Made by a program: the position numbers and the translations under genes. A stretch of 63,001 bases of DNA, counting the filler, from Globobulimina sp. (lineage: Eukaryota), in NCBI GenBank assembly GCA_003354225.1. It is 33 parts of 33 records of this genome, joined end to end, with 100 filler letters (N's around TTAATTAATTAA, not from the genome) between each part and the next. Parts side by side here need not be neighbours in the genome. Positions count along the whole stretch, not along the records: positions 61,191 to 63,001 come from PIVH01011667.1; 32 more parts are not named here. One strand, written 5' to 3'. Below the pieces are notes generated by a model. It saw only the letters and a program-made list of their open reading frames with translations, did not search any database and was not told the DNA's origin. Shown here one piece after another: positions 1 to 63,001 of the stretch; the first letter of the stretch is position 1, and each line of letters starts with the position of its first letter.

Positions 1-32
1 ATCTTACCGCGTGTTATAATAAAGTAAAAGCT

Positions 33-1814
33 GTGAAATCCTGGAAGGAAATGTCGATATTGTTGGTATGTTTAGGGTCATTATGGAGCTTAGAAACACC
101 ACAACGCACAAAATATGTCAGTGATAAACAAATGAGTGCGATTTATAAACATTTATGTTCGGCTAAACGCGGTACAACGGATAATATATTGGATAATGTT
201 GGGCATACATTTGGTGAATATATCACTCCATTAATGGATAAATTAGCCGGTAAAATATTAAGTGAACGCCAACAGATTACAAAATATGGATATTGTTTAT
301 GGTATAATTTGTTGCACTGTGTATGGCAAACAAAAATAAAGCATTCCCAGACCGGTATGACTAAGGTAAAGAAAAGTACACAACAAATATCCAATGTATT
401 AGATGCAACTTCAGATATTCAACATTTATTCACTTTGGTTGGGTTTGATTTAACCTTTGTTCGCTACGAAAGACCCATTAAAATGGAATATCATTTTGTT
501 AGAACTTTATTATCTGCAGAAAATCCATCAGCACAACAGTTATCTTCCAGAGTTAAATACGATTTTATTATACAAATATTAGCAAAAATATCTGAAATCG
601 AGCAAGTATATACATTTTTATTAGCAATTAAAACGGATTTAAGAAACTTAATTGGCAACGATACCCAGTCATGGTTTGTATTTGTTTATTACATGTTAAG
701 TGCCTGTAAAATACCTAAAGATAAAGATATTATGCAGTTGCAATTAAGCAAAGCGGTTATCAAATGCATGGAGCTAACCTCTGAATTATTTTGTGACAAA
801 GTTGAGCAAATTGATCAACAAAAAGACGCCGAATCCTTGTATAAATTATGTACCAATTTCCCCGTGATTATGGATGGAAAAATCAGACACAGTATCTTAG
901 AAAATAATTATTTACTATCACGCGTGCAAAATGTACCATTTATTGCCGATTGTTTACGTCCTGAGTTCGCCAAAGAAACCTGGAAACCGACCTTAATAAA
1001 ATGCATTAGAGTATGGTTAAATTTCCATGGCTTAGCCCCTACCATCAATATCATCAAAAATTTCCATTTGGACGCCAAAACCTTTGAAGATTATTGCGTA
1101 AACAATGACATATCACGGCATATCCCCGACGAATTAGATAAAAAAATTAAAATGATTACAAACGTTGGCTTACCACCGGAAATCCGTAGAATTTTATCTC
1201 TGACCATTACCAGACCGTGGAAGCAATTAAATGATAAAGAACGTCTGCAAATAACTCAAGGCACCGTATTTTTATTACAAAATGATTTGGTGGAACCTGC
1301 AGATACCATCTTAACCAATGTCATTGGCAAAGAAAACCCCTTCGACCATGCCAATGATGTGGCCATTCTCAATTATTTAGTGAGCAAAATTGGTAAGGAA
1401 TATATCGAATTGCTATCCGCGCTGCGTAGGACTCAAAATTATAATCATTTAGCCATCAAAGATCGGTTAGACGCATTTCATACATTTTGGAGTACCAAAC
1501 TAACCAACATCGCACAGCAACAAACCCAGGTGGCTGTGGTGGATATTTTATCTAATAACAGATATGCCAATTTTGCGCATATTCATAACGCATTTCAGTC
1601 TTCGGGCGGCGTGGTATCATCCGGTCGACAGTCGAGCTGCGAGCAGTTATTCCAAACGTTTAACAAAGCAAAATTATTCAAATCGCAAATTGATACATTT
1701 TTCCAAACCTTTGCGCCTTCGCGCATGTTTTGGGCGGCGGACATAAAGGAATTGAATAAAATCTACACAAAATTAGAAAATTGGCATGATTTGAGCTTGA
1801 ATGCCATTATTAAT
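33..1814 (+). CDS. Fragment of large helical hypothetical protein
   Basis: ~590-codon open frame running off the contig end; no motif recognised. Confidence 0.6.
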
Positions 1815-1914
1815 NNNNNNNNNNNNNNNNNNNNNNNNNNNNNNNNNNNNNNNNNNNNTTAATTAATTAANNNNNNNNNNNNNNNNNNNNNNNNNNNNNN
1901 NNNNNNNNNNNNNN
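1815..1914. other. Artificial contig spacer (first of 32 identical spacers, ~every 1.91 kb)
   Basis: 44 N + TTAATTAATTAA (stops in all six frames) + 44 N; contigs between spacers decrease monotonically from 1814 to 1811 bp. Confidence 0.99.
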
Positions 1915-2527
1915 GCTCTAAATAATTCACCTTGTAATTTATCACAGATTTCTTTATCATAAGGGTAATGAGGTGGACACAGTATTCGAAATTCATCAGA
2001 TGTAGCACGGCTGAATAGATCCGTCATTAACGTTTCTTGTTTTTGTTTTTCTTCATGTAAAAGAGATTTGGCTTCTAACACCACATTTGAATAAAAATGT
2101 GAATGTTGCAAAGTTAAGGAAGGAAATGTATCTACATCTTCTACATTGATGAGTGGCGTTTCTGTTAATCCACTAAATGTATAAGTTTCTGCAATTTGGT
2201 GATCACATTTATTATTTGCTGTACTGATTGGAGTATCTGCCATACATTCCGTTAAACCACATATCTCCGATTCAGACTGTAATAAAGTAAGTGTGGCAGT
2301 GGCACAGTGCAAAGAATGTGATATATCATTATTAAGATCAGTGGGTGGTTTGTCTGACTCTGACATGCCACCACAGTTTGTATATTTATAGTGAAAACAT
2401 TGTGAGTTTTCTCGGATGAACATCCCAACTCTGTTTCGAACTTTCGAATATCATTTATGATCATTTCGGACAACAACTCAAAAAAAAGTTTAATAATAAT
2501 TGCATTTGATTCATCAAAAATTTCGTG

Positions 2528-3728
2528 CTATGTATCTTTAGCTCCCGCTGTAGCAAATTTCACAGTGATTAGATGCTTATCATCAACAATACCAACCTGT
2601 TCTAATGTTTTCCATGTTGTTAATACTTTCATTTTTGAATACAACTGAATATCTTTTAATTCTGCAGACACACTCGACTGTTCTTTGTATAATGCTTTCA
2701 CAGACTTTACACAAACATTTTTACTTACCCTCTCATTCAATGTTATATATTTCCCCTGACTGAAAATATTTATTTCAAACTTATTTTCCTTTTCCGCTCC
2801 ATTCAACACATCCAATGTATCCTTCTCCTTTGATTTCAACTTTTGAATTTCATTAAAAAGCGTTTGGCATAATCCAAAATTGTCACAAATATCAAACGAA
2901 TCACCAACTTCTTGTACATTCTCCAAAGTCACCAGATCTCGGCCATTGCATCCACAGTCTATCACTGCTTCGATTAATTTATCTTTCCATTCACTTTCAA
3001 CCATAATATCAATATTCTTTATCCAATGTATTATGTCATTATTGCTCCATTTATCAATTTTCTTCAATAAATAGTTTCTTTTCCATATTGTTTTCTTTCT
3101 GCATAAAGATGGATATCCGTGGCCATGGCCTTCTGTTTCATTCTCCTTTGTTTTCTCTTCCTGTCCCTCTGTGACCGACGCACATAACGCATCCAAATGT
3201 TTCCTTAATTGTCGCGTTAAATCTTTTTCCTTTTTCAATAAAACTTTTGCTTTATTTAGCTGCTCTTTTAATTGGCAGCAAACAGATTTTTCATCGTCAA
3301 ATTTTATCTTTAATTTCTTATGTTTGTTATTTGCAACTCTTGTTTTTGTGTATTCTTTCTTTAAAGCGGAAGTGTTAATATTTAATTTCTGTTTTAAATC
3401 GCTTATCTCAGACTGTAGCACTTTTAATTCACTCTCTAATTCAAAATTACTTTTGATGATAAAATCATCACTGTGCTTCTCATCGTTTTTATATTCATTT
3501 TCATCATTGTTATTGTGTATACGTAGATAGTTTAGGTTCTCACACCATTTCATTAAAACGTTGGTAGTCTCAAAACATAATGACCACACTCTTTTCGTGC
3601 CATGTAATTCAAGCAAGCCTTCAGTTAAAGCACCATTGTAGTCAAGGTTTTTTCTAGTAAAAGATTTTATATCTTTTAAGTCAATACAACCGTGACATAT
3701 TCGACGTTTTTCGTTTTCATAATATTTT
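2528..3728 (-). CDS. PH (partial) - coiled coil - SAM - C-terminal ubiquitin-like protein, 5' truncated
   Basis: IDLKDIKS...RVWSLCFET..KW (PH C-terminal half); heptad region; KWSNNDIIHWI (SAM start); VKSVKALYKEQ..IQLYSKMKVL...TLEQVGI (UBL pattern). Confidence 0.65.
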
Positions 3729-3976
3729 NNNNNNNNNNNNNNNNNNNNNNNNNNNNNNNNNNNNNNNNNNNNTTAATTAATTAANNNNNNNNNNNNNNNN
3801 NNNNNNNNNNNNNNNNNNNNNNNNNNNNAATGGACAAAATCAACTAAAAACAAAACGTCAAACACCAAAACAAAAGTGGCATTTTGATGTGAAAAAAAAA
3901 GACAACAAAAAGACAACAAAAATATAAAATATAAAATTTAATATAAGTATATATATAAATAAAATTAGAAACAACA

Positions 3977-5255
3977 TTAACGACATGAATAATTCATCAT
4001 ACGCCAAGTACAAGTACGTGGCTCACAGCATGGATCGCCACTGTTTGGACTACAGCTTGAACCGTACGAAAGACAGGTTGTTGGTGTGGGAGCACTTGAC
4101 GGCGAAGCAGTAGTTGGTGTGCTTGGTGGAGCTGTAGTTGGTGGCCCGACATACCATGGATGTGTACACGTATCACAGTTCGGACTAGCCGCAGGTCCAT
4201 AGTCCTCATCATACGCATCGCAGCCACCTTCAATTTTAATAGTAGCCATAGCTCCATTATCTTCATGCTCTAAAACATGACAATGCAAAGTCACCTCTCC
4301 GCCATATCGGACCGCACGGAATTTAGCATCAAATGCATCCGTCAACGTATCAATCCAGTCACCATTTTGTACCCAATCAGTGTTACTCCCACCAACTACT
4401 TGCATATGATTTACATGCAAATGAAAGGGATGATCCGCTTCACCGGTGATAGCCCACATATTCACACTTCCTTCTTGAATGGTGGTCAAATAGTTGCTCT
4501 GCGACGAAAAGGGCTGACCATTGACTGAATCTGAACATATCGAGATGGAGAACGTATTATCGACTGCAGTGTTTAATAATGATTGCAAATAGTATGGTCG
4601 TACGGGATTGAAGGCAGGTAACGTCGTGAAAAAATTGAGAGGATTTGCAGAAACATCCAAGTAAAAAACATCACCACTCGAACTGCTGCAACTACCGCCC
4701 ATCATACAGCCCATACCGCCGCCCATACCGCCACCGCCCATACCGCAGACACCCGTGGCACTAACCGTATGGTAGCCAGCTGTGCAGCTGATAGCGATAT
4801 CCGCTCTGGAACCAGAGGTTAATATGACTTTTCTGTCAGCGATTATGCGCGGAACTTGGTTGTTTGCGCCGTGGATCAGGACACCATCTTTGGATAATAA
4901 GTTGACGGCGCAGGCAGCTGGAAATTGGAAGACAGTCTCCGGATGAATTATATCAGCAAACACTAATCGCAATTTGATCCATTTGTTTTCTTCCATTCCG
5001 CATATTTCTGGCTTATGCTGCCCGTTTACTGCATAAAAGGCGATGTAAGAAGAGGCTGAAAATACGGGATCATTGACGAGATTGTTTACATGCGGCAAAT
5101 TCATATGCTGTATCACTAAAAGACGTTCGTCAGCAAATAAATCCTGGTACCATACTGGGAATGAGTTGTATTCGTTGGCATTCTCCACAATCAATGCTCC
5201 AGCCGCACCTCCGCCAACTTGAACCGCTGTGCTTCCGTGAATATGCGGGTGATAC
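3977..5255 (-). CDS. Multicopper oxidase (last exon) with P/T/S linker and Cys-rich C-terminal module
   Basis: YHPHIHG at exon start (acceptor AG 5257-5256), HPFHLH and HCHVLEHEDNGAM copper motifs; Met/Gly-rich loop. Confidence 0.9.
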
Positions 5256-5319
5256 CTTTAATTGTATAAGTTATGGTGTGTAAAGATATAAATTCTTTTG
5301 CATACGGATAGATATGTCA

Positions 5320-5442
5320 GAATCACTGCGAATTAAAAGTAACTAATCACTGCGAATTTAATGGTCAGATTAACTAATTAACATTTTTTGTTTACATCTT
5401 ATGCGTTCTCGTGTTGTGAGGGCTTTTAATTCGCAGTGATTC
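5320..5442. repeat. 123-bp MITE-like element with perfect 20-bp inverted repeats, upstream of the MCO acceptor (probably intronic)
   Basis: GAATCACTGCGAATTAAAAG 5320-5339 / CTTTTAATTCGCAGTGATTC 5423-5442; third partial copy 5345-5358. Confidence 0.75.
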
Positions 5443-5742
5443 ATATGAATGTACGTATACTGTGCTGCGGATGGATAGATTATGCCAAACGTACCACATA
5501 GTTCCAGCAGAATGATGACAGGGGAATCGCCAGATATATTGGGAGGCAATATATTTTTAATTACACACAATATAATATAGGCAGTATAGAGAGTGGCAAG
5601 ATAATTGCAAACAAAATAGGAAATATAAGCGTAAAAAAATAGNNNNNNNNNNNNNNNNNNNNNNNNNNNNNNNNNNNNNNNNNNNNTTAATTAATTAANN
5701 NNNNNNNNNNNNNNNNNNNNNNNNNNNNNNNNNNNNNNNNNN

Positions 5743-6895
5743 GATCCGTCAATTTCTGCCCTTCTTCAATGCAATCCATATATGCTTCTTCTTCGATATC
5801 TGTTAAATTCAATTTGTAAATCTGCGCTAATTGTCGACGTTGGCATTCTTCGTATAATGCCATCTCAAATTCGTGCATAAATGCCTCTAAATTCACGTTC
5901 CCTGAAGTCACAACGTGATATTTCCGCTCTTTTGTGTTTATTAAATATGGTTCCCAGTCGCTCCAATCCTCTGCATTTTTCTCTTCTTTCTTCTCCCAAT
6001 CGTTTTTATTGAAAATCGAATTATACCAACTTCGACAGGCATTTTTTAGGTTGAATAATCCCGTAAATATATTATTAAAATCGAAAAATCGTGGATTTAC
6101 CACATAATTTCGACTCCTCGCTACTAATTTTTCGAAGCCAGGATGTAATACAATGCTTTCATCCATTTCTGGCAGTTTCTGCTTCGGCGCTATTTTTAAA
6201 GCCTCTCTCTTTAAAATCAATTTGCATTTTATGCGCAATTTCGCACACTTTCGCTTTGAATGTACTCTATTTTTTGCGCGCAATCTCTTCCTTCTTCGTT
6301 TTACATAAAGAGGGCAATGCCCCTTCTTCCAAACTCTCCGTACCTTATTTGCTTGAAACGCTTCTTGCAAATAAAATGTCTTATTTTCAGTTTCCTGCTC
6401 TTCACTGCTTCTCAACTCTTCTTCGATGCGGTACGTACTCAGCGTCTGTAAGGAGTCTCTGCTCCTTTCTAAAGGTTCTAAATTCTGTGTTGTGCCTAAA
6501 GCATTCACGGAATATTGACTGCTCTCCACATCGTTTAGTAATTCCGTGTTGTCTTCGCCTTTTCCGCTTAACGTCCGGCTGCTATCTAAACATTCTTCTT
6601 TTTGTTCATCATAAACTGTTTCGGAGCTTTCTGTTCTGTCTAAAATACCCGTTTTGTAGAGCAAATCTGATACATTTAATCGCGTAAAACGTATATCATC
6701 GCTTTCCTCACTGACATAGCCTCTAATTTTTGTGACTAAACGTTGCGATCTCCAATGCTTCCAAAACGTTTCCGGTACAAAATTAAGCACCGTCTTTGCT
6801 CTCTTTTTGACCAAAGTATCGATTTTAATGTATTCGTTGAATAGTTGCAACTCTGCAACGTTCGAAATACTTATCAATGTCTTTGGAGTCGCCAC
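5743..6895 (-). CDS. Hypothetical protein, 3' truncated
   Basis: ~385-codon intronless ORF with acidic and basic blocks; no motif recognised. Confidence 0.5.
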
Positions 6896-7797
6896 TAATT
6901 TAATTTTCGACCAAACTAATTTTGCTTCTCTCGCATTATCGCAGGTTAATTGTCGTAATGCTGCAGTGTCCTTTTTGATTAACTGTACATATGTTCGTCT
7001 CAGGATCGCTGCGTGCGCTCTCTTGATTTTCTAGTGCTTACAACGACTTCTTTTACCCTTAACTGTAAATCATAGGGGTCTTTGTAATGTAATTTACAGA
7101 TATTTATGTAATCGATATGGTGATTATGCCATAATATCTTTCTTCCCAAATCACGATATAATTTGTAAAGGCCCCAAATATCGCGTTTGAAGTCTAAATT
7201 TGTATTGAAAAAATGGTTATAATTCTTACCAACGAAATTTGAATTAGTTATATTTTAGGATGAATGTGTTTGTATAAATGATGATACTGTCGACCGATGC
7301 GGCATCGCTCTAAAATTGGACTCCATTCGTGACTGCATGATCCGAACTCGATTACGTAAATATAATTTCGTAAATGATCGCACGTGGCTTCCAAACCGGT
7401 TGTTCCTAATTCTAAACATTATATCCGTAAAGGACTGATAATTTGAAATATAAAAAGTATGACTAGATTATAGTTTGAATTAGTTGAATCTATTTGTGTT
7501 ATTTCACTAAGCTTTCGGCTAACTTAAAGAAGCCATTGTCAAAGTGTTTTAAATTGNNNNNNNNNNNNNNNNNNNNNNNNNNNNNNNNNNNNNNNNNNNN
7601 TTAATTAATTAANNNNNNNNNNNNNNNNNNNNNNNNNNNNNNNNNNNNNNNNNNNNGACGAATTATATATTAAAAAAAATTGGTTCAATGATGAAACCGA
7701 TTCAACTGATTATTGTTCGGCAATTTTAACAACAAAAATAAAAGGCATATTACGAAAACAATTCTTTACCTATGAATGTCAATATATTCCCTTTAAA

Positions 7798-9450
7798 ATG
7801 AGTACATTTTATGGAGAGTGCTGTTTTTTATATTATATTCTGGAGAAATTAGGTATTGTCGCCGAGCTATTCCATACAAAATATTTAATAATGTGTGACA
7901 AGGAAAGGCGATCAAAAATATCATATTATAATGGTTATATTGATGCAATCACTGCAAATCTGATTAGCGCACAACATTTATTATACATTTTGGATGAGAT
8001 TGATTTAATGGCTGGTAACGCGTTTAGAAACGATTATTTTTATCATTCAAAATCCGTTGTAATGAATAAAAATGTGCTGATCGACATATTAGACAATTAT
8101 AACTGCGCTGATATTGGAATAGATCTTTGTTCGTTGATTGCAGACTATTTAATGAATAAAAAGGATGATATATTGTTTCATTCTGAAGATCATGATGGCA
8201 AAGAGCTGAAAATAGAAACTTGCAAATATAATATTGGCAAACATAAAGTTATCGATATTCTCACCGAAGAGCAAGACGTACAAACAATGCTACGTAAAAT
8301 CTATGATGGCAAAGACATAACAGATTATTATACGAAATGTAGTAAAATATGGAGGGAGAGCACTCCTTCATTTCATTATGGAAAATATAAATATACGTTT
8401 GAGAATATACTAAAAATAGTATGGTATAAATTTAAGCAATATTACAGTCATCAATTATTAAATAATTTTGAAATCAAATATGAGGTCATTTATACGATAT
8501 TGTTATATTACACCGAGGCAGCTGTGGTTTGTAGAAATATTAATTGCTATATACAGACAAATAGGAAAGATGTCAGAATTTGGAAGCGTTGCTACAAAGC
8601 AACAGCAAAACAAGAGCTGTTACAAAATATATTTGTAATGATAAGTAAATGTATATCCATACATGTACCACGTAAACGTATATCTATTAATTTGCATGAT
8701 ATCTTTGCAAACCATTTATGCGATAAAGTGTCGTCGATGTCATGTGATGATGACAGTGATGGTGCGGATACAAAGGATTTTTGCGAGCTAATGATAAGAA
8801 ATTGCTATTTTAATCATGTATTTTCTGTAACCGATTTCTTTGAAAATGCAGATCATCACAAACAACATAAAGAGCTCTGGATAAATATTTGGAAACAAAT
8901 TCCAGTAAATACAAATAAAGAAAAATTAGAAAATATTTATGAATTAACACTGTATCATTGTAGGAAATATGCGATATTCAGCAAAACGCACAGTGAATGC
9001 GGCAGTGTTTATCGTCGTAGATCTGGCAGAAAAGTGTGGGGCCAACAAAAAATGAAAAAATTTTATATTTTACAGTTTATTGCTAATGATATAATTCCGA
9101 TCATTTTAGATATATTAAATATTGATAAATATGATAAACATTTAATATTGAATATGCTTATTAAATCTAATAATAATATATTATCATATGATATGTTTTT
9201 AAAATCGTTAGATCGTATTGTACGGATATTGGATAACGAAAAGTGTAAGAATTCTGCACTTTGGATAATGAAAAGCGTCAATATCAATGAATATGTGCAT
9301 GATAAATTTAGTCGGAATTATGTAGCAAAACAAATATATTCAAAGAAAAAGTGTTTGAGATCAAAATTTAGAAAATATAATGGAAAAAGCAATGATAAAA
9401 GAATCCAAAATAAAATGAGAAAATATAAGCCAAATTTTTTATCATGTTAG
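7798..9450 (+). CDS. Hypothetical protein
   Basis: 550-codon ORF, basic C-terminus, no motif recognised. Confidence 0.55.
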   Translation: MSTFYGECCFLYYILEKLGIVAELFHTKYLIMCDKERRSKISYYNGYIDAITANLISAQHLLYILDEIDLMAGNAFRNDYFYHSKSVVMNKNVLIDILDNYNCADIGIDLCSLIADYLMNKKDDILFHSEDHDGKELKIETCKYNIGKHKVIDILTEEQDVQTMLRKIYDGKDITDYYTKCSKIWRESTPSFHYGKYKYTFENILKIVWYKFKQYYSHQLLNNFEIKYEVIYTILLYYTEAAVVCRNINCYIQTNRKDVRIWKRCYKATAKQELLQNIFVMISKCISIHVPRKRISINLHDIFANHLCDKVSSMSCDDDSDGADTKDFCELMIRNCYFNHVFSVTDFFENADHHKQHKELWINIWKQIPVNTNKEKLENIYELTLYHCRKYAIFSKTHSECGSVYRRRSGRKVWGQQKMKKFYILQFIANDIIPIILDILNIDKYDKHLILNMLIKSNNNILSYDMFLKSLDRIVRILDNEKCKNSALWIMKSVNINEYVHDKFSRNYVAKQIYSKKKCLRSKFRKYNGKSNDKRIQNKMRKYKPNFLSC

Positions 9451-9573
9451 CTTAACATTGTTTTTTTTTNNNNNNNNNNNNNNNNNNNNNNNNNNNNNNN
9501 NNNNNNNNNNNNNTTAATTAATTAANNNNNNNNNNNNNNNNNNNNNNNNNNNNNNNNNNNNNNNNNNNNATGC

Positions 9574-11382
9574 TCAAAAAAATTCGTCAAATATTTGCCA
9601 CAATGTCCACTGTGGCGCAGGTACAACCTGTTCTTTTTTCAAGTGATCACGGTCATTTTCAGCGATATTGTGTGGATTAAAATAAAACGCAGTTTCAATA
9701 TCTTTATATGACTCATTACATTGATACACGTCCAGTTTATTTGTTGTTAAATTACATCCTAAACACAATCCATTTAAATCATTATTTATTTCTTCATCCA
9801 TTAATATCCCCTCTGTACCACTCTGTTGATCCTGTATCAAATCCCCAACATCCACACTCTCATAATCATCGATATGTTCATCACTTAAAATCTTAAATAC
9901 TTTAAAACTATTCAAATACGTAAATTTTGTTATTTTGGTAGCACATTCACGTGTTTTTTTTAATTTATATTTAAATTTCCATGCAAAGATATCATCCAAT
10001 TTCCAATCCATATAAATACATTCTTTTGTTTTCAAATTCTGTAACTGTCCGTATTGAGTCACCCTCCATTCCATCTCCTTTTTATTCCTCGTTTTTTGAT
10101 CACTGTCTACAAATTTCAATGCTGAATTTAAGCAAAAAACAGTACCATTATCGTTACGAAAAGTGACCATTGATGAAAAATCACCGATTAATGACAAATA
10201 TCTATCCATGGAATGATCATTGATTAATGGATGCGAACTGAATGATATCCACAACAAATAATTGATATATTCTTCATATTTTTTACCAAATAAAAACCTA
10301 AATATTAGCAACACCAATTTGGTTCTTGCGTCATTTCTTTCGCCAAGCAAAGCTCTCGGGATTATTTTCAAGATTTGTTCACTTAAAATATCATGATTTT
10401 CGCTGTTGAGTCCGTATAAAATCCTATTTTTGTCATGCAATATGTAATAATTACCGAGCGGTTTAAATGATTTTATTTGATTTAATAATAATTCATCATT
10501 CCACAAAAACTTAGGATATAAAACATCAAATTGTTCACCTAACAGTCGGGGAATTATATCAAATCTATTCACAAAATTAAAAGTGTTTCTATTCAATGTT
10601 TCTAATGTTGGATGGCTTTCGTTCATTGTCGACTCTCCGGATAAAACAGCTGGGGATCCAAAAGTAAATAATTTTATCTCGACATTTAGATCTGACAGTT
10701 GTTGGTTATATAAAGTCAGCATTCTCATCGCTAAAACTGTTGCATATCCAGCACCTACAAAAAAAACAATGGTCACAGCTTGCAATGTATTATATTGCTG
10801 TAACAAATAAGATAGGTATATACCTAAAGAATGTCCACAAGCAATTAATTTGGTGTTTGGTGTGAGCACTGAATGTAAAATACTAGTAATATTTGAGAAT
10901 AGCCATTGAATATTACCACCGATAGCTCCATGCACCAAGAAATTATCCAAAAAATCACTTTTTGTCCGGTCAAACATAGAAGTCCATGATTTTGACGATG
11001 AGATATCAGTGGGACTGTATGTTAGCGGCAATGGCGAGAAACTTACATCGATTAACATATCAATCAGGAAATCAGTACCACACAAAACTAAAAATATTGT
11101 GTTTGCATTAGCATTTTCAATTAATGCCCATTTAATATTTACATCATTCTCTGTTCGTAATTGTAAATAAAATAAATTGAATCCAGCAGGAAAATTATGT
11201 GGTGACTCTGTCAATGGCTCTTTCATTGATGGATCGTGGCTATGTTTAAATGTGTCATGATTGATTAAATAGATATAATTGGATAATATTGCACTGTACT
11301 GTGCATTCAATAAATTAAATCCTATTTTGTGTTCATTATCGGTTGTAATTTTATCAATTCGTATTGCATTAATTGTTCTGTT
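9574..11382 (-). CDS. Class 3 lipase with possible C-terminal ricin-B-like region; 69-nt in-frame intron at 10755-10823
   Basis: GT..D, VHG, GHSLG|GAGYA (restored by removing GT..AG 10823-10755), TFGSP, NRFDIIPRL, DHSMDRY. Confidence 0.85.
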   Translation of the reverse strand, partial: NRTINAIRIDKITTDNEHKIGFNLLNAQYSAILSNYIYLINHDTFKHSHDPSMKEPLTESPHNFPAGFNLFYLQLRTENDVNIKWALIENANANTIFLVLCGTDFLIDMLIDVSFSPLPLTYSPTDISSSKSWTSMFDRTKSDFLDNFLVHGAIGGNIQWLFSNITSILHSVLTPNTKLIACGHSLGIYLSYLLQQYNTLQAVTIVFFVGAGYATVLAMRMLTLYNQQLSDLNVEIKLFTFGSPAVLSGESTMNESHPTLETLNRNTFNFVNRFDIIPRLLGEQFDVLYPKFLWNDELLLNQIKSFKPLGNYYILHDKNRILYGLNSENHDILSEQILKIIPRALLGERNDARTKLVLLIFRFLFGKKYEEYINYLLWISFSSHPLINDHSMDRYLSLIGDFSSMVTFRNDNGTVFCLNSALKFVDSDQKTRNKKEMEWRVTQYGQLQNLKTKECIYMDWKLDDIFAWKFKYKLKKTRECATKITKFTYLNSFKVFKILSDEHIDDYESVDVGDLIQDQQSGTEGILMDEEINNDLNGLCLGCNLTTNKLDVYQCNESYKDIETAFYFNPHNIAENDRDHLKKEQVVPAPQWTLWQIFDEFF

Positions 11383-11550
11383 NNNNNNNNNNNNNNNNNN
11401 NNNNNNNNNNNNNNNNNNNNNNNNNNTTAATTAATTAANNNNNNNNNNNNNNNNNNNNNNNNNNNNNNNNNNNNNNNNNNNNTATACTTTTCGATTTTTT
11501 CGTAAAACTTTCTGCACGATTTTTTTTGGTCCAAAGTCTGCATCTGCATC

Positions 11551-13149
11551 ATGTCAAGCTTACATTCTGCGTTTCGTTTATATACAAAAGACACTTCGCC
11601 AACCACCTATCATCATGGTGTAGACGACGATGTAGTATTGGATGTGTGGAGGAGTTATTTGCGCGAATGGACCAAAACCAGCAACAACAACGACGTGATT
11701 AAAATCTGTAAACCAGCACAATTACTCTGTGCATCGCATTCCATTCCATCCAAAATACGCTCCGAAATCTGGTTTGTCATTTCTGGCGCAAAGCAATTGA
11801 TGAAGAAACATGCCAAGATTCCCCAAAAAACCTACAAATACCTGTCCTCGCAGGAAGACACCAAATACACCGAACAGATCAACAAAGACTATGAGCGTAC
11901 TTTTGTGACCAAAGACTTGCCAAATATCCGTCAGAAGATACAATATTCCTTACGCAGAATGTTGATTGGCTACGCAAATTATAATCCCACTCTCGGCTAC
12001 GCCCAAGGCATGAATATGATTTGTGCCTTCATCCTACGCCAATTCCTTCAACACGACGAGTACTTCAATACGAACTATAATATGTACCACATCTACCACG
12101 AAGAGGAGGAATGTAAGGAACTATCGGTGTTATCCTCGTCCTTCACCATCAATGCGGACACATTTGCAGATAACTCGTCGGGCTACAATTCGTATGCGCG
12201 CTCCTCGCATAGTTCCTTAGTGCTGGAATGTGACAACAATGAGGCCATTATCGAAGAGCAGGCGTTTTGGTGCTTTGTCTGTGTGATGACAAATATCACC
12301 ACGTTATTTGAGAAGAAGTTAGCTGGCTATCATAAGGCGGTCAAGTGTTTCATAAATATGGTGTCGCAGCATGACAATGAGCTGTTTGCGCATTTCAATT
12401 CGATGGGAATTGATACTTTATTGACGGGTGTGTTTATTAAATGGTTTACGTCCTTGTTTGCGTATCCTTCGTTTAACTTAAATACGACGCAAAAGCTGTG
12501 GGACATTTGGTTTTTGTACGAGTTTGATTTTGCTGTGTTTATAAAGTTTGCGTTTTTAATGTTTGAGAACCATAAACATGAATTATTGCGGATGGATGAC
12601 ATCGAAATACCCGTTTTTTGTATTTCGTCGCAGTGTGTCGTGAATGAGAAAACGTGGATGTTAAAGATATCCAAATTGAAGATCGCCGCAGTACATTTAG
12701 GGAGTGCTAGTAACAAAATTGTACATAACATAAATAATGAAGATGATGATGAGAAAAGCAATTATTTTAATGAGAAGAATGTCAAATTAGCGGAGATACG
12801 TTCGATAGCGATCAGTGGTACGCGGTCAGAACAGAGCTATGGAGAATATCGGGTGGATATAAAATGTATCAATGACAGAATATGGTCGCTATGGAAGAGA
12901 TACAGTGAGTTTGAGCGGTTATATCACAGATTAAAATTGTTTGGAATTGAGTCAGATTCACAGTGTCAATTTCCATCCAAATCGTGGTTATTTGCATCGA
13001 ATAATGAGTCGTTAATGCGATCGCGACAAAATATATTAAATGAGTATCTCAAAAATGTTTTGAAAAAATATAATGAGATTAATAATGACAACAATCAAAG
13101 TGGCGGCGCTCTGCAAATATTGCATGAATTTGTAAATTATTTAGAATGA
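11551..13149 (+). CDS. Rab-GAP TBC domain + PX domain protein
   Basis: IRSEIW, QINKDYERTF, GYAQGMNMI, EEQAFW (TBC); WKRYSEFERL, FPSK, RQNILNEYL (PX). Confidence 0.92.
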   Translation: MSSLHSAFRLYTKDTSPTTYHHGVDDDVVLDVWRSYLREWTKTSNNNDVIKICKPAQLLCASHSIPSKIRSEIWFVISGAKQLMKKHAKIPQKTYKYLSSQEDTKYTEQINKDYERTFVTKDLPNIRQKIQYSLRRMLIGYANYNPTLGYAQGMNMICAFILRQFLQHDEYFNTNYNMYHIYHEEEECKELSVLSSSFTINADTFADNSSGYNSYARSSHSSLVLECDNNEAIIEEQAFWCFVCVMTNITTLFEKKLAGYHKAVKCFINMVSQHDNELFAHFNSMGIDTLLTGVFIKWFTSLFAYPSFNLNTTQKLWDIWFLYEFDFAVFIKFAFLMFENHKHELLRMDDIEIPVFCISSQCVVNEKTWMLKISKLKIAAVHLGSASNKIVHNINNEDDDEKSNYFNEKNVKLAEIRSIAISGTRSEQSYGEYRVDIKCINDRIWSLWKRYSEFERLYHRLKLFGIESDSQCQFPSKSWLFASNNESLMRSRQNILNEYLKNVLKKYNEINNDNNQSGGALQILHEFVNYLE

Positions 13150-13475
13150 GACTGTATTAATTGGACAGCATTTAGCAATGTGATATATTTTTACATATTT
13201 TTTAATTATTTATAAGTACTAGTATTCATTAATTACATTTGTTTTTTTTGGACTCCCTTTTTTTTTCTTCTATTTCGCCATTTTTTTCTACTGTTNNNNN
13301 NNNNNNNNNNNNNNNNNNNNNNNNNNNNNNNNNNNNNNNTTAATTAATTAANNNNNNNNNNNNNNNNNNNNNNNNNNNNNNNNNNNNNNNNNNNNATACT
13401 ATCTTTCAAACTTCCCCCCCTATCACCTGGCGCCATTTCAAAAAGCGACTTTGGCGCAGAAAATACCGCACCAAA

Positions 13476-14240
13476 ATGTGCGCGCCGATGGGTGCTTTCA
13501 ATGCGTCGAATGGAATTACCATACCAAATTCTACAAAAATTTTCACATCAAAGTCAAAATTCTACAGCACTTTGCACACTAAACTTTCACACAAAATTCA
13601 AAATCTATCAGAAGAGTTTGCAAAAATTTCTTCATTTTGCGATGCTATCAGCTCACGATCTACGAAAGATTATGAAAAACTACAACAACATATCGAAATA
13701 CAACAACAACATATCGAAAAACAACATCAACATATCGAAAAACAACAACAACATATCGATAGTCTGATTCAACAACTAAAATCTCCTACAACTTGCTGTG
13801 TATTAAAAGGGAAGAATGATCAAAATGATCAAATTATAGACATTTCGAAACCGAAATCGACTACATCAGACTTTGAAAACGAACGGAAACAAAATGTGGC
13901 AATAGATAAAAAATCGATTGTCTATAAAGGTGAAATTAGAAAAACCCCTCCTGCTAAATCTCCCATGAAAATACGAAAAACCCCACCCGCTAAAACTCCA
14001 ACTAAAGAAACACAGAAACTCCCGCCCACCAAATCGCGAAATATACCATATTTTCCAACCTCACGAAATACTGCTTTTTCTACTGACTTTGAAAGCGAAC
14101 TGAAACAAAATGTTTCAACAGACAAACAATCGATCGTCTATAAAGGTGACAAAATTTCAAAATTTCCTAAAACTAGAGAATCCCCTCCTACTAAATCTCC
14201 CATGAAAACATGGGAAACTAGGCCGACAGCTGACAGCTGA
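13476..14240 (+). CDS. LINE ORF1-like protein with QQHIEK heptad repeats and internal duplications
   Basis: 21-bp tandem repeats ~13682-13760; duplicated TDFE.E.KQNV..DK.SIVYKG and PP.KSPMK segments. Confidence 0.6.
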   Translation: MCAPMGAFNASNGITIPNSTKIFTSKSKFYSTLHTKLSHKIQNLSEEFAKISSFCDAISSRSTKDYEKLQQHIEIQQQHIEKQHQHIEKQQQHIDSLIQQLKSPTTCCVLKGKNDQNDQIIDISKPKSTTSDFENERKQNVAIDKKSIVYKGEIRKTPPAKSPMKIRKTPPAKTPTKETQKLPPTKSRNIPYFPTSRNTAFSTDFESELKQNVSTDKQSIVYKGDKISKFPKTRESPPTKSPMKTWETRPTADS

Positions 14241-14288
14241 CACAAGCTGAAAGTACCATCTCTATCCAATAAAACTAAAACAAACTAT

Positions 14289-15208
14289 ATGTATATGAAT
14301 AACAATATATCCATCAAATACAAACCGTTATCTATCTTGTATAATAATATTAACTCTGTAAATGCCAAAATCGACATTTTACGAAACAATGTATCAACTC
14401 TAAATCCATCTATCATTTGTTGCGTCGAAACTAAATACAAATCAGCTTTACAAATTGACAATATCGAAAATTATGATGGATTCCATAAATTTCAAACTAA
14501 CAACGAATCAGGAGGAATAAGTATTTGGGGTCTAAATTCTATCAAACCAACTAAACTCGACATCGACGGTGCTAATGATACAATTAGCAATCTATATCAA
14601 TGGATACTAATTCAAAATAATGGACCAACTGCTATATGCGCAGTATATTGGAAAAATCAATCCTTTCCAAAATCTAAAGAAATCAACACAGATTTATACA
14701 AACGACTATTAAACCATATTGAATGGTGTACAACTAACAACTACGAAGTCATCATAATTGGGGACTTTAATGGTCACATCGGTAACGACGAATATGGTAT
14801 AGAAGGAAACTTAGATACCATCAACTCTAACGGTTCAATAGTAAGAGAATTTATAAAATCTTGCAATCTACATCTCGACAACAACAACCCCATAACTGAA
14901 GGAAAATGGACATGGGGCAAAAGGAAAAATAATCCAAAAATCTTAGACCTCTTATTCCATTCTAAACTAAGTAAACTGACTAAAATGCATATAGATGAAG
15001 AAAACTGGATTTTGGGAACAGGAAACAGCGACCATTGTTTCATTTATTGTGAAATCAATATATTCCAACACAATATGAACAAAAATCTAAATATAACCGA
15101 AAAAACTAAACCAAAATGGAATATAAACGACGATAGTGATTGGCTAGGCTATAAAGAAAAGCTAAAAGTTCTAACAACTAATCTAAATAACGAACATATT
15201 ACTATACA
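14289..15208 (+). CDS. APE-type endonuclease domain of LINE ORF2 (truncated before RT)
   Basis: YNNINS, CCVET, IIIGDFNGH, TW, ILDLLF, SDH motifs. Confidence 0.88.
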
Positions 15209-15308
15209 NNNNNNNNNNNNNNNNNNNNNNNNNNNNNNNNNNNNNNNNNNNNTTAATTAATTAANNNNNNNNNNNNNNNNNNNNNNNNNNNNNNNNNNNN
15301 NNNNNNNN

Positions 15309-15943
15309 ATAAAATGAGGAACAAATCCATTCTCAATATATGGAATATCCGTAATTCCATGCGATAATTTATCAGTTAAAGTTATTTTTTTACCATATTG
15401 TACATGGCCAACAATTCCAAATTGTAACTTCCTTTCATCACAATCAAACAGCATATCAATCACATATTTTGCGGTGTGTTTACATATTTCAATTCCCTCC
15501 TTCCCGCATCCGGATTGTCCATCCTTCCGAGTCCATCCATTTGAGATCATCCCTGTCACTGTTTTGACATTATGTGTTGCTCCATTCTGAAGAGAAAATG
15601 CTTTACTTATTCCCCAGAATATTTGATCGGTTTTCTGCGGATTTATAGTCAATATTCGCCAACAATGCGTACCATATTTTATAGGTTTTATATCCAACAA
15701 AACATAGCAATGCTTCCATTTATCTGTAACTGCTACTTTCGTATTGTCATTGGTAAAATTTAGGCCATTGCCATTGCTTTTATTCATTAAACTAAATTTT
15801 AGCAATTCATTTTTGCCATGAAACATCAAAATTATTTCACTTATTACTGCCGGGATAATATAGATTTTTAATTGCTTATTTTGAATGTTTATATAGCCAC
15901 ATATTAATAACTCACAACGCGCAATTTGATGCATCAGCGACAA
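15309..15943 (-). CDS. SPRY/B30.2-like beta-sandwich protein, 3' truncated
   Basis: LLICGYI...IIPAVISEIILMF leader; G.HCWRI, IFWGI, IDMLFDCDERKLQF. Confidence 0.6.
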
Positions 15944-15979
15944 AATAAATCTTTTTGAGCAAGCAACTTACTCCGAAGG

Positions 15980-17121
15980 ATGGCGCGTAATTCAGACCTA
16001 GCTCTCGTTCAGATTGACCCCCATGATATGAAAGCTCTGACAGTCAATGACATTGATGATATACTCAATGAAATTGAGGCAAACGAACAAAACCGACTTG
16101 CTGATATTGAGAAGAATAAAACCAAAAATGAAACCAAATTACAAGAATCAAAAAAAATCGATCAGTCGCAACCATCTAAAATAAAAAAATCGATCAGTCG
16201 CATCGAGCAAATGGAACAAAAATTCCAATGTTTAAAGAATTTGTACCATAAAAACCTACAATCATTGACTGATAAAATCAAAATGGAGCTCAAAAATAGC
16301 ACCTCCAATGAGCAAAAAGCCAAAAAAATAAAATTCTTAAAGACTTTGTATCAGCAAAATCTGCAATCTTTTGCAGGTAAAATAAAAAAAGAGGTGAAAA
16401 AACGGCGTAGCATAACCGAGCAAAAAGCATCAGATCAAAATCCTGCATCAACCGCAAACCCACAACCTCAATATGCACAATTTGATGATGCAGAAACATT
16501 GAAAATAAAAATCAAGAAATTAGCAACATTGATTAAGAAATCCAAACATTTTGTCGCTTTCACTGGAGAGGATTTGTCAAATCCAGCACAAAATAATAAT
16601 ATTTCAGGCGTGCCAACAATATCTCATATGTCATTGGTAGGTTTAATGCAAAATGGATCGCAATATTTAAAGCATTTAATCTCAGAGAATACGGATGGAT
16701 TACATCGAAAGAGCGGCATTGATATTAATAAATTAAGGTACTTTAATTTAAAAAATGTAATTTATATAAACCTTTTCCAGAAACAACAAATTAAATATAA
16801 ACCTGGTTTGTGACATAATAACTATGAATCAACCAAACACATATTGTTTCTCGTCGTTTCTGTACACATATAATTGCCTGAATATGCAATATCTATTTTT
16901 TTATAAATTGCATTCTTTAAAATACCGCTACTTCTAAGTGAGTTGAATGGAAATAGCACATTGGAAGTTTGTACACGTTGCAAAAAAGCATATATGAGGG
17001 AGTACATTTGCAGAGGCTCCAAACGGACACCGTTGACGGATTATGATCACTTTACAGGGCGATTTTGCACAGTAGCAACCTGTAAGGGGCTGCTTAAAGA
17101 CACCATCATTAATTTTGGTGA
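15980..17121 (+). CDS. Degenerate SIRT6/7-like sirtuin with N-terminal coiled coil; intron 16738-16938
   Basis: SKHFVAFTG, PTISHMSL, ISENTDGLHRKSG, spliced KLSELNGN..E.CTRC, TGRFC...C.G.LKDTIINFGE. Confidence 0.85.
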
Positions 17122-17449
17122 NNNNNNNNNNNNNNNNNNNNNNNNNNNNNNNNNNNNNNNNNNNNTTAATTAATTAANNNNNNNNNNNNNNNNNNNNNNN
17201 NNNNNNNNNNNNNNNNNNNNNTAGAGCATAAAATGTGCTCTGTATCAAACGCAGAAGGCGGGAAGGTGACGAAAGGATGCTTTGGACTTAGTGACTTCAA
17301 AAAAACTAGTAAGGTTTGGTTTTAAAATGCAAGTCTTCATTTGTGTTGATAAAAAGGTTTGAGTAAAAATGTGTTTTAAACAATTCATCAAAGTCGGTCA
17401 ATGCCACTCTGATTTAACTTATCTCGGCATTATTCCCAGTAATTTGGCG

Positions 17450-17605
17450 AACATTTTATTATTCGTTTTATGATATTATTTTTGTTTTATTTTGCAACAA
17501 AAAGGCATACAATCAATGAAATGACCGTATCATTTATTCTCGAACCCGTTGGGTTCTCTAACATTTTATTATTCGTTTTATGATATTATTTTTGTTTTAT
17601 TTTGC
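17450..17605. repeat. 46-bp exact direct repeat, 110 bp apart
   Basis: AACATTTTATTATTCGTTTTATGATATTATTTTTGTTTTATTTTGC at 17450 and 17560. Confidence 0.9.
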
Positions 17606-17824
17606 TTTGTTTAGTATGGTAATATTATTTGTTTTGTTGATATTTTGTTTGTGTGAAAATAGTATTCGGCTACGCCTCATACTATTTTTCGTTTTTATTA
17701 TACAGTCAGAAATCACACAAAAAAGAAATCCCATAAACAAACATAATGTATACAAAATAGTTAAATAAAATCTGCTTTTTCAAGAAACTATATATATTCT
17801 GTTTTTTTCTGTTTTTTTCTCGGA

Positions 17825-17927
17825 TCGTTTATAGCTAATATCCCTCGAGTTTCTTGAAAAAGTATCCCTCGGCTTCGCCTCGCAAATAACTTTTTCAGAA
17901 ACCTCAGGGATATTTTCTAATAAACGA
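17825..17927. repeat. ~100-bp imperfect palindrome with central GCGAAGC (minus strand) mini-hairpin
   Basis: TCGTTTAT..AATATCCCTCGAGTTTCTTGAAAAAGT / ACTTTTTCAGAAACCTCAGGGATATT..ATAAACGA around CTCGGCTTCGCCTCG (GCTTCGC 17872-17878). Confidence 0.85.
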
Positions 17928-17929
17928 GC

Positions 17930-18120
17930 CAAGATTCCGGCTCCAAATACATTCCAAAAATTGACGCCCAACATAAATAACCATACACCACGCATAATAT
18001 GCTTCTGATTTCCTTTAGCTTGCTCTCTCTCGCATTTGGATCAATTGGATGAATTTCCAGACATCCATCATCAACAAAATAAGAGGCATTCCCTTGCGTA
18101 ATGTACGAATGAACGCCGCG
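17930..18120 (-). pseudogene. Frameshifted fragment of qNOR/NOD-like nitric oxide reductase
   Basis: MPLILLMMDVWK (one frame) then GNQKHIMRGVWLFMLGVNFWNVFGAGIL (next frame), matching remembered qNOR/NOD segments PLxLxxxDxW and GVWLF..VNFWNVFGAG. Confidence 0.65.
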
Positions 18121-18284
18121 AAATAAGATCAAAATCCATTTTCATGTTGTAAATGGATTTTTGATTCACTTAATTCCGAAGTTGAATACATGTATCCACA
18201 AAATTCATTTCCTAAAACAGAATATTTACGTTGTTTACCAAATCCAGACAATATCAATTTTAAAGTTTTTTTCCAAATCTGTCA

Positions 18285-19034
18285 ATGTCAATGTTCAGGT
18301 CACTGCTACGTAGAGCGTGTTTATCTGATTTTTTAAAAGCAACAGCACAAGATACAAATCCAAACATTCCCAATGGAATAACGCCAATGGATATTGATTT
18401 AGATGACATAAAATCAGCAACAACATTTTCATCCAACCCACCAAAAGTAGCATTGAAACGTCATTATAAATTTCTTGATTTGGTGATATTTGCAGTGTGC
18501 AATGTGGTAGGCTCTGGAATTTATGTTTTGGCCGGATCCGCTGGAAAAAATATGACTGGCGCCGGCTTCTTGGTATCAATGGTATTTGGCTTATTTTCTG
18601 CTGCTTTATCAGCTTTGTGTTATGCAGGTCACCCTTGTGTTGAACGTATATATATATATATAATGTTCCTATATAAAATATCCTATATATTCAGAATTTT
18701 CATCAAGATTCCCCGTCATAGGTGCTTCATATACTTATGTGTACATTTCAATTGGTGAACCCGTTGCATTTCCAGTTGGATTGCTATCAACGGTCAATGG
18801 TTATTGCTTCACGTCAGTTAATGCCATCGCAGCGTCTGGTTATTTACGATCATTTGTTGAAACCTTATCATCAGATCTCAATAAACAAGACTTAGAAAAT
18901 ACAGTTTGGTTTGGAATGGAATTTTCAGACACGAGTATGGTGTCTATTAACATTGTCGCACCTTTGCTTGTGTTGTTATTTACTTTGTTGATATTATGCG
19001 ATATAAAAATTGGCGCAACGACAATGAATATGAT
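18285..19034 (+). CDS. APC-family (cationic) amino acid permease, 5' part, intron ~18628-18694
   Basis: LKRHY.FLDL...VGSGIYVLAG...ALSALCYA|EFSSRFP..GASYTY. Confidence 0.88.
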
Positions 19035-19331
19035 NNNNNNNNNNNNNNNNNNNNNNNNNNNNNNNNNNNNNNNNNNNNTTAATTAATTAANNNNNNNNNN
19101 NNNNNNNNNNNNNNNNNNNNNNNNNNNNNNNNNNCTTAAATAATTATGAAAAAAATAATTGTTGTCACAACTTTTGCTCAAAAGTTGATGGATCTATTGG
19201 GGCAGGCGCTGAAGAGGAAAAAGATTATGATGAGTGCATGAAGGATTGTTTATGCAACAGTTGTTTATACCTACCAATTACCATTGATGTTTTTAGCTTG
19301 CTTTTTATTTTGATTCTTGACTTACTCAATC

Positions 19332-20947
19332 ATGGCGTCGTCAGGCATGAAACTCGGGCGTGAGGATTACAAAAAGAAAAAAGAATTAGAAGAGTTCCGA
19401 AAATTGGGCGCAGCCCCAGCAGAGGTTGACGATGATGGATACAGTATTAACCCCCATATCCCCCAATACATGGCCGAAGCCCCATGGTATTTAAGCAATG
19501 GCCGTCCAGGTTTGCGACATCAACGGCTCAACAAAGACATCTCAAAACTAGCAAAAGTTGGCGATACAATCTCAAAAGGATATAAATACGATGACAATGG
19601 CAATTTAATACGCAATAAAAAATGGACCAGGGGCTCTTGTGATAATTGTGGTGCCTCCACACATAAAACAAAAGAATGCGTATATCGGCCAAGAAAATTT
19701 AAAGCCAAATATGTTCCCATCAATATTGCTCCGGAAGAACACATACAAAATGCAACTGAATATACCTACGATGGCAAACGCGACCGATGGAACAATTATA
19801 ACATTGCCAATCATCAATTCACCATTGAAAGATACGAAAAACTCGAGAAAGAGCGTAGGGACAAAAAGGCCGCAGAATTAGACAAACAGATATTGGACAA
19901 CACACAGACTTCGAAAAAGAAAATCAAAAAATTAAAACAAAAAGCAAAAAAAGTGAAAAATAGCCGCAAAAAAAAAGAAAATAGCGAATCGTTGTCTGAT
20001 TTAAGCAGTGACAGTGATTCGGATGATTCGGATGACAGTGATTTAGACAGCGATGACGATATGAAGGATAGAGGCGAAGTTATACAGCGATTCGATTCAA
20101 AAAAGCGGCAAACGGTCAGGAATCTGAGAATTACGGAAGATTTACCCAAATATTTGAAGAATTTAAGTATGTGATGGAGTATATTTATGTTATATTCTTG
20201 CGCCAATACTAGTGTTTTATCCTTGCACTGGAAATGTTTTAGTTTGAAAGTGATTTAAATTGTTTGTTTTGATTTGTTATAGGCACTGAATCGGCATATT
20301 ACGATCCAAAAACGCGATCAATGCGAGCCAACCCATACAATCCAACGGATGTCACTGACGACTTATACATCGGAGATAATTTTATTCGGCAAACTGGCGA
20401 TTCCAAAACATTTGACTCATTAAATACATTTGTGTGGCAATCGCGTGCCATAAATGGGCAAAAATCGCATAATATTCATTTACAGTCAAATCCGACTATG
20501 ACAGAATTGGCATTCAAGGAATTTAATAATAAAAAGTCCTCCGTCGAAGACACGTTTAAAGCTTCCTTGACTGCGAAGTACGGCGGAGAGCAACATTTGT
20601 TATCTGATAAAAATAAACAATTAATCTACGGACAAAGTGAGAGCTATCGGGAGTTTGGAGCGGATGGAAGGATCATAAAAGGACAGAAAGAGTTAGTGGC
20701 TCAGTCCAAATACATTGAAGATGTACACCCCGGCAATCATAGCTCAGTATGGGGCTCTTATTTCGATCTAAAAACTCTGAAATGGGGCTATAAATGCTGT
20801 CATTGTCTGGTGTTTAAGGCATTTTGTACCGGCAATGATGGGATAAAGGCACAATTGCGACATAAGAATAAGAATAAAATAGCAAAACATAATAATAGCA
20901 ATACCGCTGATGTTGCCATTGGTGTTATACCGAGGCCCAAGGAATTG
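19332..20947 (+). CDS. SLU7: Pre-mRNA splicing factor Slu7; intron 20167-20282
   Basis: INPHIPQYM..APWY, LRHQR, CDNCGASTHKTKEC zinc knuckle, YDGKRDRWN, TVRNLRI.ED..KYL|..AYYDPKTRSMR, NHSSVWGSY, WGYKCCH. Confidence 0.96.
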
Positions 20948-21140
20948 NNNNNNNNNNNNNNNNNNNNNNNNNNNNNNNNNNNNNNNNNNNNTTAATTAAT
21001 TAANNNNNNNNNNNNNNNNNNNNNNNNNNNNNNNNNNNNNNNNNNNNGAACATCCAACAAAGAAAGGGAAATTTGTTCCCTTGTGCGTGTTGTTGTGCAT
21101 CAAAATATCAAAATCACCAAACCTATCTTCAGAGTGCGTG

Positions 21141-21234
21141 GATCTTTAGCTTTTCTGCTGTTAATGGCAGCCAGGATGTTCCTGAAATCCAGTTCAAAGG
21201 TATACCATTCCTTCAAAAATCCATTATTTAACTC
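21141..21234 (-). other. Possible bacterial chimeric fragment (DUF2764-like peptide)
   Basis: ELNNGFLKEWYTFELDFRNILAAINSRK appears where the transposase C-terminus is expected and ends at a GATC. Confidence 0.35.
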
Positions 21235-21235
21235 A

Positions 21236-22610
21236 CCTTAAATGAGGTTTTGATTGTAAAATATCGTCAGAGTAAGGTTTTACAATATTAATATATTCAG
21301 TGGTATGATAGGCTTCATCACAGCCAATACGCTCTGCTCCTGACGTTAATATATCTGCTGTTGAATTCCATTCTGAACCAATTAGCATACCTTGATCATT
21401 GGTGAGACCCGCAGAATCAACTTCAACACCTCTAAAATACCCCCAACTGTTTACAAAAAAATATTGACAAAGACATGTATACAAAGAGAAACAACACACA
21501 ATGAATCAATTAATATCTGGGCTCTCATCGCAGTTCCTTTTTTCACATTTGTTTTATGCGTCATATACATCCATTTATGTTTGGATATTCTTAAGGGGAA
21601 ATCACAACCATCAAGATAATATAAAATATTTGGATTAGACGGTGCTGCTCCAACACAATGTTTTTTTTCCTCGTCAGTCAACAAAGTTAACTCTGACTTA
21701 TACACATCATCTAAAATCTGTAATATTCTTTTAAACGCTATGTTTATTAATGATGATGGCATACCTGCTAAACCCTCCATATTTAAATTAGTCATACCAG
21801 TACGCATAATCCCCAACACAACAAACAAACATGCTTCAACTCCATGTTTTCTGCCTCTTTGACAATCACCAGTTCGGGGTTCTGACCATTTATTATAAAT
21901 GTCATCACAGATACGTCTAAACTCATCTTCACCAAATAATATATACGATTTCCATACATTTTTCTTTCTTAGTAACTAGTATGTTTTAGAAACAATGTTT
22001 TCGGATCTTGATTGTTCCTAAAGCTTTATGTATATGAAATATACAAACCAAATATTTCAAACTTTGGATATGATGCTGGGTCAATAAAATGTTAGTTTTA
22101 TTTATATAGTTTTGAATATAAATATACAGGATGGAAACATGTATATTTAGAGTGGCGCAGAACCTGTAGAACCTGTATCCATTTATTTTGTCGTACGTTT
22201 ACGATGACAAATAGCAATAAAACTAACTGTTTTTTAACCAGCATCATATCCAAATTTTGAGATGTAATTCGGTTCATCATTTCCATCGTGTATTACCACA
22301 CATTACCATAAAAACTATTAAATATAAACAACAAAGCTTTAGCAACATTAGGAAAACATTGTTTCCAGGACGAATACAAACATTATTACACAATAAATAG
22401 ACCAAAAATATGAAACTAAACTCGTTTTACAACGTCTGAAGAATCGTAAAGATCATAGTTTTCTCTGTAACCTTTAACTGCGTTTCCTTTTCCAGGTCTT
22501 TCTTCTTCATATGAATCATATTCATCTTCAATTTCTTGCACAATTTCTTCTTCTTCTTGATCTATTTGTTGCATATCCAATAAGTCTGTATCGATAGCAA
22601 AGATATCCAT
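21236..22610 (-). mobile_element. PIF/Harbinger (DDE_Tnp_4) transposase gene; introns 21976-22421 (446 nt) and 21447-21499 (53 nt)
   Basis: Spliced VVKR|LLRKKNVW..EFRRI; HTH-like region; YYLDGCDF, YMTHK, IDSF|WGYF..G..NDQ, GCDEAY, KPY; both introns GT-AG and frame-preserving. Confidence 0.85.
21989..22365. repeat. Nested inverted repeats filling the 446-nt transposase intron
   Basis: GAAACAATGTTTTC 21989/22352; TGTT.CTAAAGCTTT 22013/22333; ~48-bp arm 22054-22102 / 22216-22263. Confidence 0.85.
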
Positions 22611-22698
22611 CTCTTGAAATGTAATTAAATAATCTCTGAAGTGTAATTATCAATGGCATGGCACACAAGCAAAGAAACAAACGCAAGAATGTTATATA

Positions 22699-22860
22699 AT
22701 GACAGACGGTGTACATAACACCTTATTTATTTATTTATGGATGAATTTGTAGCATTTGCTACGTCGTATGATGACAGACGGTGTGTACATAGCACCTTAT
22801 TCATATAATTAATTTATGGATGAATTTGTGGCATTTGCTTATTTTGCTACGTCGTATGAT
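22699..22860. repeat. Imperfect tandem repeat (72-bp first unit) upstream of the Harbinger transposase
   Basis: ATGACAGACGGTGT..CACCTTATT..TTTATGGATGAATTTGT.GCATTTGCT..ACGTCGTATGAT at 22699 and 22771. Confidence 0.85.
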
Positions 22861-22960
22861 NNNNNNNNNNNNNNNNNNNNNNNNNNNNNNNNNNNNNNNN
22901 NNNNTTAATTAATTAANNNNNNNNNNNNNNNNNNNNNNNNNNNNNNNNNNNNNNNNNNNN

Positions 22961-23497
22961 TAAGTGCTTGTTTTTCGGCTTTAATAACAGCGAGTTTTTG
23001 TCAGTGAGAGTTTCCCGCAATTTGGTGATGTCTAAGGATTGTATGGGGAGCGAGGTACGTAACTCACCGTAGAGTCGCTCGATTATTTGCCGTTCGCGAA
23101 TGTGAATTTGCGACATCCAATGATAAAACTGTTGCGGTGGCAAGCTGCGCTTTGTCGGGTCATTGAAATGTAAGTGAGGCCGCAGATAGTTTGCCGCGGC
23201 GCGGGTCATTTTTTTGATGGTTTGCACTTTGTTTTCGATCTTAGCTGCAATTATGAGGCATGCGACTGCCGTTTCCCAGCGAGAAATGCTTTTGAAACTC
23301 ACTCGTAAGTAAAATGTGTGGAACAAGGAACATGCCAGCAATCGAATCTTGCCGCCTAAGGATGCTTCTTTGCCGAACTCGTCAATGAATTTGCAAGTGT
23401 CAGAGCGTAAATGCCGCTCGACGTGCTCGGGTATGCCATCTTTGCGCGATGGGCTGTGTACGAAATGAGCCCATTCGATTTCTAGGGCTGTGTTCAT
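22961..23497 (-). CDS. Transcriptional cyclin (T/K/L-like), 3' truncated
   Basis: SPSRKDGI...E..LR, FI...G..., A..LFH.FY, ACL.IAAKIEN, ERQII. Confidence 0.85.
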
Positions 23498-23824
23498 GGA
23501 TAAATGAGTAAAAAAAAAATGTAAGAAAGTTTTTGGGATTTCAGATATTTGAGAGTACCTTGAACGAGCGTACACACGCTTGGCATATGCGCCTCTACGC
23601 TCAAATTATAGACTGTCTATAATCTGAATTATGTAAACCCGTGAATCAAATCTGAAAACCAATCATAGAATTGAGGAACGGATTATTTTCACCTCACACA
23701 ACTCACACAAATAAAAGCAGTTTCGAGAGGAATGCGTATTTGATCATGGATCGATAATAAGTAAAATTATAAGGTAAGTAAGTAAAGAAATAATAATCAA
23801 ATGAATGTCAATGTTACTTAGTCA

Positions 23825-24772
23825 TTATTTCTTTTTTGAACTTAATGTTCTTTTCCTTCGCGATGCCGTTGTCGTGGCCGAATGTGATGCAATTTTTCTT
23901 TTTTTTCTTTTTGGCTTTGTTTTGTTAATATTCTCACCATTCATTTCCGTAAATCTTCTTTTCCGATTTTTAACTTGTTTTTTATTTTCATTTTCATCAT
24001 TTTCCTCATCCTCACTTTGAATCTGCTCATTTTTCTTTTTTTGTAATGAAGATCTTCTTTCTTTCCTTGTGAGAGCAGCATAAGTTTTCTTTTGTTTTTT
24101 TGCTTTTTTGTTTTTTTGCGTTGGCCGTCTTAATGTCGATGGTTTTTGTGAATGCGGAGTATAATCAGAGTCATTTCCATTTGATTCAGTTTCGGATTCT
24201 GTTTCTGGCTCATTTTCATTTTCATTTTCCTCATTTTCTTGCCTTTTTTTCCTAATTTCAAAATTAATCTCATTCTCAATTTTTTGTATTTGTTCTCTTG
24301 CGCCGATTTGCTTATTTTTTTGCTCTTTTATTACATTTAAGATTTTCGCTTTTTCAGTTTCAAATTTTGCTCTTTTCTTTGAAATCACTTCGTTTTTCTT
24401 TGCAATCCATTCATTTAAAGATTTGCCACTTTCTTCCAAATATTTGGCATCGAATTCCAATGACAATCGGTTTGAAGCAAAGCCATTATTTGTTTTGCTT
24501 TGCTTATAATTTATTATTTTATTTAAAATCTCAATTTCTTTTCTTTCCATTTTCTGCACATTTTCTTTCTTCATTCCATCCAATTTCCCGTTTAAATCCT
24601 TTTCTGTTTTCGCTAAATTCCCAATTTCCTGATTTAATAAAAATAAATTCTGTTTTGAGATTTTTAGTTTTTTACTCAAATCATCAATGTCATGATTATG
24701 CGAAAATTTATTTCTTTTTTGATTTGTTATCGATTGTTTTAAATTGGTTTGCTTTTCAGCCAAATTCTGTAT
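23825..24772 (-). CDS. Coiled-coil, Lys/Glu-rich hypothetical protein, 5' truncated
   Basis: Open frame with heptads and NLS-like basic tail. Confidence 0.6.
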   Translation of the reverse strand: MQNLAEKQTNLKQSITNQKRNKFSHNHDIDDLSKKLKISKQNLFLLNQEIGNLAKTEKDLNGKLDGMKKENVQKMERKEIEILNKIINYKQSKTNNGFASNRLSLEFDAKYLEESGKSLNEWIAKKNEVISKKRAKFETEKAKILNVIKEQKNKQIGAREQIQKIENEINFEIRKKRQENEENENENEPETESETESNGNDSDYTPHSQKPSTLRRPTQKNKKAKKQKKTYAALTRKERRSSLQKKKNEQIQSEDEENDENENKKQVKNRKRRFTEMNGENINKTKPKRKKRKIASHSATTTASRRKRTLSSKKK

Positions 24773-24872
24773 NNNNNNNNNNNNNNNNNNNNNNNNNNNN
24801 NNNNNNNNNNNNNNNNTTAATTAATTAANNNNNNNNNNNNNNNNNNNNNNNNNNNNNNNNNNNNNNNNNNNN

Positions 24873-25286
24873 AAATACACCAAAAAAAAGAAGACGAACG
24901 GATGAAGCACAAAGAAAGACAAAAACAGGCGAGAAAAAGAAAAAGAAAAAGAAGATAAAAAAACAATATAAGTATCATCCAGGAGAGTTGGAAGTTGATT
25001 GGGAAGCTTGGCCAGATTGGGATGAACGGTGTCATGGTAGAATTGATACAAATTGCAAACGTAGAGAATATCCAGAAAATTTTACTTGGGATTGTTGTGA
25101 CGAACAAGGTGATGCGGCTGGCTGTTCATTGCGAAGGTGTCCGGCAACCCCACTGAATATCCCGATGGATTTGTGTGGAGCTGTTGTGGTTCAAATGGTA
25201 CATTTACAAAGGGATGCTGTACAACTGCGCATGCACAAAATCAAGAAGACAGTGATGATCAAGACGATGATGTGGATAATTACTGA
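24873..25286 (+). CDS. Small Cys/His-rich (Btk-motif-like) protein fragment, two W.CC...GC units in different frames
   Basis: YHPGELEVDW..CHG.ID..EYPENFTWDCC..G..GC then EYPDGFVWSCC...GC. Confidence 0.5.
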
Positions 25287-25489
25287 CATTGTTACTGAAA
25301 TTTCATTACTTCAGTTGTATATTCACGAAAAGAACTTTTCGCTATAGCTCTACTTTAATTTCGTGAAATTTGCATACAACTTGTATAGCGTTATGAAATT
25401 CCAGCATTATTATGTATCTTTTAAGTGAGAAGATTGAAAACAAGTAAAATAAAACTTTTTATCCAAAAAATCAATTCTTACTTGGAATC

Positions 25490-26684
25490 ATGAGTTCGTT
25501 GGCTGTGCTGATATTTTTTGGTATATACCATTCATACGGATCCAACACAGCAATCATCAGACATCCAAAAGAAGCACTTCCTTTTCTAGCCATAGGTATC
25601 ATCATATTCTACTTTCAAAATTTATATTTTTTTCCGTATTACTTGTTTCAACTTTGAACAGTGAGTTCTTACAGCTCTCATATCAGTGAATTACACAAAT
25701 CATCAGCAAAGTTGATTTATCACTCATCCGATCCTCAAGGTTGTGCTGAATGGCAATCGATAAACAAAGACAAAGACAAAGACAACGACTCATTATTAAA
25801 AATAGGCATAGTTGATCGCGGAACATGCACTTTTTTAGAAAAAACAATGAAAGCACAGTTGGCTGGCTTAGATGCTCTATTTATTGCATCTGACGATGAA
25901 TCAATGTCGACAATGAGTGCAGATGAGGACAAATTAAAAACACTCAAACAAACTGACAACAACATCATTGTGTCAGTAATGGTACCACAATCATTCAAAA
26001 AACTGTGTGACCAAAATCCCGATATAAGCATACAAATAAATGAATATCACAGCAAAACCTGGGATATTTCCATGATTATAATGGTATTCATAGCCACGGG
26101 CTTAGTAGGAATTGGTGCATATTATTCCTCCGACGCAGAACGTGCCAAAATGAATGCCGATGGTGCTAAATCGAAGGGGTTACGCCGCAGAGCAGCCATT
26201 CAAGAAATCAATAATAAAATGGCGTGGTCCTTTATCATCATTGCTTCCATCAGCTTATTAACATTATATTTCTTTGTCAGTAAAATATTTATGGTGATAG
26301 TGGTAATATTTTGTATTGGAGCCACCAATGGTTTATCCACAATATTTGCGCATTTAATCGATTACTTTGTGCCTAGCTTACAAACGCGAGAATATTTTCT
26401 CGCAGCATTGGATTTGGAATTCACTTTATCGGATTTATTAGGACTTATACCAGCGGCGTTGCTGTCGATTATTTGGTATTTGGTGCGAGAGTCTGCTTCG
26501 TATGCATGGATATTGCAAAATATTATGTGCGTTGGATTGCTGTTGGTGATGCAAAGGACGATAAGATTGACAAATTTAAAAATAGCGAGCATATTGTTAG
26601 GGACTGCGTTTTTTTATGATATATTTTGGTTGTTTTTAAGTCCATTGTTTTTTGAGTCATCGGTGATGGTTTCTGTTGCGACAT
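25490..26684 (+). CDS. Signal peptide peptidase-like 2 (PA domain + A22B aspartyl protease), 3' truncated, intron ~25596-25661
   Basis: Signal peptide; VDRGTCTF.EK..AQ.AG (PA); WILQN; ASILL..AFFYDIFW.F.SP.FF.SSVMV.VA. Confidence 0.92.
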
Positions 26685-26820
26685 NNNNNNNNNNNNNNNN
26701 NNNNNNNNNNNNNNNNNNNNNNNNNNNNTTAATTAATTAANNNNNNNNNNNNNNNNNNNNNNNNNNNNNNNNNNNNNNNNNNNNAAAATACAACAGATCT
26801 TATTTGGGAAGTTTGGATCT

Positions 26821-28596
26821 TTGGATCGGGTGTTTCCGTTATTGAGGACAATATTTTATGGGAAATCACAACAATATATGGATAAAATTGAAAAATCACT
26901 GATTAAAAGTCATACCTCTTTAAACATTCGAATGCAGTTATTATTATGGTATAATTTCATGAATTCCGTTATAAATAAACAGCAAAAACATTCAAACAAT
27001 ATCAAAATAAACAATAACATCAAAGAGATGGAGTTTACGCCTGATTTGATACAAATGATACAAATTGATGTCGAATTGGAACAACAAACCACGATTAAAA
27101 GGGCATATCCGTTGGAAGCCGATGCGTTTTATGCTCTGCGGGTGAATGCGAATAAAAATGATATCGAATGCAGTATTTTACCAAGTAAATATATGGAAAA
27201 GTTGCTAAGTTTATTATTGATTTTTAAACCAAATTATCATTTTATTATAAAGGAGTATAGAATGGATATTCTACAGATTTTGAAGAAAGAAATGAATCCG
27301 ATTCAATGCTTAGAGATAATGTATAAGGTATTAAATATTGAGGGTGTGCAGAATGAGCAAGCATTCATTGCTTTGGTGGAACCATTTGTTCCCAGGATAT
27401 CTGCGAACGCGCCGTTATTTTTACAAACTCAATTTCAAAAATTATTGAAACAATATAATTCTGGAAATGTATTTGAATTAAATGTTGAGGACAATAATTG
27501 CAGCAATGTAGAATATGAAGTTGTAGCTATAAAACATAGATTTTCTGTGTTGAATAAGGAAAATAAAGAATTACAACAAGAATTGAGTGAATATAAACAT
27601 ATTTTGCAAAGTGTTCAGAATGAAGAGCAGGGAAACAATAAAATGAAGGCGGAAATTAATGAGATTTTGAATGAAAATGAAGAATTAAAAACAATGCTGA
27701 AAGACAATCAATTTGATTTAGAAGAAAATAGGAAAAATTATATGAATACAATTCAGTTATTAACCCAACAAAATATGCAAACGCAAACGCAGTTAAATTT
27801 AGAAAAGATATCATATAATAAATCAGAAACAAACTTAGATGATAAAAATAATGAAATTGAGAGATTGAAAAAAGAAATTTGTCAATTAAAAGAATTACAA
27901 AATAATAAAAGTGAAAGTAATGAGAAACATAAAAGATTTCGACCGTTTTTATGTAATCCGAGTGATGATGCCATTGAAGAAAAAGAATATAAACACGATT
28001 CGGAAGCATTTAAAATTGAATTATTAAATTATATGAAATATTCAACAAAGCATACAACATCAAAAACATATTTATCACTAATATATTTTCATCAGATTAA
28101 AGCGCAAATTTTATTAAATTGGAAATCCATAAAAACACAGTTTTTTGATAATTTAATTGAAAAGTTGATGGATTTTGTGGATGAAAACGAGATTGATTCC
28201 GCTGAAAAAAATGTTTATAATTTTTGTTATAAATTAATTATGGAATGTTATAGTTTTATGAATAAAGAAAACCATAAATATAATCCGATGGTTTTTAATG
28301 TCATTTATTTGAATTTGCCCATATTTTATGGATTAAAAATACATAATAAAATCTCAGAGATGTTGGAGAATATATACAGTTTTTTGGAGTTTATGATCAC
28401 TTCCATTTCTCACCGAATTTATGAGGATTATGGTTTTCTAAAAGGAATTGGTAAAGAAATAAAGCAATGCATTGATATATTTATTATGGAGTGTTGTTCA
28501 ACAATTTGGAGTTTAATACATTATCAATATGAAATTGGACCACTTGTTGTGGATACAACCAAACATGAAATATTTAATGATGACATACATAAAAAA
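26821..28596 (+). CDS. Coiled-coil hypothetical protein
   Basis: ~590-codon ORF with central heptad region. Confidence 0.6.
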
Positions 28597-28696
28597 NNNN
28601 NNNNNNNNNNNNNNNNNNNNNNNNNNNNNNNNNNNNNNNNTTAATTAATTAANNNNNNNNNNNNNNNNNNNNNNNNNNNNNNNNNNNNNNNNNNNN

Positions 28697-30508
28697 TAAT
28701 TTTCTTTAAAACAAGTAGCTGTATGTTTATGATGATTATATCGAGCAGCATATGTTTCTGCATCATCATTAACCTGTTTTTCAATATCCATATTTCTAAT
28801 TATACTTCTTGGTAGAAATTTTCTATCAATAAGTTTAGGTTTTATAAATCCTATAATTATATTAATTGGAACATTTATTTTTTCAACCATATATTCTGAG
28901 TTAGCATTTAAATGTTTTTCTAATATTTTTCTCATTTCTCTGGTAAAGGTATTGTTCATTATATGAGTTGAAATTTTGCAGGTTATATGTGAATCAATTA
29001 AGTCTTCTAATAATTTTCGTGCTTCTGGATCATGACACCACATTTGAAACATTTTAAAACACCAACTACCAAAAAGTAAACCATGATAATGTAAACTACC
29101 ACCTTGCTGTCCTTCAAAGACTCCTAAATGAGCACGAACTGAACCAAACGCACCACATTCGTTCGTATAGTCTTGTTCAATTAAATCATCATATCGCATT
29201 TGTTTTTCTGTAAAAGTAGTAACAGGCAACTTTACAATGATTTCAAAAAATTTTTCAATCGCGCGATAAAATACATATGTAGCTGCGATAGGATTATTAA
29301 TTATCATTCTCGTTCGTACAGTAATAGTAGGGAGATTTTCAATTATCTTTGTTGTATGATCTGTTAACGTCATATCTAATGCTAAAATATTATTTCGCAT
29401 ATTTGGAGAAATAGTTATAAAATGAGAAGGAATACCAAAAGAATGTGTTAATGAATATATTTTTCCTAAGACATCAGCACGTTCAAATACTGTCCAAGGA
29501 ATTGTTCGTGAAACCATTTTTACCAAAGGTTCAATATCTTTTTTAAGTCTTTTAGCTATTTTAGATTTTGGTTGATTTAATGCTTGTTGAAGATTTTGCA
29601 AAAAATTCTCCTCATTAACTATATCAATGAACTTATCTTCTCTATCTTCTCCTTGTTTTATTCTAAATGCAACAGCTGCGTTATTTTTATGTCGTTTGAA
29701 TTGATCAAATAATAAAAATAATAAATGTAATTCTTTGGCACAACGTTTATCATAAAATAACATCCAATTTTGTTGTAATAATTCCGGAACTGTTCCAACA
29801 CCCATTACATTTTCTGTTAAACCCAAAGGAAAAATCCACGGAAATGCAGCTGATAATATTTTATGATTTAAGCTATATTCAGAGACTAATTCATTTACCA
29901 CCGTTTGTGTGATTGTATTTTTGTTTTGTTGTGCAAATTCTTCTTTTTTTTCTTCCATACAATTGTTTTTATCTGCATTAATTGTTTTATTTATTTGTGT
30001 AAAAACACATTGCAAAGGTTCTCCTGTTTGTGTCTCAGTTGTAATCATACTATTTCGAATTATACAAGTTGCAGAATCAACATTATCATTCAATCCTTCG
30101 TTTTTATCTTCAATTTCGGCACGGATATGTGATAACATTGTACTAATTTTTCCACTCGTTGTATAAAAAGCTTCTTTAAATATATTATCAATTGAATTAT
30201 TTATCATTGTTTCCGCTTCTTTTTCTTCTTTAGTAGTTACAGGAATACGAACATTTTTAAATTGAGGGTTAACTTGCTTTAACCATTGCAACCATGGCAT
30301 AATTTTTTTTATATCAATTCTTAAATCACCTTGTTTATAAATTTGTTTGACCATAGGCCACATTTCAGCAGTACCACATAAATTAAGATGAATAATATCA
30401 GCTAAATCTGTTCGTGGTAAGTTTACTTTTATTTTATCATTCAATTTATCTGCTAAATTTTCATCTAAAATCTTCAAAGATAAACAATGACCTTTCACTG
30501 CAATATTT
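28697..30508 (-). mobile_element. Helitron/Helentron RepHel fragment (Helitron_like_N / HUH Rep domain)
   Basis: AFPWIFPLG, FG.PSHFITISP, NP.AA..F, GAFG.V.A..GVFE.Q..GSLHYH.L, H.HT.TCFK. Confidence 0.88.
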
Positions 30509-30608
30509 NNNNNNNNNNNNNNNNNNNNNNNNNNNNNNNNNNNNNNNNNNNNTTAATTAATTAANNNNNNNNNNNNNNNNNNNNNNNNNNNNNNNNNNNN
30601 NNNNNNNN

Positions 30609-31289
30609 TCCGAATAGTCATGATATTAATCTGTTATTCGAGTGCAACTGATCCAGACCGGCACCGCCAACAAACCCGCCACTATCAACACATTCAAACT
30701 GCTCAAGTCCCTACGTATAATTAAATTAAATTGCATTAATAAATCCCTATCATATTATATTACATATAAACGCATACCGAGTCTTCTGCCATAATTTAGC
30801 ACCAAACAAAGAATGCATGTTATCAGCTCCAACAATAGTTTTATCATTGCCATGCGACCAATGAATAGCCGCAATCACGTGATAAATCAGCAAAATATGA
30901 ATACAAAACGACGCGGAAGCATGGCCGCTGGGGAACGACGATATAGCATCTTCGGCATCCATCGGCTGATACACATAATAATTTGGTCGCGGCCTCCCAA
31001 CCAAGGTTTTGATGGTCCCATTCAATGTTTGCGTGGTAATGATAGAGGTAAATGCCTCACGCCACAACGCCTCCAATTGAATGAATAACGTCTTATATTG
31101 CGCGAGGAAACTTGGCCGTATACTCAATATACCAAATAATAACACCACGGACCATGTGACACCACCAAATATGTACGGATACGATACTGGCAACATGGAG
31201 CAATGCGGGAAGGCGAGCAAAGGCGTTTTCTGGTTTATGGCATCATTTGCGTCCACAGAACACCATGAATGATTGCTAGATTTATACAT
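30609..31289 (-). CDS. PAP2 lipid phosphate phosphatase, intron-containing fragment
   Basis: KTLVGRPRP, SFPSGH; downstream exon SCTRITD.YHDYS at contig edge. Confidence 0.88.
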
Positions 31290-32589
31290 TACAGAAGTTC
31301 ATCGGTCCGGTCGCAACACTCAGAATTATTTATTGCAGAATGCAAGTTAACTTACGTATTATTTATATTGCCGGGGATGCATTGGTTCCGAATCTGTGCA
31401 TAAGTGACTATCACATAATAGGTTGCGCCAATTATAGCACAGATGACATAATCGCACAGTATGGCGCATATAGGCTTTGCCTTTGCCCCCATACTGGACA
31501 CGTGGGTTACAGTGAGAGTGAGAGTGCTGTTGATATGATGTGGAGACGCAGTGTTTGCAGATGTGTGAGTTGCGCTTGCTGGATTTCTGGATAATTCGGA
31601 GAGTTTACGTGCTGTATTGTTGCGATCCGTTTTCGAATTATCTGGGTTTGGAGAGGTTAATGAAAATGTGCCAGTTAACCGCGATTGCTGTTATGTTTAT
31701 GATATCGTATTGTTGTTATTTTTTTGATAACTTGAATATGAATGGAAATATACAAACAACTTTTGAAAAATAATTAAGCAGTTCTGTAACAAATATAACT
31801 TGGTCAATGGACATAGAAAGGTGATGGCATAACTAAGATTGTAAGACGTACAAATAAGGTGTTTAAAAAGAGGCCATGGAGCAGTGAAAAAATGTGAACA
31901 GCGCAGTTAGTTAATACTTTTTTTCAAAAGGAAATGTGGATGAACATATTTCATGTTATCATCGATCGCAAAACTTAAATTTAACAATATCACACTTCAA
32001 TAATGTCTCAACACTTTCACCTAACATAATAATTTAACAAACTAAAAAAAAAATTAGTGTCACTGTATTTTAGATATTTTGCTAACTCATCAATTCATAT
32101 CTCGTGATGAAAGGCCGGACATCGATTTCTATCAATCCATAATTGAATTCACTTTGATCACCAATCAAATTATCATTATTTAAATACGTTAAAATTACAT
32201 CTTTCGATTCTTTTAATGGCTGTGGATGTCTTAAATAATGAGATATTGTGAATATTTGTGATAAAGTGTAATGATGTTCGATCGTAATTAAGTTTGTCCA
32301 TAAAATAACTCTGATAATAATCATAAATTGGAATGAATGTAAAGCATAATTTGCATAATCAATACTTCCTACTTCCACCGTAAATGCATAATCAACAGCA
32401 TGGCATAGTTTTTTTTCAGGNNNNNNNNNNNNNNNNNNNNNNNNNNNNNNNNNNNNNNNNNNNNTTAATTAATTAANNNNNNNNNNNNNNNNNNNNNNNN
32501 NNNNNNNNNNNNNNNNNNNNTTTTTTAAAATGATTTGCAAGTTTAACCAAGATACTTGACTTTTGAGGCCCTTTTAAGATAAATAAAAC

Positions 32590-34332
32590 ATGGGCAATGA
32601 AGCTTCGTCCTTTATAGATAAAATAGTCCCTATTGTGCAGAATGCAAATAACGATGATATTAAGAAATTAGTTCCTGTGTTACAAAATATTATAAATGAC
32701 GACTTGCCACAGCAAACCAATGAAGCCACAACAGATGCTCAACAATTATTAAATAGTACATATGAATCCATCCAGGATGAAATTTCAACCGCAAAGGATC
32801 AGGTGCAAGATTTGGATAACACATTGAGGCGAATCGATGCTGCAATACAGCCGAGTGAGCCGACATCTGTTATTCAATGTGATCATAAAACCGATTGTCA
32901 GAGCGTAAAATATTTAGTAAGCATATTAACAAAATATCAACAGTCGCAATCTGAATGCAAATCAAATCTGTTTGATCATGTTATGAGACAGAATCATAAC
33001 AAAGGCACCACTGTGAAAGACACACAACAAAAACCAACGCTTACACACAACTCAGATGATACGTATACATTCAATGTACTACGTTTACTGAATGCGTATC
33101 AACATATATTATATCAACATCCATCTGAATTTGAACATATTTATAATTTATTGAATGAGAAAATTTATAAGAGACTCAGTTGCAATTTATTGCAGTGTTT
33201 ATCTTTCCGTCGTAACCACAGAGACAGATTTAAAATGCGGTCCAAAGGTGGATTAAAAGAGTTATATGGCGATAATTTAGTGGAGAAACAATTTTTAGAT
33301 ATGGTACATTGTTATTTTATGCATTCCTTTGATACTGGAAACAGATTAAAATGTGTCGACGCGGAGCAGAAGGCAAATGATGGTGAAGCTGTTAAGTTGA
33401 CGCAGGATATAACGCTTAGTACAAAATTCATTACAAATGCGTATAGTGTTGGTGTGCGGTATTATTATTGGGAATATTACAAAAACAAAAACCAATTATT
33501 TGATCCCGCAGCGTGTGTTCCTGTAAAGCAACATACAGACAAAGACTTGGAACAAACATTAGGTTTTTGGTATATCGAGCGGAAATATGCAAATTTCAAA
33601 GATGAAATGGTGAATAATGCAGCATGTAGTATTGGGGAAGCACAATGGACAAATACAGTGCAAATGGTCAAGGAATTGATGCAGTCGAATATGGCAAAAA
33701 CGATGCTTTGTTTTCGAAAAGAAAATCAGTCCGCGGAATGTTACGAGATGAAGAATGAAGAACCAATGCGAGCAGAACATTTAATTGCGGCTAAGATTTA
33801 TACTCATTTCGACGTATGTTAGTATGTACCATGTGCACATATCTGATTTGTCACTTGTGTGCGTATTTATTTTATAACTTGTTTGTATCAAGGATTTGCA
33901 GCGCGAATTTAGTCAAACTTTTAGGAAATTAGGTGCGAATGAGACAAATGAAGAGTTGAAAAATCGACACAGCCATTATTATTTTTTAGGGAGATATTTG
34001 CGAGAATATGTCGAATGTTTTGGAATGGAGTCTGCTGATTTGACATTATATCATGGCATCCAACAACAATGTACTTTTCCGTCGATTCATCCATATATTA
34101 AAGGTCCATTCAGTACCAGCAAATCTTATGCAGTCGCTGTCAATTTCAGTTGTTCGATGGGTATGATTTTAGAACTCAAAATAGATAAAAATGCATGGCG
34201 AATGCGTTGGGATATCAAGCGGATGAATTGTATCGATTGTCAGTGGCTGAGTGAGTATGCAAATGAGCAGGAAGTGTTATTTGTTGGTGGGATAAATCGA
34301 CATACGTTTGCCACAATTATTAATGCAATGTC
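32590..34332 (+). CDS. Protein with C-terminal ADP-ribosyltransferase-like domain; intron ~33814-33892
   Basis: K.YT, LQREFS.TFR, LYHGI, GPFSTS...VAVNF, GMILEL, S.Y.NEQEVLF. Confidence 0.65.
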
Positions 34333-34432
34333 NNNNNNNNNNNNNNNNNNNNNNNNNNNNNNNNNNNNNNNNNNNNTTAATTAATTAANNNNNNNNNNNN
34401 NNNNNNNNNNNNNNNNNNNNNNNNNNNNNNNN

Positions 34433-35606
34433 AATAACAAATGCAAATGCAAATATTAATTATGATTTCGGCACTGTTCCAAATGCGGCTGTAATTAAAC
34501 AGGAATATTTTGATGAAATGGATAATAGAATTGAGACTAAACCAATTGAAGAAATTAGCGATGATTATCCAAATATTGATCATACAAAATTTGCATCAAC
34601 CGACGATGGTATGACCCGTCAACATATTACAATGTATGGCGTATACTACAACAACATTCATTATATCGGACCATATCCGACGAGAAGTGGACAGTTTCCG
34701 TTTCCTGAACAATTATTAGGTCCGTCGTATAGTACCGGGAAAACTGCCTTTCTTGGATTGGCTGCCTTGTATTTGGAGCATGAATATGGAGATATGTTTG
34801 GTAATAATATCATAGATATTGGTTATAATGGACCAGGAGGTAATCGATGGAATGATGTAACATACGACAATTGCATTGATATGGCAACAGGAAATTATTG
34901 GTCAAATAACTGGATGACCGATGAAGGATTATTGGGAGTTGAAAATGGATTTTTTTTACCTGAATCACACAGTGCAAAATATAACCATGCCACGACATAT
35001 TATAATCGACAAACAACTCCTGGAAATACATGGGTTTATCATTCATCTGATCATTATTTATGTGGTTTTGGCATGAAAAGATTTTTACGCTCAAAAACTG
35101 GAAATAATAATGCCGATATTCATAATGAAATATATGAGAATGTGTATAAACGCATACATTGTAGTGATGTGTTAAAAGAAACGAAAAGAACATACGATTC
35201 GGAGAATCAACCATTTTCATCGCATGGCTTATTTTTTACGCGTGATGATATTGTTAAAGTGGCAAAATTTTTAAATGTTGATCATGGACGTATTGGATTG
35301 CAACAAATATTGGATTTAGCTGAATTGCGGTCGTCGTTGCAGTTGACAAATGACAAAGGTCATAGTATTGGGACAGCAGATGATGCGCAAAATAATCAAT
35401 GGTTTTTTAATAATGGATTCTGGTCAGCGAGAAAGTTATGGAGTTTAAGACAATGCCCTGTCGATATACCATTGATGAGAGGATATGGTGGCATCCATGT
35501 GTCGATGTATCCAAATGGTGCTACTTATTATTATTTTAATGATAATGATGATAAAGAATGGTTATATGCTGCTGATGAAATAAATAAATTAAACTCATTT
35601 TGTTAA
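34433..35606 (+). CDS. Beta-lactamase-fold serine hydrolase, 5' truncated
   Basis: SYSTGK (SxxK), DMATG, PG..WVYHSSD, MRGYGG. Confidence 0.75.
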
Positions 35607-35765
35607 TAATTCATTTTGTAAATAATACATTAATGTTTTTGTCCCTCAAATTAGCGCAAAGAAATTGCAAAAATTGAACACGTTCTTGTGGGAAACAGTC
35701 CTAAGGACTACTTTATTATATCTTTCAATTATAAAAACTTTATTCTTGAAGTCTTCAAGTCAACC

Positions 35766-36244
35766 ATGCAAAGACAAGCAGGACAGCCGCCACCACACAA
35801 AAGAGCCAAAATAGGAGTTAATTATTTATTGATCATGCATGAAAAACAAAACAAAACAAAACAAAACAAATACAAAACAAAACGTAATTTGAAGCATCAA
35901 CAACAAAAACAACAACGACACCAACCACAAAAACAGGCACAACAACTTCATCGTTTATTAGAGATATCACAAATTAATTTATTATCGCGAGAGGTTCAAA
36001 GTTGGATTTATGAACAATGCGCATTATCGGATCACATTGAAATCGAAGCAAAACTCGGCAAATTATTGACTTATAATCCAATAAACAATGATGAGGCCGA
36101 TATGATAGGCGATGAGAATAAAATGGAAGACGAGATACGAGTGCACGATAAAATTGGTTTAAAATCAATGGCCTGGATAGATTTACATAAAACCGGCGGA
36201 CATTTTGAATCAACTGTCTCTGAGCAAGTATTTAAACATTTAAA
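35766..36244 (+). CDS. CYTH/TTM mRNA 5'-triphosphatase (Cet1-like), 5' part
   Basis: HIEIEAKLG motif A, downstream FES.VS...F. Confidence 0.7.
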
Positions 36245-36956
36245 NNNNNNNNNNNNNNNNNNNNNNNNNNNNNNNNNNNNNNNNNNNNTTAATTAATTAA
36301 NNNNNNNNNNNNNNNNNNNNNNNNNNNNNNNNNNNNNNNNNNNNAATAAAAGTGTAATAAAAATAAATGAAATAAATATTTAATTTATTAAAAATAAATA
36401 ACGGTAAAAAAATTAAAATAAGTAAATACTTGAATATAAATATTAAATATTTTTTTTAAATAAACTAATATTAAACAATTTAATTTATTCTCGTTGCTAA
36501 TAAGTGCAAGGATGTAAACAATAGTAATGTACAATGGATATTTAATAACAATGTCACAGTTTATTTTTTTATTTTAGTTTATTTTTGATATTGTATTGCG
36601 TTTAATGGAGGATTTGAATGACTGACTACTGAAATAAGGATTGGATGGGACGTATTTTAAATAATAAAAATAAAAAACACAATGACATGATTTAAATTCA
36701 AGGTATGACTTATTTTATGAAATGTGCAATAAAATATCGGTAACATACTGTCATTGTTCGAGTGTGTAGGACGTTAATGTCCTGGACTTAGCACCAATGA
36801 GTAATGATTGATGTAAATGATTTTTTGGAGAGAAAATACAAAAAACTGGAAGAAAAAATTACGTTCTTTGTTACGTACTGATTTCCGCAAAAATCTACAA
36901 AATGATGAGTTCATTATGATTTATTATAATAATATTACAAAAAAATGAAAATGTAA

Positions 36957-38104
36957 TTAAGTACAACCAATGCAAGCTTTACAACTCTGACAACACAATC
37001 CAGCCATCCACGTCTCATTACATTTGCCCCATCCAGATTGTTCTTGACATGTATATTGATTATCCGGTGCAACATCCGAACACCAACACCGCGCCGATGG
37101 AACATTATTGCCTCGAATATCAACCATTACGCCAGGTTTCCCACTTAACGCTTTCACGCCAACATCAATATTTTTCCATCCATTCGCATCATCAGTATTC
37201 ATGGCCTAACATATAAAAACATTATACTTCAACTGCCCACTACAACTCTACAATTACAAATCTATAAATACATAACATAGTAAACACACCCAGGCCCACG
37301 CACCATTATACCCATTATTATAAAAGTACGCATACTGCGTAGGATATGGAAACTCACTCAATTGATTCTCAAATTCTCCAATCACCAAAGGCACCGCAAA
37401 CCCAAAATCATCCGCTTTCTGCTTGAGCGGAGAATGTGCATCATACTGATTGTTGAAAGCATATGTATGGAGTTGCTGGAAATCTAAAACACCATTTTGT
37501 TTGCCACCCGCATTGACTAAACACTCATTTTTAAAGTAATTAAAATAACCAAATCTATCCGTACCAGCCTGTTCATTCCATATCCCAACAGTCACCAAAG
37601 CTTTGGGGTCAGCTGCATGAATGGCAGAGGTCTGCAAGTTAATGAATTGCTGAATATTAACCATTGGGATAGCACTGCCGGTCCATCCGGCGCCGGTGCC
37701 CTGCAATTTTGATGTGTCAGTACAGTTATTATTGGTGGTTTCGACCTTGACTGAACCGCATGGCTCATTAATGATTTCATATCCACCCAAACCAGGCTGT
37801 CCTGCCAGTCCCTTAACGACCGGAGTCAAAGCCTTGTCAATGAAGGTTTGCAATTTGGCCTTGTCCATCATTAGACCCTTTTCGTTGTCTGGTATTGTGA
37901 CTGCGCCATTCCATAAAGAAAAAAATACGCAGATATTTTGTGCCGCAGCTGCTTCTAAATATAATGTTAAGTCTTTGATCAATGAATTTGCGCCGTCTGT
38001 TGCGATTACGTTACCATTTGAATCATATTCAGGAATAGCATGCCCATCGATGAATAACCATTCTCTGACAGAATTGCCAGAGTTTACACTGAGATTAGCA
38101 AGCG
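36957..38104 (-). CDS. GH5 endo-beta-1,4-mannanase-like enzyme with C-terminal Cys-rich module; intron ~37207-37289
   Basis: GNSVREWLF, SLWNGA, YEIINEP, LVTVG, LDFQQLHTY, LVIGEF, GY.GAWAW; tail CSDVAPDNQYTCQEQSGWGKC...CCQSC. Confidence 0.88.
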
Positions 38105-38256
38105 TATAATTTAAGTTGCAAAAAATCTTTTGTATGTGTATTATATTTATAATATANNNNNNNNNNNNNNNNNNNNNNNNNNNNNNNNNNNNNNNNNNNN
38201 TTAATTAATTAANNNNNNNNNNNNNNNNNNNNNNNNNNNNNNNNNNNNNNNNNNNN

Positions 38257-39123
38257 ACAGCGTTAAATTCGTTTTTAGCAACACAGTGTCAAACCGTTTT
38301 TGAGGAGAAGGATATGATACAAATATACGAATTGAATGGTTTTTTTACAATGAAAATGCATATAAAACTGTGGGAGATGTTATTTAATGTGGTGATTGAT
38401 AGAATAATTGGGCATTGCAAGAAAATATTGGATGTTAAGTCTGGCATTTTGGGTAAATGCCAGTTTATATTCATTGTGGGTGGTTTCGCGAATTCCGTTT
38501 ATTTGCAACAGAGAATGAAAGCCGCATTTGCTGACTTGCATTATTTGAGAGTTGTTGTTCCTCAATGCCCACAGTTATCCATTGTTGATGGTGCTGCATT
38601 ATTTGGATTGAAATCCGGTTTTGAAATAGTGAGAAGTACAAAGAAAATCGAGTTTGACAATAAATCAAAACCACAAATTAAGATTGTACAGGATGCAGAA
38701 TGGGGGAAACAAACAGCAAAAGCATTACAAATATATGTAGCATCAAATAATTACAACATAACTGATGATGGTGATTTTGGTAAACAATCAACGAAAGCCA
38801 CTGTTGATGGTTTATGCGGACCAAATACCACCAAAGATTTGCAATTATTTAAAAGCAGTGACAATGTAAATGTTGATGGCAAGAAAGGAGCTCAGACATT
38901 TCGTTCATTGCAAAAAATTTTAAATGAATATAAGACGACAGAAAATAGCATAAAAAATACGGAACCTATGGACGAAATGGTGATATCTGAGATTGATGAT
39001 ATTTTAAATCAATTAGTGACATTCCAACCAACCGAGTCGCAGTATAACTCATTGAATAATGAATTATTTCCAAACGAACAGATAACTCCAGATATAAATG
39101 ACAAACAACAGATAGACAGTTAA
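38257..39123 (+). CDS. HSPA12-like Hsp70 C-terminal part fused to peptidoglycan-binding-like repeats
   Basis: FIVGGFANSVYLQ..., P..P.LSIVDGAALFG; then WGKQTAKALQ, DGDFGKQSTKA, DGLCGPNTTKDLQ, DGKKGAQTFRSLQ. Confidence 0.7.
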   Translation, partial: TALNSFLATQCQTVFEEKDMIQIYELNGFFTMKMHIKLWEMLFNVVIDRIIGHCKKILDVKSGILGKCQFIFIVGGFANSVYLQQRMKAAFADLHYLRVVVPQCPQLSIVDGAALFGLKSGFEIVRSTKKIEFDNKSKPQIKIVQDAEWGKQTAKALQIYVASNNYNITDDGDFGKQSTKATVDGLCGPNTTKDLQLFKSSDNVNVDGKKGAQTFRSLQKILNEYKTTENSIKNTEPMDEMVISEIDDILNQLVTFQPTESQYNSLNNELFPNEQITPDINDKQQIDS

Positions 39124-39890
39124 GTACAGTACTTACACATAACAATATTTGTATATATTATGGACAATGTACAGATAATGCCATTGGTTGCATGTATTCA
39201 ACTCGCGGGAATAGGTCCAGTTCCTCACCTTCTTCATCCAAAGAATCTGCTGATAACAGCTGTAATAGTCCAAATAGTTCAGATGGCCATGGTGGTAATG
39301 ACCAGAATAACGCTCAACAACGAAACAATGGCAATAATGGAGGTGGTGGCAGACGAAATAACCACAACAACAACAACGGGAAAGACAACAATAATCAGAC
39401 TGATAAAAACAAGAAAAATAAACGTAAAAAAAAGAAGAAAAAAAGAAAAGGCAAAGATGAACAAGATGTGACTGATGATGTTGAGTCTAAACAGAAAGTA
39501 AAACAATTTCAACATAGATCCGCGTGTCTCAGCCCAATCCATTGTTCGTTAATTGTCTTCAAATGGAGATAACAACGCAATTAATTCAAAATGAAACCAG
39601 ACGATTACTGACTCGCCAACAACATTTGAATTCCAACAGACAGCATTTGAACAGACAAAGTTCTCCATTGCTTCATCAAAATCCGATATTAATACAACCG
39701 GCATTCAACAATATATGTTCGCCATTTGTTGCAGCAAATATTATCGAATCAAAATATTATCGAAATCGATGTCGTCATTAAGTAAAAAGAAAAGAAAAAA
39801 AACAAAGGCAAAGAAATCATACACGTATTCACCAGACACTGCAGTAAGAATTCGATGGAATGTGTATCTGTCAAAAAATATGACTGAAGT

Positions 39891-40068
39891 GATCATACCG
39901 TCGCGGATCAGGGAGAAGTACACGATGCCGCTGCCGCGCTCCGCGTCGGCGCAGTGAGAGATCGCTTCCAGCCGATCGCCGTCGTCCCAGATCGTCTTCG
40001 CGCCGGTCCTGAGATTCGGTCGGTCGATCGGAGCGGCGAAGAGCGGCATCATCGCCTCGTCCAGCCCG
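39891..40068 (-). other. GC-rich bacterial fragment, RecQ-like helicase
   Basis: Abrupt GC shift at GATC 39891; translates F..PIDRPNL...GSGIVYFSLIR. Confidence 0.7.
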
Positions 40069-40405
40069 NNNNNNNNNNNNNNNNNNNNNNNNNNNNNNNN
40101 NNNNNNNNNNNNTTAATTAATTAANNNNNNNNNNNNNNNNNNNNNNNNNNNNNNNNNNNNNNNNNNNNGTATCAGGTATGTTGTTTACTTCAAGTAGAGA
40201 TCCATATTTTGCAGCTTTTTCAGACCCGGTAGACAATAAAAAAGCAGGTTGGTGTATTTTGCGGCTCGTATATATTTTGTGAAAAAAAGTAGAAAGAATA
40301 ATAACCAAAACACGAAAAAAAATATAATAGCTAAAAAAACGGAAAAAAAAATATGGTGATAAAAAAAATAAAACAATAAATTACAGAAATAACACAATTC
40401 GATCA

Positions 40406-41608
40406 TTATTTCTTTGCATTTGCGACTAAATTCCGAAATGGTTGATATGTGGCTGCATTTGGATTCATTTTAACATTGCCATTATTACCATTTCTTTGTC
40501 CGCAACATTCAACTTTAAGCACTGTAAGATGATTTTTTGCAAATTCAAGTGTTACATTGTCATCACATTTATACACAAATGTTGCATATTTAAGACTTGA
40601 ACTTCCCCTAATTTCAAATCTCTTTCTTTGTTTTGCAACACACGCTAAATTCCGCACAATTCCATAATCATAGCTGCCGATATATGGTGATATGGTGATT
40701 TCAGGTCGGCCAAACGATGAATGTACCACATCCATTGGCGTATTTAAAGCCGCATTACACAGAATCGTAAATCCATTAAAATATATTTGCCGCAATATCT
40801 CCGTTACATCATTTATTTGGCCATTTTTCTGTGCATAATCTATAAACAATAACAATTGTTTAGGATTAAGCATTGAGCCGATTGAATAATTATTGTTTAA
40901 TCGTTTTGTAATTTCTTGTAAATGATGTACTACGTAAACAGTGCCATTTACTTTACATTTATCTTCATCGCAGATATCATTCATTGCCTCCAAAACGGAA
41001 ATATTATATTTCCGATGATAGCCAAGTAAATATCCATTCATTTCTTTGGTAACACTTGCAATTCGACTGTAAATATCAATACTTTCTGCGGCCGAGACAT
41101 ATCCATTGACGCCGCGCACGAAACCAATGGAATTTGTTAATTCCTCCATCCATTTATTGCTATTAATTATATTAATTCCTTCATCCACAATTTGTTCATT
41201 CAAGTCAATGCCAAATATTTTTAATGTCACTTTTAAGGCTAATTTTTCAAATAACATTTTAAATGCAGTGAGTGTGGAAATAGTTTCTTTTTGATTTATT
41301 ATTTCATTGAAGAGTTTGAATAAATAAAAATTAACGTTTCTTTCCGGTCTGGTTTTGGTAGCAAATTTTTGTGGTTGTTGCTGTGTATTTTGTTGTTTGT
41401 AATCATTGCGTGGATAATTGATAGAGGACTCTGTGGTGGAACTGCTATTATTATTCATATTCATATTGCTATTACAATAACTCTGATACCGGTAGTTGTA
41501 ATTGACGGAGTTGTTTACAGCCTGAGGCGTGTAATAATTTATTATCAGGTTTGTAGGGTTGCCACCATTGTTGTGATAAATATGTGCAGTGTTCGTAGAG
41601 TCTTCCAT
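40406..41608 (-). CDS. Hypothetical protein with N/Q-rich N-terminus and PAM2-like tail
   Basis: 400-codon complete ORF; C-terminal KMNPNAATYQP resembles PAM2 LNPNAxxFxP. Confidence 0.55.
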   Translation of the reverse strand: MEDSTNTAHIYHNNGGNPTNLIINYYTPQAVNNSVNYNYRYQSYCNSNMNMNNNSSSTTESSINYPRNDYKQQNTQQQPQKFATKTRPERNVNFYLFKLFNEIINQKETISTLTAFKMLFEKLALKVTLKIFGIDLNEQIVDEGINIINSNKWMEELTNSIGFVRGVNGYVSAAESIDIYSRIASVTKEMNGYLLGYHRKYNISVLEAMNDICDEDKCKVNGTVYVVHHLQEITKRLNNNYSIGSMLNPKQLLLFIDYAQKNGQINDVTEILRQIYFNGFTILCNAALNTPMDVVHSSFGRPEITISPYIGSYDYGIVRNLACVAKQRKRFEIRGSSSLKYATFVYKCDDNVTLEFAKNHLTVLKVECCGQRNGNNGNVKMNPNAATYQPFRNLVANAKK

Positions 41609-42211
41609 GATCGAATGGATATAATATAAAATGAATAAAATGTAAGGGAATAGTTTGTAGCTGTTTACGAAGCTATTAGCGAGTCACTCTGCAATGAAAC
41701 AAATAAATAAATAAATACAGCAACGGTGTTTCAGTCAAACTTTGAGATTACGCAAAACATCGCTCAGAGCTATTTTATAATGGAAATCTTTGTTCCTATT
41801 CCTTTTCATCAAATGAATATATTCTGCGGAATACCAATGGCAAATCATCTTCAATATATCATCTGATGGATACAATACATTTTTCCATTCTATATCGCGG
41901 AAACACATTTTAACAAAACCAAACACAACCTGTTGTTCCTTCGTTTTATTGTTCATAATCACCGCATAACATGGCCCTTTNNNNNNNNNNNNNNNNNNNN
42001 NNNNNNNNNNNNNNNNNNNNNNNNTTAATTAATTAANNNNNNNNNNNNNNNNNNNNNNNNNNNNNNNNNNNNNNNNNNNNTCATAAAAGAATACATAGCG
42101 GAGAGAGGCCATTCAAATGCAAACATTGTGACAAAGCATACACACGACATAGTCATAGAAACAACCATCAAAAAAAATGCAAATTCAAAGCAAAAACTTT
42201 ACCTCAATCTA

Positions 42212-43444
42212 ATGGCTGTTAAAACATGGACATCTTATTTGACTTGTTTGACACAAATAGCTTTTGGATCGACTCGTAATAAAATTATAACTTCGATTGT
42301 TTCAACTACCATATTGCTGACATGTGTGGTAAAACTAATAAAATGTGCAGGCACTCGAGAACATCGAGCAAAAAAGAAATACGAATCACAAAAAAGAACA
42401 CCATTCGTTAATAAACTACCCAAAGGACCTAATTTAAGAGCACCTGAGCCAGGGACCACAATGATAAATGATTTCCGTGCAAATAAAATTAATAAAAACC
42501 AAAAATTCGTTGACATTAAAACCGATCAAATCCGTATAATAACATGGAACATAGAACGAGGATACCAAACAAATGAAGTTATCAATGAATTGAAAAAAGT
42601 AAATGCGGATATTATATTATTGCAAGAAGTGGATATAGGCACTCAACGTACCAATTTTTTGGATGTTGGTAATGAGATCGCCAATGCTTTATCATATCAA
42701 ATTATTTACGGCGCAGATTGTTGGCACGTAAATGTTTGTCATGAAAACGATTCAAATCGGAAAAACCAAAATATTTTATATAATGCTCAACCGTTAACCG
42801 CATAATGCCATGATAATGGATGTGAAGGCAATGCGATATTAACGAGATTCGATATCATTGAGCAATATCCATTGATACTTCCCTGTGTTCGGAATAGTTA
42901 TCGTCCCTCACATTATATGATGAAGAGGCATACGGCAGTTGTGGCTGTAATGGATGTACCAAATATTGGTGAAATTGTGTGCTATTCGTTACATTTTGAT
43001 GCTTTTTCAGGGCGAGTTGCAAGGTCATCCATTCAGTATAACACAATATACCAAGATATTGTTCTGAAGCATGCAGAAACACAAAGGGCAGTGGTAGTTG
43101 GTGGTGATTTTAATACGCATAACCATGGAATTGTAAGGTTTATCAATGAAATGAGTGGTGATGATGCGTTGAGATATAAATTTTGGGGAATGAGTGAGGC
43201 TGAATGGTGGGATCAGTATGTGATTGGTATTGAGGATGATGGAAATATAGAGTTAACAGATCCATTTGATAAAAATAAAGATATTACAGCTTGTAAAATA
43301 TGGAATGGTATCTCTGTATGGAGCGGGAAAATTGATTGGTTGTTGTATGATATTGAGAAATTGACGGTTGTTAATAAATATGTGTCCAATACGGATGCAA
43401 GCGACCATCAATATTTATTTTGTGATATTAAAGCAAAAAGGTAA
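42212..43444 (+). CDS. Endonuclease/exonuclease/phosphatase (EEP) family protein with in-frame TAA at 42803-42805
   Basis: TWNIERG, LLQEVD, GNAILTR, SLHF, GGDFNT, KIDW, SDH all in one frame. Confidence 0.85.
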
Positions 43445-43622
43445 TTTTAACCAACATTTGATTTCCACAGCACCCAAAATAAAGCTAGAGTTGGCGATCG
43501 ATATCGTTTTACTGAAAAATTAACTTTGTTGGCTTAGTTTCTTTTGATAGTTGGAGTGGTTTTCAACTTAAGTAAAAAACGTCGAAACTCAAATAGTTTT
43601 ATATTAAAGTTGGTCTGGTGTA

Positions 43623-43891
43623 TTGTTGTTGTCATATATAAATAAAGTGAGTGAGTGGCTCAAGAAAACAGTTTTAAAACCACAATATTTAACAAATTTC
43701 ATTTCGGCCGGATTTGATACAATGGCTGGTATCGAAGAGATGGATGGAACGGATTTGAGAGAGAGAGGAATTGAATTACAGACAGAAACAGATGAAAAAG
43801 ACGATAGACCGCGGTGTCTGAGTAAGAATGCCGGCGTTATATGCATTGCAATCTGCAAATACGATAAGAAGACCACACTCCATTCCCTCCC
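43623..43891 (+). CDS. SAM-domain protein start, possibly followed by a caspase-like domain
   Basis: V.EWL..V....QY..NF...GFD; then NA.VICIAI.KY. Confidence 0.5.
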
Positions 43892-43991
43892 NNNNNNNNN
43901 NNNNNNNNNNNNNNNNNNNNNNNNNNNNNNNNNNNTTAATTAATTAANNNNNNNNNNNNNNNNNNNNNNNNNNNNNNNNNNNNNNNNNNNN

Positions 43992-44425
43992 CTGTATACG
44001 AACAAGAACAATTGGAAAGAAAAAAAGCAGAAGCTCGTTTAATATTTGGTGAAAAATGTAATGTACTTATTGATAACTTTAAGAATTGTTTAACAACTCA
44101 ACCAGGATTAATTGGTATAATTCCATTCTGTCCTGGTGAAGAGCAAATGTCAAATGCATTTGATTTTTGGTTACAACAAAACTGTGTGGAAATAAAGAAA
44201 AGAGTGAGAGATATTTCCACATTTATGGCACAAATTACTACAGTGAAACAAGACAGATTGGAATGGTTTGATTTTGTTCATATGTGGAAATTACGAAGAA
44301 TCTTTCATAATGATGATTTTGTAACAGTGTGGAAATGGATAGTTGAAGAATTAATTGTAGATGAAAAAAGTGATAAAGTTGAGGTTGATGATGATGATGA
44401 TGATGATGACTTAGTAATTTTATAA
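43992..44425 (+). CDS. Hypothetical protein 3' end with poly-Asp tail
   Basis: Open frame from contig edge. Confidence 0.45.
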
Positions 44426-44501
44426 TAATTGTATCTTTGTTTGTAGTAATATAATAATATAATATTTTGTAGCGAAAACATTTCTAAAATGTTATAAATC
44501 T

Positions 44502-44637
44502 CCGTAATATTATATTTATAGTGCACTTGGATTGTGGATTGTGTATTATTCTTTATATTTTTATGTTTTTATATGTGGAAAATGCTATTATATTGCTACA
44601 ATCCAGAATCTAAGTGTTCTATAGAATAATATTAGGG
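44502..44637. repeat. Hairpin element copy 1 (~40-bp imperfect TIRs)
   Basis: CCGTAATATTA..TATAG..CACTTGGATTGTGGATTGT / ACAATCCAGAATCTAAGTGTTCTATAGAATAATATTAGGG. Confidence 0.8.
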
Positions 44638-44883
44638 TAATCAAAAAATTATGAAAAACTAATTTGGGAATTATGCATACTCAAATATAGAGAATTATGA
44701 TAATCATTACATAAAAATAATCAATTATAAGGTAAACATTCACCACACATTTATCAATCTATTGTTTGATAGTAATAATTTTTAAGCAGCGAAAAAAGTC
44801 AAGGTTTTTTACAAAAATACAATATACATCAAAAGTTTAGTACTCTATGTTATGTTTCAAAAGAAAGTAAAATATATGATAAA

Positions 44884-44912
44884 GATAAATATCCTCTAAG
44901 AGGATATTTATC
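44884..44912. repeat. Perfect 29-bp palindrome
   Basis: GATAAATATCCTCT-A-AGAGGATATTTATC. Confidence 0.9.
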
Positions 44913-44959
44913 ATCGTTTGACTTTAAACTTTGTAACATCAACTTTTATCATATATTCT

Positions 44960-45102
44960 CTCTAATATTATGTTTTAGTACACCTGGATTGTGGATTGTA
45001 GGTGTTTGTGTGGTAGTAAGCGATGATAAACCATTACAAACATTTACACTTTACAGTTGTGCACAATCTACAATCTAAATGCAATAAAAACTAATATTAG
45101 AG
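44960..45102. repeat. Hairpin element copy 2 (same TIR family as 44502-44637)
   Basis: CTCTAATATTA..CACCTGGATTGTGGATTGT / ACAATCTACAATCTAAATGC..TAATATTAGAG. Confidence 0.8.
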
Positions 45103-45195
45103 TATGAAGTTTATCAAAAGTTTAAAACTTTTTCATGAATTTATCAAATAAAAGTTGATAATTTAAATATTTATGGTTATTAATACTTTTCCAAC

Positions 45196-45802
45196 ATGAT
45201 TTGTACATTTAATACTCATTATTTATATTCTACACTTTTTTTGTGTACAGTGAATAACAAATTAATGTTTGACATGTTATTTGGTGATTCAGAAAAAGAT
45301 AATGTAACTGAAATTAAACCAAAAGTGGGATCGGGTAATACTAAATCTGGATTGCCACGCAAAAGATGGAAAAAGCATTTCCATTTTGAACAGGATTTAT
45401 TACAATTAAAATATGTAGATAACAAATTTGCAGGATATTCCAAGGTGCAAATAAATCATTTTTTTAAAAAAATTAAAAATGATTTGATACAACCAAAAGA
45501 AACTGAGATTCATGCAAAAAATAAATTATTAATGTGGTTAGACAGATTACATAATGAATTAACGTGGACACAAATTAAAGAGAATTATCACATAAGTCCA
45601 AGCAGTTCTATTAAATATGTTCAACAACTTTTATATTCTATTATAATAACCTTCAAAGGGACAGATATCATTAGTTTTCCAACAAAAGAAGAAAGACAAC
45701 AAATGAAAGAAATATTAAAGAGAAAGAATGTGTCCATGCCTGATGCGTTATTTACTATGGATGGTAAACATTCTAGATGTTTAGGAAAACATATTAAAGA
45801 CA
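45196..45802 (+). mobile_element. PIF/Harbinger-like transposase, N-terminal part
   Basis: KLLMWL..L......I...Y.IS.SS...YV (HTH), I.FPT, LFTMDGKH (first catalytic D). Confidence 0.75.
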
Positions 45803-45902
45803 NNNNNNNNNNNNNNNNNNNNNNNNNNNNNNNNNNNNNNNNNNNNTTAATTAATTAANNNNNNNNNNNNNNNNNNNNNNNNNNNNNNNNNNNNNNNNNN
45901 NN

Positions 45903-47411
45903 CTGCTGATTCATAAACTGCTGTTGTGACCTTCTCATATTTTGTTGCTGCTGCTGCTGTTGTTGCATTAATCGGTGTCTATCCCTCAACTGTTGCTGTT
46001 GCATAATATTAATTTGCAGTTGTTGCTGTTGCTGTTGTTGATATGGATCATATGTTCCGTGTCCTTGTCGCTGATATGGTCCTCCTCGTAAACTATGCGG
46101 TGTATGTATAATAGTGACAGCACCGTTATTATTAATCATCTGTGCACCATTACGATTATGAAAATCATTAACTTTCCTCCTATGCACATTGGCAGCACCA
46201 GCTCCCATTCGATTTCCCCGAGCAACCCCGCCCTTCCCCACCTTACTCAGCTCCCATTCAATATATCGCAACAAATCCGCATAACTCGGTCTTTTCCGAG
46301 GCCGATCATCAATGCACTTCTGTAGCCATTGCAAAGTCACATACTTGGGATTCCAGTTCGAATTCTTCCAATCACCGACGCCACGCTGTGGCAATGACTT
46401 CCAATAAACATTGCCATCCTTATCCGTAGCCTTCATCTGTCCATACAATACATACACAAACGTAGCACCAAACTGATACACATTTGCCTTTTCAACATCA
46501 AATGATTTATACTCATCATCAGCTCCTTTGCTATTAACCTCTGGCGGTTTGAATGCATTCTTCATCGGTTTCTGTACATAACTGAATTGTTGGGCCCATT
46601 TCAGCATACTCTCATGATCAATTTTAATACATTTGGCCTGTTTGGAGTCTGTAATTTCATCCCAACGAATGCTGTCATTGTCTGCTGCATCATCCATCGA
46701 AGTGGTAATGATAAAATTGTCCGGCGAGATGTCCATATCACAGTAACCGTTGCCGTCATCTTTCATCACAATGGCGATGTTGACGACCTCTTTGAATTTC
46801 TTCAATAACCGCCATTTGTACCCATCCGCATGGGCAGCTTTCATTGGATGTGTTGTGTGATATAACGGGTTGATATAACCCTGTCGTAAGGCTTTGAGTG
46901 TAATGTCTTGGAAGTTGCAATGTTTAATGAAGGGATAAATGACTACTTCATACGTATGGGTATCTAACGGCGTTTTCTGTGGTTTGAAGGCCGGTAATAA
47001 TAAATATGGCGCAAATTTGCATTTTAGTGTTTTGTTTGTGAATAGTTTTTTGGAGATTTTGGTGGGAGACAGTTGCGAGTCTTCGAATATTTTCACAAAA
47101 TAGTGGACGCCTTCGGTGGTGGTCATTTTGTAGCAAAATGTTTTTTTGGCTAAATTCGTGGGACCGATGGTGTGTAGTTTGGCGTTGGTTACGTTGGATA
47201 ATACCAATATATCACCTGCTTTATGGACGCGTTTTTTTATGGTTTTTTCATCGTGTACGGATAACTTCTCGTCGTCGTTGTGGTTTGTTAAGGAGGTGAA
47301 TGTATTTTTGATTAATAATTCATGTGATTTTGGGATTAGTTTTGTGGGCTCATTGTTTGTTTCTTGCCCTTCTGGTGCAGAATTGGTTGAAATTGAGTCG
47401 TTATCTGCCAT
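45903..47411 (-). CDS. Divergent protein kinase-like protein with polyQ tail
   Basis: YFVKIF, DMDISPDNFII, KIDHE, PPE, VYQFG, P.KRPS. Confidence 0.75.
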
Positions 47412-47475
47412 GCAATAAAGGTAAAAAAAACGTTAGTTACTTTTGCAACTCTTTCGCCATTTTTCTTGCCTAAAA

Positions 47476-47713
47476 ATGGCGTCGCTTTTCAAAAACATAA
47501 CTTTTGTAATATTTCTATTAATATTATTGGTAATGTGTTTGTTCATTGCAATATTGTCATATTACCATAGCTACACAAGCGAATATAATGCAATATTCCC
47601 AATTGCAGAGACAAGCAATTCCATGGAATACCGAACAAATAGATTACATTTATACCAATACAAGTACCCGTTTCCTTTTTATATTTTTTTAATTGGGTTC
47701 AACAAATGTGGCA
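47476..47713 (+). CDS. Type II membrane sulfotransferase-like protein start
   Basis: N-terminal TM helix then IFLIGFNKCG (PAPS-binding loop pattern). Confidence 0.55.
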
Positions 47714-47813
47714 NNNNNNNNNNNNNNNNNNNNNNNNNNNNNNNNNNNNNNNNNNNNTTAATTAATTAANNNNNNNNNNNNNNNNNNNNNNNNNNNNNNN
47801 NNNNNNNNNNNNN

Positions 47814-49624
47814 CAAACTGATTCCGACTGGCGACGACCAAAAATGCAAACTATTATTCACACACTTTCCCATAGCATATTGGTTACCAAATTATAAAAT
47901 TAAATCTTATCTATCTGATGATATTATTGCTGGTCTAACTGCCGGAATTATGCTGATCCCGCAAGGAATGGGTTATTCCTTAATTGCTTCCTTAGATCCA
48001 ATCTATGGTTTATATGCCTCAATGTTTGGGCCATTATTATATGCCTTATTTGGGACATCTGGGCAATTATCAGTGGCCCCCGTTGCTGTGGTGTCGCTTA
48101 TGACGTATGTTTTATATTCCATTTTGAGCCTCAATCACTTAATAAATATTAATATAAAAACAAAGAGGCGAAGCGCTGGAGTCCATTATCCATGCATATG
48201 ACTTGGAGGATGGAGCCAAAATTGCCATCGCGTCTTGCATAGCATTCCAAGTCGGCCTCATCCAATTATGTATAGGTTTGCTGAATGGCGGAGTCATTGC
48301 AAACTTATTATCGCATTCAGTCACGTTGGGGTTTACCTGCGCTGCGGCCATATTAATTGGTTTGAGTCAAATCAAACATATCTTTCAGATCCAAGTCGAT
48401 CGAGGAGAAATTATTCAAGTTTTAAAGAGCTTATTTTCAAATATTGGCGATACCCACTGGCAAAGTGTCGTATTGTCTGTCTGCTGCATCATCTTTTTAT
48501 CGTTGCTCAAAGTTTGGAAACGCTCTAAAAAAGCACTATGGGGACAGAAATACGCTCAGTTTGTGCCGGGACCGTTGATCGTTGTGGTTATGTCAACATT
48601 CATTGTGTGGCTGTCTGATAATTCTGCAGGTTTTCATATTATTAACGAGATTCAAAATGGTTTGCCCAAAGTTAGTAACTTTTTTGTGGAATTGGAGAAT
48701 ATTGAGATATTTTGGAATCTGTGGACAACCTCTTTGATGATCTCATTAATCGCATTTATCGAAAGTTATGCCGTGGCGCACAAATTTGCTGAACAGCGTG
48801 GTTATCATATTAATGCTTCACAGGAATTGATAGCAAATGGCATTCCCAATTTGGTCGCGTCCTTCTTCCAAATCTATCCAATAACGGGCGGGTTGTCGCG
48901 GACTGCGGTCGTGGATGCAGCCGGAGGCAAAACTCCACTCAATTCGCTAATTTCTGGCTTATTTATGCTCATCGCATTGGGTTTGTTATTGTCGTTATTC
49001 AAATATTTGCCGTTTTGCGTGCTGGCCTCAATTATTATGGTGTCTGTTTCTGGCTTGTTTGACTATTCTGCGATGATTCATTTGTGGCATATTAAACATA
49101 AAGATTTTTATGTCTCTTTTATTACGTTTATAATCACTTTGTTTGTAGGCGTCGAAATCGGTGTCGCTGTGGGTGTGGTTGTGAGTATTCTGGTATTTAT
49201 TGAAAGAGCCACCATTCCGCACTACGCAGTGTTGGGTAAAGTGAGCAGCACTGTTTATAGAAATATTAAAAATTATGAAAATGCACAGATTCGCGATGAT
49301 ATTCTAATCATTCGATGGGATGCGAGCTTATTCTTTGCCAATATCGCAACATTCAGAGCCAAGGTAACGAAGCAAATTAAAAGGAAGAAGGAGCTGAGAA
49401 TTGATGGTTTTTGGTGCTTGGTGTTATGTTTTAGCGGCATTAATGATATCGATGCGACAGCGGCACACAGTTTGTATTCGTTTGTCAATGAATTGCAACA
49501 GAAATATGAGCAACTTACCATTGTTGTGAGCAATACGAAAAAACCCGTTATGACTGTTTTGAGGAAAGTAAAATTTATTGAATTGATTGGAGAGAGCAAG
49601 GTTTTCTTTCAAATTAGTGAAGCG
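47814..49624 (+). CDS. SLC26/SulP anion transporter with STAS domain; intron from ~48105
   Basis: DIIAGLT.G.MLIPQGMGY..A.L.P.YGLY, GTS.QLSVAP, SQELIA.G..N, GGLSRTAV, FFAN, IDATA. Confidence 0.95.
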
Positions 49625-49724
49625 NNNNNNNNNNNNNNNNNNNNNNNNNNNNNNNNNNNNNNNNNNNNTTAATTAATTAANNNNNNNNNNNNNNNNNNNN
49701 NNNNNNNNNNNNNNNNNNNNNNNN

Positions 49725-51451
49725 CCCGGTGTCGGGGGTCTCGGTGAATCTGGTGATATTGATTTTTCAACTGGTATTATTGTAGAAGGATCCACAAATG
49801 ATTGTTCGATCATAACAGTTTTTCTATTTTCGAATTGCATTAGTGATTTTTGTTTATTTAATTCTTTTTCGTATTGTTTTGTCAATTTATGGTTCTCACG
49901 GTATGGGTATTTGTCGTATGCGATTTCTTGACACATCGTGATTTGCGATTTCACAAGTCTGTTTGCCCAAGGGGCATCCATGATATTAAATCCTTCCTGG
50001 TATTGTTTATCCATAAATTCCAATCGTTCTTGTCGTAATTCTTCGATTTTTCCCATTTTTGTTTGTATTTTATGCCATTGATGAGCAATCATATCTTTTA
50101 TTCTGATATTGTATTCTTCGGTATTTTCACAATCTTTTGTACTCCATATTGCTACCATTTCTTCGAATTCATTGTTAGCTTCGACTTTGATATCACGTTC
50201 GGCTTTTTCGTATTTCGGTATCAATTCCTTGCTCAATTTTTCCAATATTCGTCCCAATACATTTTCATCCGGACTTCCGGTTTCAAGTGTATGGGACATT
50301 ATATCCGGTTTTGTTATTTCGTATCCGATACCGATTTTGTTATCTGGATGTAAAAATTTGATGTTACTTTTGGTATAAGCGAATTTTCCTAGTAAAGCTG
50401 CCACGGTATTGTTGGTTTTTGCTACGGTATTCCAGTACTCATAATATTTCTCTCCAATCCAATCAGCAGAGAAAACGGTTTTGTTCTCTAAGTACCGTTG
50501 TATAGGGCATGGTTGTAAAATATAGTCGAAATACCTTTTGTTTTTAACTTCACGTAGTCGTTTTATTAGTTCATGGTCTTCCACATGAAGGGCGATATGA
50601 AACATCAAATAATGTGAAAAACTGAAGAATTGGCATCGTTCGGTTTTGTGTGGTAATTCCCCGGTATTAATAACCACATGTCTTTTGATAGTAATGGGGT
50701 TATCCCAGTTAAAGTAGCAACGGTTGTCACCTCCAACTAGTAAATCCCGAATGTCACGTAAAGGGGCTTTCATTTCGATTTCTGGTTCTGTTTCTGGTTT
50801 TGATTCTATTGTAGAAGGTTTTACTGACATTGATTTGACTATCCCCTGCAACTCCAAAATTTTGGTTGCGGCGATATTATAATTACTGACCAATTTATTG
50901 TTAACTATTGTTAATTTGGCTACTTCGGTTTTTAGAAATTCGATATCGTTATCATGACCCTCTAATCTATCTCTTCTAATTTTTCCGGTATTGTTATATA
51001 TATTCCAATTATCGTTGTATTGTCGTAAGGTACTTTCAACTCCATATAACCATTGGTTTGTTGCTAATAATAACACGGCGGTATCTTGTAACATTTTGAA
51101 CATACATTCATATCCGTCCGTATGTCTAGCCATTGTTAGTATTGATGTGGCTTTGATTTGATTTAAAATTCCGGCGATTTCTTTTCCTTCTATTGGTGCA
51201 TTTTTGTTTTCAATACATTGATCCAACCATTCCTGTATTAATGTTAAGATTTTGGTATTTTCTGTACGGTATTTCTCTTCTTCACAAATTTCATATCCCA
51301 TCATACAAGCGATATTATTTATATAACGGCATCGTTCAATAAACATAGCTTCGGTATTAGCACTAGAATTCTTTGCATTAATCACCGCGGTATTGATATT
51401 AATAATATGATTTTCATCTGTTCTATGGTCTTGTCGTGTATCCATGTCCAT
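49725..51451 (-). CDS. Hypothetical protein with coiled coils
   Basis: ~575-codon intronless ORF; no motif recognised. Confidence 0.55.
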
Positions 51452-51685
51452 TACAAATTTTGTTATTGCTTCCGGGTATTGATAGGTATCGAATGATTGA
51501 GATATGAATTTGGTATCGTTCGGTATTTTACTAATNNNNNNNNNNNNNNNNNNNNNNNNNNNNNNNNNNNNNNNNNNNNTTAATTAATTAANNNNNNNNN
51601 NNNNNNNNNNNNNNNNNNNNNNNNNNNNNNNNNNNAAAATGTTCAGTAAGAAAAAAAAAACGTTGTACTTCCAATTGAAATAAAC

Positions 51686-52780
51686 ATGTCAGTTTTAGAG
51701 AATGGTGACGGGTTTGCAGGTACAATGTATAAGAGAGGCAAAATAAATCGATCATTTAAGGAGAGATGGTTTGTAATTTCACGGTTATCTCAAGTGATGG
51801 AATATTATGCATCTGAAGACAAAGCAACAGACAAATCTAATTCTTCCGGCTCCATTGATCTTGCCTTAGTTGAAGGCATTGAGTTAATTACAACCGATCC
51901 ATATTATGACAATACCGCATTACCACATTATATAACCTCTCAATATACCGCATCATCAGTAAAAAAGCCATATACTTTCCAACTAATAGCCTCAAACCGC
52001 ACCTTCATTTTAGCCGCAATTACTGAGTTAGAATTATTTAAATGGTTGCAATATTTAAGTATATGCGTTTATGGATCAGTTATAAAAGAAGACTATGTCA
52101 AAAAACAGGAAGGCATCACCGCACTCAGCAGACATTGGAAAATAAGATATTGTGTTTTGAATGAATACGACCAGTTAAAGTTTTATACCGAAAAAGATCG
52201 ACGAGAGTATTTAGGATTTATTGACTGTCACACTATTAAATCTGTAGAAAATGGCAAAACCATAGCCTCTGAACTTGGATATATCATTGATTTATATACC
52301 AAATATGGCAATGTGTGGTACATTGGAATCAGAGACGAACAGCAACGAAATGAATGGAACAAACTATTGCGGAAATATGCCATTGCTGAGGAGGAGAAGA
52401 AGAATGATACAAATATGGATAGTGTTTTTGGCGATAATTTAATTTTTGAAAATGAATGTCAATCAATCTCGAAATGTCATTCGGTTGAAAGAATTGTAAA
52501 GTCCTTGCAATGCTTTAATGGGAATTTAGATGAACATGGCATAAATAAAATATTAGCACAGAATTCCTGTTTTAATGAGGACTATCAACATATGTTAAAT
52601 GTGCATTTGAATAAAAGGAATGAATTTCAAATGTTAAGCAAATATATTATACGACATATTCGAAATATCGATCAATCAAAAAATCAAAATTTAACATTAC
52701 CTGATGAATCTAAACAAAATACGTTTTATATTAACGCTATGTATGTCGTCAATGCCTATATGTTTGGGGATTTAGTTTGA
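51686..52780 (+). CDS. Tandem PH domain protein
   Basis: G.MYKRG..NRSFKERWFV...RTFILAA....KW; KK.....WKIRYCVL...L.FY...EW. Confidence 0.85.
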   Translation: MSVLENGDGFAGTMYKRGKINRSFKERWFVISRLSQVMEYYASEDKATDKSNSSGSIDLALVEGIELITTDPYYDNTALPHYITSQYTASSVKKPYTFQLIASNRTFILAAITELELFKWLQYLSICVYGSVIKEDYVKKQEGITALSRHWKIRYCVLNEYDQLKFYTEKDRREYLGFIDCHTIKSVENGKTIASELGYIIDLYTKYGNVWYIGIRDEQQRNEWNKLLRKYAIAEEEKKNDTNMDSVFGDNLIFENECQSISKCHSVERIVKSLQCFNGNLDEHGINKILAQNSCFNEDYQHMLNVHLNKRNEFQMLSKYIIRHIRNIDQSKNQNLTLPDESKQNTFYINAMYVVNAYMFGDLV

Positions 52781-53110
52781 GTTGATACGTTATGTAAATT
52801 GTGCTTGTTGTTCATGATGTTATTGTGTATTTAGTTGCTAAATTGGACGTTCACCTTTTTTTTCAAATGATTATTGTTGTATCTAAAAGCAATCTGAACG
52901 GCTGAACATGCAAAAGAAACAATCAAATTAGCTAATACTAACCACAGGTTTTCGTTTTTTGGTGATATGTTTTCGATTTTTTGCAGGGGGTGTTATCCAT
53001 GTATGAGGTGGGGTTATCTCGACCTCATCGTTGGGCTGTTTTTTATTTTACTCTCTAATTCATTTGTGCCATTTTTTTCCGTTCTGCCAGAGAAATAACA
53101 TTAAGGAATT

Positions 53111-53413
53111 ATGTCATCGCCAACAAACGAAGAAGAAAAACAAGCTGAACAAGTAGAAGAACAACCGACCGTTGATATTTTACAAAATACATTGTCTCCA
53201 GAATTGCTAAAAGAAGTCCTTGATTTAACTAAATCTGCATTCAAAACATCACGAGTGGAAAAAGACGCAGCTGTCACAATCAAGAAAGCATTCGATGAAA
53301 AGATATTCGGTTCGACGTGGCATTGTATCATTGGTAAGCATTTTGCTGTGAGTGTCCAGTTTGATACACAGTATTTTACATTTTTTAAAATGGATCAACG
53401 ATATATATTGTTG
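53111..53413 (+). CDS. Dynein light chain LC8-type (first exon)
   Basis: EKDAAVTIKKAFDEK..G.TWHCIIG..F...V; GT donor after ILL. Confidence 0.9.
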
Positions 53414-54580
53414 GTATGTTAACAAATATATGTTCATGCACTTCAANNNNNNNNNNNNNNNNNNNNNNNNNNNNNNNNNNNNNNNNNNNNTTAATTAATT
53501 AANNNNNNNNNNNNNNNNNNNNNNNNNNNNNNNNNNNNNNNNNNNNATTCTTTTATTTTTGTTAATATATATTGAATGTTATTTTTTTTCTTTTCATTTA
53601 ATAATTGTTGATAATTTATTTTAGCTTCATACTGCGCAGTTAAATGTTTTTGCTGTTGAATATATTCATTTTTCATTCTAACGAGTTCTTTCTCTTTCAT
53701 TTTTAAACTTATCTCCAAATATTTAACTCTTTGTTGATATGTAATAAGTTTAACATCTTTTAATTTATTTTCTGAGTCTTGTGAAGCAATTTTTGTGTTA
53801 GTTTTATTAATTTGTTTTGTTAGATTCAGATTTATGAGTTGTTTTTCTTGCAATGGCGATCTATAATAATTTATTTTATGTTGAGTATAATGAGTATCAT
53901 TGGTACTCTGTTCAATATATGAATATATTGGTTCATTATTCCTTCTATTTTCTCTTTTATGCTTCAATAAACCAATGATATTTTGCACTGACATTGTACT
54001 GAATTTAATATCCTTTTGTATTGTTTTTGCTTGTGTTGCATGTCCAAAACCACACACATTGTTTAGTTTTAATATGTTGTTGATCTCAGCATGTGTGTAG
54101 TTGATAGTTTTTTTGTTCTTTTCATATATAAACTATAATGTACAATGTATTGAATGGGTATTTTAATAATACCTTAGATGTCGGTGGTTTATTGTGGTCT
54201 GTTGAACGGAGATGATATGAATGTCGTTTACGTGGTGTTATTGTTTGTTTTGTGTGTTTCCCAAACATATTTGCGAAATGTTATATATCAATCTGTTTTT
54301 TGTTTTGATGGATTGTTGGTTTGGTTGGTGGTCAAACTCTCACAGTAAGATGTATCGATAACGATAAACCATATACCAGCTTATGAGTAAAATGTTGTCT
54401 CACAATGAGATGACATTGCAGAAAAAAGTGAAGTGTTTTGGTTCTAACTGATTGGCAACTGTGATCCAACCTGACTGGTTATATTGATCTAAATCATATT
54501 CTCTGAGACTGACAGTTGACATTATCATCAACGATCTTTAGTGAATTTTGCACTCAAAGTTTTTTTGGAGCTCAGTAAAG

Positions 54581-55117
54581 ATGTCAAGTGCAGAAGAAAT
54601 TGTGGTAAAAGTAATATTATGTATAAGTGGACTATTACCCGCATTGGGAGGCCTTTATCGAGCAGTAAAACCAATTCAAGCATTGAAATTACTTCAAATC
54701 ACGCTAATCAAAGAAAAGCGGCCGCAAAATGAAATAGAACATGAAGAAGAAGTTAATATGGTAGGCGGAGACAATGATGATGACAGTACTATTAATCGTG
54801 GAGATAATGATGATTCCGATTCAGATTCAGATGATGTTCCGTTATTAAATGAAATCGGCGGTACCGGCAGTCATTTAATGGCAGGGGGTGTTGTTATTTT
54901 TTGTGGTGCATTTATCGAGAAACTCACTGCGACCTCAATTATTGCCGCATTTATCTTATTTTTCGGATTTGCATTTGGACGAATATTGAGAATTTGTTTG
55001 GATGGCTCTCCTGGAAAGAAAATTATTCAGGGACTCATTTTTGAAGTTGTGTTTGGATCGCTAGCCATTGTTGCTTTGGTGCTACATTGTCAAACCACAG
55101 ATTTTTGTGAAACCTGA
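54581..55117 (+). CDS. DUF4345-like four-helix membrane protein with acidic loop
   Basis: LNEI.G.G, GR...I.LDG.P. Confidence 0.6.
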   Translation: MSSAEEIVVKVILCISGLLPALGGLYRAVKPIQALKLLQITLIKEKRPQNEIEHEEEVNMVGGDNDDDSTINRGDNDDSDSDSDDVPLLNEIGGTGSHLMAGGVVIFCGAFIEKLTATSIIAAFILFFGFAFGRILRICLDGSPGKKIIQGLIFEVVFGSLAIVALVLHCQTTDFCET

Positions 55118-55700
55118 TTGTTATATTAATATTTTTGTGCAAGGATAATATGTATAATTAAAACATCCAAGTCTCAATATTGCGCCATATAAAACATATT
55201 ATGTACACTGTACACACAATGTATGGAATAAGTGACGCCAAGGCATGCTGTATCCAGAGCAGTAGTTTGTGCCTCGATGAGTTGTGAAGCATTATGTATC
55301 GATGCTAAATGTGCATCATAATAAAATAAACATGTATCCTCCCAATTGGAATGTGATNNNNNNNNNNNNNNNNNNNNNNNNNNNNNNNNNNNNNNNNNNN
55401 NTTAATTAATTAANNNNNNNNNNNNNNNNNNNNNNNNNNNNNNNNNNNNNNNNNNNNGTGTTTTGAAGACATTACAAAAACATATGATATGATGTACTAG
55501 TCAGTAGTCAGCGATATACCAAAACACAAACAAAAATATATCAAACAGCAAAATTCAATCAAAACCAGATCTTGTTTTATGTTTTGTTTATACCATACCA
55601 TACTTATATTGCCAATTGTATCCAACTCATAATAAGCATCAAAATATGAGTATCAAATCGGATATGAGATAACGCAAACACAGAAAGCAAACACTTAAAA

Positions 55701-56480
55701 ATGAAAATGAAGATTCCAATTCCTTCATTAAAATTGCAAGATACATATGACACTAACAATGACATATTAAAATACAAAAATATTCCATTATCAGCACCAA
55801 CAAGAAATATACACAAAAAACGGATTAAGTTAAAAAAAATACAAAATGCGCCAAATACAACTATGGACAGATTGCAAATTACGGAAAACAACTATTACAC
55901 TAAAATGCCAATACCATATACACCACGTTTGGACGAATTACCATTATCATTGAGATTACATTCAAATCCAATGATTTTATTACAATCTCTTCGAAGACAA
56001 AAAGTATCAAATTACAATATGTGTAATACAGAAGCAGCAATTGATAATAAACCAAATAAATATTTATTAGGATATGCGAATCGCCGAAAGAAATTAAGAA
56101 AAAATCAACTTCCAAAAATAAATAAGTTACCAAGCATTACTTTAGCTCGCCTCGATAATCAATTGCCAAACAATGTTATTTCATACAGAAATATGAGAAG
56201 AAATAGATTAAAAATAGCTGAAAAACGTGCGAAAAAACTATATGAAAAACGACTGCAATCTCAACGGGTTTCAAGGACAAAAATACAAAATCTTAACAAA
56301 AATACGAAAAAATGCAAAACAAAAAAAGCCAAATATGATAAGATCTGTTATGTCAATTCAAAAATGGCCACACAAAACAAATTCATACCATCACCAAAAC
56401 ACAAAAAAAATTATTCCTCCACCAAAAAACGAAAAAGATTGGTACAAGCACTTCCGTGTCACTTTTGTGATTGGAAATGA
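55701..56480 (+). CDS. Basic hypothetical protein
   Basis: 259-codon Lys/Arg-rich ORF. Confidence 0.45.
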   Translation: MKMKIPIPSLKLQDTYDTNNDILKYKNIPLSAPTRNIHKKRIKLKKIQNAPNTTMDRLQITENNYYTKMPIPYTPRLDELPLSLRLHSNPMILLQSLRRQKVSNYNMCNTEAAIDNKPNKYLLGYANRRKKLRKNQLPKINKLPSITLARLDNQLPNNVISYRNMRRNRLKIAEKRAKKLYEKRLQSQRVSRTKIQNLNKNTKKCKTKKAKYDKICYVNSKMATQNKFIPSPKHKKNYSSTKKRKRLVQALPCHFCDWK

Positions 56481-56563
56481 CTTCGCGTAAATTATGAATG
56501 TTGTTGACGAAGATTGTATGTCATCAATGCATAACATTTTTCTTATATAATAAAGTTTTTTTG

Positions 56564-57154
56564 ATGAATTCAGCCACTCTGCCAAGTCAACTTGATCCTT
56601 ACCGTCCAACGGGAAGGAGGCATTACAATGTTAATGATCAACATAAGTCGTGCAATTTTCTACACCATTACCCCCAATCAAATGCAAAAATTGCATTTAA
56701 AGATGAGCCAAATATGAAAAAATGCCGCTTTGGCAAAGGATTTCAACGAAGACCAATCGAAAAAATATGGCCAAATAAAGAGGAAAATAGAGTTAAACGA
56801 TGGGAAAACGCAAGGAAACGCAGAATATTGCACGCGGACCGACGTAAAGAATTTTTGTCTTCGAAAAGTAATATTAATGGCAACTTATTAACAGCAAATA
56901 TTCCGAAAGAAAACACAAGACAGCTCTTTGAAACAAAGAAAAAAGTTACTTTTAATGATAAAGTATCAATTCGCGATAAGTGTATACGCGATAAAATATC
57001 AAAAAATAGATTCTTTCATCCAGAATTATCAAAAAGACCACAAATTAAAAAAATAATTCAGAACACACAACACTTTTCATCAGATATAAAAATTGGAAAA
57101 AATGATATAAAATCAAATGGAACTGCTGACAATTTTATTGGTCACGGTTATTGA
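56564..57154 (+). CDS. Basic hypothetical protein
   Basis: ~196-codon ORF from first ATG. Confidence 0.45.
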   Translation: MNSATLPSQLDPYRPTGRRHYNVNDQHKSCNFLHHYPQSNAKIAFKDEPNMKKCRFGKGFQRRPIEKIWPNKEENRVKRWENARKRRILHADRRKEFLSSKSNINGNLLTANIPKENTRQLFETKKKVTFNDKVSIRDKCIRDKISKNRFFHPELSKRPQIKKIIQNTQHFSSDIKIGKNDIKSNGTADNFIGHGY

Positions 57155-57812
57155 TTGTATCTTAAATTGTTGATAAAACTAAATTGTATTTGTTAATTCA
57201 TATTACTTGCAATCTGATGTTTAATAACAACCCTTTAATTTGTATACATTTATATTGGGTTTGCAATCNNNNNNNNNNNNNNNNNNNNNNNNNNNNNNNN
57301 NNNNNNNNNNNNTTAATTAATTAANNNNNNNNNNNNNNNNNNNNNNNNNNNNNNNNNNNNNNNNNNNNTGGATCTAAAAAGATTACAAGCTGTCGAACAT
57401 AAGTACAGGATATAAAAATAATTGGTTTGTTCTGGGTTTATTTAAAAAAACAGATGTGTAGTAACGATTTTAATTGATTTTATTGGTGTTTGTACCGAGA
57501 GTGTGTTTTTGGAAAAGAACGAAAAAACTTGTTTACCATAGTTCCTGTTTTGTTCTTTTTTTGTTTACTTATTGTTTACGTTTGTTATAGGTTTATGGGT
57601 AGAGACGAATTCAAAAAAGATCCAAAACCCACAAACTTTTTACTTTTAATCTTCTTTAATTATGTTTACTGCTCGATCTGAAAAACAAAGCAGAACAAAT
57701 CACTGCGAATTGCGTTATTTCGAACATGGAAAGCACTCAAAAAAGCAGTTGAATTCAAAAAACAATACATTCATTCTATACATTAATATTTCCCTTGCTG
57801 TCATTCATTCAG

Positions 57813-59177
57813 TTATTCTCTATATTTTTGTGCAATTTTCATATATTGTTTGAGACTCGCTTGTATTTGCGGTTCATTTGAACATTTCTCACAAATCCAA
57901 TCAAATAAAACAACTAAAAATCTCATCGTTTTTCCATAATTAACATCATCTTCATCTTTCTGACAAAGTTCCCGTATCGAATAATGCGTAAATAATAACT
58001 TTGGATTCAACAGATTTGCATTGATAAAATATTTTAATTTCTGAATATCCAAATTGTTACAAATGATCGGTATTCCATATTTATGCACATTCAATGACTT
58101 AAACGGCTCATTTCTTGCATACTTACTCGTCGGTAACAATATCCATAACAAACGCTTCCAAATCACAGAATTTGGGCTCAATTCCTCGTTACGTATCAAA
58201 CAAAACTCTTTTATACACGAATTATTTATGATCATCTCACTATTCTCCCCATCATATTTCCTCTGCATTGCATACAATATTAACTCAATCACATTATTCG
58301 ACACTGACGAATTATTCAATAAACCTAAAAAAAGCGAGGTATTTTGCCACAACGACCAGAAATAGAGCGAAGATTTCGTATACGATATCAGGTAATTTAT
58401 ATAGTTATAATTGTACGAATTGATTGCAATCAACAGCCGCATGGTTACTATGTTAAAATTACCGGCATAGATAAACACATATTGCATAAAATGCGAATTA
58501 TTTATATTATATATCTGCGAAATGAAGGCAGAATTCCATTTTTCGGTGATTTCAGGGTACAAATCTGCCGAAGTTATACGTTTAATTAAATTCAAATTAT
58601 ACTGCGATAATTCTGGCAATATTTTGCTGGCAATCCATGATTTCCAGTCACTGCGAATAGAAAATATATTCAACATCGCATAATACGTCAACTCCGAGTC
58701 CGAAAATATAGACAATTCGGTCCCTAAATGATAGTCACACAAAATATTTAATATCTTAGTCGCAAAATATTTCTTCATCAACGAAATGAATCTTTTTTTG
58801 ATGATCCCATGCATCATTTTGAAGACCCACAGATACACAGTCATGCCATGTCCGTACGAAGCGATCTGAGACAAAGACCAGATGTCCGCAGCTCCATTAT
58901 GGCCATCAATATCAATGCGGTTCCGAACCATGTCACAATAATCATACTCAGTGACAATATCTTCATCGGCATAGCAAAAATCGATGATATTAAACCCTCG
59001 GAACCATAAATTCATCACCATTTCAGGCGAGGGACAGCCATCATACACAGGCCCGCGTACACTGTCATGCTCATCAATGGCATCGATGTCATCATGATAC
59101 GTTGGGAAAGCACCGCCAAACCAGAAATTGCATAAAACAATGCCCGGATCGCCAGTAATGGTCAAAATAGCGGGCAT
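57813..59177 (-). CDS. Hypothetical protein
   Basis: 454-codon ORF; no motif recognised. Confidence 0.55.
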   Translation of the reverse strand: MPAILTITGDPGIVLCNFWFGGAFPTYHDDIDAIDEHDSVRGPVYDGCPSPEMVMNLWFRGFNIIDFCYADEDIVTEYDYCDMVRNRIDIDGHNGAADIWSLSQIASYGHGMTVYLWVFKMMHGIIKKRFISLMKKYFATKILNILCDYHLGTELSIFSDSELTYYAMLNIFSIRSDWKSWIASKILPELSQYNLNLIKRITSADLYPEITEKWNSAFISQIYNINNSHFMQYVFIYAGNFNIVTMRLLIAINSYNYNYINYLISYTKSSLYFWSLWQNTSLFLGLLNNSSVSNNVIELILYAMQRKYDGENSEMIINNSCIKEFCLIRNEELSPNSVIWKRLLWILLPTSKYARNEPFKSLNVHKYGIPIICNNLDIQKLKYFINANLLNPKLLFTHYSIRELCQKDEDDVNYGKTMRFLVVLFDWICEKCSNEPQIQASLKQYMKIAQKYRE

Positions 59178-59279
59178 AANNNNNNNNNNNNNNNNNNNNN
59201 NNNNNNNNNNNNNNNNNNNNNNNTTAATTAATTAANNNNNNNNNNNNNNNNNNNNNNNNNNNNNNNNNNNNNNNNNNNN

Positions 59280-60099
59280 TGGATACAGTGTCTCCGCGGA
59301 GGAACCATTTTTATTCGAACCTGGTGAGACTATTTATGTCGAGGTTAGCACCACGTATCCCGACGGGACGCATAGTGTTTTTGATACGGATTTAGACGGT
59401 GTCTGGGTATGTACCTTTGGACCTGGAGTATTGCCGTCGGACATTGATGCTGCCACGGCCTCCGGCGGTTGTTTCGATGGTGCCACTCCTTTACACGATG
59501 ACAATGCGTTTTATCATATCTTTGATAATGCAAACTTGGTTGCGCAGGACTTTAATTTTGACGGTCATCCGGATGGAACTGACGAAACCAAGGATCAGTT
59601 GCGATTTTCGTTCAGCGTGCCGGGTAAGATTAGCAGGGACAAATTGTACGTCCAGGCTCAAATTGAAGTGTCTCTGACAACACCGCATGAATTTGGTGAT
59701 ACCAATGTAATGCAGAGACGGCTTTTACATAAAATGGCAGTCGCAAATCGAATGAATCATTTTATTGATCATATTGGTGTGGGATATAAAAATAAACCGG
59801 AACCACCACAGCAGCCACAGCAGCCACATGATTATTATCCACAACCACAAGAACCACCGGTTGCTGTTCCCTCTGCATTTGTGATATCATTGTCGTCGCC
59901 GTGGGTGTTAGCATTGGGAGGATTATTGGCAGTGATTTTGGCGTTAAATATTGTGTTTATGTGTTATATGAATTGCAATAAACGACAAGGAACGGTTTCA
60001 TTTGGTAGACGAAGGAGAAGCGGCTATGCATCGGTTAAAAATGTAGATTCTGAGGATTTTAATAATTCAGAAGTGAATGCTATTAATGTTTCGGAATAA
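59280..60099 (+). CDS. Type I membrane protein C-terminus (ZP-C-like ectodomain, RRLL site, TM)
   Basis: F..GE.IYV, C...., RFSF.VP, LYVQAQ, RRLL, Pro/Gln stalk, TM helix. Confidence 0.55.
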
Positions 60100-60545
60100 A
60101 AGTATATATATACATAAAAAATATAACATGTTGGAGAAGTAAATTGTTTTTTTACGCAATTGAACCAACCAACATGTAACATTTAATTATAATTCTAAAA
60201 AAAATTGTAAATCTTTCTTCTATTTTATGTTTTACTGATTTATATGTTTATGTTTTTGTTTTTATTTTTTTTTGTTTTTGTTTGTTTGTACAATTTATAA
60301 TAATAATAAAGTTAACCCAAGCTCACTTTTCTGAGTTTTCTCGAAATTCAACGGCTATTTTTTTTTTCTAAAGTTTTTGAAGACGATGCTGTTAAAAAGA
60401 TAACCGTCTGTGATAGTATCACAAGGTATTTTATCTTATTTATTTGGATTTACTTCTTGTATTCACAGTCCGTGCTGCTATGTTATAGAGCTTGTCAATA
60501 ACAATGATTAATTTTGTCAATATTGCTTTGTATTTCTGATCATGT

Positions 60546-60893
60546 TCACAACTTTGAGTGTTGATTAATTTGAAAATACAAATGGTAATGCTTTTGACAT
60601 CGGGGATTAAACTTAGATTTACAACACAAACAAATGTTATTACTACTTAAATATTCAGTTATTAACAATTCATTGTCACATTTTCCACATAAAATTGCCT
60701 TCTCTGTTTGAAATTTATCAGTTCCCCATTGTTTTGGTTGATGTATCTCACATTCTAAATGGCATGAATAGCACGGATAGTATTTATTGCAGCAAGCAAA
60801 TTTAATGGCTATTATATCCAACTCACCATACCAATGAATACAACGCGTTTCATTATCAATACACTTGCCATAAATTATATTTTTGATAGACAT
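60546..60893 (-). CDS. CHY zinc-finger protein (Hot13-like)
   Basis: TRC.H....DIIAIKF.CC.KYY.C..CH, AILCG.C, C..C...FNP.C..H.HLYF. Confidence 0.92.
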   Translation of the reverse strand: MSIKNIIYGKCIDNETRCIHWYGELDIIAIKFACCNKYYPCYSCHLECEIHQPKQWGTDKFQTEKAILCGKCDNELLITEYLSSNNICLCCKSKFNPRCQKHYHLYFQINQHSKL

Positions 60894-61190
60894 GCTGATG
60901 CTGTCTTGACCTAGTTACTAATAGTTAGGCCTAACGGTTTTGGTTTAGGAATGGCGGTATTTTTCGGAATAACTAATATTCAATGTTTGCAATTTAATTA
61001 AAAGAAAATACGATAAATATATAAAATTAGTATATGCTTAGTGGTATTCTTTATGGATAGTAAATGATTGCATGCCATTTATTGTATGGANNNNNNNNNN
61101 NNNNNNNNNNNNNNNNNNNNNNNNNNNNNNNNNNTTAATTAATTAANNNNNNNNNNNNNNNNNNNNNNNNNNNNNNNNNNNNNNNNNNNN

Positions 61191-62828
61191 GGCGGGATCC
61201 GTTATATGCAGAAGGTCCCCAACGACCGGCAAAGATTCAGCAACGTCATTGGCAAATGTGACAGTCAAATGGATAAATGGTTGGCGGAGGAGGTGGCGAG
61301 ATATGGCAGGCGGCCATATACCATCCAGTTAGATGAAGGGAGCGATGAAATGAAATACGGGATGTATTGCCCGTTGCTATCGTTTAACGGCGAGATGAAA
61401 CCGATTGGATTAGATTGCAAATTCGCGATCACATCATCAAACTCTGCATGCGCATCGACGGTGATTAATCGGTGTCGTGAGACTTTTAAATTAGGTATTT
61501 TCTTCGGCTCCGCGTGTTTATTTATGTACAGTTTGAAACTGATTTTTTTTTCAGTTTGAGACCGCATTTTAGGATATAAATATAGTTTGAAACTGAAATA
61601 ATAATTCAGTCTCAAACTGACACAATAAATCTGTTTGAAACTATGCCAATAATTCAGATTCAAACTGATAAAATAATTCAGTTTGAATCTGAATATTCGC
61701 CTTTTACAAAAGGACGGGGGGCGAAGCCCCCGTCCCTTTTGTAAAAGGCCTTTATTGCGATGCAAACTGAATTATTTTATCAGTTTGAAACTGAATTATT
61801 TGCATAGTTTCAAACTGATTTATTGTATCAGTTTGAGACTGAATTATTATTTCAGTTTCAAACTATATTTATATCCTAAAATGCGGTTTCAAACTGAAAA
61901 AAAAATCAGTTTCAAACTGTACATAAATAAACATAATATTTATAAACAGGACGAGAAGATTTCCGGTATTTTTTAAGTGATGGCGTATCTTATAATAACA
62001 AGACGTATGATGACATTATGAAATTTTACCCGGGTTTGCATCATTTATTAAGCCCGTTACATCTATTAACGAATGGAATTAATGATGGAATCGATAAGAC
62101 CCCTAAGCGGGCAATTGGTTTATTATTGGAAGTGTTGAAAGAGGGCTCGTTATTATTTAGCAAATCAATGAAGCGACGAAGAGCGGTAAAAGAATATTTG
62201 GAGGGATTGAATACATTGCACACTGATCCCATCGTTGTGCAATTATTCCAAGCATTGGCGTATGAAGAATTTTGCAATATTTATGATTTGACGCAGTCGC
62301 GAGAAGTGGTGGAGAGATTGGTATTTGGCGGTGATAGTAACGTCGATGAAAAGGATGATGATGACGATGAGGTGGCGAGTTTATATTTAGTTCGAGCGAC
62401 GTGTTTAACGACGCATCCTCCGCGTCGCATAAAAAACAAATGGAAGTCTATTATTTTTTGTGCTTATTACTGGCACAAAAATCTAAGGAATTTTAGGGCG
62501 TGGTGTCAAGCATATTTCGATGATGAGCAATTATTCAGTAAATTGGACGAGATGCAGCTATTGGAATTAGAGCTACAATTTGCATTCCTGTATCACCAAT
62601 TGGTGCCGGTGATGCATGTTATATTATTGGTGGAGAAGCGTGGCGTTGTGGGGCATTTATTATATGCGAAATTATTGGCGATTCAAAACTCGTTTAAAAA
62701 GAGACAATACGAAGAGATGGCAATGGCAGTACAAGGCGCGGTGGATGAATGGCTCCGAGAGATGGACGACTTTGCAGTTAGCTGGACATTGCAGCGTCAG
62801 AGAATATATATAATCCAGCGCTGTATAG
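61191..62828 (+). mobile_element. hAT-superfamily (CGGBP/DUF659-like) DDE transposase gene; intron 61495-61949, probable second intron from 62829
   Basis: YTIQLDEGSD (D1); spliced FKLG|REDFRYFLSDGVSY (D2) ..FYP...HLLSPLH; PPRRIKNKW.S...AYY (RW-motif region); splice keeps frame with ORF 62018. Confidence 0.82.
61515..61933. repeat. 419-bp foldback palindrome made of ~24-bp-period TCAGTTT(C/G)AAACTGA units with a central GC-rich GCGAAGC hairpin
   Basis: Arms 61515-61685 and 61763-61933 differ at 5 positions; axis at 61724, the centre of GCGAAGC 61721-61727. Confidence 0.97.
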
Positions 62829-62895
62829 GTATTGTTTTATGTTTTTGTTATGCGAAAATGCGGGATTATTTATGGTGGATTGCACCATAATTATT

Positions 62896-63000
62896 TCAGT
62901 TTGAAACTGATACAATTACTTAGTTTCAAACTGTAATAATTATTTGGTTTCAAACTATGACAATTAAAATAGTTTCAAACTGAATAATAATTCAGTTTCC
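62896..63000. repeat. Second array of the same 15-bp palindromic unit (truncated by contig end)
   Basis: Units at 62896, 62920, 62944, 62969, 62992. Confidence 0.93.
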
Positions 63001-63001
63001 G

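Follow-up and report, generated by a model that had tools for sequence, protein, structure and literature searches.

What interrupts a transposase-like gene of Globobulimina sp. at position 62829, where the reading frame gives way to an array of 24-bp palindromic units that also fills an intron further upstream in the same gene? The original prediction took the interruption for a probable second intron. The window, the whole 63,001-nucleotide stretch of DNA that was analysed, consists of 33 contigs of 1811-1814 bp each, ordered by length and joined by 32 copies of the linker TTAATTAATTAA with runs of N on both sides (for example, at 61092-61190), so that contigs side by side in the window are not genome neighbours. 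The linker itself places a stop in all six frames. The contig with the transposase-like gene occupies 61191-63001 and its 3' end coincides with the end of the window; the second array is therefore cut by the assembly and not by the window, and this contig end is explained whichever reading holds, by an assembly that broke in a repeat. We tentatively favour, at a little short of an even chance, the reading that the second insert is a foldback- or transposon-derived intron of the introner type, removed from the transcript. The contig carries the following features:

61194-61494, plus strand: exon 1 (partial) of the transposase-like gene, an open reading frame that is open to the contig start and matches the relative P0002 by tblastn.
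61495-61949, plus strand: candidate intron 1, 455 nt, GTATTT...AAACAG, phase 1, placed by the frame join and by colinearity with P0002.
61515-61933, no strand assigned: foldback of 419 nt, with 208-nt arms that are 93% complementary and lie 3 nt apart.
61700-61748, no strand assigned: G+C-rich central hairpin of 49 nt at the tip of the foldback, paired in the RNA fold.
61950-62828, plus strand: exon 2 of the transposase-like gene, 293 codons including the split Gly, from the open reading frame and 12 relatives.
62829-62886, plus strand: leader of the second insert, 58 nt, with a donor-like GTATTG start, kept in the copy P0006.
62887-63001, no strand assigned: second array, palindromic units to the contig end, at 62896, 62920, 62944, 62969 and (cut) 62992.
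62888-62890, plus strand: TAA stop closing the read-through frame.

The gene belongs to a family whose long members extend beyond the window copy. A HMMER scan of 1.84 billion representatives recovered 12 relatives, the best being P0001 (8e-86; 76-81% identity to exon 2) and P0002 (2e-44). The long relatives, P0002 (667 aa), P0004 (590 aa), P0005 (846 aa) and P0008 (804 aa), run unbroken across the intron-1 junction and extend ~250-290 aa past the point aligned with 62828, which bears out the claim that the transposase frame is unfinished at 62829. The window copy represents the middle of the protein family alone: by tblastn, the family's C-terminal ~250-290 aa are encoded nowhere in the window's contigs, and in the alignment the read-through tail after 62828 has no counterpart in the long relatives. 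A word index returned no longer relatives, a near-length search returned P0001 and P0006 only, and none of 280 pattern matches of the window protein in prokaryote genome contigs was confirmed. The presence of P0001 and P0006 on other tiny contigs supports a gene that is multi-copy and decaying.

On the proposed kinship with hAT transposases, the profile searches and the language model point in different directions. Pfam searches at E up to 1 gave no match to the hAT models (Dimer_Tnp_hAT, DUF659, DUF4371, zf-BED) for two window pieces or for P0001, P0002, P0004, P0005, P0006 and P0008, and none at E up to 10 for six further relatives; the family profile likewise had no match in the PDB at E up to 10. 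An AlphaFold2 model of P0005 was too poor for use (mean pLDDT 44.7), and Foldseek of this model against the PDB returned no match at E up to 0.001, all E-values being >1. A lead in favour of hAT comes from the language-model neighbours: eight of the ten best named clusters for P0005 belong to a hAT-type family or clan, with scores of 0.88-0.91 (Dimer_Tnp_hAT, DUF4371, FAM200-ZBED5 RNase-like, DUF659 and zf-BED), and DUF659 and ZBED1-type clusters also occur among the lower-scoring neighbours of the window piece. Possible counterparts of hAT blocks are a Cys2-His2-type finger in the N-terminal region of P0005 and P0008 and, towards the C-terminus, an SER/NER motif. The gene is transposase-like and probably hAT-related.

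Judged from its sequence, intron 1 is a well-supported candidate, bounded by GT..AG, 455 nt long and leaving a colinear protein after removal. By tblastn, residues 28-127 of P0002 lie on 61197-61493 and residues 132-379 on 61961-62701, and the four P0002 residues between these blocks equal the four codons made by joining 61494 to 61950; removing 61495-61949 thus restores colinearity with P0002 with no net indel. The flanking exons are stop-free. The inverted repeat lies wholly inside the intron, starting 20 nt and 16 nt from the splice sites, and each of its A/T-rich arms holds seven palindromic units, mostly at 24-nt spacing, on either side of the G+C-rich tip at 61700-61748. The predicted RNA fold of the intron is a single hairpin (-292.5 kcal/mol, z -35.7), in which 19 nt next to the donor and 15 nt next to the acceptor stay unpaired. 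A protein search with the longest open reading frame across the foldback gave two candidates, neither significant.

No convincing target-site duplication and no flanking direct repeat were found around 61515/61933. The repeat at the splice borders is AGG alone, and the longest direct repeat in the scan was a low-complexity 7-mer, TATTTAT, at positions that do not fit the foldback ends. With two sites in all and a border repeat of three bases, the suggestion that such insertions target AG|GT sites is conjectural.

The second junction closely mirrors the first. The donor context at 62825-62834 is ATAG|GTATTG, its intron-1 counterpart at 61491-61500 is TTAG|GTATTT, and both junctions (62828|62829 and 61494|61495) fall after base 1 of a Gly codon, in phase 1, as the sequence and the ORF frames confirm for the near-identical contexts and shared phase originally reported. 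The leader (62829-62886) contains a short hairpin; it bears little relation to the left side of intron 1 (33 of 58 bases match), with the exception of a 15-mer at 62860-62874 that is 87% like 61512-61526. Read through from 62829, the frame (ORF 61946..62890) gains 19 residues and then meets the TAA at 62888-62890, in agreement with the early stop that had been noticed. At position +5, both donors (GTATTT and GTATTG) depart from the GTATGT that begins each of the two introns validated on other contigs of the window:

20167-20282: ordinary intron of 116 nt in Slu7, with profile positions 2-98 on one side and 99-253 on the other.
48105-48165: ordinary intron of 61 nt in a sulfate permease, with contiguous Pfam profile coordinates.

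The array that follows the leader holds five TCAGTTT(C/G)AAACTGA-like units, exactly as claimed, at spacings of 24, 24, 25 and 23 nt measured from the AG of each unit; the fifth, at 62992, is cut after TCAGTTTC. TRF reports a period of 24 with 4.6 copies at 62889-62999 (score 104). With one mismatch or fewer, the core AGTTTSAAACT occurs 20 times in the window against 2.63 expected, a count reached in none of 100 shuffles, and 16 of these 20 occurrences lie in the contig at 61191-63001 (12 in intron 1 and four in the second array), the four outside it all having a mismatch. By core motif scan and by blastn of both inserts, the array is absent from the other 32 contigs of the window, where blastn gave just short A/T-rich chance matches (for example, 32038-32067 and 20223-20254). 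A three-unit array pattern found no locus in prokaryote genome contigs.

Each unit reads TCAG...CTGA, and with its spacer resembles a branch-site-like CTGAY followed 9-12 nt later by YCAG (62896-62999 and 61528-61920), on either strand. The pattern may be coincidental, or it may provide 3' splice signals irrespective of orientation.

The second array and that of intron 1 are genuinely related. In a three-way alignment, 62887-62998 runs in register with units 3-7 of the intron-1 foldback arm, with 85 of 111 positions matching the left arm and 87 the reverse-complemented right arm (77-78% identity); the spacers, described at first as different from the intron-1 copy, are thus corrected to homologous in register. 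Over the same columns, the two intron-1 arms match each other at 112 of 116 bases (97%). Local alignment scores are 93-97 in the direct, outer-to-inner orientation and 83 and 65 in the opposite one; 200 shuffled sequences average 19.7 and do not exceed 29.

The second insert is shared by another copy of the gene. P0006 is a 210-aa read-through open reading frame on a separate NCBI contig of 1044 bp, from a paralogous or orthologous copy, that matches exon 2 up to the same Gly (49/67 residues identical) and carries the same junction, the leader and all five units. Its first 40 residues match another frame of the window sequence before it switches to the main frame, and this frame switch upstream of the junction marks the copy as damaged. 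Within the insert, from LCENAG to NNNSVS, 44 of 51 pseudo-codons are identical to the window (a hand count from the alignment), the window's three stops being among the differences; with 7/51 positions differing in the insert and 18/67 in the flanking exon, a gap too small for significance, the insert is no less conserved than the exon. Because P0006, on another contig, has all of these features, the insert does not stem from misassembly; it was present in the common ancestor of the copies, inherited with the gene, in line with the proposal that the array belongs to this gene's lineage. The residues at the junction are Gly-Tyr in P0006 and Gly-Ile in the window, a difference that requires a change in one or more of the first five intron bases and may weaken the donor.

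P0006 also reaches beyond the point where the window ends. Its next residue past the array fits the window's last bases, and ~6 residues past the last unit still resemble the inner end of the intron-1 arm (a frame -2 match). These are followed by ~42 A/T-rich residues unlike the family C-terminus, and the place equivalent to 61700-61748 holds a different, A/T-rich sequence. No sign of a mirrored arm appears in the 48 residues (~145 nt) after the array. The second insert may therefore not be a simple foldback. Of the original proposal, the interruption and the relation to the intron-1 array stand, and a second foldback after the array would be conjectural, P0006 having no mirrored arm within this distance.

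The tentative reading of the second insert as an intron draws on several lines of evidence: a TAG|GTATT context and a phase are common to the two junctions; intron 1, with its GT..AG borders, can be taken out to leave intact exons colinear with P0002, and its fold keeps no more than 19 + 15 nt unpaired; ~250-290 more residues are needed to complete the protein; the arrays are homologous in register and fit best in the outer-to-inner orientation; the insert is co-inherited with the gene in P0006; and transposon-derived introns with inverted repeats are described as an established class (PMC11282704, PMC8469720). Against it stand a contig that ends at 63001 with the donor side alone of the second insert on it, the donors, which differ at +5 from GTATGT and of which the P0006 version is altered, the lack of a convincing target-site duplication, the missing mirrored arm in P0006, and the occurrence of the array in 0 of the 32 other contigs, which gives no sign, within the window, of mobility into unrelated genes.

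If the second insert is an intron, 62829-63001 would represent the 5' part of a second copy of the kind of non-coding insert seen in intron 1, with a start that resembles a splice donor, then a leader and a single arm of 24-bp palindromic units. The insert interrupts a multi-copy, probably hAT-like transposase gene, is passed on with that gene and would be removed as a spliceosomal intron. In intron 1, the hairpin may assist splicing by bringing the splice sites to within ~35 nt of unpaired RNA: with its middle 419 nt zipped, the 455-nt intron would present itself to the spliceosome at the size of a normal short intron, ~35 nt being close to the short introns validated in this genome (61 and 116 nt). 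Base-pairing within introns that shortens effective distances is described as helping splicing in yeast (PMC2536676). The 15-bp palindromes at their fixed 24-bp period could, in addition, be putative sites for a dimeric DNA-binding protein.

An unlikely but still appreciable alternative is that a foldback or MITE-type element nested itself in the gene, was never spliced and killed a sub-lineage of the transposon; the window copy and P0006 would both be dead copies that multiplied passively or by duplication, and a GT would stand at 62829 by chance. The decay of P0006, with its frame switch upstream of the junction, fits such a history, as do the in-frame stops in LINE-like open reading frames that mark other transposon copies of the window as decayed, the donors without the +5 G of the validated introns, and the changed base within the first five intron positions of P0006. 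It does not, however, account for AG|GT junctions in the same phase at both inserts, nor for the GT..AG borders of intron 1, whose removal restores colinearity with the relatives exactly between intact exons, and a plain transposon insertion would leave a target-site duplication, of which no convincing instance is seen.

It is improbable that the array is the element's own end, that is, a set of subterminal transposase-binding repeats that an internal deletion placed beside codon 293 of exon 2, with the window copy and P0006 as deletion derivatives and the intron-1 foldback as a mini-element made of two such ends. The array fits the left arm better in its outer-to-inner orientation (93-97 vs 83), P0006 stays homologous to the inner intron-1 arm for ~6 codons beyond the last unit, its array is followed by at least 145 nt with no recognisable terminus, and an AG|GTATT breakpoint in phase 1 is not predicted by a deletion. 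Nonetheless, a contig that breaks at the array, as assemblies do at repeats, agrees with an element end, an amplified deletion derivative would account for one breakpoint shared by two copies, and short repeats arrayed close to the termini are common in hAT, CACTA, Mutator and P/foldback-type elements. The ends of the present element, where a hAT transposon would have short terminal inverted repeats and an 8-bp target-site duplication, lie outside the 1811-bp contig, so that the internal mirroring of subterminal binding sites suggested originally stays conjectural. The likeness to the subterminal repeats of Ac/Ds (PMC3260210) lies in the clustering of short motifs within a few hundred bases in association with a hAT-like transposase. 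They differ in that the Ac motifs are hexamers close to the termini, short and with no palindromic symmetry, whereas the present unit, a 15-bp palindrome, recurs at a strict ~24-bp period inside a coding region.

Improbable, too, is an origin in which nothing is mobile, the two being ordinary old introns in which a palindromic minisatellite expands locally and became palindromised in intron 1. Within the 33 contigs the arrays are confined to a single gene, and no target-site duplication is present; the 77-78% likeness of the arrays, set against 97% for the intron-1 arms over the same stretch, would be expected if the arrays go back to an old common origin and the inverted duplication is recent. 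Yet register-level homology across two introns needs a transfer between them anyway, and intron 1 minus its foldback would be ~36 nt, shorter than either validated intron (61 and 116 nt). An assembly artefact, whether a chimeric contig end or a collapsed repeat, is suggested by very short contigs and by a contig that stops inside a repeat, but is extremely unlikely, given an independent contig (P0006) with the same junction, leader and array that agrees with the window's last bases, and intron-1 arms that differ at 7% of positions, unlike an amplification chimera.

The reading of the second insert as an intron admits a bolder extension. There is a slim chance that the introner is self-hosted: its units would bind the hAT-like transposase, and a mini-element inserting at AG|G would have entered its parent's transposase gene twice and would survive there by hairpin-aided splicing. 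On this view, small RNAs made from the intron-1 hairpin might also silence every copy, as a brake of the Mu killer type. Mu killer is reportedly a natural inverted duplication of part of MuDR that silences MuDR through hairpin RNA. It resembles the present case in having a long, near-perfect hairpin transcribed from transposon sequence, and differs in being a separate locus with coding sequence in the hairpin, whereas the hairpin here would consist of intronic repeat DNA.

Among known systems, introners are described as DNA transposons, for the most part non-autonomous, that give rise to introns, and are reported from 5.2% of the genomes surveyed; many families, though not all, have terminal inverted repeats and short target-site duplications, one splice site coming from the element and the other from the duplication (PMC11282704, PMC12130899). 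Measured against these descriptions, and that of the Micromonas IE, the likeness lies in a non-coding, non-autonomous inverted-repeat insert that is placed in a coding gene just as a GT..AG intron would be, in related copies at more than one position, and in the AGG at the borders, which could supply the acceptor AG. In contrast to introners as described there, the two copies here sit in one gene that is itself a transposase, splicing is predicted from the sequence, the inverted repeat lies 20 nt and 16 nt inside the splice sites, and no clear target-site duplication is visible. Copies in unrelated genes, by which introners are recognised, were found in none of the other 32 contigs of the window.

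A second parallel is found in Hypoxylaceae fungi, in which internally symmetrical introns are described as proliferating without flanking duplications (PMC8469720). These sister (stw)introns share with intron 1 the long inverted repeats, possible double-stranded intron RNA and the absence of flanking duplications; as that source describes them, they have terminal inverted repeats of 45-55 nt and a nested-intron donor, whereas intron 1 has 208-nt arms of a 24-bp palindromic unit in an AT-rich genome, with no sequence relation between the two. Foldback-type transposons such as Drosophila FB and Galileo are similar in their long inverted arms of tandem sub-repeats (PMC3688188, PMC3573991), and the long repeats of Galileo are described as holding multiple binding sites for the DNA-binding domain of the transposase (PMC3688188). 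Arms with tandem sub-repeats and a short loop are present at 61515-61933, and one such arm is seen at 62829-63001; the flanking target-site duplication of this class is absent at 61515 and 61933. The arms of foldback-type transposons are described as flanking the transposase gene, whereas here the foldback lies inside the gene, in an intron position.

A full-text literature search with the 13-nt core motif found no paper, and in the returned parts of the literature on foldbacks, introns, transposases and subterminal repeats this arrangement did not appear, which does not imply that it is unpublished. The case may best be viewed as a modestly interesting variant that would work like introners and the Hypoxylaceae introns. 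Its unusual points are a host gene that is itself a transposase, two related inserts, and arms built of strictly spaced 24-bp palindromes. Were both inserts spliced, they would provide a compact natural case of a foldback repeat that creates introns in a transposase gene and is inherited with the transposon, and would bear on how new introns arise from mobile DNA, on how a spliceosome used to short introns can accept a long one that folds into a long hairpin, and on transposons that carry internal copies of their own repeat arrays. Unspliced, they would amount to an ordinary nested repeat in a dead transposon copy.

The remaining contigs of the window (G+C of 25-40% per contig across the window) show the setting in which this gene is found. 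They encode eukaryotic genes, namely a RabGAP-TBC protein with a PX domain, a PH-domain protein, the sulfate permease, Slu7, a signal peptide peptidase and a multicopper oxidase, and carry transposon remains with Helitron_like_N and LINE-type endonuclease open reading frames with in-frame stops. Rfam families were absent across the whole window. Two general explanations were considered and rejected. Ciliate nanochromosomes, brought to mind by the 1.8-kb contigs, are at odds with telomere-like repeats at 0 contig ends. A variant genetic code, brought to mind by the in-frame stops, was set aside, as these stops sit in LINE-like endonuclease pseudogenes; the two Exo_endo_phos open reading frames are read as decayed retrotransposon copies. 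The individual features are as follows:

13398-15206, plus strand: LINE-type endonuclease open reading frame (Exo_endo_phos), with one in-frame TGA at 14238.
42083-43441, plus strand: LINE-type endonuclease open reading frame (Exo_endo_phos), with one in-frame TAA at 42803.
28699-30507, minus strand: Helitron fragment, a 603-aa open reading frame spanning its entire contig (Helitron_like_N 5e-17, weak DUF6570).
60549-60914, minus strand: CHY zinc-finger open reading frame (3e-9), on the contig preceding 61191-63001.
22695-22839: 79-bp tandem duplication, 1.9 copies, 86% matches, score 206.
13674-13759: 21-bp repeat within an open reading frame, 4.1 copies, encoding a repeated QQQHIEK-like heptad.
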